Source: Octopus sinensis (lineage: Eukaryota). Taken from it: 64,000 bases of DNA. Within the stretch, counting starts at the first letter, position 1. Each line of letters opens with the position of its first letter. Positions 1 through 64,000 of the stretch are shown piece after piece. Position numbers and translations under genes: made by a program. The notes under the pieces were generated by a model. That model was not told the DNA's origin and searched no databases. It saw nothing but the letters and a program-made list of their open reading frames with translations. Location: contig NC_043006.1 of the NCBI RefSeq assembly GCF_006345805.1, forward strand, positions 26,350,001 through 26,414,000, read 5' to 3'.

Positions 1-410
1 ATATATATAATATACTATATATATACATTATATATATATATACATATACATATCATATATACATATATATATATAACATATAACATATATACATATATAT
101 TATATACATATATACATATATATATATACATATATACATATATAACATATATATACATATATACATATATACATATATATACATATATACATATATACAT
201 ATATATTATAACAATATATACATATATATACATATATACATATATATACATATATACATATATATATATATACATATATACATTATACATATATATACTA
301 TATATATATTACATATATATATAATATACATATATACATATATACATATATACATATACACATACATATATACATATATATATATAATATATACATACAC
401 ATACATATAT
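1..410. repeat. Compound (TA)n/(TACA)n microsatellite
   Basis: Almost only A/T/C in TA/TACATA units. Confidence 0.97.
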
Positions 411-3400
411 ACTCTTTTACTATTACTCTTTTACTTGTTTCAGCCATCAGGCTGAGGGCCATGCTGGGGCACCGCCATTGTTTGCTACCCTCTCTAAGTC
501 CAGTTTGCCGTGGCTGGCCACTGATCTAAGAGAGAGTTTGTAGCTGCTGCCCTTAGGTTACCTTCGTACCTTGCAGTGGGTTCATCTGGGATCCAGGAAA
601 GCAGATTGTCTAGATTGTTTTTTGAAAATGTCCACATCCGCATCATGTAGATCTCTTAGTTTTCTTGGCAGTTTGTTGAACAGCTGAGGGCCCCTGAACC
701 CCAGCTATTACAGTATCTGCTTCCTACCCTGGATGTGGAAGACGGGACCTTTGGCACCACACAGTGACGACCTGTACGGGGATTGGAAAGCTCTCAATTC
801 CAAAATTGGTGCTAGTCCCTCCAGGATTTTCCATATGTATATCACTGCATATCTCTCTCGTCTTCGTTCCAAGGAGTACAAATTGAGTCCCTAAGCCTCT
901 CCCAATAGTTTTTTTCTTTCATGGTGGAAATCCTCTTGGTGAAATGTCTTTGGATTGTCTCAAGCTCTGTGGTTAGTTTGACACTATGCGGTGACCACAG
1001 TTGGGAGCAGTAGTCTAGGCGGCTTAGGACAAATGTCCTCCATAGTGTCAACATGGTCTCGCAGTCTCTTGTCCGGAATGTCCTCAGGATCCAGCCAGTG
1101 AGTCGTCTGCACATTGTCGCCACCTTCGCGATGTGTGAAGAAAAAGGATGCATCGTCACTCATGTCTATCCCCAGGTCCGTATTGATTTCGATACTGGGA
1201 TTTCGATCCCTCCTGGACCAGTATAGTTGTGTTGTAATGTATATGTGTTTACAGCTTATATTGTAAGGCTTGAATTTACCAGCATTAAATTGCATGTTGT
1301 TTCTTCAGCCCATTGTATATGGCATCCAGATCTTGTTGTAAAGGTCAGCATCAGCTGGGTTTTTAATTGCCTGTGCTACTTGTGTCATCAGCATAGCTAG
1401 TGAGGATGTTGTTTGTGCTACCAAGGGCATGTCAGAGCGCCACCAAAAACAGCAAGGGTCCCAAGACTGTGCCCTGTGGACCCCGCTTGCTATTGGTGTT
1501 TTCCGAGAGGGCTCCATTGGCTGCAACCATCTGGATTCTGTCCTTCAGGAAGTCATTATCCACTCACCTACTTTTCCTGTTATGCCGAGTCTGAGTAATT
1601 TGTGACATATCACTCCGTGGTCGACTTTGTCAAAGGCCTTCGCAAAGTCGAGATATACCACATCCACCTGTGAGCGATCCAGTAGTTGTTCAGTACCCAG
1701 TCGTAGTGTTGTAAAACAGCTGTTAAGGCAGCTTCTTCCTGGGCGAAAGCCATGCTGTGTGTGTCAGTGAGACGGTTAGTTTCTTCGAGGAAGTGATCAG
1801 TTTTTTTTTCTGATTCGTTCCATGACCTTACTTATGTGTGACGTCAGGGAGACTGGCCTGTAGTTTTGGCCTCGGCCTTCTACTCCCTCTTTGTGGATAG
1901 GGCATATGGTGCCTTCTTTTAGCGCCCTGGGCAGTTTACCGTTAGCCAAGGAACCACTGAAGAGCATCTTCAGTGGTCCGCAGGGCATGCCTGCATGTTT
2001 AGGAGGGGGACTGCTGGGAATCCATCTGGTCCAGCAGCTGAGTTTATTCTCATTTCTTCTATGGCAGATATTACATCCCTCTCTGTTATGTCTATGTGGT
2101 CGATGGTTGTTGTTTGGTTTGGAGTGTTTGTGGCATCAAAGAAAACTTCTGGTTTGTGATTTGCATGTGCCCCAGAGGGGATGTGAACACACTTTATACT
2201 GTTCCTTTAGTATTTCACTTATCCCTTGGGGGGTCCTCAGTTAGAGAGCCCTTTTATCAAAGAGTGGGCCAATCTTGCAGTGTACCGAGGTGGTTTCTTT
2301 CGCAAATTTAAAGAAAGCTTTAGGGTTTGTTTTAATATTCTCTATGCCCTGGCTTCTCTCTCTGCCCTCTCCTTCTCATAGGAAAGTTTGAGTGCAGTTT
2401 CCGTTTCAAAAAGTTTCAGGTGGAGTCCCTTATTGTTTCTCTGCCGTGCATTCAGTTGCTTCGAGAGCTTAGCTTAGCTCTTCGCTCATAAGTATTTTCC
2501 TGTCTCTGGGAATAACGTTCCTATGCCCGCTGGCTTTTTTCTCCGGGACAAACTTATGGCATATGTTCTGTATTGTTGTCATGAAATGTTGGAAATGTGT
2601 GTTGGTCTCTTGTGTGGTGATGAAGTCACTCCAGTCATGTTTTCGGATCTCTTCGTTGATCTTCTTCCAGTTTGCCTTATGGAAGTTTAGACTGGATAGG
2701 CCTGTGGTATTTTCTAATGGCGCGCGTCTCAACTAACTCTCTCATACCATATATCATTACCTCTACTAAGTTGTGATCTGAGAGAATTGTAGGTGTTACC
2801 ATTATGTTGTGGATGAGCATCGGGTGCTTGTGAAACAGAGGTCCAAGACATTCTCACCTCTTGTGGGCCGAAGCACTGCTTGTTCCATGAAAAACTTGCG
2901 TGTGAGAGCCAACAAGGAATCTGTCTGTCTCTGTTCAAGTGATGTCATTCCAGGGAGAGATGGCCATCTGGCCATTTGACTTTCGGAAAGGTTAAAATCT
3001 CCCAGCAGTAGAATGGTGTTACCCTGGTCCAGTTTGTCCAGGACTTCTTCTATTCTTCTGAGGCTATCTTCAAACACTCCTTCATGACTAGGGGTGTCTG
3101 GTGGCCGCCTATGTGACACATATTACTATTTTCGGTTGTTTCATGTGTTAATCAGTGGTCACAGACTGAGTGTGAGGTGTGTCAACAGTACTATGGGTGT
3201 GACATCTTCACGGACGTACAGGGGCACCCCACCATGAGTTCTTTCCTTCCTGTCTGACCGAAAACAGTATACTTTGGTACGTGTATTTCTGCATCTGCTA
3301 TACTGCTTGACAGGTGCGTTTCAGTCAGCGCTATGCATATTGCATGGTTGCTTGTGCTTAAGTCCCTAAGGTAAGGAATTTTACTCATATTAGTGGGTTT

Positions 3401-4885
3401 CACAGACCTCTGACATTCAGCAGAAGCACTGGTGGATATTTGGGGGTGTCAATAAAGGCTGTCGGTGTGGCACCTGGGCTGGTGTCAGCAGTGGCCACCC
3501 TGCGGTCCCTTGATTGTGGTGGTCTTGAGTGCTGTTGTGAGTGCCCCTGGCTCTGAAGACGATGTATCCAGGCCAGTTGTCCCACAATTTTCTCTGCTAT
3601 TTCCACCAAAATTTCTTTGTTCTGCTGCCGCCGTCTGCATTTCCTCTGCAAATGTGCGCCTCTCCTTGTTGGGGCTTCCGTTCTTGTTCGGGTTTCGGTT
3701 CTAGCTGCATATTTTGGGGCAGCTTGAATTGTTCTGTTTGGTTTCGGTCTGGTTTGGTTAAAGCATTTGGTCGAGTGGGTTGATGCAATTTCCATAGGGC
3801 CTGGGATGAGCGAACCTCATCTTCCCCTGTTCTCCATGCCAGCAGGTTCCATTCCGGAAGAATTTGCATGTTATCTGGGTTTTCTTGTCCCCGTTCCTCT
3901 CTGTTTTTCTTCCTCCGTTGGACGGTTGTCCCTGGTTCCTTTCTGCATAGGTATTTTCATCCGGGGTGGTTATTTTCCGTTTCCCCATCGCCGCCTATCT
4001 GTTGTTTGCCCTGCTTGCCTTCTTCGACTGTGGCTGGGGGTGTGTCATTTTTTGACACTCTGTGGTGGTGTTTCCTGTTTCCATCTCTCTCTCTTTGTCT
4101 TATCCACCTTGAGGACTTGGCTTAGCAAAGCATGTGGGGTGCAATGAGAGTGTAGGCCCTTTCAACTTCTCTTTTCTTCCTCTCTACCTGCGCCAACGTC
4201 CTCATAAAGCCATGGCTTTTCAGGGTCGCCACTATGTTTTTAGTTGGTTGCGATCTGTCGGCCGAGGTCCATCCTCTGATGAAAACTTCCAGCCTACTTT
4301 CGTCCAGTTACGCTGGCTTTTGTTGACGCCAGTGTTTGCATTTACCTCTAATTTTGGCATGTTGTCCATTTCGTTTTGTAGCGGGGAGAGGAGAGAGAGA
4401 GAAGCTGTGAGGGAAAAAGGGAGAAGGGAGGAGAGAGGAGAGAGATGTGAAGGATTGTGAGGAAGGGAGGGTGAAGAGAGAGGAAAAGAAGACTGTTTTG
4501 GGGAAAGAGAGAGAGGGTGAGAGAGAGGCAGGGAAAAAGCGAGAGAGGGCGAGAGAGAGATAGAGAAAGGGGGTCTGAGGAAAGAAAAAGAAGAGATGGG
4601 AGAGGGAGGGAGTGAGAGTGCGTCGTGAGGGAAAGAGAAAGGGATAGTGAAAGGGAAGGAGAAAGGGAGAGTGAGGGGGGGAAGAGAGGTGGGGAGAGAG
4701 GGGGGGAGAGATAGTGTGATGGAACGAGCGAGAGAGAGGGGGGGAGAAAGAGGTAAGAGAAAGAGAGGGTAGTGCAGGAAAGAGAGAGAAAGATTACGAG
4801 GGAGAGATAGAGGGGCAGAGAGGCTGTGAAAGAAAGAAAGAGAGAGAAAGAGATTTTGAGAGAGGGAGAGAGTGTGAGAATGCAA
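411..4885 (-). mobile_element. Near full-length, frameshifted CR1-group LINE (pyrimidine 5' UTR, ORF1 with CCCH finger, APE, RT, 3' tail)
   Basis: Minus-strand fragments in order: ORF1 ATG ~4369; CKFFRNGTCWHGEQGKMRFAH (3758-3988); APE motifs IALTETHL, LLGDFN, PTRGENVLDLCF (2802-3403); RT NYRPVSLTSHISKVMER; C-term LSRLDYCSQLWSP..YWERLR; (AGTAAAAG)n tail at 411-435. Confidence 0.9.
4385..4885. repeat. GA-rich purine tract (CT-rich on LINE sense strand), probable LINE 5' UTR
   Basis: ~500 bp almost all G/A, ending just upstream of the LINE ORF1 ATG. Confidence 0.75.
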
Positions 4886-5329
4886 GAGAAGGAATAGCTA
4901 CAATATGTTACATATACACACATACTTACATATATAGATATAGATAAAAGTAAAAATATCCATTCATCACAGATATGTACAACCTGTAAACATCGACACT
5001 TGTTGTCACGGAATTTACCGTTCTAAATATATAACACACGCGCACGATAGCGAAAGATAAGAAAACAGTTTTAAAGGTATATCTCGCAAGATCAATTTCT
5101 CCAATACACGCGATACATATATATATATATATATACATATATATACACGCATACACACATATATCAACAGAATAATTAATCAATTAGATCGAAACCTGTA
5201 CGAAAGCACTTACATACACAGATATCTAAATTAATTAATTAGGAAAACCAATAGCACAAAAACACAAATAACCACACGACATATATATACAGCAATACAA
5301 TAAGCAAAGCAATAGTAAACAATACACAT

Positions 5330-5626
5330 ATATTACACCATATATATACATATATATATATATATATACATATACATACATAATAATATACATTACATAT
5401 TACATATATATACATATACACATATATATACATATACATATATATATATATATACATATATACAAATTCTATATACATATATACAAATATATTATATTAC
5501 ATATACATACATATATATATACATACAGATATATATATACACATATAATATATATATATAAACATATACTATACTACATATACACATATATATATATATA
5601 TATATACATATATATATAAATACATA
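5330..5626. repeat. (TA/CA)n microsatellite
   Basis: Direct inspection. Confidence 0.95.
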
Positions 5627-7780
5627 TTGTTTATTCTTTTTAATTTATCTAGTTTCAGCTCACGAGCTGTGGCCATGCTGAAGGCACGCCATTTGTGTGT
5701 GCTACATGATTTACTTCACGAATGCTTTTTAGCAATTGCCATTTGGTGCATGAGAGAGTTCGATGCAGCTGCCCTCATCTGCACCTCCTGCCGTGAAGTT
5801 GGTTCATCTGGGACACCTGACAGGAAGAGATCCAGTTTTATTTTAAAGACATCTGCATCCACCCCATGCAGGTCTCTTAGGATATTGAAGAGCTGTGGGC
5901 CTCTGAAGCCCAGGCTATCACAGTATCTTGTCCTAAATCTTGATGGCAAATTGGGAGTCCTTGGCACTATGCAGTGGCACCTAGTTCTAGTATTTGTGTA
6001 ACTCTCGATGCCAAAGTTTGGGACAAGTCCTTCCAGGATCTTCCAAATGTATATTATGGCATATCTTTCTCGCCTACGCTCTAAGGAATAGAATCTTAAT
6101 CTCTTGAGTCTTTCCCAATAGCTTATATGCTGCATAGAGGCTATCTTCGTGTAGCTTCGTTGGATCGCCTCAAGTTCTGTGATTAATTTGACACTGAATG
6201 GTGACCATAGCTGAGAGCAATAGTCAAGGTGGCTTAGGACAAGTCTCTTCCAGAGGACCATCATGGTTTCCTGGTCTCTTGTTCTAAAGGCTCTAAGAAT
6301 CCATCAGGTCAGCCACCTACATTTCATTGCCAATTTAGCAACATGCACATAAAGGTTGCATCATGACTCTTGTAAATACCCAGGTCTCGCACTGATTGTG
6401 CCTCTGGGATTGCAATCCCTCAAGGTCCAGTGTATTTATTGGGTATTGCATTTAGTTTTGCATGCTGATAGCATAAAACTTGAAAATTTTCAGCATTAAA
6501 CTGCATGCTATTCTTTTCATCCCACTTGTATATTTTGTCCAGCTCACATTGCAGGTGCGTAATGTCTTCAGGGTTCTGTATTACCTGTGAAACTTTTGTA
6601 TCATCTGCATAACTTGTGATCCTTCAGAGAGTCATGAAGCCATTCTCCCAATTTTCCAACTATGCCAAGATCACACAGTTTGTGACATATCATTCCATGA
6701 TCGACTTTATCAAAGGCCTTTGTAAAGTCGAGATATATCACTTCCACATTTGAGTGGTTGAGCAGTTGTTTCAGCACCCAGTCATAGTGTTGTAGGAGCT
6801 GAGTTAGGCAGCTTCTTCCTGGTGGGAAACCATGTTGGGCGTCAGGCAGCAAGTCATTTTCTTCAAAGAAGGCGATTAGTTTCCTTCTGACTATTCGTTC
6901 TATGACCTTGCTGATGTGTGAGGTCAGAGAGATAGGTCTGTAGTTCTTGGCCTCTGCTCTGCTACCTCCTTTATGAATAGGGCATATTTTACCTTCCTTC
7001 AGTTTCCTTGGAAGTTTGCCAGTTGCAAAGAAGCTCTGAAAGAGGAACTGCAGTGGTCTTGCTAGGACTCGCTTACATACTTTTAGAAGTATTGCTGGGA
7101 ATCCATCGGGGCCAGTAGCTGAGTTTGGGTTCGTTTCATCTATAGCCCTTATTACATCATCTTCCTTTATATTGATGTAATCAATCATCGTTGACTCTGT
7201 TTTTATATCTGCAGTAGTAAATAAGTCAGTTGGATTGCTAACTTGAAAGTGCCCTAGGGGTGAAGTGAAAATACTTTTGAATTGCTTATTTAGTATTTCA
7301 CTTATCCTCATTGGATTTCCTGTGAATGTACCATCTTTTTCAAGGAGTGGGCCTATCCTGCAGTGCACCGAAGCTGTTCCTTTGGTAAACTTGTAGAAAG
7401 CTCTGGGGTTAGATTTTATATTGTCTATAGCCCAGGCTTCTTTGTCTGCTCTTTCTTTTTCATTGGAGAGTTGCAGACTTTTTTCAATTACCAGCAGTTT
7501 TATTTTCGTGCAGGACTTTTCACTGCTTTCAATTTGTTTGTTTAGGCGATTTGAAACTTTGTACCTCATAAGAATTTTCCTCTCTCTGGGGATTGTTCTT
7601 CTGTTGTACAGTGGCCTTTCTCTCTGGGACACATTGTAGCATATGGCTTGCATTTCAGACATGAATTGTTGAAGTTTATGTCGATGTGTGTTGGTGAGGA
7701 GAGACTTTAGGCCAGTTTTGTTTGAGGATGCTCTTTCTCAATTTGTTTCCAGTTTGCCTTATGGAAGTTCAAGGTGCATA
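5627..7780 (-). mobile_element. 5'-truncated CR1-group LINE, RT region and 3' end
   Basis: ORF 6601-7662 with [51 protein letters not shown]; ORF 5716-6264 LDYCSQLWSP..YSLERRRERY; tail at 5627-5690 resembles the tail at 411-476. Confidence 0.93.
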
Positions 7781-7909
7781 GGTCTTCAGGGGGTTCTGTA
7801 TTACCTGTGAAACTTTTGTTTCCTTCTGACTATTCGTTCCATGACCATGCTGATGTGTGAAGTCAGAGAGATAGATCTGTAGTTATTGGCCTCTGTTCTG
7901 CTAACTCCT

Positions 7910-8340
7910 ATATGTATATATATATATATATTTGTGTATATATATAAATATATACGTATATGTATATATATATATGCATATATGTAAATATATATATGCA
8001 TATATGTAAATATATATATATATATGTATATAGATATACATATATACATGTATATGTAATATATATACATATATACACACACACATATATATATATAACA
8101 CATACATATATATACACATAAACACACCCATATATATACACATATATACACCCATATATATACACACATAGATATATAGAAACATACATATATATACACA
8201 TACATATGTATATACACATACAAATATATACATACATATATACACATACATATATATACATACATATATACACATACATATATATATACATACATATATA
8301 CACATACATATATATATACATACATATATACACATACATA
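7910..8340. repeat. (TA/CA)n microsatellite
   Basis: Direct inspection. Confidence 0.95.
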
Positions 8341-8655
8341 TCATCATTCATTTAGCGTCCGTTTTCCATGCTAGCATGGGTTGGACGGTTCAACTGGGGT
8401 CTGGGGAGCCCGAAGGCTACACCAGGCCAGTCAGATCTGGCAGTGTTTCTACAGCTGGATGCCCTTCCTAACGCCAACCACTCCGAGAGTGTAGTGGGTG
8501 ATTTTATGTGCCACCGACACAGGTGCCAGACGAGGCTGGCAGACGGCCACGCTCGGATGGTGTTTTTATGTGCCACCGACACAGGTGCCAGATGAGGCTG
8601 GCGAACGGCCACGATCGGATGGTGTTTGTTACGTGCCCGCAGCACGGAGGCCAGT
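8341..8655 (-). mobile_element. Orphan RTE-LINE 3' UTR/tail with 62-bp tandem units and (GAT)n end
   Basis: Reverse complement of the 3' end of the RTE element at 52780-53027; unit starts 62 bp apart (8506, 8568). Confidence 0.85.
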
Positions 8656-8673
8656 TTTGTTTTATATATATAC

Positions 8674-8710
<37 letters not shown>

Positions 8711-8774
8711 CATACATACATACATATATATACATACATACATATACATACATACATATACATATATACATATT

Positions 8775-9335
8775 GCACGAATTTTAACTGTTACTGGTGC
8801 TGTGATCGAATGTGACTTTTTAGCCCAGCCAAAGATCTACAATGTCTTGTACAGAACTGGCAACTAAAACCTTTACCGGTAATAGACGGCTGTAGTTGTA
8901 ATTGGGCTTCATGGACCCTTGCATGTCGCTTAAGTCCTGCTGCCTAAATACACTGTCTTCCACATGCCTGACAGATATGATTAGCATGGTGTCTAACACC
9001 ACCACCAGTGGCCAGGTTGTCACTCATCTGTCTCGCTTTATGACTACGAAGATGACTTTTGAGTCCAGCTTTACTGAGGCAGGGTCTTCCACTGACACTG
9101 CATGCCAGCATCATAGGAAGACCCTTCCCATCTGGAAGTGTAACAGCGATGCCCTTCCTGACATCCCTCCTTACTTTCTCATGTGCAACTCGAGATTTCT
9201 CAAAAGTGGCTGTTCCCTCGAGCACAATCCTTCTCAACCTGCTACGATCAATAGCTATGCCTTCCCATGTGTCAGGAGAGAGGCATGCATCTCTTAACGA
9301 AGCCTTCAGCAAGTCCTTATACCTCTTTTTTGATT
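8775..9335 (-). mobile_element. 3' fragment of an RTE-type LINE ORF with C-terminal C2H2-like finger
   Basis: [50 protein letters not shown] in ORF 8944-9519. Confidence 0.75.
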
Positions 9336-9366
9336 TATACATATATATATATATATAATATATATA

Positions 9367-9410
<44 letters not shown>

Positions 9411-10061
9411 ATACATATACACATACATATACAACATATACATACATATATACATATACAACCATATATATATACATACATATATATACACATACATATA
9501 TATACATATATACATACATACATTATATACATATACATACATATATATACATATACATACATATATATATACATACATATATATACATATATACACATAC
9601 ATATATATACATATACATACAATATATATACATACATATATACATATATACATACATACTATATATACATATATAACATACATACATATATATACATATA
9701 TTACATACATACATATAATACATATATACATACATATTATATACATATATACATACATATATACATATACACAATATACAACATATATACAATACACATA
9801 TACATACACATATATATAATACACACATATATAATATACACACATATATATACATACATATATAATACATATATATACAACATATATATACACACATATA
9901 TATATACATATATATACACACATATATATACACATATATATACACACATATATATACACACATATATATACACACACATATACATATATACACATATATA
10001 TACACACACATATACATATATACACACATATATACATATATATACACATATATACATATAC

Positions 10062-10092
<31 letters not shown>

Positions 10093-10590
10093 CATACATA
10101 TATATATACATACATATATATATACACACATATATATATACATACATATATATATACACACATATATATACATACATATATATATACACACATAATATAT
10201 ACACACATATATATATACACACATATATATATACATTACATATATATATACACACATATATATACACACACATATATATACATACATATATATATACACC
10301 ACATATATATACATACATATATATATACACACATATATATACATACATATATATATATACACACACATATATACATACATATATATATACACACATATAT
10401 ACATATATATATATATGTATATATATATACACATATATATATATATATACACATATATATATATACATATATATATACATATATACATACATACATATAT
10501 ACATACATATATACATACATATATATATATACATATATACATACATATATATACATATATACATACATATATATATACATATATACATAC

Positions 10591-10635
<45 letters not shown>

Positions 10636-12006
10636 TATATATATACATATATGTACATACATATATACATAAAATAAATAGATACATAGATACATATATA
10701 CATACATATACATAAAATAAATAGATACATATACATATATACATACATACACATACATATACATATACACACATACACATACACATATATATACATACAC
10801 ATACATATACACACATATATATACATACATACACATACATTTATATATATATATATACATATATCTACATATATACATACATATACATATATCTACATAT
10901 ATACATACATATACATATATCTACATATATACATACATATACATATATCTACATATATACATACATATATCTACATATATACATACATATATATACATAT
11001 ATATATACATACATATATATACATATATATATACATACATATACATATATATACATATACACATATATATACATACATATACATATATATACATATATAT
11101 ATATATACACATATATATATATACACATATATATATACATATATATACATATATATATATATACACATATATATATATATATACACATATATATATACAT
11201 ATATATACACATATATACATATATATACATATAACATATATATATATATACACATATATACTATATACACATATACACATATACACATATATATATATAC
11301 ACATATATATATATACACATATATATATATACACATATATACATATAATATATATACACATACATATATAATACACATATATATACATATATATATATAT
11401 ACATATACACATATATATATATATACATATATACACATATATATATAACACATATAGATATATATATATACATATATATATATACATATATACATATATA
11501 TATATACACATATATATATTACACATATATATACACAACATATATATACACATATATACACACACATATATATACACATATATATACACATATATATACA
11601 CATATATATACACATATATATATACATACATATACACATATATATACATACATATACACATATATATACATACATATATATACATATATATATATATACA
11701 TATACATACATATATATATATATATACATATACATACATATATATATATACATATACATACATATATATATATACATATACATACATATATATATATACA
11801 TATACATACATATATATATATACATATACACATATATATATATACATATACATACATATATATATATATACATATACACATATATATATACATATATATA
11901 CTTATATATATATACACATATATATATATATACACATATATATACTTTATATAACATACATATATATATATACATACACATATATACATACACATAATAT
12001 ATATAT

Positions 12007-12038
<32 letters not shown>

Positions 12039-12529
12039 ATTACATACATACATATATACATACATACATACATATATACATACACAATATATATACATAC
12101 ACATATATATATACATACACATATATATATATATATACACATACATATATACATACATATATATACATACATACATACATACGTACATATATACATACAT
12201 ACATATATATACATATATATATACATATATATACATATATATATATACATATATACATACATATATACATACATATATATATACACATATATATATACAC
12301 ATATATATACATATATATATACATATATATATACACATATATATATACATATATATATACATATATATATATACATATATATATACACATATATATATAT
12401 ACATATATATATACATATATACACATACATATATACACAACATAATAAACACATTACATATACATATATATATACATATATACTATATATTATATATATA
12501 TACACACATACACACACATATATACATAC

Positions 12530-12575
<46 letters not shown>

Positions 12576-12593
12576 ATATCTATATACATACAT
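9336..12593. repeat. 3.3-kb (TA)n/(TACA)n compound microsatellite
   Basis: Direct inspection; nearly G-free on + strand. Confidence 0.97.
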
Positions 12594-13768
12594 GTATTTT
12601 TGTAACAGAAAAGAGGAATTTCGATTATCCCCAAATGGTGAGTTGTAATGTATATAAGAAATAAAAAAAGAAAAATACGCACACTTACATAGTTTTAATA
12701 CAATTTTATAATATATCGACCGGTTCGCTATCGCTATTCATGATACTATGTTTTACTTATTTGATAATATATTTTTATATTGATAACGATTTCAATAATA
12801 ATATATTGATAATGATTTCAAAAGTAAGAGGAGGTAATTGGTTGTTGTTATTATTGTTATTGTTGTGGGTAAGGGAGATAACTGTTCAGCTTTTGGTAAT
12901 AGGTGGAGAATTTATGTGTACAGAAAGAGACAAGTTTCAAAAACCTTGTTCAGTAAGGGGATTTATGTACAGTGATGTAGTCGCGAATTGAAATATGTAA
13001 AAAAATAAAAGTTGGTTATGCATGCATATTAAGATGCATTTTGTATTTTTCAATGAAAAATGTTTCTTTATTTAAACGTTCTAGTTGAGAGATTGCGTCT
13101 TTGCGCTGGTAGAAAGGGAAGACTGTGAAATTTGGTTCGATGTTACCTGCACATTTTCTATATGTTCACTGAGAGGAATTTGTCTGTATTGCAGGAAACG
13201 TATTTACTCTTTATGTAGAGTGATTCTCTTTCTCAAGGTCATACCCGTTTGTCTAATATAGTGGTGTCCGCAACCTGAGTAGGTTATGATATAAATTAGG
13301 TTCTCAGAGGCACAAGTAAAACAAATTTAATAGTGAACCTCTGTCTTTGTTTAAAAAGGAAATCTGAGACTTCGAGCAGGTTGGGACAGGTTCCACAGTT
13401 TGGGCGTCAACATTTTTCAACCGTTGGTTTCATGTTTGCTTTGTAAAGCTTTGCATTTGTTAGTAGTCTCTTTAGCGATTTGTCTTGTTTTTTGCATTTG
13501 ATAAGTTTGAGTGTTTTCAGGATGTCGTTCATTTTTTGATCTCTAGTTAGTAAAGGAAGAGTTTGCACAATAGTGTTGAATGCCTCACTGTCTCTGGGGT
13601 TGTGTGTTGATATAAATAGTAATGTTTTGAGTTGAGGTGTAGTGTTATGTTTTGTTGTTCTTAGTGTTTTTGTGTCTAACTGTTTGGCACGTTTAATTCC
13701 CTCATCGATAAGTGAGGGTGGATATTGTCTTTCAATAAGTGTTGTTTTGAGGTCTTGAAGAGGCAATA
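12594..13768 (-). mobile_element. Penelope-like element, 3' part: thumb/linker, GIY-YIG endonuclease and terminal repeat region
   Basis: LQDLKTTLIERQYPPSLIDEGIKRAK..KC then RPNCGTC..FTCASENLIYIITYSGCGHHYIRQTG..LSEH..FFIEKYK on minus strand. Confidence 0.88.
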
Positions 13769-14415
13769 TTGGTTACCCTCGATGTTATCAATCTTTACAC
13801 CAACATCCCTCATGACTATGGAATAAAAGCAATTAAATTCTGGTTGGAAAAGTACCCCAAAGTCCTCCCGGAATGCATAAACCAGATCTTTATTATTGAA
13901 TCCTTAAAATTTATACTTCAGAACAATTATTTCCTATTTGATGTCACACACTATCGTCAGAAATACGGAATTGCGATGGGAACAAAAGCAGCTCCTGTTC
14001 TTGCGATCCAAATAATGGGTTGTTTTGAATTCACCTTATATGAAGTATCACTTCAGAAATATGGTTACCCATTTTACCTCTACATAAGAGAAAATTGGAT
14101 GAGATACCTAGATGACTTCTTTATCATCTGGAAGGAGAACATCAACAAACATTTGGACTTCAAATCAACACTAAATAACATAAATAGTAACATTCAATTC
14201 ACAATGGAATATAACAAAGAACAACTCCCATTTTTAGACATCATGATAAAAAAAAGTTAACAATGAAATCACAATTGACATTTATTATAAACCAACTGAT
14301 TCAAAACAATATCTTCTCTTTAACTCATGCCACCCGAAACACATCAAAATAAACATCCCTTTCAATTTAGCAAAAATGATCTGCACAATAGTGTCTGATA
14401 GAACAACTCAGGACA
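13769..14415 (+). mobile_element. Penelope-like RT segment, inverted relative to the rest of the element
   Basis: VTLDVINLYTNIPH, QNNYFLFD, GIAMGTKAAP, WMRYLDD, FTMEYNKEQLPFLD, YYKPTDSKQYL..SCHPKHIKINIP. Confidence 0.92.
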
Positions 14416-17309
14416 TACATATATATATATAAATAAATAAATATATAAATATATATATGTATATACATACATATATATATATGTATATACATACATATAT
14501 AAATATATATATACATAAATATATAAATATATATATATATACATACATATATATATATGTATATACATACATAATAAATATGTATATACATAAATATATA
14601 AATATATATATATATAAATATATAAATATATAAATATATAAATATATATATGTATATATATACATATATATATATGTATATACATACAATAATATATATG
14701 TATATACATACATATATAAATATATATATACATAAATATATAAATATATATATATATAAATAATATATGTATATATATACATATATATATATGTATATAC
14801 ATACATATATATATATGTATATACATACATATATAAAATATAATATATTAAATAATATATATGTATATATATACATATGTATATATGTATAGACATAATA
14901 TATATTATGTATATACATACATATATATATATGTATAGACAGACATATATATATAGGTATATCATACATATATATATGTATATATATACATATAGAAATA
15001 TGTATATATATACATATATATTATGTATATTATACAGATTATAATATGTATAGATATACATATAATATATGTATATGATACATAGTAATTATGGGTATAT
15101 ATACATATATATATATGTATATACATACATATATATATATGTATATACATACATATATATAGATGTATATACATACAGATATATAGATATGTATATAAAT
15201 ACATATATCTATATGGTATAGACATACATTATATATATGTATATACATACATATATATATATGTATATACAACTATATATATATGTATATACCAAACATT
15301 ATAGATATGTATATACATACATATATATAGTATATTCATACATATAATTATGTATATACATAATATATATGTATATACATACATATATATGTATATACAT
15401 ACATATATATATGTATATACATACATATATATATGTATATACATACATATATATACATATATATATACAATAATACATATATATATGTATATACATACAT
15501 ATATATATGTATATACATAATATATATATGTATATATATAAATATATATGTATATACATAAATATATATATGTATATACATAAATATATATATGTATATA
15601 CATACATATATAGATATATGATATACATACATATTATATATATGGAATACATAAATATATATATGTATATACATAATATATATATGTATATACATACATA
15701 TATATATATGTATATAATATATATATATGTATACATACATATATATATATGTATATACATACATATATTATATATATGTATATACATACATATATATGTA
15801 TATACATTACATATATATATAGTATATACATACATATATATGTATATACATACATATATAAAATATATTGTATATAAATATATATATATATGTATATACA
15901 TATATATATATATATGTATTATACATATATATATATATATGTATATACATACATATATATATATGTATATACATACATATATATATATGTATATACATAC
16001 ATATATATGTATATACATACATATATATATATATACATACATATATATATATGTATATACATATATATATGTATATACATACATATATATGTATATACAT
16101 ACATATATATGTATATACATACATATATATATATATACATACATATATATGTATATACATACATATATATATATATACATACATTATATGTATATACAAT
16201 ACATATAATATATATATACATACATATATATGTATATACATACATATATATGTATATACATACATATATATGTATATACATAATATATATATATGATATA
16301 CATACATATATATGTATATAATACATATATAATATATGTATATACATACATATATATATATGTATATACATACATATATATGTATATACATACATATATA
16401 TATATGTATATACATACATATATATGTATATACATACATATATATATATATGTATATACATACATATATATATATATGTATATACATACATATATATATA
16501 TGTATATACATACATATATATATATGTATATACATACATATATATATATATATATGCATATACATACATATATATATATGTATATACATACATATATATA
16601 TATATATGCATATACATACATATATATATATATGCATATACATACATATATATATATATATGTATATACATATATATATATATATATGCATATACATACA
16701 TATATATATATATATGCATATACATACATATATATATATATATGTATATACATACATATATATATATATATGTATATACATATATATATTATATATATGC
16801 ATATACATACATATATATATTATATGCATATACATACATATTATATATATATGTATACATATATATATATATGCATATACATACATATATATATATATAT
16901 GTATAACATATATATATATATGCATATACATACATATATATATATAGTTATAACATATATATATATATGATATACATATATATATATATGTATATACATA
17001 TATATATATATTTGCATATACATACATATATATATATATGTATATACATACATATATATAATATGTATATACATACACATATATATATATGCATATACAT
17101 ACATATATATATATGCATATACATACATATATATATATGTATATACATACATATATATATATATGTATATACATACATATATATATATATGTATATACAT
17201 ACATATATATATATGCATATACATACATATATATATGTATATACATACATATATATATATATGTATATACATACATATATATATATATGTATATACATAT
17301 ATATATATG

Positions 17310-17340
<31 letters not shown>

Positions 17341-18495
17341 GCATATACATACATATATATATATGTATATACATACATATATATATATATATGTATATAC
17401 ATACCTATATAATATATGTATATACATACATATATATATATATATATGTATATACATATATATATATATATATGTATATACATACATATATATATATATA
17501 TATGTATATACATACATATATATATATATATGTATATACATACATATATATTATATATATGTATATACATACATATATATATATATTATGTATATACATA
17601 CATATATATATATATATATGTAATACATACATAATATATATATATATATGTATATACATACATATATATATATATTGTATATACATACATATATATATAT
17701 ATATGTTATACATACATATATATATATATATGTATATACATACATATATATATATATGTATATACATACATATATATATATATGTATATATATTATATAC
17801 ATACATAATATATATATATGTGTGTAATACATACATATATATATGTATATACATACATATATATATATATATATGTATATACATACATATATATATGCAT
17901 ATACATGTATATACATACATATATATATGCATATACATACATATATATATATATATATATATGTATATACATACATATATATATGCATATACATACAATA
18001 TATATATATATATGTATATACATACATTATATATGCATATACATACATATATATATATATATATGTATATACATACATATATATATGCATATACATACAT
18101 ATATAATATATGTATATACATACATATATATAATATATATATATGCAATACATATATATATATATAATACATATATATATATATATGTATATACATACAT
18201 ATATATATATATATATGTATATACATACATATATATATACATACATATACATACATATATATATATACATACATATATAGATATACATATACAACATATA
18301 TATATATATATATATATACATACATATATATATATACATACATATATACACACATATATAAATACATATATATATATACACACATATACATATTTATATA
18401 AATACACACACACACATATATAAATACACACACACACACACATAAATACACACACACACACACAATATATATATATATATACATACATACATACA

Positions 18496-18525
<30 letters not shown>
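14416..18525. repeat. 4.1-kb microsatellite of quasi-palindromic ATATGTATATACATACATAT units
   Basis: Direct inspection. Confidence 0.96.
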
Positions 18526-18526
<1 letters not shown>

Positions 18527-20930
18527 GTTGGTTGAGTCGATTTGCAGCCTTCATCCATTGTCTCATAAGGATCTTCCTCTCTGTTGGAACCTTGTTCCTA
18601 TTTGTTTTGGCCTTTTGCTCTGGTACATATTTCTCGCATATTGCTTGCGCAACAGACATGAAACATTGTAGTTTCATGTCAATGTCTGGTGCTGAGAGAC
18701 ATTTCAGCCAGTTTTCTCTGAGGATCTCTTTTTAGATCAATTTCCAGTCTGCTTTGTGTAAGTTCAGGTCGGAGAGATTTCGGGTGCTTCCTGTAGGCCT
18801 TATGTCTCTAGTTACTTTCATCTCAAACATAGACAGCTCTATTATGTTGTGATCCAAGACTAACGTCGGTATCAGTTTCACATCGTAAATATATGTCCAT
18901 ATTTTTTGTGAAGCACAGATCCAGAATGTTATTTGCCCTAGCTGGTCTCAGTACAGTTTGCTCCATGAATAGGGCCTTGGTGAGGTTGAGCAAGGACTCC
19001 ACCTGTGCTTGCTTGCAATGAGTCATTCCTGAGAGTATGAGACCTTCGGGCAATTTGAAATCACTCATAAGAAATATGGTCACGTGGTGTTCCAGTTTCA
19101 TGAAGATTTCTTTAATTCTTGTGAGGCAATCTTCAAACTTGCCTATGTGGTTTGGAGCATCCTGTGGGCAATATGTATTGCATGTGACTATATTATGTTG
19201 TCTTATGTATACAATTAACGTGTCACATACCAAATTTGAGTATGACAGTAAGACCTGGGGTGTTAGGTCGTCACGGATGTATACAGCATCTCTACCATGG
19301 CTCCTTTCCCTTCAGTCTGTTTGCAGTATGGCATAGTTTGGTATATGTACTTCTGCATCCTCTATATCAGGGCTGAGGTGAGTTACCACGAGTGCCATGC
19401 ATAGGGCTTGATTGCATGCAATAAGATCTCTCAGGAAAGAAATTTTGCTTTTATATGATGCAACAGGCCCCCAATATTTAGTAAAAGTATTGGGATGATG
19501 ACTGTGCAGGGGTTAGGGGAGGCCATCCCATGTCTGTTGACTGCGGTGGTCTTGCACAGTGGTGGGCAAGGTTCCTTGTTTGTGCTTGATGAAGCCAGGT
19601 CAGCTGCTGTACCATCTTTTGCGCCATGTACAAAAAAGACTCTTGCTCAGCTGCTGCGTTGCGCATAACATCTGAAGAGCAAACTTCTTTTGTGAATTTC
19701 TTCCTTGGAGACATTTGTTGTCTTTCCTCAGGGAAGTTTTTCTCTTTAAGGCCCCTATAGTTTTGGTAGGATGTCGGGTGGGCAAACCAGCAGATTTTGC
19801 GGTCTTCCCCATGCCAACATTTGCCTTACATATAAAATTTGCAGGTTCTTGAGTGCCTTCCAAATTTCTTCTTTCCTGTAGGGTTTTGGATGGCATTTGA
19901 TACTCCATGGGGTTTTCTGTTGATTGTTTGGTGGGTTGGGGTTTCGGTTTTGGTTGTTTCATCTTTGCCTTTTCCTTCCTTTCCTTCTTTATTTTTGTGT
20001 TCCATCCTTCCTTTTCTTGTGGTGGGAACCTTTTTTCCTCTGGTTTTCTAATGGGGTGAGGACTCTGTTCCTTTGTAGGACCACTGGCACAGAGGGGCTT
20101 CTAGTTACTGCTACCTTGGCTCCCCTATCCTTTTCTGCCTGATCATTCACAGGGGTGGGTGATTCATTCTTTTGAGGAACTAGTGGATCAAAGAGACTTC
20201 CGGGTTTTGTTTCCTTTTCATCTTTTCCATCCGTATCAGCCTTGCCACAATAGTTTTTGATTATGTCATCCAGAGTGTCACTGTGTGATCTTATGAGTAT
20301 ATAAGATCAAATGAATTCATTCTTCTTCCACTCTATCTGATCAATGGTTCTTTGAAAGCCATTGTTCTTCAGTGCAGCAGTGATGATGATGTTTGGCGGA
20401 TTGCCGCTAGCAATCATCCATGCTCGCAACAGAAGATTTAATTCTTTCTTATCCACTTTGGTGCCATCTTCGTTTTTTAAGCCCAGAGGGGGAGTAGAGG
20501 GTAGAGAGGAAGTGAGAGATAGAGGGAGGTAGAAAAGAAACAGAGGGGGGAATAAGGAAAGAGAGATGGTGATATGAGGAGAGAGGGGGTATGGGGTGAT
20601 AGAGAGACAGAGGAAGGTAGAGGAAGGGAAGAGAGACAGATTGAAGGAAAGGAGGGGAAGAGAGAGGACAGGAAGAGAAAGAGAGACAGAGCGAGGGAGA
20701 GACAGGAAAAGATGAAGGATGTGAGAGAAACGGAGAAACGGAGTGCGAAGAGGGGGGAAAATAAGAAGTATATGAGGGAAGAGGTGAGGTGACAGGAGGA
20801 GAGATAGATGGAAAGGAAAGGAAAGAGAAGTGAGAAAAGAGGAAGATATGAAAGAAGAGAGGAGAGGGAAAGGGAAGAATATATGTAAGAGAGGGAGAGA
20901 GGAAGAGGTAGGCATGAAAGAGAGAGTGGG
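18526..20930 (-). mobile_element. 5' half of a third CR1-group LINE (pyrimidine 5' UTR, ORF1 with CCCH finger, APE)
   Basis: ORF1 ATG ~20467; CKFYM*GKCWHGEDRKICWFAH at ~19770-19840; APE MSDFKLP..PARANNILDLCFT; colinear with 2400-4885; GA tract 20485-20930. Confidence 0.85.
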
Positions 20931-21101
20931 AGCAGTTTTCCAATGCTGGTACATTGAGATAGTTTTTAGACAGCATCCTTTCGTGTGAAATTGTGGTTGA
21001 GACTTCTCCGAATGTCCTCGATGTTTGACAATGCAACAACAAAAATCAATACTGACACCGAAACTAATAAAACAAATAAGCAATATACCACCACTCTTCA
21101 T
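20925..21101 (-). CDS. Candidate host coding exon encoding a signal-peptide-like N-terminus (MKSGGILLICFISFGVSIDFCCC...)
   Basis: Non-repetitive open frame with hydrophobic N-terminus; upstream polypyrimidine+CAG at ~21143-21180; cut off by the GA tract. Confidence 0.3.
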
Positions 21102-21522
21102 TGGTAAAATTTTAATGAAATAAATGCACTTTATTAGATTTACTGAATTCATGCAATGAAAAAATTAAAAGAGAAAATGTTTTAAAGTTTTGGAAATCAG
21201 CTTTTGTATATACTTTAAAATTAATTTGAAACCTCATAAAAAATACTTTGTAATAATAAAAATTAATAATAAAAATTCATAATAATAAAACATGGAGTAC
21301 GGCAGCTTATATCACTGAACTAAGCACATGACATAGTTTCAAGTCTTCAGCCATTGCGATATGTTTCACTCTTTATAAGTGAACGGATTAAATAACAAAA
21401 AAATAAAATAGATTCTACTCATTCTTCTCAACTGAAGTGGGTTAGCCATAAAAATAATTGCTCCTAGAAATAAATCTTGCAAGTAAGGAAAAAAAAAAAA
21501 AGAGGAAAAAAAGAAAACCTAC

Positions 21523-21583
21523 CAGGTGGTCAGTGTAAGTAGCATCTCCCAATTCTTTTTAAGTATCCAATATAAGAAAACTC
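21523..21583 (-). other. Candidate 61-nt internal exon of the minus-strand host gene
   Basis: Acceptor ttctttctgtttcag and donor G|GTAGGT; stays open after the phase-1 exon at 35270-35327 (GVFLYWILKKNWEMLLTLTT). Confidence 0.5.
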
Positions 21584-21764
21584 CTGAAACAGAAAGAATA
21601 TTTTGATCATTATATTAATGCAAATTTTACTATTTTATTCTTTTTTTTTTTTTCTTTTCTGTTGACATGAAAGCAGTGTCTCAATATAACTGCAGTTTAG
21701 TGACTGCAACAAGTAAAAGCAGAAGGTCAAATTTTTATTGTTTTCTTTAAAAAAAAAAAGTATG

Positions 21765-22335
21765 ACTGTGGTTAAAAAATTTGATTCACAACCATGATTC
21801 TAGGTTCAGTTCCACCAGATCACATGTTGAGAAGGCACTCTACATTGACCAATGCCTTATGAGTAAGTCTATTTCTTTACTACCCACAAGGCGCTAAACA
21901 CAGAGAGGACAAACAAGGACAGACAAACGGATTAAGTCAATTATATCGACCTAGTGCGTAACTGGTACTTATTCAATCGACCCCGAAAGGATGAAAGGCA
22001 AAGTCGACCTCAGCGGAATTTGAACTCAGAACGTAACGGCAGACGAAATACAGCTACGCATTTCGCTCGATGTGCTAACGTTTCTGCCAGCTCGCCGCCC
22101 TATGAGTAAATCTGGCAGACAAAAAAAAGTGCAGAAGCCCACCATATGTGTGCACAGGTTTATGTCCCACTACTTGACAACAGGTGCTGGACTGTTTACA
22201 TCTCAGTAAATTAGTGAAAAGAGACTGATAGAACAAGTAGCTTCAACTAAGTATTGGGTTTAGTATGATAGACTAAAACTCTTCAAGGCAGTAGTAGCAC
22301 AGCACAGCTACAATCAGATGATTGAAACAAGCTAA
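21765..22335 (+). mobile_element. Old tRNA-derived SINE (family A) interrupted by a younger SINE
   Basis: Head TGACTGTGGTTAA..GGTTCAGTTCC, tail CAATCAGATGATTGAAACAAG; homologous to 41703-42062 and 49638-50248. Confidence 0.75.
21867..22100 (-). mobile_element. tRNA-derived SINE (family B) with TATGAGTAA target-site duplication
   Basis: GGCGGCGAGCTGGCAGAA..GAGTTCAAATTCC (A/B boxes); central GCCTTTCATCCTTTCGGGGTCGA block resembling the Meta-SINE domain; TSD 21858-21866/22101-22109. Confidence 0.88.
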
Positions 22336-22750
22336 AGAATCTTGTAAATAATAAGATTTTACAACCAGAACCATATACAAGAATTACAGTGAATTCGCTC
22401 TCTTTTTTCAGGCACCTTGCCTATAGACATCAAAAATCATGGATATCCATGCCAAAGGTTGAAGTTACATAATTTTTTCTTCTGCTAGTTTATATATTGT
22501 CTGCTTTGTTAGTCTCTTGCTCTCTTTATCATCAGTATTGCCACTGTTTTTAAGCCTGCAAGACTTTTTTACGACAATGTTCTGTAGCAGCATATTCTTT
22601 CTGACACCATCCTTTACATATTTTCAGCTCAAATCTCACACAACCCCAACTGCGTGCAATTATGTGAGATTCAACTATTTTGATACACGAGGTAACTTTA
22701 GACACCCTATATTCTAAATAAAAGTAACAGGATGTTCAACTACAATATCT

Positions 22751-22945
22751 TTAATTCTTTTGATACCAACCTGCCTGAGACCACTCCTGATTCTTTGATA
22801 CAAACATCTCGTCTAAAAATTATCTAAACTAAAACCTTCCATTAAAATTTCCTTTTAATAACAACAAAGTTATGCTACTAAATACTTATCAAAATTAATT
22901 GAACCAAAGTGTATTTTAACATCAATATAGTAAACTAAAGGTTTA
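22751..22945. mobile_element. Diverged piggyBac-type MITE related to 26008-26228
   Basis: TTAA-TTCTTTTGATACCAACC start and TAGTAAACTAAAGGTTTA end, colinear with the younger copy. Confidence 0.55.
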
Positions 22946-23699
22946 TCACAGTTCAGCTGGGTTAAGTCAGGGACCAAACTACATTAATCAGAAACATGTC
23001 ATACAACTCACACAAGCAAGACAGTTTCACAATCACAATCAAACAAACACACTTTACTGAATCAACAAGAGCCTCAACAATCAACCTGCTAAAAATAGCA
23101 ACCAAATTCCCTCATCACACTCCCACTGTCTGAAAGGAAAGGAAACATTTGACAATGTAACTAAAACGGTATGATGGTCAAGTCAGAATACATTTGATCA
23201 CAACTGTTCAATCAGGGCATACCTAGAACCAAACAACACTTTTCATAAAAAAAGAAGCCAATGAAGTAGTCACTAACTCAGTAATGGCAAACCTATGATG
23301 TCAACAAAAATTTAATACATCTCACAACACCAGTTTCCATCTTTTTAACAACTTACAAACCATTGGTTGATGGAATATTAAGAGAAAAGTATTTACGCTA
23401 AGAAATCCCAAACATTTAACCATCTATGTTCATGTACATATGCACACATACAATGCCTATGTATTCCTCTATTATCCATATACATTCCAGACACCTCACA
23501 CCAGATACATAATTTCACAACAGAATCAAATTTAGATTGGACATCATTTACCAAGACATACATAGTGAATACAGTTCATTCCTCCATTAAAAAAATTTAA
23601 ATATTCAAAATAAATGAGAATTTAAGATCAAACCACAAAACAGTCTCTACTAGAAGCACAAATCACTTTACCATTGCAAATTTAGCACACATAGAAGGC

Positions 23700-25360
23700 G
23701 TCACCACTATTATTATTTACAAATTCAAATTATACTGGTCTACAATCCAAATATAACCTTTTTGACCTACCAGATCTAGTTTTTAAGTTACTGAGTCCTA
23801 TAATCACGTGGACACCTGTTATTTTTGTAACCTAAATTTGAAGGATATTAACTGGAAAAGATCACCAAACACTCGTCTATCCTAATACTGCCTCTGCTAT
23901 TAAACCAGTTCCATACAGTGAAGAGCTTCCTGTTACTGTTTTCAATGTCTTGCTAAGATAACTTTACTCTCAACCAAAGAAGATTCATCACCTGAAGATG
24001 ACACTAGAGATCAAGGCTTTTCAATTGAGACTTTACCTCAGCTATTCTCCCAGGTAGAGCTGAATGATCTAGTTCATGAATTGAACCTCCCAAAAAATTC
24101 TGCAGAACTATTGGCTTCCCAATTGAAAGAGAAGAATCTTCTAGAGAATGGTGTCTGTATAACCTTTTATCAGAATCGGAATGAAGATTTTCTTTCTTTA
24201 CAAAAGAAGAAGAGCTGGTTTACTGCAGAGATATCAGTTGGCTTTTTAATAAACTTGGCATTGAGGAATACAAACCAGAGGAATGGTATCTAAGCGTAGT
24301 TTAAAATGTGTATTGTTGCACAATGGAAATGTGTATAGCTCTGTCCCACTCTGCCATGAAAATATGAAGAAACTAAGTTGGTTTTAGAGAAAATACTGTA
24401 TCATAAGCATAAATGGGTCATCTGCATTGATTTAAAGATGGTGAATTTTCTCATGGGGCAGCAATCTGGTTATACCAAATACCCATGCTTTCTTTGCATG
24501 TGGAACAGTAGAGACTGAGTAAACCACAATATTAAGAAAGACTGGCTGTCTGCAACAAATATGGCTCCATGTAGAGCTGCCAATATATTGGAAGAACCTT
24601 TAGTTGAATGAGATAAGATCATTTCACCCCCTTTGTACATCAAACACAGATTGATCAAGCAATTCATCAAAGCTCTTGACAAAAATGGGGAGTGCTTCAA
24701 GTATATCTGCAGTGTATTTCCAGACTTGGTGATTGAAAAACTTAAAGCAGGGATTTTTGATGGACCACAGATCCTTAAGCTCTTGGGGGACACAAATTTC
24801 ATGAAAACAATGAGCAAAAATGAAGCATCAGCTTGGCTAGCCTTTGCAGAAATAGTGCAAAATTTCCTTGGTGTTAATATGAGCATCTAAATGCATCATC
24901 TTTTTAGTCATCTTGATTGTTTTCCTGAAAATCTGAGATGTTAGCGATGAACAAGGCGAACAATTCCATCAGAACATCAAGGAGATGGAAACTTGGTACC
25001 AAGAACGTTGGGATGCTGTGATGATGGCAAACTATTGCTGGTGTTTAAAACAAGATATTCCTGTTGCTCAACATTCATGGTGCACAAAGAAGCATAAATT
25101 TATTCCTTGAATTTTCAGCCAAAAATCTTTGCCAATGTGCATTTTCAATTTTTATTTCTACTTTGTTTTTTATTACACTCTATTGATTCATATTATATGC
25201 CTCATGTATGAATAAAATACTTACTCTATCAGGTTTAGTCAGAAAACTAGACCTGACAGAGAAAAACTGAAGTTATTTTTGAATTTAGCAGGCAAAAATC
25301 ACTTAGGAATTCATTGAAATATTCCAGGCATGAGACAAAAAAAAATTTTTTTTTTAGTAA
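23700..25360 (+). mobile_element. Decayed DNA transposon, Chapaev-3/CMC-like transposase pseudogene
   Basis: FSQVELNDLVHELNLPKNSAELLASQLKEKNLL; DLKMVNFLMGQQSGYTKYPCFLC; PLYIKHRLIKQFIKALDK..KAGIFDGPQI; SDEQGEQFHQ..YQERW..MMANYCW; superfamily assignment from recall only. Confidence 0.75.
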
Positions 25361-26007
25361 TTATTAATAAATGTGATATGCTTGCCTATGTAATAATTGC
25401 ATATGTCAAAATTTTTTATCTGCACTGAGAGCACAACAGATGTAAATTCAAATGTTAAACTGAAATCTGATAAAAAAAAATAAAATACAAACTCAGAACA
25501 GACAATGGAAAAACTAAGAATCAAAGTAACTTCTTGTACATTTCACTCATCACACATAATCAATTAACAATAATTCATTTACTTTCAAAGTCTAAACTGT
25601 ACGCAATTGTAATTGTTGCTTGAGGCATTAAAACAGCACTAAGCACTCTTCTATGTGAGAAACAAAGTTTAGTCTTTTAGAGAACTTTCTCTCAAAAGAC
25701 TTCCTGTGAGATTATTTTTTGTATTTTATCAAGTGAATTTCTTTGGATTTTTTTCTTCCTTGATTTAACATAATGGTGTTAATACCGCAAGCAATGAGTT
25801 AGAATTTAGTAGCATTTACTAATGTTTTAGGAGAAAATATTTAGTCATATTTTGACATCCTCTATACACACCAACAATGTAATATCAGGATTTACCGATT
25901 CCAAGTGGGAGTGAAGTTATAGTTGACCATGGCATTGATACTTTCATTAGCAAATGGTAAGGATTAAACAAAAAAAAACAAAAAAACAATTTACTGACAT
26001 ATTTTAA

Positions 26008-26228
26008 CCCTTTCGTTACCAACCCGGCTGAAACCGGCTCTAGCTCTTTAGTACAAATGTCTTGTTTTCACAAGTTTTGAATTAAAATCTTCCACCAAAC
26101 CTTAGTCACAATTTATGTTCCTGACACTAGCTTAATGATAACTAAGTTATTTTACTAAATTCTTTGTTATATTTAAAGTAATTGAAAGAAACACAGAGCA
26201 TCTCAAAATAAATACAGTAACAAAAGGG
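26008..26228. mobile_element. piggyBac-type MITE with TTAA target-site duplication
   Basis: TTAA|CCCTTTCGTTAC...GTAACAAAAGGG|TTAA; 11/12 TIR match, 221 bp, non-coding. Confidence 0.9.
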
Positions 26229-27039
26229 TTAAATACAGGGTCTCTGCATATTGGTGGATTTATGAGGGGAGCATTATTATTATAAGAGTAAATAGCATTA
26301 ATTTATCAATGCTGTGAGACAAAACCTTTGAAAGGAGATAAAGGCATATCTTGCAATACTTTTCTTCTCATGGGAGTTGTGCAGCTGACACGTTATAGAG
26401 ACTACTAGAGCACAAATTCAAGTTTGAAACAAGAAACCAATGTCCCAGCATTGATTTCAAACATACATGCAAAAGCACACATCAACTCATATGGTACAGA
26501 CAGAATCTATTGATAGAAACTTAGACATATTGAACTAAATGCAATTCACTGTAATCTCTAGTTTCCTATAGGATTGGGAGATTTATAGAGAAAAAATATA
26601 GGCATTTCAGAGGAGATCTTGATAATTCATGTGTTGTCACTTCTGACGACCATCTGAATATTTCTATAAATGCATTTCTGATATTTGACCTTATCATTCA
26701 CCATCATTAAATTACCAAACTTACATAATTACATATTTGCAGCCATTATCACAAAAATATACTGTATATGGATTACATACATTTATATTGATGAATGCAT
26801 CAATGGTCAACCAGACTAGCTATATTGTAGGTACAAGACTTGGACTGAAAGTAATGCCAAAGTTGACATAACTTTTTTTTTTCTCCATACTAGGTGTGAG
26901 TAGCCATATGGGTCCTTCTTCAAGAACCTGCTCCACACCATTCTCTCATATTAATCCTTTCATCCCCCAAGCACAAAATTGGTCCCACCCCCACCTACCC
27001 CAGGGCTCATAGTCTTTTTTTAACAGTATGGCAACCTAA

Positions 27040-27230
27040 ATAGTGCAGGTGGCGTGATAAAAGCACCCAGCCCACTTTGTTAAGTGGCTGGCATTAGGAA
27101 GGACATCCAGTCATAAAAACCATGCCAAAGCAGATATTGAAGCTTGATGCAGTCCTTGGACACCTAAGTTCCTATCAAAGAATCTAACCCATGCCAGCAT
27201 GGAACATGGTTGTTAACTGATGATGATGAT
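27040..27230 (+). mobile_element. Orphan RTE 3' tail (diverged)
   Basis: GGCATTAGGAAGGACATCCAG..CCCATGCCAGCATGGAA..(GAT)n. Confidence 0.75.
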
Positions 27231-27419
27231 TGTAAATCATTCAAACTGAAAACTGTTATAACTCTTCTTCCTATTCTTCTTCATTGCAGGTAAATAATAG
27301 GTTCCATGCAGAAGCAGTGTACCATCATTGTCAGAAGGCTACAGGTATTTACATAGAGGACACCACAAACATCTATGCAATGTGCATAGATGAACGAAGA
27401 AGCACAAAAAAGTAGAAAT

Positions 27420-28030
27420 CAGCACTGAAGACAAACCATGGAGTCAGAGACCATCAATACTGACCACTGACACGAATTGGCTGCAAGTGGGTGAATTAAG
27501 TTGCACAGACTGATGTCATTATCTCTGAGCTTGCTACATAACTGGACTATGGTCACAATGCATTAAAGAAAATAGACATCAAAAAGTGTGTGCAAAGTAT
27601 ATACCTCAGCAGCTGACTCATGATTTGAAGGAGAAAAGTGTAGATGTCTGCTCAATTCTGCTGGAAATGTTTGAAACAAATGAAAACACGTTTTTTACTG
27701 ATCTGATGACAGGAGATGAAATGAACTGCGGGTATGTCTTTATAGGAAATAGCACCATACTTTCCAAAGTCCAAGTTCAAGGGCCATCAATCAGTATAAA
27801 AAGTTATGTCTTTTCAATGACATGGTCATCATTCTCCTCAATTTCCTAGGACATGGCTGTACTGTGAACAGTAAATGAGACAATAAAAAAACTTTAAAAA
27901 GTCCAAAGGAGGAAAACAGAGGGAACAAGAATCATACAACCCAGATCTGGTGCCCTCTGACTTTCACCTGTTCAGTCCAATGAAGGATAGTCATCATGGA
28001 CATAGAGGAAGTGGTTGTGAAGAAGTGGAA
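27420..28030 (+). mobile_element. Highly decayed mariner transposase remnant
   Basis: CAKYIPQQLT (WVPxxL-like), LMTGDE, YNPDLVPSDFHLF (YSPDLAP-like). Confidence 0.75.
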
Positions 28031-29794
28031 GCTATAATATATTCTAAGCATTTTCAAAAGTAATGTCAGCAACTAGTAAGCAAAAGCTTGCCTGTGAGAT
28101 TACTATTTTCTGGATGTAATCTCAACTGTTTGTGCATATGCCACAGCTGCATTGTTCTAAATATGTTGCTTGTGAAAGGTCACTAACAATTCAGAGTTGA
28201 TGTATTCCTACCCTTACTGGGGAAGTCTAGCCTTTGTGATGAGGTCTTTGATATATTCTATGTGCATTTATATGAAACACCAAAAGAATTTGTAAAAACT
28301 AAAATAGTTTTAGTTTGTATTAAGAATAGGGAGATTGTGTGTTTCTTTGAGATACAAGTGGTTGATTTGGTGCCACTAAACGAGGCTAAGTTATTATATG
28401 CCCATTATGCTTAGTTTTCAGGTCAATAATACTTATGTGCATAAGAGACAGAAATTGTAGAGGTGAGAAAAAGATCAAGGGTGTTTGTAAAGTCAATGGG
28501 TTAGTCAAAAACACAAACTAAAAATTGACCCCAACTCCATGTTTCATTTTATTCTTTGTCAGAAGAAACCTAAAAGGATTCATTCCTTACACATTTTCAT
28601 TATCTTTTTCTGTTGACTACAACTAATGTCACATACATGTCTTTTAAAGCTAATAATACCTAAGTTATTCCTCTTCATACAAGTACAGTAAGCATTGGAG
28701 ACCAATACTGTTTCTGCTCCTCCATTATGGACAATGCTAACAATAATGACGCTCAACACAGGGACAAGACCACACATTTTTTCAAGGTGATATAGTTGAT
28801 CAAACTGACTGGAGTATTTGGTAAGTACCTTATTTCAAAGTACAATGAAAGGATGAAGGGCAAAGTAAACCCCAGCAGGGTTTGGAATCTGAATGCAAAG
28901 GAATACAAACTGACTGGACCATATTCTTCAAAGAATACTTACAGCTACTGATTCACACCAAAAGTGAGATATTAATTTAAAGTTTTGCTCATATGATACT
29001 GTATACTCTTTAAAACATCAACTTAACAATGAATATAAAATATTTTATTGCCACTCCTTTTTGGTTAGGTCAATGTAGTTTCAAAAACACCTATTTCAAG
29101 ACCTACAAAAAATTTTGTAGGCCAAGTATTTTTTTTTTACTAGTAACTCACCAACTAATGCATTACTTATGAAAAAAAAAATAATTTCAGGACATTTTCA
29201 CTAACATTGATCAAATTGTAGTAACATTTGAAGCCTCAACAAGCTATGTATCAATGATCTAACAGCAAATAAACCATCTGAACATCAATTTGCTGCTGAA
29301 AATACTGCTCTTCTTACAGTGTCTTTATACTTAATCACTGCTGATCAAATGAAGAACACAAATCTACACTGCAAATAACACCTGTTTCAAAACAAAATAT
29401 TGAAGCTTAATACTGTTTTGGACTGACCTAATAAAATGCTATCTACTCTTATAAAAAAAAAAAGGAAAAAAACAAACAAAATCTTTGTTCAGGAAAATGA
29501 AAGTTGGAATTTTGAAATATAAAAAAACACTGCATTGAAATGTAGATGCAATTTTTACTTTGTGTCCACTTTCAACTTTTGTTATGTTTTTTTAACAGCA
29601 AACAAACATTAAATGTATTTCTTCAGAAACAATTTAAAAAAAAACATTTTGTGTAATAAGTGTATGCTGAGTTACATAAATGACATGTATTACTTTTGGC
29701 AGAAGCTAATTCCTGGCGACTATTGGAGGTTTCCAACTAAACCAGCTTTGCCAGATTTCTAGCACTAACTTTCACGCAAAATCATGTACTAAAG

Positions 29795-30195
29795 ATCTTT
29801 ACTTTTATTTTTACATTCCAGTCAGTGGTCTGCAGTCATGCTGAGATATTACCTTGAAGGGTTTTAGCTAAACAAGTCACCTCTAAAATTTATTTTCTAA
29901 AAATTTGGTACTTATTCTATCAATCGCTTTTGCCAAAACATTAAGTTATATATTCATAAACAAACCAACACCAGTTGTCAAGCAGTGATGGGGGTAGGGG
30001 GTAAATACAAACACACACACACACACATGATGGGCTTCAACACAGTTTTCTTCAACCAAATTAATTCAGAAGAGATTGGTAGACCTAGGGATATAATAGA
30101 AGACACTTACCCCAGTTGCCATGTAGAAGCAATGAACCCAAAATTATGTAATTGCAAAGCAAGCTTCTAAACCTCACAACCAAGCCTGCACCTAC
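29795..30195 (-). mobile_element. tRNA-derived SINE family A (diverged)
   Basis: Reverse complement of the 41703-42062/49638-50248 family, with internal (CA)n. Confidence 0.7.
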
Positions 30196-33100
30196 GTTCA
30201 TCTAAATTACAATCTGTCAACTTATCTTTACCAATTCCACATTAAAGAGAAGTAGAACTGTTGAATAGACACTTCATCACAAACTAAAACTCATGCAAGA
30301 ACTAGTTGAAAAATCCCTTTTGAACTGAATTACTGGCAATTTATGACAGATATTACTTTTCAGTTAAGGAAACAATGTAAAATCCTTTGCCAAAAAGAAA
30401 AATACATTTGCTAGGTTAACAGATACTTGCAACTCACCATTTAAAATTTATCCATAAAAGTTGAGAAAACTTATGCACAAATAATCAATAAGAAAATTGA
30501 ACATGGAAACATTGAGGCAAAATAGTATTTTGTACAGCTAGCAACCCATACGTCCCATGCCTGTTAAATGCAAATTAATGAAATAAATGTTTAATTGATG
30601 GAAGTTCAACTTAAATATTTGTCCATTATCTCAAATCAATTGTACTTCATTAGATCTGTAAACTGGAGAATGTGGACGGAATTGTGCACTTGACTAGAGT
30701 TTCTAGTCAGTGAGTCTGCTTGGAGACATCAAACACCCAGTTCCATAACTTATTAATTTGGCTGCTACATGGAATAAGTCAAATTCTTAAAATACTTTCT
30801 TGCTGGTTTGTAAACAATTCTATAAAGGCATCATGTATGAATTCATAACTTAAGACCATGTAGCCGAGAAGTTCACTTCCCAACCACTCAAAAAGCTGAC
30901 CAAAGCCTTTTGAATGGAATTTGCTTAACAAAAATTGAAAGGCTCGTTATATATATATTTTTGTACATTTGTATCTCATTGACTTGACATTGGGTAATAG
31001 TTGTAAATGAACCTCACCGTCATGGGAAGTATTATCTTAAGTGAAAATGGATGAGGGTTGGCAACAAGAACATTCAGCTATAATAATAAAAAATCTTCCA
31101 GCAACTCTCTGATGACCCATGAAAGCATGGAAAACTAAGTTTGAACTGGTAAGACACTGCAGGTGTTATTTCATATTCACATAAGGTACATTAATCATAA
31201 AAGACTTGGGGATTACTTAGATTTTTATGAAGATTTTGACTCCAGTACTTTTACCATAGATTTTAAAATTCAAATCTTGACAGGAATACCAACTTCAAAC
31301 GCAATAAAAAAAAAACAACCAATTAAGTCATATTTATAGCAAATAAATGGAAAAATATCTTAGAAAACTAGGAAAGAAATCAATGAAACATTTTCCATTA
31401 ATCTTCCAATATTTCTATTGTAAGTATGAAAACTGAACAGATAAAAACAGTTACAACACGAAACAAACAATTCACTGTTATATACTGAAAATATTTTTTT
31501 AAAAGGGCACCGTAATGAAGTATGTTACTGCCTAAATAACTAAAATAATACATTAACAAGTGAAGGAACTCCTATATTTCTTTTTAATTGACCTTTCAAA
31601 AACAATCTGAAACTAGTAACACAAAAGAGAAACTCTCACCAATGCTTCTGAACAAAACATATGGAAATCTGTACCAACATATTCATTTAAACAACTTTAT
31701 AAAAATTTCGAATGAAAGTAAACTTTTAAACAACTTCGAAAGCATTACATACATCTCAAGAAGCAGAATTTTATATTCTTTAAACTTTAAAATATATAAG
31801 TAATATTTTCAATATTTCAAAAATACAAATAAAATTCTACCATGTATCAAATAAGTTTCATAGCCATCTTTAAAACTCCTAAAAAAATTAAAATTATCAT
31901 CATTAAGTCAGCGGCACGATTAAGAGCAAATCAAGTATGATTACAAACAGATCGCAGTTAATGCACAAGAGAATGTATAAGCATTTAGTTTAGAATCCAT
32001 GTTATTTAATTAAAAGCAAATTTTTTTTAGACTTTTATCCCTCGAGAAAATGTAATTATAATATATGTAATAGTATTAGTTGTAGTGTTGATCATATTTA
32101 GAGTTGTAAGTATAGTTCCTGTTGAGTGTTACAAGTAGTTGTCAAGTTGTTAATGACAATGTAGCAGCAATCTAAATGCTTCCAACTTCGTGATGGTAAA
32201 TTGTGCTGGCACCAACACGATTTAAGTCATGGATAAAGCTGTCGCTGATGTCAGTTTTTTTTTTTTCTTTCTAGAATGAATATATTTGATGAATTTAGAC
32301 AATTATTTTGTTTTATTTCTTACATTTAAAATATCAGAGATGAGAAAAGACTGACCATCCTCTTTTCTACTCATTATATCAGTTCTCGTTGTAATGAAAT
32401 CAGTTCTACATTTTCTTAATGATAAATAAAAAATGGGGGAAAAAACGATGTTTTTAGCATAACTTTATTAAATATTAAATTCGAAACAGAAAAACTGAAT
32501 AAAAAATTTAAAATGTATTAATATCAAATAGTTATTTAGCAATAAAATATTAAAAATAGGTTTTCAGTATAACATACGATTAAACGTCGAGAAAATCTAG
32601 TATCAATTTTAATAAAGCTCATAAAAACTGAAAAATATTATTCAAAGTTTTAACAATTTAAATACAAAAGAAATTTCAGATAGATTTAAGAATATATGAT
32701 TTTAATAATGCCCTAAACATTAATTTCTTGCCCTTATATAATAAATATTATAAACAACAAAAATCACCATAATAAGATTTGATCATTTTAAATGCAATGT
32801 CAGTAATTTGTTAACTTTAATCTGATAAATAACCTATTTTTATACGAAGGCAATTAAAAAAAAATGAGTGCAATTTGATCTCACTTGAAGCATGTCAAAG
32901 GATTAGAAAAACATTGATTTCAATATATTTTAAAATGAAGTCTCGTTTTCTTTCAACCGAAGCAGAATATAAAAATGTTGATTAAATATACAAACGAAAC
33001 GCAAAAAGAACCCAACTACTACAGCTTAACTGTTATCCACACAATAAGTTTCAATATCAGTTTATGTCTCCGTGTGTCATTAAAAAATATGTCACCGATT

Positions 33101-35269
33101 TTAAGTGATATATATACCACAATATATCGCAAACTGTAGCACCTTGTTAAACCTTTACATTTCAATGATTCAATTAGGAGAACCTAGCCGAATGTAACTT
33201 AAAGAGTAAACACACAGCAACATAAACAGACTAAAAATAAAATAAACTGATTAACTGGTCGTCTAAGTGTCTATAAAAATCCATTCAGAATTCATTTACA
33301 GAATATCTCTAAGTACTCGTCGCAATACCATATCTAACAGAAATTGAACTAATTAAAAGGCGTATTCTGTCCTGAATATACAAATCTACTAAAATAATTG
33401 CAAATCTTAAAATTTTCTAACAAGGGCCTTAAGCAACACATTCTACATACAACCTTCAGAAAATTTAAGGTCAACAAATTAAATTTAGTTAAGATTTATT
33501 ATAAATAAATATCTGAAAATCAATAGAAATGAATTGGGTAAAAAAAAATATCTGTTTGGTTTATTTCGCAAAATTAAAAAATAAAACAATTTCAATCAAA
33601 ACTGTATGCACACAAGCCCTACTTGAGAATAATTGATTATTCTGTATATTTATAAATACAACAGCTGTTAAATTACATTATTTAACAAGAAATATTAAAA
33701 TATTATACAGCATCATGCTTAGAATACGAACTAAGAAGTTCATTAAAAATGCCTAACAAGAATTAAAGAAAACAATGTGATCAACAGAATAAGAGACAAA
33801 ACATCAATTATGTAACTAAATAGATTAATCTTTAACAGAGTAAATCAACTTGTCAAAATATTTTGAAATTCTTACAAGAACGCGTGTAAATTAAATATTT
33901 TTTCCAATCTGATACAAAAAAAAAGGGGTATGACAACAGTTAAGTTGACAAACATCAATACGATGCTTTATTTAAACAATATAACTATAAAGTATTACTT
34001 ATACTCGATATGTAAACTGACATCGCTAATAATGAGTGAATGTCAAGACAGCGAAGATAACTTCCTCACCCCTCAACTAATTTACACGTCACTGTCAATT
34101 GATATAATTATACGACACACGAATGTTAAGACACTTTTAATTTTATAAACATATGCAATAAACAATTATGAATTATTTCCTTTGAATGTACTGACTTCCG
34201 TTAAAATGTCAACCAACATATATTCAGAAGCAAGATGTGTTTACTTCGATCTTCATAAATTTCCATTTTTAAAATTAATACAATTATCATATCAAGCAAT
34301 AAAATTTACAATTCAACAATATAATTGTTTACAGAATCAAAGTCATAAGATATCAGTAACTAGATGACAGGATCTGAAATATTTTTCTCTCCTTCTCTCT
34401 CATCATGTTAAAGTGAGCTCTGATTATAACCAAAGAACTTTGACCATGACTGACGATTAACTTGTACAATAATAAAGTTCTACAAACGAAACTAAATAAA
34501 TGTAGAAAAATCTGTGTTGGGTAAAGAGAATCTAACAATAGTTATAATGGTACTTAAAAGAAATTAACCATATAAATGCGTTGCCAATCTCGATCTGTCT
34601 CTCTCCCTCTCTTCCATACATACAGATTTCTCTATATGCCTGTATCCTTTCTAAATATAATTGTTGAACAGTCAAGCTTCTCACAAAAATTTAGGTCACA
34701 ACACGAAGTAGACACATCGCCATCTCTTACTCATACTACTACTACTACTACTTTCAAAACTGCTACTATTTACACGGCAACTAACAACTACTAACAACGT
34801 CGTACCATACTATATACTACCAAACAAATTAGTCGTTTTCCAGTCTTTCAGTGCAAGACCTGTTGAAAGGGATACAAGAATATCAAATGGCAAAACAAAC
34901 CTAATGATATCGAATTCTTTTATTATGCTTATAGCATTTATTTCACTCCCTTGTCAGTGTAGACACATGTATATTATATAAAGCGCAAATAAAACGCACA
35001 AAAGGAGCGGTGATTATTCATATATAATATATACGGTGACTAAATATGATGTATTTTATTCGATTAACACAAAATAAAACTGAATTTTAGAAAGAAAAAT
35101 ACAGAAATTAACTAATTCGACGAAAACGACTGTTCTGGTTTTTATATCTACCACTACATACTAATCGCTTATTAAGGCATCATCACAGGGAGATAGAAGT
35201 AGCTCGTGGTTTTCTAAAGTGTAGTACCTCAGCAGATTTAGGTGAAATAAATGATAAGGGCCGACTCAC

Positions 35270-35327
35270 CTTCGTTATGCGATTTCTGTTCCCAATTGAG
35301 TTGGGATATCCCCATCTTGGCAGCCAT
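35270..35327 (-). CDS. Candidate first exon of a host gene (MAAKMGISQLNWEQKSHNE, phase 1); could be a uORF in a 5' UTR exon
   Basis: AAGATGGCTGCC start context, consensus donor AG|GTGAGT (35264-35269), within TE-free CpG-retaining region. Confidence 0.6.
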
Positions 35328-36700
35328 CTTTAATACTTTACGCGTACATTAGCGTCCTCTGTCGGTGGATGGTGACATTACTAAATCTCCTCCCCCTTTC
35401 ACTCATCATCGTGCCATTTCTCCAACTTTGTCACGCTGTGTACTCCGCCTTTTGCTCCTATCACGTCTACCAATTCTTTCGATACATTCACTTATAGAAT
35501 ATGCGGTATCATATATATATATGTATATAAGATGATTACAATAACAGTTTTGTTTATCATAAATCTTCTGCCTACAGATGACACAAACTTCAATTTTTTC
35601 ACAGTAAATCAAATTGCTGTAAAAATACCTGTTTGTCTCAGTCTGTTTCACAGGAAAATGCGCTTTTGATGTCAGTGGTTCTAATCAGATGACTATGAAA
35701 TGTATATTTTGTAATTCCATTCTGGTTTTATTGTTTTATGTTTAAAGAATAAAAATGCAACTGTATAGAAAATGTCTTTTTACTGATATTCAGCAAACAT
35801 GACAAAAATAATCACTCACAACATAAATAGATTTGTAAATACAACAAAGATTTCATAGAATTTCTGCTTATGTCAAAATAGGACCACTGACGAAAAGAGA
35901 TCGATTCACGCTTTCCAAATGGAGAAAAGTTGACGAAAAACATTTTACAGTAATAATGTAAAATTCTGACATGAAGCTCATTGCAACACATAATCTAACA
36001 AAAATTCAGAAAGAAACTGAAAATAATTTGAAAATAAATAATCCGGTAGTTTGATAATGAGAATTCAAATAATCCATAACTGAGTAAATTAATACTTTAC
36101 AATGTCTTCGATTTTCTCACAAGTATTCCATCACTAATAATAATTGTAATATTATTAACTAGCCACATCATCTTTGTTGATTATTTGCTTGGAACAGGAG
36201 CCATACATATAATTACATTCATGAACCAAGTGTCCACACGAATCTTTTAGTTTGTATTCTTCCGTTATCATAGTTCTAATAGGTCACATTCATAGTAGTC
36301 ATAAATTATACTTTTCTTTAAGCTGATTAATGATAGTTGTAACAGGAAAAATATTCAAGAAATATGTTTACGTTCCAGAGTCAGAATTTCTGGCTCTGCA
36401 AATGGAAATGGATTGGTTTACAAGCAAGCAGAAGACCACGCGGAAATGGCAGCGTAATTCATATTCACTATGTATGGAACGTCAAAAGTGTCTGAATGTG
36501 GTAATAAATCTGAAACGAAAATATCGATTTGATTGATCTTAATTTTTCTATGAACCTTCGAATATAATTTTTTTTAATTAAATTATATTTTTTTTAAACA
36601 TAAAATTTGCAACATATAAAGATGCTGCTATATCTCTTAAGCATCGCAGCGCTATCAACATCATAGATGCAATCGGAACAATCTGTAGCCGATAGAAACA
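35328..36700. promoter_or_regulatory. Putative (possibly bidirectional) promoter in a TE-free, CpG-retaining island
   Basis: CpG visibly commoner at ~32-36.7 kb than in flanks; YY1-like AAGATGGC at exon start; CGGAAATGGC at ~36441. Confidence 0.45.
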
Positions 36701-37789
36701 AAATGGGACCAAAAAAAAAAAACAGAATGTGAACGAAAACAAACAGTTTCTCTAAACTGGCCTGTTACTGTTATGAATTTTTTTTTACATGCAATTTTTT
36801 TTCCCTAACTTGTCTTTTGGCTTCTTGAAAAATACTGATAAAAATATTTTTTAAAGTTATTACCAAATTTCTAAATAGTTTATCATAAAAAACATAAAAA
36901 CTCATAAAATAATTTCCTCCATAATGAAGTTTACTAGAAAAAAAAAGAACTTTGATAGAATGTATTCAACATTTTCATCATCATTATTTATGTCCATGGG
37001 TTGGATGGATTTTTCCCAGCATAACACCTAAACTCTTGTTGCAATCCAATGCCAGTTCCTTCATGAGGGTCAGCATCATCACTTCGTTTTGTACTTTCCT
37101 CAGTTTCACTTCCCTTTTTCTTGGATAGTTTGGTACTTCTACAATCAGTCATGGAAATGTATTTTAGGAACTAGGGATATACTGAGACTCGTGAGATTCA
37201 GATTAGGAATGAAGTGGGTAGTTAGATGACATAACCCATCGAATGAGCTGAAAAGTAAGAGAAAGCTGATCTCTTATGTACCTACCAATTTCCATCACTA
37301 TCCACAAACAACGGGCATCCTTCATACATATCATATGTTTGTACTATAAACTGATTACTAGAATATATAAATTCATATCAGAATACTTTAAAGAAAGTAT
37401 CTGAAGTACAAAGGAAGTTTTGCATATTCGAAATGACAGTTCCAAGATGAAAATGTTATCATATAAATCCTATTTAAATGTTTCAAAGTGAAGAAGAACT
37501 TTAATGGCTGCAAAAAAAAAAATATTGGAAAATTTAAATAGGGTGACAATTACTAAACACAGATCTCTATGAAATGCATTCTCATGGAAATAATATGCAA
37601 TGATGATGATAATTAAATTATGTGAACAAAATGTATGAACACTTGAAAATAAAGAATGAAGATTATTATCAGTTTGCATGTGTTATGTCAGCAGCAACTA
37701 CAGTGGAGCAAAGGGAGTGACTGCACCCCTGAACACATTGTTCAAAATTAGCACCTTTTCAACAATTTTTTAAAACTCTTTATATATGC

Positions 37790-38512
37790 CTGGCATGCAA
37801 AAAGCACCATTCGAGTGTTGGGCCACACGGAGGCAGTGACAGGTGACCGAGACCTTTGGTGATATACTGTGCTTGTGAAAACCTATCAAGCCAAGTGAGA
37901 TCGTAGTTGTGGCTGATGTCAGTGTCACGTCAATGGCACCCATGCCGGTGGCACATAAAAAGCATCCACTACACTCTTGGAGTGGTTGACATTAGGAAGA
38001 GCATCCAGCCATAGAAACCATGCCAAATCAGATTGGAACCTGGTGCAACTCCCCAGCTTACCAGTTTTCAGCATGATGATGATGATGCCTAAGTAAAATC
38101 ATAATATGTGTGTGTAAAACAAGTGAGATGTAATGAGTGGATAATTTCTGGATGTATTGAAATATGTTGAAAAATAATGTATACTTAGTACAGCCGACTG
38201 GCCATGTGCCAGTGGCACGTAAAAAGCACCATCCGATTGTGGCCATTGCTAGCCTTACCTGGCCCCCGTGCCGGTGGCATGTAAAAAGCACCATCCGATC
38301 GTGGCCGTTTGCCAGCCTCGTCTGGCACCTGTGCCGGTGGCACATAAAAAGCACCTACTACACTCATGGAGTGGTTGGTGTTAGGAAGGGCATCCAGCCG
38401 TAGAAACATTGCCAGATCAGACTGGGCCTGGTGCAGCCTTCTGGTTTCCCAGACCCCAGTTGAACCATCCAATCCATGCTAGCATGGAAAACGGATGCTA
38501 AATGATGATGAT
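37790..38512 (+). mobile_element. Two RTE 3'-tail fragments, the second with 62-bp tandem units
   Basis: GGCACGTAAAAAGCACC units 62 bp apart; TTAGGAAGGGCATCCAG; (GAT)n ends at ~38087 and ~38512. Confidence 0.82.
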
Positions 38513-39589
38513 AAGTTGAAAAGAAAAAGCGTAAGTATGTATTGTGGATAACAGTTTGTTTACATTGAAAATTTGTTATCCAGTTCTTCCTTATAATAGT
38601 CTGCCACAAAGTCATGGAAGGGGTCAGGATTTGCATGAAAGAAGTTTGTTAGTGAATGTGTTCATATGAAAACTATATCTCAGTGAAATTGCTTTGCAAT
38701 AGGCTAAAGGTGACAGAAGGAAACTGTCTGAAAGTGACAGAAGGAATTGACTTTTTTTTACAGATATTATGAATATATACCTGTGTTAAAGCTTGTCATT
38801 GAAATAAAGTTGAATAGGGTTTGCTTAGAAACACCCCATCTTCACCTAAGATAATGACATACTTGAGAGGTTAAACAAATGGATTTTAAGTGCACAATCA
38901 GAGAACAATGGGAGCTAGTGCGAAGACTTAGGTTTTGATCCTTGCACAAATCCTTACATATCTCCCACAATACTCTTGTAGTAGTGAACTTGTCATTAAA
39001 AAGCAAAACACATGAGAAGTTATATTTATTCACTTGAAGAAAATGATACCCATGGAATATGTGTAGTGAAATCGTAAATGTGAAGAACTAGCTGTGTGCA
39101 GGGGAATTGCAAGATATTAGTGTTGGCTGAAGGTTAAATACAGGCTATCATAAGTTGCATGGAAATACAAATAACAGAATAAGGCGAAAATGGTAAACTG
39201 CCATTCAGTCAGAGAAAATAGAGATGTGCTGTGTGAAGATTTGACAATCTTCAAAGCAGTGAGTGGAAAGTATACGTGAACCTCATGTGAATGCATGTGT
39301 GTGAAGCTCAGATGCATGTGTACATGCAGAGAATAATGTCCATAACAAAAGATTTTATTTTTCTCTCAAGTACTCTAGATTTCAGAGCATGGCGGTTGAA
39401 GTTATGCTGGTACATGAAAATACATGCATGCATTGGTTAATGTTCAGAAGGATATGTGTAGCAACATTCAGAGGATGACAGATGGGACGTACAGGCTTGG
39501 AGACAATGAACGTAACTCAATCTATATTATGAATATATACCTATGTTAAAGCTTATGTCGTTGAAACTAGAGATTTGGAAAATCTTGTG

Positions 39590-40880
39590 GAGAAACACGT
39601 GTGACCATTTGACCAGATAAGGTGTGGTGCCAATGACTAATTCTGCCAGTGTATATGATTTCTTCCCTGATGGTGGAATGAAAAGGTGTTCCAACTAATT
39701 ATTGCTGTCATAGTGTGCTTTAAGCACAGACTTCGTCTGTCAGTGAAAACGTTTAACCATGCTGTTGGCCATGGGATCATAGGTTGTGCAAATGTTTTTA
39801 CACCCAAGATGTGTCAGTTTGGTGAACAGGGGAGACTTAAGCTGATGCTTTCTCTCCATTGTGATTGTTGCAGGTATAGCTAAATGTGTTATCCAGTGAA
39901 ATATCAGACTTTTGGCAGTAGATTCCACTATTGAAATATCAAACAGAGAAAAGACTTCAGACCGTCAGGGAAATCAGTTGATGCAGGTTAGCAGATGCAT
40001 ACGATTCTGAGAAGGAGGCTGTGGTCCTCTTGTGTTGATATACACATGTTGGAAACAGTCAGTGGGTGTCTTAAAAGAGTTAGGTAGCAACTTGGCATGG
40101 TAGTGTATTTTGGCTGTTTGACAAATGACACAGCTTCTAGCCTATTCCTGGGTGTCCTTGTCGATAGCAGTCCATATAAATGGGTCGATATTTATTTGGA
40201 ATTGACACCAGGATGTGTCAAACAGGGCAAAGCAGGAAAAAGGCTTGATGTCAATATTCCTGTGGTACATATTGGTGTTCAAGTTCCTGATTGGTAGAGA
40301 TGTCACACTGAATATGACCCACAGAAGACAGTGGGGAAACCAGCTGGATTTCAAGTATGAAGAATTCCAGAGCTTTACAAGTTTTTCATCATTTTCCTGA
40401 TCAATTGTGATTTGTTGAAGATCAATAGCAACAGTTGTATGTAATGCGATTAATTATATGTGGAAAAGTACAATAATTGCTGAAGAAACCCTTGATGTAA
40501 TGTATGTCCATGGTATACTGTGATATAAAGTTGAGATGGTGGACTTTTCTAGGTGAGTAGTGATTAAGCTTCATGTTGAATGTGGATGCAAGTGGTCTAT
40601 GATCCATATAGATAAGGAAAACAGAACCTTGCAGCATGTGTCAAAAATGTTTGACATTTAAGTATATTATGGATAATTCTCATCCAAAAGTACTATATTT
40701 AGATTCAGCTGGTTTCAGTCACCTGGAGAAGAAAGGCAATGTTAGCCAAATCCATAAACCAACTGTTGTAGTGCATCACTTACGCTGACATTGGCTGCAT
40801 CAACCAAAAACAGAAAAGAGCACCAGATTTGGGATGAACCAGCATCTTAGCCCCAACCAAGTACTCTGCATGTGGACTCT
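39590..40880 (-). mobile_element. Ty3/Gypsy pol remnant (RNase H, integrase)
   Basis: KYSTF..EL..HMLQGSVFLIYMDHRPL..HLNFISQYTMDIHYIKG; FQHVYINTRGPQPPSQ..LLTCIN; TTYDPMANSMVKRFH. Confidence 0.82.
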
Positions 40881-41339
40881 GCCTTAAGGAAGCCCTCCAA
40901 ATATTAATCCATGATTCAGCACAATTACTTAATAGACAACATGAAACATTCTCTTCCTGCAAACATAAGTTCTATCATACCTTTAGGTTCTTCCACAGGT
41001 CCAAATGCAAGCAAAATCAACACATGTGACACCTGTCTCTCTACATTCACAGTTGTAACAGTATATGTATGTATTTCCTTCATTTATTAATACCTATTCC
41101 CTTAACATATGTATCTTTGAAATACTCTGGCTACACTAATCTTTTTGATTGTTAATTTTTAACCTTTAATTTTAAATATATTCCCTCTCCTAAAGTTAGG
41201 CATCTGTTTCTAGCATTTTAGCTCTCTTTACTGACCACTGAACTAAAGTTAAATATTCTATCTGACCATACTGAACCAAGAATTTATCTATCTATTTAGT
41301 TACTCTTTAATAGCCATAAATGCACCTGCACCAAACTTC

Positions 41340-41560
41340 TGTGACTGTTTTGGCAGGATTTTTATAGCTGGATGCCCTTCCTAACACCAGCCACTCAGCA
41401 GAGCGGACTTAGTGCTTTTTATGTGGCATAAGCACAGGCGAGGTGAGTTTTGGCAAGGATTTTATAGCTGGATGCCCTTCCAAACACCAACTACTTTACA
41501 GTGTGGACTGGGTGCTTTTAAGTGGCACCTGCGTTGACAAGGTCACCCAGTACTTCCAAG
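41340..41560 (-). mobile_element. Tandem pair of RTE 3'-tail fragments
   Basis: TTTTGGCA(A)GGATTTTTATAGCTGGATGCCCTTCC occurs twice. Confidence 0.7.
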
Positions 41561-41564
41561 ACAA

Positions 41565-41604
<40 letters not shown>

Positions 41605-41702
41605 ATATTTATGAAAATCTCTTATATCCAGTTCAACACACTAATCATGGTCATAGATATCCAGTGATTATTTTAGATTTCACAAATTTATTATAAATCT
41701 CT

Positions 41703-42062
41703 GAAGCTTGCTTCACAACCAAATGACTCTGGGCTCAATCTCACTGCCTGGCACCTTGTGCAAGTGTCTCCTAATATAGCATTGGGCTTGTGAGTGGATT
41801 TGGTAGACGGAAACTGAAAGAAGCCCGTTGTATACATATATATATCTGTGTATGTATATGTTTGTGTGTCTTTCTTTGTCCCCCTAACATCACTTGACAA
41901 CCGATGGTGGTGTGTTTACGTCCCCATCACTTAGCGGTTTAGCAAGAGAGACCGATAGAATAAGTACTAGGCTTACAAAGGAAAAGTCTTAGAGTCGATT
42001 TGCTCGACTAAAGGTGGTGCTCCAGCAGGGCCACAGTCAAATGACTGAAACAAATAAAAGAA
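41703..42062 (+). mobile_element. tRNA-derived SINE family A
   Basis: GAAGCTTGCTTC..GGCACCTTG.GCAAGTGTC..GAAAGAAGCCC..(TA/TG)n..GGTGGTGCTCCAGCAGGGCCACAGTCAAATGACTGAAACAAATAAAAG. Confidence 0.85.
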
Positions 42063-42082
42063 TATATATATATATATATATA

Positions 42083-42287
42083 CTGGTGTCATGCAAATGG
42101 CACCCATGCCAATGGCATGTAAAAGCACCCATTACACTCTCAGAGTGGTTGGTGTTAGGAAGGGCATCCAGCTGTAGAAACCATGTGAAATCAGACTAGA
42201 GTCTGTTGTAGCTTTCCAGTTTGCCAGCCCTGGTCAAACTGCCCAACCCATGCCAGCATGGACAACGGCTATTAAATGATGATGATA
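42083..42287 (+). mobile_element. Orphan RTE 3' tail
   Basis: TTAGGAAGGGCATCCAGCTGTAGAAA..CCCATGCCAGCATGGA..(GAT)n. Confidence 0.8.
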
Positions 42288-45200
42288 GTGCGGGTGTATG
42301 TGTGTGTGTGCGTATTTATATTATACTATATAAATGCAAATATATGTGGTAAAGCCAAAAAAAGCTCAGGAACAGTGCATCCTCGAGAAAAACAAATTTG
42401 ATTTTCAAAATCTGCACCCAAAGGACAATGTTTGCTGTAAGTAATAATAAAAATATAATTTGCTACAAGAAATAAACTCAACTTTTAGATCAACAACTCT
42501 CCAACTCTCTATCTATCACCATCAATCTCTCTACATATTTATCATACTTTCTGACATTCCCTCTGTCTGTATAAGTCTTAACTCTCACACATAACTTTCA
42601 TTTAGTTTTAAAACTTCATCTTCTAATGTTTACTTTTTTTATGATACACAGCTTATCATGCACAAAATGCTTAGCTTCCAAATCCTGTTTTATGATTGGG
42701 AAAAATTATTTTTAAACCTTTGTAACATTTTTCTAAAATTTTTCTGGAATAAATAAACAAATCACAAACTCAGATTAAGCATGGAAAAGTACATCAATAT
42801 ACCAAATTTCAAAATTGTCACTTAGTTTTAAAATTTCAAAATCCACACCTTATCACCCTTCAGGTAGCACCAGAGATGTCTCAGTGTCAACGCATGTCTG
42901 TGCATCATCAACCAGGGTTTCCCTAACCCATCCTTTAGCGGTTCCTGGCAGCAAACAGAGCACCCCACAAGTTGCTTTCCTCCCTTCTACAATACACAGA
43001 AGAGGAATCACTCCAACTTGTTCAGTCATGAGTCAGGGCAAGGGACAATGGTCAGGTAGTAGGTGATTACAGATGCCATAAACGCCTGTACCACCTCCAC
43101 CCTTCCTTTCAGGAATAGAGACCTTCCAGACCAGGTCCGGACTAGGGACTCCACCATGTCTGCCACCTTGCTCTAATTCTTTTCAATCTAGGAGTCAGGT
43201 CCAAATCAAACTCCAAGCAACTTAACAGGACCATCTGTCCAGTGACCCACAAAACTGGACAATATCAACTTGCTCCTCCAGGTGCCGAGGCACAAGCTGA
43301 TGGACTTATCCTTGTTAACTTTTGCCCCTGCCACTGCTTCGTATCCTCTGATAGCCTCCTCCAAACAAGGTAGCTGAGCTTCATTGGATATGATGATGGT
43401 GATGTCATCCGCATAAGCAGAGACCAACTTACCGCAATTGATTTCATTGGGGGTGCCCACCAAATTCTCCAAATTCTGCAGTAATGGCCCAAGAGCCAAC
43501 ACATACAGACGCAGAGACAGGGGACACCCTTGATGAACTGAATGCTTGATCAAAAACGGCTCCGATAGGTAACTGTTTATCTGGACTGTGGATTTGATGC
43601 CGCTATACATGGTGGAAATCCAACAACAGAAGTTAGGGCCTAGGCCAGCTGCTTCGAGAACCGCTGCCAGGTACTGATGATCTACCCTATCAAATGCTTT
43701 ACTATGGTCTAAATGGACCAGTGCCCCACCTTTGCCAGTCTAAGGTGTAGCGGATAGGGTGAAGATTGTCCTGGATCAACCTGCCTGGGATGGCGCATGT
43801 CTGCGCCTTCCCTACAAGTTTCTCCATGACATGCGTCAACCTTCTAGCTAACACCTTGGCCAAAATCTTTAACTCTACATTGAGTAGAGTTATGGGCCTG
43901 TAATTACTTATAATATCCCCCTTGCTTGGGTCCTTCTGGATCAGCGTCACCACTCTCCAACTCACAGAGCTGGGAATTCTCCAATTCTGTTGCCAGTTTG
44001 TGTAGACGCTGGCCAGCAGGTCCCCAAACAAGTCTGGCATACTACGATAAAACTCTTAGGATAGACCATCCAGTCCTGGTGACTTTTCCCTGGCACACTT
44101 GGCCAACACCTCTTTGACCTCTGTAGCTGTAATCAGCCCTTCACAGCACCTCACCTCCCATGCCGAGATCCACAGTCCACCAGCAAAGAAACCTTTTAGG
44201 GACTCCCCACACTCTAGTGCACCACCCTGCCTGAACAACTGTGCAAAATGCCGATGAAAGGCCTTTTGCATCTCATCCTGTCCATAGATCTTGCACCCCT
44301 GTTCATCTGTTAAAGACTTTATAGAGGCTTTTTTACCCCTCTGATTTTCCACATGATGTGCCCATCCAGTAATGTCAATACCTTCTCATCCCACTGCATG
44401 TAGATTAGCTCTAACTCTGCAACTTGGCATTGAGGTGACGGTACAAGACCGTTCTTGCTGCCAGCACTCTAGATGCAGAGCCAGATTCCAAGGGCTTATC
44501 TAAGTTCTTAACTAAGTCACCCTCTATTCTAGATATATCTAGACTTAGCTGATTGCTAAATCTAATAAACGAATGGCTCTCTTGAGGGCATGCCACCATC
44601 TATTATTAATGATGGCACCACATAGTGCCCTCTGTACTAACTCTTTAATCCAGGCACAGAAGGCTTTACAAATCAAAATAGACTTGTTTATCTTCCAGTA
44701 CCCAGGTCCCTGCCTATGACATTTATCAAATTGTACCTCACATGTCACAAATTTGTGATCCGTGTACAGTACTATATCAAATTGTGGACAACTAAAAGTA
44801 TCCTTATCTCTATCTCTAACGAATACCCTATCTATGTGAGATCTGAGAGAGCCATCATTATTACTCCACATCCACTGTGGAACGAATGGCTCATCTAGTC
44901 TGTAACAGTCTACTAGATTATAGCTCTCTAGTAGACCCTCGAGGCCAGGGTTTCCTTTTCTATCAGTCAAGCAAACACTATCCACCCATGCATTGAGTAT
45001 AGTGTTAAAGTCTCCAAACAGAACTACTGTTTTAGATGTCACTAGAAAGTCCTCCAGGTCTCAAAAAAATCCCAACTACCCACACTCATTAGGAGTGTAC
45101 ACAGCTACCAACCTGAAGGACTATTTGCAGTACTTACCTGCAAGTCCAAGTTCTTCCTGAATAAGGCTACCATACCCCCCACTCCTCGTTGGCTAGGAGA

Positions 45201-46366
45201 AATAATTTTCTCATAGTCATTCAGAAAAGGAGAGAATGCTTGTGATCCACTCATCTTAGACTCAGTTGTGACAGCTACATCTATATCACATGTCCTGAGG
45301 TCATCCAGAAAACAAGCCTGTTTCCATTTTGACCCCAGTTCATACACATTTATGCACCCTCACTTAATCATTTTTGTAAAATGAAAGGAAAGAGATTACT
45401 CACATTTTCAGTTTGGGGACGGGCTGTACAAATTCGCCTACCTCCCCGTTCTTTTCTTTATCAGGTTCGCTGCTGGCTTTTCCTGGGTGTGGCAGTCGAG
45501 CTTATAATATATTTACACTCCGCCACTTCAGCGGTTATGTCTCTTATGTCTTCCAGATACCTCACCTTCATATCTGTAAACAGTTTCTCATTTATTTTTG
45601 CATAGCTAACATCTGTCCATGTTTCTTTCATTACCCTAAACACTCGTGTGTCATGGTGTGTTCTAATGACTCTTGCTAACGGCTCATTCTTTTCCTGGAA
45701 CCCTATAGTTTTTACTTGTAGTTTGGGGAAGGGTTTGACAAATAGCCTTGCCATGGGCTTGGACTGGGGAGTTGGGCTTTGTGTGTCCATGTGTTTTGTG
45801 GGGTTTTTTTGTGGTGGTGGTGGGAATCAGGGACTTGTGCCTTCTTACACTTATCAGTCACTGTTGTAACCTCCATCTCCTCGGTAGTTTGGTTCTTTTC
45901 TTCTGTTGTTCTCTCCTCCTTCCCTTCTGCTGCACTCTCTGGTCTGTCTGTCTGTTTGCAGCTTTTTGGGGAGGAGCCTCATTCTCATTTTTCTTTTTTG
46001 TACACATGGAGCGGACATGGCTCTTCTCTCCACACTTGAAGCATTAGGGCCTATGTCCCTTCACAGCCACTCGCATTGTCAGCCCCTCCCCCACAAACAC
46101 TCTATTGGATAAATTTTCCAGAGTTTGGTTCACCGTTTGAATTACCATCTCGAGTGTCTGGCCTCACCAGTTCACAGCATCCCTCCTCTTCATTTGCAGG
46201 ATGGATGCTAATTCTTCAATGTCATACGACTGCCACTGCCACCCACATCATTTCATAACCAGCTGGTATATCTCCTACCATAACTTTCAGTTCTGCAGCC
46301 CAAGTATGTGGGTAGCAGCATAATTTTGTCGTTTTTTAGTATCTTTGTTGGCACTTCTTTTGCTAC

Positions 46367-46670
46367 TACAGTTCTATATCTAAGAGATGAGGAATTATAT
46401 TATTATTAAGGTCATTGCCTGGAATTGAACTAGAAATCTTGGGGTTAGTAGCCCACGCTCTTAACCACTACGCCATATACCCATGGGCATACGGCGTAGT
46501 GCTTATTAATAACAATAATAATAACATCAAAAAAAATAATACCTTAGGAACGAGAACCCAGGTTCAAAATTTCTCCAAGACACCTGATGAAGGCTGGAGG
46601 GTATATCAGCTGAAACATTGAGTTAACAACAAACAAGATGAGGACAAATATCCATCAAATGTAAATAAAG
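46367..46670. mobile_element. 304-bp insert with inverted tRNA-like heads and a hammerhead-like motif, inside Tx1 ORF1
   Basis: Flanked by TTCTTTTGCTAC (46355-46366) and TTCTTTTGTTAC (46671-46682); A box TGGCGTAGTGG and B box GTTCAATTCC on minus; CTGATGA..GAAA on plus. Confidence 0.75.
46579..46624 (+). ncRNA. Minimal type-I hammerhead-ribozyme-like motif (degenerate)
   Basis: GACAC-CTGATGA-a-GGCTG[10 nt]CAGCT-GAAA-CATT-GAGTT. Confidence 0.6.
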
Positions 46671-47399
46671 TTCTTTTGTTACGTGAGCCATTCAATGGTT
46701 GTGCTTTGCGTTCCACGGCTGATGTAGCATACTTTATTCCACATTGGTGCCATGTACCTCTCCATCACTTCGTGTTTTGCCTCCATAATATTTTTCTGTT
46801 ATGTTGTATATCTTATATACAACTATATGGGCATTAATTGCCTGCACTGTTTCTGGGGGCAGCAACAGTTTTGTGTCACCGCTACTTTTTTTTATTAAGT
46901 TCCTAAACTTAAACAACTGTTCCGTCCGGACCTCTAATTCTGAAACGTTCGCTCCTACCGTGGCTGAGAAGCTGAGTTTCCTTAGTTCTTCCTTGCGGCA
47001 TCCTTTCCCATCTCAGGAAACTCCTTACAGGATTCAATATTAAGATCCATTGCAAATTTTTTTTACGAAACTTTGTCACAAATGACCAACAATAACATAA
47101 ATGCGATAACCAGGAATGGTTAACACAAAACAGTTCAATAGCAAAAGAATATTTTCAGGAATAAAAATTCCAACACAATTTTCTGCCCCAAAGGGTGAAA
47201 ATTACAGTTCCAAAACGAACAGCAGTTCAAATCACAGTAGAAAAATTAAACACAAAATGTAACATACAACAATATACAGGAACGAACTCACACAACATTG
47301 GTAACAGCAAATATCCAAAAATGACAAAGAAAAGGGCATAGCTTGCTAGCTGTAGATGTCTGTCTGCCTTTGAATACATATATATTTCAAGTGAAATAC

Positions 47400-48756
47400 A
47401 TTCACTGATTTTGAAAATAGAAATAATATATTTCTAAATCTCTCAGAGAGATTTATGCAGTAGCAACACGATAAAGTGATAGTACGTTGTCAACTTAATG
47501 TGACAGTCCCATAAAAGGGAAGAACACACCTGAAACATAACACAGCCAAAACTTTGGCATTGTTTGAAGTGGTAGTGCATCTCTTCTTTGTTCCAGACTA
47601 AAAATAGATTTATCTTTCATTCTAGTTACCCTCTATTGACATTTGAAATGGATAACCAAAAATATCATATTCACGTTGTAATGCTTTTCATTTTTTAAAA
47701 AAGGAGAAAATGCTGCAAAGACTAGCAAGAATATTTGTGAAGTTTATGGTGATGATGATGCTGTAGGTGAATCAACTGTTTGAAGGTAGTTTACAAAATT
47801 TAAAACTGGAGAGTTTAGCTTGAAAGATGACAGTCGCAGTGGAAGATCTCTAAATTTGGATGATGTTTTGAATGCAAAAATCAAAGAAAACTCAATTATC
47901 ATGACTCAAGAACTTGCAGAGGGGTTGGAAGTTGCTAAAAGTACGGCTCATGAACACCTAGTGAAGCTAGGATACAGTTCTTGCTATAATGTATGGGTAC
48001 CTCACAAACTCTCAGAAAAGAATTGCTTGGACCAGTATTCTGTTTGTGATGTGCTTGTGAAACGGAATGAAAGCATGCCTTTTTTGAAACAACTTGTGAC
48101 TGGAGATGTAAAATTGAAACAACTTGTGTCTGGAGATGAAAAATTGAAACAACTTGTGTCTGGAGATGAAATGGATTGTGTACGAAAACATAGTGTGAAA
48201 AAGATCCTGGAGATTGTGTAAGGATCCCCCAAAACAGCAACCAAAGATTACTATCCATGCCAAAAGAGCTATGCTTTATGTTTGATAAGATCATAAAGGC
48301 ATTATTTATTATGAGTTTTTCCCACAAAACCAGACCATTAATTCTGATGTGTACTGGCTAGTTTGAACCAAAATCATTCCAACAAGACAATGCCTGACCA
48401 CTTGTGTCTTTGACTACCCAAACAAAGTTACATGAACTTGGTTGGAATCTCTTATCCCATCCCCCATATTCTCCTGATATTGTGCCACCTGACTACTACT
48501 TGTTTTTATTTCTACAGAACTCATTGTGAGGAAAAACATTGAACAATTTAGATGGAGTTAAAATGCATCTAGATAGCCTTTTTCTTCAAAACTAATCAAA
48601 TTTTATGCTAATGGAATATTTAAATTGCCTGATAGATGGGCAAAGTTCATTAATAATAATAGAAATTATTTCATTGATTAAAATTGATTGAAAACTCAAT
48701 TATTTATATCCCTCTTTGCATTTAAAAAAATGCTCAGAACTTTCTGGATAACCTAA
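47400..48756 (+). mobile_element. Mariner (DD34D) transposase pseudogene with probable right TIR
   Basis: LKDDSRSGR, WVPHKLSE, LVTGD, QQDNA, HPPYSPDIVPPDYYLF; terminal CTCAGAACTTTCTGGATAACCTAAT. Confidence 0.9.
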
Positions 48757-49010
48757 TGTGTGTGTGTGTGTGTATGTGTGTTCATACATGTAAATGGACC
48801 CTTAGAAACTACCATTAGATATATAATCATCATTGATGAATTAATTATTTGTTAGAGCTACTTATACTTTGAATTGATCAGTATTTCAGGTATAATACAT
48901 TAACATCTATAACCACGTAGCATTAAGAATTCTTAGTGACTATCATATAAGTATTAAATATTATATCAAAATATTAATATCAATATTTCTAATATATCCA
49001 TGTATTAATA

Positions 49011-49623
49011 TCTATAATAATAAATACCAAAATGAATTTCTGTGTGTCGGTGTGTTACACTTTGACACCCCCTCCATCACTATTCAATGACACTTCTACT
49101 ATTCTTCACGTTGGGGTGAGAGTAATAGTAGTCATAGAGACAGTGAGGGCAGTAGAAGATTAATAGTTGTGATGGTAATGGGGTAACAGTAATAGTATGA
49201 GATAGAGGAAGAGGCGATGGTGATGACGGTGGTAGCCAAGGCAGTCAGGGATGGTGGTGATAGTAAGCGATGTGAAAGAAAGTGGTAATGGTGGTGGAGG
49301 GGAAGGCGGTGAAGTCAAGATATTGATGGTGGTGGAACTGGTAATGGTGATAGTTGTAAACAATCAACAGAAAGAGAAAGAGGGAAAGAAAGAGGTTAGA
49401 TAGAAAAATATATCACTGACCCCTGAATGGGGAGACAAAAAATGTTGTTTATCATGCAGTTTTGCAATAAGTTCCAAGTCGACAAATTATATCATTGTTT
49501 TAATGAAAATTGTTCATTGCTTGAAAAATATTGCTTAAATTTAATATGTACTCAATGCATGAAGGGCCATTGTTAGGCCCAAGGCCCAATGAAGAGCCCT
49601 CCACAAGGTGGCCTTTAAGCTAG
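49011..49623 (+). mobile_element. Non-autonomous Helitron-like element
   Basis: A|TCTATAATAATAAA...imperfect GC hairpin...CTAG|T termini, no TSD. Confidence 0.55.
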
Positions 49624-49637
49624 TTTCTAATATATAC

Positions 49638-50248
49638 ATGCAGGAGTGGCTGTGTGGTAAGAAGCTTGAAGGTGGCGAGCTGGCAAAAACGTTAGCACGC
49701 CGGGTGAAATGCTTAGCGGTATTTCATCTGCTGTTATGTTCTGAGTTCAAATTCCGCCGAGGTCGACTTTGCCTTTCATCTTTCGGGGTCGATAAACTAA
49801 GTACCAGTTACACACTGGGGTTGATGTAATCAACTTAATACCTTTGTCTGTCCTTGTTTGTCCCCTCTATGTTTAGCTTCTTCTGGGCAATAAAGAAATA
49901 AGAAGCTTGCTTGCCAACCATATGTTTCAGGTTCATTCCCACTGCGTGGCACCTTGGGCAAGTGTCCTCTACTATAGCCTATAGCCTCAGGCTTTGTGAG
50001 TAGATTTAGAAGGCAGAGACTGAAAGAAGCCCATCGTATATATATATATATATATATGTATTTGTGTCTCTATGTTTGTCGCTCACCATCGCTTGACAAC
50101 TGATGCTGGCAGTTCAGCAAAAGAGACCGATAGAATAAGTAATATGGTTACAAAGAATAAGTCCTGGGGTCAATTAGTTTGACTAAAGGCAGTGCTCCAG
50201 TATGGCCACAGTCAAATGACTGAAAGAAGTAAAAAGCATAAAAGAGTA
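49638..50248 (+). mobile_element. tRNA-derived SINE family A, interrupted by a family B SINE
   Basis: GCAGGAGTGGCTGTGTGGTAAGAAGCTTG..GGTTCATTCCCACTGCGTGGCACC..CAGTCAAATGACTGAAA..TAAAAGAGTA. Confidence 0.87.
49669..49898 (+). mobile_element. tRNA-derived SINE family B with 11-bp TSD TAAGAAGCTTG
   Basis: TSD 49658-49668/49899-49909; homologous to 21867-22100. Confidence 0.9.
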
Positions 50249-50732
50249 TTATTCATGTATGCTCAAAGTGTTCAAATAAGCTACCATTGGATATATTATT
50301 AATTAATTATGTTTAAATTTGAATCTGTTGATACTTCACATTTTATTAATTATAAGCATTAAAAAATAGTTCGTAGATGAAAAATATGTGATATAATATA
50401 TTAATTAAATACTGTAGATGGACGTCAGGTCTTCTATACATGGCAATGTATTTGTATTTTACAATAAATTCAATTAAGCAAGTTTCTCATGAATATATCG
50501 TTGAAATTCTTATGATAGTTTGGTTTATTAAACTAAATTTGAGGTAAAACATTATCTTAGTAGTAATTACAATTTTAGTGTGCTTAGCTTTAATATAAAT
50601 TATCTATAAATGGTATCTGGTAATGCTTAGGTTTTGCTTATATTTACCAAGTTTATATTGACTGTACATTTACACATAAATATTGGTGATGTAGCACTAT
50701 TACATGGTAATTAATTAGCAGTTTTGATACTG

Positions 50733-50938
50733 TCATTTCAGTCATTTAACTGCAGCCATGCTGGAGCACTGCCTTTAGTTGAACAATTTGACCGAACGAC
50801 TTATTCTTTGTAAGCCTAGTACTTATTCTATCATTCTATCAGTCTCTTTTGCCGAGCCACTAAGTTATGGGGACATAAACGCACCAACATCTGTTGTCTA
50901 ATGATGGTGGGGGGACAAGCACCAACACACACACAAGT
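50733..50938 (-). mobile_element. 3' half of a family A SINE (5' half at 53050-53212), split by the RTE insertion
   Basis: TTTCAGTCATTTAACTGCAGCCATGCTGGAGCACTGCC is the reverse complement of the family A tail. Confidence 0.8.
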
Positions 50939-50939
50939 A

Positions 50940-53027
50940 TCAAGTTGTTGGATCAGGTAATGATGGTCACAGAGAAGGTCATACCCCAACTAATTAGGGA
51001 CAGAGTCAGTTTAGATGAGATGTAGTTTGGGTTCATGCCAGGGAAAAGCACCACAGAAGCTATATTTCTGGTAAGACAGCTGCAGGAGAAATACCTAGCC
51101 AAAGATAAACCTCTGTACCTGGCTTTCGTTGACATGGAGAAAGTCTTTGACAGGGTCCCCTGATGCCTTATCAGGTGGTCAATGAGGAAATTAGAAATAG
51201 ATGGATGGTTAGTGAGAGCTTTACAAGCCATGTACAAGGATGCTGTCAGTAAGGTGAGGGTTGGCAACGAGTACAGTGAAGAATTCCGGATAGAGGTAGG
51301 GGTCCACCAAGGTTCAGTCCTCAGTCCCAACCTATTTATCATAGTCCTCCAGGCAATAACAAGAATTCAAGACATGATGCCCCTGGGAGCTCCTCTATAC
51401 TGACGACCTTGCTCTAATTGCTGAGTCACTATCAGAACTAGAGGAGAAGTTTCAGGTGTGGAAGCAAGGATTAGAATCAAAGGGCCTTAGAGTCGACATA
51501 GCTAAAACCAAAGTTCTATTAAGTAGGAAGGCAGGCAAACCACAAATCCCTTCAGGTAGATGGTCCTGCTCAATCTGTAGAAAAGGCATAGGTAGAAACT
51601 CTTTAAGATGTACCCAGTGTAAGCTATGGACACATAAGAGGTGCAGCAATATCAAAGGAAGGCTAACTGGGAAGATAGTTTTTGTATGTGGCAGATACTA
51701 AGGAGCAATAAACACTGAAAATGTGCAGAGAACAACTTCTGACACATTTCATGGAGAAAAACTAGGAGTAGTTGATAGCTTCCGTTACCTAGGTGACCAA
51801 GTCAGTGGCGGGGGAGGGGGGGCTGAAAGTGTAATTGCTAGAATAAGAATGGCCTGGGCAAAGTTCAGAGAGCTCTTACCTCTGCTGGTGATAAAGAGCC
51901 TCTCACTCAGAGTAAAAGGCAGACTGTATGACGCATGTGTACAAATAGCCATGCTACATGACAGTGAAACATGGGTCGTCACTGCTGAGGACATACGTAA
52001 GCTCACAAGGAATAAAGCCAGTATGCTCCGCTGGGTGTGTAATGTCAGTGTGCACACTTGATAGAGTGTAAATACCTTGAGAGAAAAGTTGGACCTAAGA
52101 AGCATCGGATGTGGTGTGCAAGAGAGGCGACTGCACTGGTATGGTCATGTGGCGAGAATGGATGAGGATGACTGTGTGAAAAAGTGCCACACCCTAGCGA
52201 TTGAGGGAACCTGTGGAAGAGGTAGACCCAGGAAAAACTGAGATGAGGTAGTGAAGCACAACCTTCGAACATTAGGCCTCACCGAGGCAATGACTAGTGA
52301 TCGAGACCTTTGGAAATATGCTGTGCGTGAGAAGACCCTGCAAGACAAGTGAGACCATAACCCGTGGCCTATACCAGGGGTGTGACTAGCCCACTTATGC
52401 ATACCTTTACTTCATTGGACACTAAACTCTGCTTGCGAAGACCTGTTGAGGCAAGTGAAATCGAAATCAAATTCGATGACTGGCATCCTTGCTAGAGGAG
52501 TGCTAAGAGCACCATCTGAGCATGATCGTTGCCAGAGCAGCTGACTGGTATCTGTGCTGGTGGCACGTAAAAGCACCCATTACACTCTTGGAATGGTTGG
52601 CGTTAGGAAGGGCATCCAGCTGTAGAAACATTGCCAGATCAGATTGGAGCCTGGTGCAGCCATCTGGTTCGGCAGTCCTCAGTCAAATCGTCCAACCCAT
52701 GCATGCATGGAAAGTGGACATTGAACGATGATGATGTTGATATATATATATATATACTGCTTTATATATATATACTGCTTTTGCCGGTGGAACGTAAAAT
52801 GCACCAATCCGATCGTGACCATTGCCAGCCTCGCCTGGCACCTGTGCAGGTGGCACGTAAAAAGCACCCACTACATTCACGGAGTGGTTGGCGTTAGGAA
52901 GGGCATCCAGCTGTAGAAACACTGCCAGATCAGACTGGAGCCTGGTGCAGCCTTTTGGCTTCCCAGATCCCCGGTTGAACCGTCCAACCCATGCTAGCAT
53001 GGAAAATGGACGTTAAACGATGATGAT
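50940..53027 (+). mobile_element. 5'-truncated RTE-clade LINE (RT, internal Cys-rich finger, duplicated 3' tail)
   Basis: FGFMPGKSTTEAIFLVRQLQEKY..AFVDMEKVFDRV; GVHQGSVLSP; LYTDDL; CSICRKG..CTQCKLWTHKRC; FRYLG; WYGHVARM; two (GAT)n tails (~52737, ~53027). Confidence 0.93.
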
Positions 53028-53049
53028 GTACTTCTTACTTCTTATATAT

Positions 53050-53212
53050 ATATGGACTTCTTTCAGTTTCTGTCTACCAAATCCACTTACAAGGCTTTGG
53101 TCAACCTGAGGCTATAGCAGAAGACATTTGCCCAAGGTGCAATGCAGCGGAACTGAACCTAGAACTATGTGGTTGTGAAGAAAGCTTCTTACCATGCAGC
53201 CATGCTGCACCT
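53050..53212 (-). mobile_element. 5' half of the split family A SINE
   Basis: CTTCTTTCAGTTTCTGTCTACCAAATCCAC..AAGCTTCTTACCATGCAGCCA is the reverse complement of the family A head. Confidence 0.8.
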
Positions 53213-53425
53213 ATGGTCATATTTTTTGTTGACTTCAGTATTTTTTTCAACAAACACATGCACAACTACTTGATGAATGTTACTACCCTCTCCCTCACTC
53301 TGTCTCTACCCATCTTTCTCTCTTTCTCCCTATAACATTTATTTCACCCTAAGTACCACACTACTTCTAATAAAAACTGTCATGTATTACATATGCATGT
53401 GCACAAATATATCAAGTATATTTGT

Positions 53426-53456
<31 letters not shown>

Positions 53457-53570
53457 AATATATATATGCAAATAATGGTTCTTTTAAAATGCACACATTC
53501 AAAAACGCACACATCTAGGTCTGTCATAGCACAACCAACATGTTGAAATGTAACTCCTTTTGGAAAACTC

Positions 53571-53679
53571 TCCCCTGATGAAATACCCAATTAACTAGTC
53601 TTAAAATGAAAATTTTAATTAAATTAATTTAATTTAATTTCTATAACTGAACTAATTGGATATGGAAACAGTTGTAGGA
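53571..53679 (+). ncRNA. Hammerhead-ribozyme-like motif with long stem II and intact core boxes
   Basis: TCCC-CTGATGA-aATACCCAATTA...TAATTGGATATg-GAAA-CAGTTGTA-GGA. Confidence 0.55.
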
Positions 53680-53793
53680 CAGAAATTTCATTATATGGAT
53701 TTGAATATGTTGGAATAAACTGATGTCTGTATGTCAATTTCTCCAATCTCTTCCTTTTGTCATTCACAAATATTTTAAATACCTCTCTCTCTC

Positions 53794-53832
<39 letters not shown>

Positions 53833-53834
<2 letters not shown>

Positions 53835-53989
53835 AGGCACATTGGCCCAGTGGTTAGGGCAGAGGACTCGCAGTCATAGGATCGCAGTTTTGATTCCCAG
53901 ACCGGGCGTTGTGAGTGTTTATTGAGCAAAAACACCTAAAGCTCCACGAGGCTCTGGCAGGGGGTGATGGCGATCCCTGCTGTACTCTT

Positions 53990-53990
<1 letters not shown>
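53833..53990 (+). mobile_element. tRNA-derived SINE (family C), truncated
   Basis: GGAGGCACATTGGCCCAGTGGTTAGGGC..GTTTTGATTCCC: A-box and degenerate B-box head. Confidence 0.7.
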
Positions 53991-54039
<49 letters not shown>

Positions 54040-54049
<10 letters not shown>

Positions 54050-55000
54050 ATGATTGAAATAAACAGATACATGTATATATACAAAAAGAGAAGGCGGACA
54101 CAAACTTTTCAAATGAAAAAACAATCAAGTATAAATGTATATATCTTTTATAGAGTAAACTTCAGATTACATAAACTCAAAGAATTAGAAGGGAGAAGTC
54201 ATTACAAGTTCAACAGCTGTTTTTGAGGGCTCAGAGTTACTTCAAAATGTTGGCAGATGTATTTCATCGAAAATTCGCATCCGGTTATAGAAACAAGCAA
54301 ACATTAGTAAATGCCAGAGCCTCCTTCATCAGAGTGGATACATAAGAGTCTAACATATGAGATCATTATGCAGGGAAATTTAATGGCAGAATAAGTATAG
54401 TAGGAGGCAAGGGAGTGGTAATGGCAGGAGGAGTAGGTAGCTGAATGTAAGTGTGTATGTGGAGTGTTGGAACAAGGGAAGTGAGAAGAGGCCAGAGAGT
54501 CATGTCAAAATGATGGAGGGGTGAATGCTTAGGGTACTGAGAGATTTAGTTTTAGTAGTAGAAGTGAAGAACTGGGAGATAATGGGAGAGATAGTATGTA
54601 GTATTTGAAGATGGTCAATGCTACTGGGTTTTTTAATAGCTGTTAAAAATTTAGGATATTAGTCAATATAATTAAGAGAAGTTAAGATAGTGACAGAAGA
54701 ATGGGGAGGGAATGTTAAGTGAGGGAAAGGGTCAATCAAATTCAAGTGGAGTGGGAAAGGGGGAATTTCAGTAATGAAGATAGGTCAGCAATGGAGAGTG
54801 AGTAATTTTAGTTGAAAGAGTGAAGAGGAGATTAGGGAAGGGAATTCAAGGAATGGGGATGCAGTGGTTGTAAGGGGCTATGTGCTCTGTGTAGGAGGAA
54901 ATTAGTAAGAGTAATGTTAAGAAGGGATATATTTACTAGAAAGTTTATGTTACTAGTGTAATCAAGTTGTAATTTAATGTTAACTGTAGTTAAGTTTAAT
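54040..55000 (-). mobile_element. Probable Penelope-type terminal-repeat remnant with degenerate hammerhead-like motif
   Basis: Minus CTGATGA-a-GGAGGCTC..GAGCCCTC-AAAA-ACAGCTGT at 54213-54332, preceded by a CT-rich stretch. Confidence 0.4.
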
Positions 55001-55002
55001 CA

Positions 55003-55346
55003 TAATTAGGGAGTCACATAAATTTCATCAAATGGGCAAATGATGAGTAGTACCTGTGCTTACATGAAAGAATTACATCTGAGAATCTATTAAGTAATGA
55101 GGAGTTATGGTTGTGGAGGATGGTGAGTGATTCCCTTAAACACAGATTACAAATTCCATCATCAGTGAGGCTCCTTTAAAGCATAAACTTTGGTGTTTGT
55201 AATCTGTGTTTAAAAGAATCACTCACCATCCTTCGCAACCACAATTCTTCCTTACTTAATAGATACTCAGATGTAATTCTCTCGTGTAAGCATAGGTACT
55301 ATGCATCATTCACCCATTTTGCAAAATCTATGAGACTTCCTAATTA
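55003..55346. repeat. Long imperfect inverted repeat (~150-bp arms, ~42-nt spacer); foldback/MITE-like
   Basis: 55003-55153 aligns without gaps to the reverse complement of 55196-55346 at roughly 80-85% identity by eye. Confidence 0.92.
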
Positions 55347-55954
55347 CTTGGCTCAGATATAAGGAAAAACTGAATAGTAACCTTTCAGCAGTCAACACAG
55401 CTCACAGCAGCTTTAAGCAAACAGCCTTGGAGCAAACAAAATGGAGTTAGTCATGTTAAAATGGTATAAGAGACTTTGTTTCAACCAGCATTAACAAACT
55501 TAGGAGTGCAAGGCAAAGGTGAAAAGCAACTGCAAATACACTGCATGCAATGAGCTGTAATCCGCATGGTTGCAACATCTGTGTGCTTCTTTGCAAATTG
55601 TTGGCAGGACTCAAATATCACATTCAACATAAGCATTATGACTGACAAAGGAAGTATAGGTTGTTGGACCCTCATACATCAAAACTGATAGGAGAGTCCC
55701 ATTATGGATGTGTGCGTTAAACGATGATGATGATATATCTATCTATCTCTCTCTCTCTCTATATATATATATATAATAATAATAATAATATTAGGGAGTA
55801 AATCCAAACTTACAGGGAAAAGTTAGATTTAGGATTAAATCTAATTTCACAGTATAAATATAAATTAAATTTGATTTGCCTAATAGTGGTTTTATCTCTA
55901 ATTTAATTTATATATATATATGTATATGTATGTATGTATGTGTATATATGTATG

Positions 55955-55984
<30 letters not shown>

Positions 55985-55986
<2 letters not shown>

Positions 55987-56330
55987 GTTAATCCAAACAT
56001 GAACAAAAAAGCACAATGCGAGGACGTGGAACAAGTATAGTGTTACTGGACGCTCAGGAAAGGAAAGAAAGAAGGAGGATTTAAAGTTTTGAGCGGAGCT
56101 CTTCGTCAGAAATATAGAAAAAAGGAAAGGAAGACAGAGAAAGTAAATCGTCAATGATACACACGCGGTCACATATTGAAATGACCGGAAGGGAATGGGT
56201 GAAGAAAAAGTTCTTTCAAAGACAGGAGAGTGTAAGAGAAGGCGGTATATGTGGGTATGTGCATCCGTGCAGGTCTGTGTGTGTAATGATAGAATGTGCG
56301 TGTGTGTGTGGGGGGTTTAGTATTGTTTAA
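55985..56330 (-). mobile_element. Probable Penelope-type terminal-repeat remnant with minimal hammerhead-like motif
   Basis: Minus ATTT-CTGACGA-a-GAGC-TCC-GCTC-AAAA-CTTT-AAAT at 56079-56113. Confidence 0.55.
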
Positions 56331-56717
56331 GGTCATAGGAAGAATTTATAGTAAGAATTTTGGTAGGAGTGGCTGCCTGTTGTGTGTCTACCTACACATG
56401 TAGGAGAATGGTTAGTAGAAGGTACTAGCAGTTTGAGGTATGTGTGTGTGCATGTATGTATATGTAGTGTGTGTGTGTTTTGTTTGCAGTATGTGTGTTC
56501 GTGTATGTATGTGTGTATGCATAAGGGGTGTGTGTGTGTGTGGAAAAACAATACTTTATTCTGTGTATGTGTGCTTGTATGTGCATGTGTGTACATGTAT
56601 GTATAATTGTGTGTGTGTATGTATGAGTGTGTGCTGTGTGTGTATGGGAGGTATGTGTGGGTTCATTTGTGTGTGCATGTGTATAAACACGTGTGTGCGT
56701 GTGAGTGTATATATATA

Positions 56718-57730
56718 TCCCTCAGTGTCGTAAATCACTGCAAAGGGAAAATATTTGCCGATGACACTAAGCTCTAGCAAATCATCAATGAAGAAGAAGA
56801 CTGAACTCAACTCCAGTCTGATCTATATGCTGTGAGTCAATGGGCAGATAAAAACAAAATGCAACTGAATGAGGGAAAATTTGAGCTGATGCATTTTGGA
56901 AGAAAGTCTATACTAAAATAGCCATACTCTCTTCCTTCAGGGGAACCGCTCAGGCATCTAATAATATCAGAGACCTGGATGTAATTGTTGATAACAATCT
57001 CAGTTGGAGTGCCCGCATCAACAATAAGGTCAATATAGCTCGTAGGATGAGTTCTGGATCTTAAGAACCTTCTGGTCCAGAGAACAAGGTGTCACCATTC
57101 CACTTTCCTCCTCCTTTGTACAGCCACACCTCGAATACTGCTACCCCTTGTAGTATCCCCATACAAAACAAAACATCTTGAGGATTGATTCACCCCAGAG
57201 GGCACTCACTAAATGAAATGTAGGCGTGACTGATCTCGATTACTGGGACCACCTTAAAGCATTGAAACTCTACTCTCTCCAGCGCTGCTGTGAGTGGTAC
57301 ATCATTTGTACAATGTGGAGAATATACTGCCAGCATTGCCCAAACAACCTGAACATTAGTTTCAAGGTTCATCCAAGACTGGGACCACGGGCCATAGTCC
57401 CCTGCCCAGTTCAGGATCACAACATATAGGTACACTACGACATAATTTCTTTTCCTCAACAGGCCCTGCCCTATTTAACATTGTCCTAAAACTGATCAAA
57501 GAAGAAATGGATCCCTTTACCTTTAAACAGAGTCTGGACAGTTTTCTTCAAGGAATACCAGATAATCCAACCATACCTGGATACAACTCACTCAACAAGA
57601 ACTCACTACTTGAATGGACCATAAACAAAACTTGACTTAAAAAAGGATTTAGATAATCCTATCAGGTGGTGCTATTAAGTTAGACATGGCCTGGAACAAT
57701 CTTTGGTTGAAACATTTCTAAGTTTATCTA

Positions 57731-57737
<7 letters not shown>
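56718..57737 (+). mobile_element. 3' fragment of a distinct CR1-group LINE with (GTTTATCTAA)n tail
   Basis: KIFADDTKL; WILRTF; PHLEYCYPL; DYWDHLKALKLYSLQR. Confidence 0.85.
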
Positions 57738-57762
<25 letters not shown>

Positions 57763-58244
57763 CTAGCAGATTTGTAAGGGAAATAACAATATAAGCATTT
57801 TTAGAGAGTTACTTCCCTTATAGATGCCAATTCGGGCTTTCTTAGCCATTTCTGTTTTGGTGTCTTCAAGCCATGAAGTCGTTGTTCTAAAAGAACGCTG
57901 GTCTCCTTGACAACGCTTTACGACGTTGATTTCCTTACACTCCCTTCCCCACAGCTTCACGAGGGAGGGAAGAAGGGGGAGAAGCAAACAGGTGCAGGTG
58001 TGACCATGGACGCCAACTCCGCCGCCATCGACACACGAAAAATTATGCATTAAAATGGAATAAAAAATGATGTTAAATTATTTTTAAAATCGTAGACACA
58101 TGCTAATACTCAGACGGGCTCGATATGAATCACAACTATAAGATACCCGAATTTGGTTAAACTGCACCGCAAAATGTGGGAGTAGTTAGGAATCTAAATC
58201 GAAGGGGACAGACACTCACACAACTACAGTTTTATATATATAGA
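57763..58244 (-). mobile_element. Non-autonomous Helitron-like element
   Basis: Minus A|TCTATATATATAAAACTG...TGCTAG|T, inserted in a TA tract. Confidence 0.6.
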
Positions 58245-58248
58245 TATA

Positions 58249-58655
58249 CAGGGGTTGGACACAATAATGAAAACACCTTAAAATTTCAAGCAAATTTATT
58301 TTAATATGAGGTAGGACCACCTTTGAAAGTAATTACAGCATGAATTCTATGAGGTATGGACTCATACAAAGTTTGAATTGTTTCCAAAGGAATTTTTGTC
58401 CATTCTTCAGCTAAAATAGTCTCCAGTTCTTGTAGTGATGATGGTGGAGGATATTGACTCCTTAATTGCTTTTCTAAAATGCACCATGAATGTTCAATAA
58501 CATTGAGATCTGGGGACTGTGGTAGCCAGTTAAGATGTTCAACTTCACTAGAATGTTCCTCGAGTCATTCAGTAACAACTTTAACTGTGTGAATTGGTGT
58601 ATTATCATCCTGAAAGATTGCATTTCCCTCTGGAGACAGTTCTGCAACAATAGGA
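58249..58655 (-). mobile_element. Tc1-like transposon right end (TIR plus transposase C-terminus)
   Basis: TA|CAGGGGTTGGACACAATAATGAAAACACC; minus-strand FQDDNTPIHT..WLPQSPDLNVIEH. Confidence 0.85.
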
Positions 58656-59463
58656 TGGACCTAAGAAGCATGGATATGGTGTGCAAGAGAGACGATTGCA
58701 CTGGTATGGTCATGTGGCAAGAATGGATGAAGATAGGTGTGTGAAAAAGTGCCACACCCTAGCAGTTGAGGGAACCTGTGGAAGAGGTAGACCCAGGAAA
58801 ACCTGGGACGAGGTGATGAAGTACGACCTTTGAACATTAGGCCTCACCGAGGCAATGACTAGTGACCAGGAACTTTGGAAATATGCTGTGCGTGAGAAGA
58901 CCCAGCAGGACAAGCAAGACCATCCTATGGCCTTTGCCAGGGAGGTAGCCAGCCCACTTATGCATGCCTTTCCTTCCTTGGACATGCGAAGACCTGTTGA
59001 GGCAAGTGAAATCAAAAAGACCTGTTGAGGCGAGTGAAGTCGAAATTGAATTCGAAATCGAACCTCATCCGACGACTGGCACCCATGCCAACCTCCCTTC
59101 ACTAGACACTAAACTCTGCTTGCGAAGACCTGTTGGGGCAAGTGAATCGGAATCAAAATTGAACCAATCCTATGACTGGCACCTGGCAGTTGCCAGTGCC
59201 GCTGTACTGACTCCTGTGCAGGTGGCACGTAAATAGCACCAACCGACCATGGCCGTTGCCAGCTTTGCCTGGCACCTGTGCTGGGGGCACATAAAAAGCA
59301 CCCACTACACTCTGGGAGTGGTTGGCGTTAGGAAGGGCATCCAGCTGTAGAAACACTGCAAGATCAGATTGGAGCCTGGTGCAGCCTTCTGGCTTCCCAG
59401 ACCCTGGTCGAACCATCCAACCCATGCTAGCATGGAAAACGGAGGTTAAACGATGATGATGAT
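58656..59463 (+). mobile_element. 3' fragment of the RTE LINE (ORF end plus 3' UTR)
   Basis: Closely similar to 52090-52470 then the 52780-53027 tail; ends in (GAT)n. Confidence 0.9.
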
Positions 59464-59846
59464 ATAAATATATATATATACAATGATGATGATGATGATA
59501 TATATATACATATATAATATATATATATCATATATATATATATGTATATAACATATATAAATATATATGTATATATTAAATATATCATTCATATATATTA
59601 TACATATATATACATCATAGATACATATATATTTATATATACATACATATATATATGTATATGAATATATACATGCATATCATATATATATACATGTTAT
59701 AAATACATATATATTATATATATGATATATACATACTATATATACATATATGGCATATACATATTATATATATTATATGATATATACATATTATATATAT
59801 ACATATTGCCTATATGTATATATTGCATATCACACACATATATATG

Positions 59847-59905
<59 letters not shown>

Positions 59906-60486
59906 ATATATACATATATATTATATATATTCAAGTAAAGGGTCTAACCCTTATTAAGGGATTATAAATCCAATGAAAATTCTGGTTATTTGTCAATCAA
60001 TTGAAAGTTCAAATTTAAGGTACCCATAAAAACCATGGTTCATATATTTATTTATTTAAAGAATAATGAGGAAATACATATGTAATTAATAAAATATTCT
60101 TTCTTGATTATCATGTTTTTTACTTAATAAATATTATTTTATTCATTACATCTCTATTTTCTTGTTATTCTTTTTATATGATATATATATATATATATCA
60201 TATAAACAATATGTATGTGTGTGTGTGTGTATGTGTCTTATACATATATCATATATACATGTATGTATACGTATATCATATATATATATATGTATAATGT
60301 GCATATCATATATATATCATATGTATATATAAATATGCATATCATATATATGTCTGTGTGTATCATATGTACATCACACATATATATATATATATGTATA
60401 TTATATAAATATATATCATACATATCTATATATGTATATGATATAGATATCATATATATATATGGATCATATGTATATATATATCT

Positions 60487-60556
<70 letters not shown>

Positions 60557-60720
60557 TACATATATATCATGCTTATCTATATATGTATATGATATAGATA
60601 TCATATATATGTATGTGTATATATATATATATATATATACATACATATATATATACATATACATATATATACATATTTATAGGGATCATATGTATATATA
60701 TATCACATACACACACACAC

Positions 60721-60755
<35 letters not shown>

Positions 60756-60790
60756 TTATATATATACACATGTATATCATACATATAAAT
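59464..60790. repeat. (TA/CA)n microsatellite with an AT-rich interruption (59930-60180)
   Basis: Direct inspection. Confidence 0.9.
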
Positions 60791-61828
60791 ACTTCCTTTT
60801 TTTGTGGAAGCTAGGTTCTTGACACAGTGTGATCGACAGGCTGTCATCTCAGCGATATTGACCACGAGTGAGTGTGTCTATGTGTTACAGATGCGGCTAA
60901 GGCAGCGGTCGATGGCTAATAAGGTCGTTGTTGTCAACAGTATCGAGCACGATAGCATGAGCCAGTTAGCATGCACTAATGCGATGCGTTGGTCGTTACC
61001 ACATGTTGGCCAACTATGCGCTCACCTCACCCTCACCTGCACCTCAGTGATGGCTCCTCGCCTTCCTTCATGCTTTCTTGCTCGTCCACGTTCATTTGAC
61101 ACCACTGCCGCCAATGTTGGTAGCCTGGCAGCTCTTGCTTCGTGGACAGCATAGCTGATGTGGTCGATACCGTGACATGGTCTGTCCAGCAAATCGCTGG
61201 AAGCTTCACACAGAACAGCCACACTTTAGGTGAGCATTGCACCCCTTCAGGGTCCAGACTACAGTAAGGGGTACAAGCCAGCCTGCAGAGATTTTTGTCG
61301 ACGACTGTGCTGCAGCGCCAATGATTGCGGTTGCCGCCCAGAGCCCCACGTACACCGGCACCTGTACGTGGCTGTTTCTCTACTGCTCTTCCAGGCCCTT
61401 GTCCATGTGCTGCCCATGGCCCAGTCCTGACCACATGCACCTTCTCCATACTTCTCCCTTCCTCAGCTGTCTCCTTGCCACCTTCTGGTCCATCGCCTAC
61501 GCTCTGCCACCACCACCAATGCTGATTTCATTTGGACTGTGTTGTTTGTGGAATGGAAATATAAATATTTTCCAACTACACGTTGCCTGATGGTTACTCA
61601 AAGGTATCTGATGGACATCTAGGTTTTTAATTTGCTGTTGGTACGCATGTGAACATTCTGATAGTGCATTTCAAGTCTGACCCCACATATAGTTCTTCGC
61701 AATTCAGGCATTTGATGCAGTAAATTAAATTTCTGCTTTTGGAGTTCATATTAGCATTTGTGAATATTTTTCTGGTCTTTGTGTTCATATAATGGCTGGT
61801 ATGTATGAATTGTCATGTGCCACATCAA

Positions 61829-62114
61829 CTATCATTGCATTTAGATACAGTGACTGAACTGATTGGTCTTTGTTGCTAAGGTCAAACTCTGCCTTTGATA
61901 TCGTTTTCTCAAGTTTGTAGGCTATAAATTTACAGTGACACACAACCCGTGTCACTAGAATATCTTGAACATTGCCAAAACAAACCTATCAATCATTGCT
62001 CAAAGTAATGAATATAATCACAGACTGAGCTATGGTTCTTAGTAAAAAATTATTAACAAAGGCAAAGTTTGACCTTAGCAACACAGACCAGTCATTACCT
62101 ATGTGCAATGATAG
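61829..62114. repeat. Degenerate inverted-repeat element (MITE-like)
   Basis: CTATCATTGCA/TGCAATGATAG ends; TGGTCTTTGTTGCTAAGGTCAAACTCTGCCTTTG vs CAAAGGCAAAGTTTGACCTTAGCAACACAGACCA. Confidence 0.75.
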
Positions 62115-62692
62115 CCTATGTGGTTTAAAGTTCTTTTACTACAGCTACTCCAACCACCACTGCTACTACAACAATGACAACAATAATAAAGGTGATGATA
62201 ATTATAATGAGGATAATTGAAATGTAAAAATGCCTGAGAAATATTGTTTACAACATTTTTAAAAATAGCCAAACAATAACTGCTTTGGCCAGGGTCAAAA
62301 TACAGGTCTTCTGACATGTTCAGCAAACTGTGATGCCTAAACCAAGCACCAATCAACTTAAGTAATTTAGTAAAGCGAAACACTGATTGCTCAGAATACA
62401 ATTTGCAAAACTTAACATTCTGGGGTTTATATAAATGTGATAACGTCATGCATTTTAGCCATCTCACTACAGTTGTAAATTGAAAAAAAAACATAACTGT
62501 CACCACTACTATATAAACCTGAAGATTGCATAGTTTAATGCATGAAAGTACTAGTTCAATCATAATGGATAGTTAATATTCTATCATTTCATTATATTAT
62601 ATTATCGTATATTATTATAAGATTGTAAATAAAACATGAAAATCAAAGCTGAAATTTCTTTGATTCTATACACAATCATACATCTACATCTA

Positions 62693-63070
62693 CATCATCA
62701 TCGTTTAACATTCGTTTTCCATGCTAGCATGGGTTGGATGCTTCGGCCGGGGTCTAGGAAGCCAGGAGGCTGCACCAGGCTCCAGTCTGATCTGGCAGTG
62801 TTTCTACAGCTGGATGCCCTTCTTATATCAAATTGTTGGCCCATTTCGTGTATAAGGGAATTTGATTCCACTGCCCTCATCTGTACTTCATATCGAGCTG
62901 TTGGTTCAACCAGTATTGTGGAGAGGATGATCTCTAGTTCCTTTTTGAAGACATCTACTTCCACCTTATACAGATATCTTAATTTTTATGGCAGGGAATT
63001 GAAGAGCTGTGTTCCTGCTCGGTGTGCGGGTACAGAACCGATGAGCTCTTCTCTTCCTTAAGTTCCCTCC
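62693..63070 (-). mobile_element. RTE 3' tail (62693-62822) joined to a CR1-group LINE C-terminal fragment (62823-63070)
   Basis: Tail matches 8341-8470; VDVFKKELEIILSTILVEPTARYEVQMRAVESNSLIH matches the end of ORF 5716-6264. Confidence 0.8.
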
Positions 63071-64000
63071 AATGCTCATTTACCCATCCTCCTATGCTCT
63101 GTGCTGTTTCCCCAACGTACATCGTTGTCTTGTTACTGCACCATCCCTCTGTACATCTTATACTATAGACTACATTCCTGGCTTTACAGTTTGAGGGCTA
63201 CACCTACATACAGTATAGTTCCTATCAGTACAGGCGGTTCTACTGATTTGGGATTTGATAGGGTTGCCTGGCCTTAATTCTTAGCTTAAGTTTGTCTAGG
63301 GCTCTTCTAAAGTGGTACACCAATTTGTCTCTTGTGGTGGTGTCAACAAACATGTATAAAATTATATTTTGCATATAAGTTGATCTACCTGATTAAATGC
63401 ATGTTAAGTCTTATAATACACTCCAATTAGTTTATGAAAATTAAGAGCTTTTTGTAAATCTCATATTATATCCCCTTAACTGTTTTGCACAGTGATATAT
63501 GACTCAAGTTTATATATATATATATAATAGAATGATGTATTTTATTTCTGATATATAATTAAGCTTATATCTTAATTAGTCTTATTAGTTCGTATATAAT
63601 AACTAGTATATGATACATCTACTTATGTACGAACTATATAGTTATGTTTATCCCCCTAATTAAGAGTGGTAGAATCCCTGTATATATGTAGATATATCTC
63701 TTTTTTAATCTTGATTTTTCATTAACTTCATTATTTATCCTCGATTGTTTTTATTTTTATTTATTTATTTTATATTATATTTATATTTTATTTAGTACTA
63801 CAATGTGCCAAATTAATAGCATATTGAGCTGATTCCTAATTCACTGCTTAAATACACAAATATATTATTACCTCTGATTACATTTTCAGATATGCCCTCA
63901 TTTAAATTTGTTCTGACTTTGCTGCCTTTATATATATATTTTCCCCTACATCCCTGCTATACATGAAAGCATTTTACATAATTCATTGTCATTTATTTTA

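What the first reader, a model, noticed from the sequence alone, without database searches (positions are those of the whole stretch)
46355..46682. TSD-flanked mini-retroelement joining palindromic tRNA-like Pol III heads to a hammerhead ribozyme core
Seen: a 304-bp insert interrupts Tx1 ORF1 with a 12-bp duplication (11/12 match). It holds a minus-strand tRNA-like head (A box TGGCGTAGTGG, loop CTACTAA, B box GTTCAATTCC, 46417-46483) set head-to-head with the start of a second copy (palindrome CACTACGCCATATACCC-AT-GGGCATACGGCGTAGTG). After an (AAT)n spacer comes ACAC-CTGATGA-stem II-GAAA-CATT-GAGT, two substitutions (one at a CpG) from a minimal hammerhead with palindromic ACGT stem III. Known: Penelope-like elements carry such minimal, dimer-cleaving hammerheads and often form inverted copies; retrozymes are non-coding hammerhead retroelements. 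Inference: a Pol III-driven, self-cleaving non-autonomous element mobilised by Penelope RT/GIY-YIG rather than by a LINE. I do not know this combination as a described family.
Basis: partly seen in the sequence, partly recalled or inferred. Interest (0 to 1): 0.85.

Follow-up and report, generated by a model that had tools for sequence, protein, structure and literature searches.

The report
Penelope retrotransposon with tRNA-type promoter
The insert is a damaged back-to-back pair of end-repeats from a protein-coding Penelope-like retrotransposon whose end-repeat begins with a tRNA-derived head, which likely makes RNA polymerase III transcribe the whole element, something not expected for a protein-coding transposon.

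Summary
The 304-bp insert (12-bp TSD; an empty-site paralog exists) is not a separately evolved SINE or retrozyme. It is a head-to-head pair of pseudo-LTRs of a decayed Penelope/Poseidon-type element in this genome. The same tRNA-like head, (AAT)n, minimal hammerhead and 30-35-nt tail follow the GIY-YIG stop codon in RT-bearing copies (core 20 of 30, head 16 of 30), and the core encodes the ORF's N-terminus. Copies carry the PLE signature: two 3' end classes, tail on exactly one arm in 49 of 53 pairs, 12-13-bp TSDs. About 18,000-35,000 arms exist against a few hundred ORF-bearing copies. Inverted pLTR pairs, minimal hammerheads and junction palindromes are known. I found no report of a tRNA A/B-box head inside an autonomous PLE's pLTR; 0 of 15 relatives have one. 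5' ends drop six-fold at the tRNA start, and the 2.45-kb sense strand has no TTTT (about 3-7 expected, P about 0.01-0.02; 0.07 under one null). This suggests Pol III transcription of the whole element (about 50%). RNA-seq did not test it. This copy's ribozyme is mutated.

The parts
46355..46366 (.). Left copy of 12-bp target-site duplication
   Evidence: empty-site paralog
46367..46407 (-). 3' end of the minus arm: last 41 nt of the pLTR core including the 30-35-nt tail (outer RT start site); core 1-133 with this arm's hammerhead is deleted
   Evidence: core positions 134-175, 90% identity
46409..46483 (-). Full tRNA-derived head of the minus arm (A box 46465-46475, anticodon-like loop 46445-46451, B box 46421-46430); likely Pol III type-2 promoter
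   Evidence: 92% to family head; weak Rfam tRNA hit; coordinates
46465..46501 (.). Head-to-head junction palindrome, centred on a short imperfect palindrome that already lies just upstream of the head in the autonomous element
46484..46505 (+). Stub of the plus-arm head (first ~20 nt), then a jump into the AAT spacer
   Evidence: similar stubs in L006, L009, L023, L026, L028, L052
46505..46527 (+). (AAT/AAC)n spacer (5' leader between head and ORF start)
46528..46670 (+). pLTR core = first ~40 codons of the Poseidon ORF (start codon mutated in this copy), ending at the inner RT start site (no tail)
   Evidence: core 5-141, 93% identity; in frame with the ORF in L178, L187, L193 and with relative P0020
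46580..46623 (+). Minimal type I hammerhead: stem I 46580-83/46620-23, CUGAUGA 46584-90, bulged A, stem II 46592-96/46607-11, GAAA 46612-15, predicted cut after 46619; three substitutions from consensus
46671..46682 (.). Right copy of target-site duplication

Best explanation
[quoted passage not shown] Shown: the pLTR (head, AAT leader, hammerhead overlapping the ORF start, tail) follows the GIY-YIG stop codon and also opens the ORF; short copies end at two sites about 30 nt apart, start at the head and have 12-13-bp TSDs. Inferred from the anole Poseidon biochemistry: the RT/EN protein nicks both strands of AT-rich DNA and primes cDNA from both ends, starting internally at the outer (tail) site on one end and the inner site on the other. 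Starting within the 5' pLTR of the transcript gives a short cDNA that runs to the RNA's 5' end at the tRNA start. The two cDNAs would then join head-to-head at the palindrome or at TAA microhomologies. This would explain why short pLTR pairs outnumber ORF-bearing copies roughly 50-fold. The hammerhead is a genuine PLE minimal type, predicted to cleave only as a dimer or with protein help; cleavage is probably not needed for these insertions. This copy is dead. Odds: pLTR-pair identity about 0.95; head is the functional promoter about 0.75; Pol III reads the full 2.45 kb about 0.5.
For: Partner element: an RT motif pattern gave 142 hits vs 3 in the control. Of those 30 loci, 23 hold the core, 20 downstream on the same strand, 12 inverted upstream, 16 the head. 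No core match in 30 GIY-YIG loci or 200 kb around 20 of them, and one partial match in 30 Neptune-type loci. Of 28 loci picked by the 20-mer just after the EN stop, 27 continue into the head and 26 into the core. The tail continues into the ORF in L178, L187, L193 with 128 exact junction hits. Relative P0020 aligns from residue 18 to 846 across core and ORF. PLE signature: exactly one tailed arm in 49 of 53 pairs; ends at 140-149 and 169-175; TSD >=9 bp in 36 of 49 vs 1.4% shuffled. The cut-to-outer-end distance is 80-86 nt vs 85-92 nt in anole PAc. Promoter: exact 20-mer counts 7,780 core, 5,293 head, 896 just upstream of the head. Single-arm copies starting at -6 to +4 of tRNA position 1: 4 of 10 in the head-picked set and 4 of 4 in the hammerhead-picked set. 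No T4 run in the 2,451-nt majority sense strand: 4.3 expected mononucleotide (P 0.005), 3.2 synonymous-codon (P 0.018), 6.9 from 52 relatives (negative binomial P 0.013). Neptune ORFs of the same genome have 9 and 10.
Against: The T4 absence is one evolutionary observation, not significant under a dinucleotide shuffle (P 0.072). 3 of 80 relatives also have no T4 over 0.9-1.9 kb and no head. Majority coverage is only 3-6 copies over the first 500 nt of the ORF. RNA-seq showed the core on both strands equally, with no sharp starts or ends, and the head was masked; the runs are also from another organism label than the best DNA holder. No full-length copy with its 5' head was seen (loci too short). 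6 of 10 single-arm copies in the head set extend upstream of the head. Palindromes mark pLTR 5' boundaries in rotifer PLEs that have Pol II-type motifs, so the 5' pile-up could reflect the palindrome. Uncapped Pol III RNA is a poor mRNA (established knowledge). Arms of one locus share slightly more variants than arms of different loci (26 vs 9.6), yet 8 of 45 scorable pairs differ in a 3-nt indel, so the template relationship is unresolved.
Confidence: 0.7

Rival explanations
1. Ordinary Pol II Penelope: a tRNA-SINE fragment landed in the master's 3' UTR and rides along passively. Short copies are 5'-truncated insertions whose ends pile up at the palindrome or tRNA fold, and the missing T runs are chance.
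For: Known PLE promoters are Pol II type (passages). Palindromic junctions and opposite-strand hammerhead pairs 100-700 bp apart are described for PLEs. Dinucleotide null P 0.072. L280 has 0 T4 in 1.9 kb without a head.
Against: The head sits exactly at the pLTR 5' boundary. All 28 independent head-picked loci belong to this family, so no free SINE donor was seen. Three of four nulls give P <= 0.02.
Confidence: 0.25
2. Split roles: Pol III from the head makes only the RNA templates (short or full length) that RT copies, while the protein comes from Pol II read-through transcripts. The pLTR then works as a built-in SINE.
For: About 50-fold excess of pLTR-only arms. 5' pile-up at the tRNA start. 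It avoids cap-independent translation.
Against: No terminator follows the tail, so no discrete short Pol III RNA is predicted. It differs from the best explanation only in the source of the protein.
Confidence: 0.3
3. One reading: an independent non-autonomous SINE/retrozyme family (head plus hammerhead), self-amplifying from its own short copies and borrowing a Penelope enzyme, like schistosome Sm-alpha.
For: Short copies vastly outnumber RT copies. Sm-alpha shows Pol III plus hammerhead in a non-coding element (review passage).
Against: Every part is shared at about 85-95% with the RT-bearing element in the same order. Short copies stop at the tail and lack the downstream ORF sequence that anole PAc needs for binding. 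No conserved sequence follows the tail in reads (agreement 0.41-0.46). Direct tandem arrays are rare.
Confidence: 0.08

Closest known systems
Penelope/Poseidon PLEs (anole PAc, Frangieh 2024 PMC11167929; rotifer Pen2a, PMC3846280)
   Same: Single RT plus C-terminal GIY-YIG ORF, pLTR overlapping the ORF start, minimal hammerhead, two RT start sites with a 30-40-nt tail on one end, inverted 5' pLTR, junction palindrome, AT-rich targets with TSD.
   Different: The pLTR begins with a tRNA-derived A/B-box head instead of the described Pol II motifs; no T4 on the sense strand; extreme excess of pLTR-only pairs.
Schistosome Sm-alpha / Sj-alpha (seen only through review PMC6765202; originals not held)
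   Same: Pol III-type promoter combined with a hammerhead in a short repeat.
   Different: Described as non-coding, often tandem SINE-like elements; here the unit is part of a protein-coding PLE and forms inverted pairs.
TRIMp3: Helenus, Ajax, Cassandra (Kojima 2024, PMC10886601)
   Same: Small-RNA-derived Pol III promoter inside a terminal repeat.
   Different: Those are non-autonomous LTR elements; the paper argues their autonomous partners must use Pol II. Here the head is in the autonomous element's own repeat.
Metazoan non-LTR retrozymes (PMC7229834; bioRxiv 10.64898/2026.07.22.740005)
   Same: pLTR-related, hammerhead-bearing, non-coding copies dependent on PLEs.
   Different: Defined as direct tandem repeats yielding circRNAs; here copies are mostly inverted pairs or single arms with TSD and a tRNA head.

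Membership tests
Penelope/Poseidon PLE | RT followed by C-terminal GIY-YIG in one ORF | tested here: met
   RVT_1 weak hit; 391 homologs, listed ones with PLE-type domain sets; colinear with 847-aa P0020; all copies seen are broken
Penelope/Poseidon PLE | CCHH in EN, no Zn-finger linker between RT and EN (Craig 2021) | tested here: met
   groups apart from the genome's Neptune ORFs (100/100), but no named Poseidon reference was in the tree
Penelope/Poseidon PLE | pLTR overlapping ORF start; partial tandem and inverted arrangement | tested here: met
Penelope/Poseidon PLE | 30-40-nt tail on one end only | tested here: met
   49 of 53 pairs
PLE minimal type I hammerhead | CUGANGA, one bulged nt, G-C first pair of stem II, GAAA, palindromic 15.2-16.2, short stem I (Cervera 2014) | tested here: met
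   Family consensus fits. Across 23 distinct motifs the unselected stem I pairs 1-3 are paired in 19-20 of 23 with 4-5 pair types. The window copy breaks the palindrome and one stem I pair.
PLE minimal type I hammerhead | Self-cleavage (dimer or protein-assisted) | not testable with these tools
   No RNA end pile-up; 3 core pieces start one base before the cut site, no more than at other positions
tRNA SINE (SINE2) | tRNA-derived head with A and B boxes at tRNA spacing | tested here: met
   cloverleaf itself not recovered
tRNA SINE (SINE2) | Independent non-autonomous element with LINE-derived 3' tail | tested here: not met
   Whole unit is the pLTR of an RT-coding PLE
tRNA SINE (SINE2) | Pol III transcription | tested here: inconclusive
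   Indirect only: 5' pile-up, no T4; RNA-seq uninformative
Non-LTR retrozyme | Direct tandem units each with a hammerhead, giving circRNA | tested here: not met
   16 of 23 hammerhead-picked loci are inverted pairs, 7 single arms; circles not tested

The most novel reading that the evidence does not exclude
An autonomous, protein-coding retrotransposon that captured a tRNA gene as its promoter and is transcribed end to end by RNA polymerase III, having purged Pol III terminators from its 2.4-kb ORF. Its uncapped RNA is translated cap-independently, via the (AAT/AAC)n leader or via a hammerhead-cut, re-ligated circle that rejoins the start codon to the ORF. Internal RT priming in the 5' repeat sheds tens of thousands of SINE-like inverted pairs, i.e. 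a SINE born inside its own mobilising element.
Probability: 0.35. Interest if true: 0.88.

Novelty: new variant of a known kind. Interest (0 to 1): 0.66.

Why it matters
Autonomous retrotransposons are assumed to need Pol II (stated in Kojima 2024). A Pol III-made, protein-coding retroelement RNA would be a natural test case for translation of uncapped Pol III transcripts and for the open question of what the PLE hammerhead is for. Whatever the polymerase, the family gives in-vivo statistics for the two-site, two-strand priming model of PLE insertion (49 of 53). It offers a route by which hammerhead-bearing SINE-like repeats such as Sm-alpha could arise. It also supplies many thousands of ~200-bp inverted repeats that would form dsRNA hairpins when transcribed. 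Annotators would likely label these copies 'SINE' and miss the parent.

Tried and rejected
Rfam gave no hammerhead hit; minimal hammerheads fall outside those models. Neptune-type and other GIY-YIG families were rejected as partner: no shared core. A protein search with the 60-aa core frame found nothing among longer proteins (weak evidence). No Poseidon relative in viral contigs. No RNA holder listed on record. The read lay could not show strand, start or cleavage. Hammerhead cut-site enrichment among copy ends was not found. A tRNA head as a clade-wide feature was rejected for relatives at 28-48% identity: 0 of 15 with A+B boxes upstream of the hammerhead; ARAGORN 0 in the 60 of 80 loci scanned; one unlinked A/B-box repeat near L271. 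The binomial used 5 of 12 single-arm copies; one search showed two (L231, L246) carry or may carry inverted stubs, so the count is 4 of 10 (P about 4e-5 by hand, crude uniform null). Earlier-findings look-ups returned nothing.

Full report
Observation. The insert lies on the upstream side of decayed APE and RT frames of a minus-strand LINE. A paralog at G000:C9752 matches both flanks without the insert, so the 12-bp duplication is a true TSD. The host taxon is not shown by any search.

The family. A search of the window's genome gave 87 matches from 40 scored of 5,186 candidates; the translated core gave 35,170 candidates. The unit is a 76-nt tRNA-like head, an (AAT/AAC)n spacer and a 175-nt core holding the hammerhead and ending in a tail. 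Arms are 4.1% diverged at non-CpG and 24% at CpG sites. Exact 20-mer counts of 7,780 for the core imply at least about 18,000 arms (my calculation from that divergence). In 88 loci, 53 were head-to-head pairs and 49 had the tail on exactly one arm (3 none, 1 both); 3' ends fall at 140-149 or 169-175. That set is enriched for pairs by my first query. In loci picked by a hammerhead motif alone, 16 of 23 were inverted. TSDs of at least 9 bp, mode 12-13, were found in 36 of 49 one-tailed pairs against 1.4% for shuffled flanks; targets are 73% AT. Craig 2021 (passages) and Arkhipova 2013 (passages) describe the inverted 5' copy, one-sided 30-40-bp tail and junction palindromes as PLE hallmarks. Frangieh 2024 (first two of four parts read) shows both strands cut and extended and two internal RT start sites bounding the tail.

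The parent. Neptune-type and other GIY-YIG families in the genome do not share the core. A recalled Poseidon-type RT motif found one family, 142 hits against 3. Of 30 such loci, 20 have the core downstream of the endonuclease on the same strand, 12 an inverted core upstream and 16 the tRNA head. The head follows the EN stop codon by about 30 nt. From the other side, 27 of 28 loci picked by that spacer run into the head. The tail continues in frame into the ORF (128 exact junctions), and a full-length relative, P0020, aligns with the core-encoded peptide and the rest of the ORF. The EN has CCHH and no linker zinc finger, the Penelope/Poseidon criteria in Craig 2021. The RT groups with P0001/P0017, then P0020/P0023, apart from Neptune (no named reference in the tree). 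The window insert is therefore a pLTR pair. Its minus arm keeps head and tail but lost the core; its plus arm keeps the core but lost most of the head.

The ribozyme. The consensus has the minimal PLE architecture of Cervera and de la Pena 2014 (passages and first part), who also noted opposite-strand pairs 100-700 bp apart. Across 23 distinct motifs from relatives and the genome, stem I, which I did not select on, pairs in 19-20 of 23 at each of three positions with several pair types. The core nucleotides are intact in 68 of 101 arms. The window copy has lost the ACGU palindrome and a stem I pair. I found no evidence of cleavage in copy ends or reads.

What is new. The head keeps tRNA spacing of A and B boxes, though not a callable cloverleaf. 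It is absent upstream of the hammerhead in 15 of 15 testable relatives from 80 metagenome loci. All 28 independent head-picked loci belong to this family. Exact 20-mer counts fall from 5,293 in the head to 896 about 45 nt upstream, as large a fall as over the next kilobase to the RT motif (142, a different kind of pattern). Single-arm copies start within -6 to +4 of tRNA position 1 in 4 of 10 and 4 of 4 cases; the other 6 extend upstream. Looking for the Pol III terminator after the tail, I found no T4 anywhere in the 2,451-nt majority sense strand. Expected values were 4.3 (P 0.005), 2.2 (dinucleotide, P 0.072), 3.2 (synonymous codons, P 0.018) and 6.9 from the 52 of 80 relatives with similar T content (P 0.013). 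Three relatives also have none over shorter spans, and coverage of the 5' ORF is only 3-6 copies. Known PLE promoters are Pol II type (passages). Kojima 2024 (passages) expects autonomous partners of Pol III-promoter TRIMs to use Pol II. Pol III plus hammerhead is known in schistosome Sm-alpha, seen only through a review (passages). The 2026 retrozyme preprint (parts 1-3 of 5) links tandem retrozymes to pLTRs and mentions no tRNA head in those parts. Also consulted by passages: PMC7229834, PMC8490949 and PMC13282606 (first part and passages). Ten searches (listings only unless named) showed no PLE with a tRNA head. Repbase, Dfam and supplements were not seen.

Mechanism and verdict. Shown: parentage, anatomy, end classes, TSD, 5' pile-up, absence of T4. 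Inferred: two-ended priming at the two internal sites, short cDNAs from the 5' pLTR running to the RNA start, joining at the palindrome or TAA microhomology, Pol III as the polymerase, and the route of translation. RNA-seq shows the core in RNA on both strands equally, with the head masked, and decides nothing. Verdict: a new variant of a known kind, ordinary as an insertion product and unusual in its promoter.

Noticed in passing
L048:1897-1985 (read lay): Several A>G and T>C differences at 5-20% in RNA reads but about 0.3-3% in the largest contig run, as A-to-I editing of inverted-pair hairpins would give. A>T and C>T differences are also raised and the runs are of different organism labels, so species variants are not excluded.
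   Followed up: partly
L091:1574-5274; L094: A Neptune-type PLE with an open 781-aa RT/EN frame in at least six loci, a separate 479-aa ORF directly upstream and a 1.5-kb 99% direct repeat; probably recently active and apparently two-ORF.
   Followed up: partly
L143 and L145, downstream of EN: Neptune-type 3' ends with hammerhead-like motifs whose core reads CUGUAGA or CUGUCGA instead of CUGANGA (read by eye).
   Followed up: no
L035:1411-2112: A pair with tails on both arms has flanks that are themselves inverted repeats, suggesting a fold-back duplication of the whole site.
   Followed up: no
L280:3501-5406: Poseidon relative with no T4 over 1.9 kb of ORF but a T-rich 3' UTR and no tRNA head.
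   Followed up: partly
window 47690-48500: Plus-strand decayed frames resembling a mariner-type transposase with a short tandem duplication (label recalled).
   Followed up: no
L029:1-1300: A copy sits beside a decayed ORF resembling R4/Dong-type LINE N-termini (label recalled).
   Followed up: no
L113, L119, L123, L126, L129, L130, L136: Other minimal-hammerhead remnants with short stem II and no nearby RT frame.
   Followed up: partly
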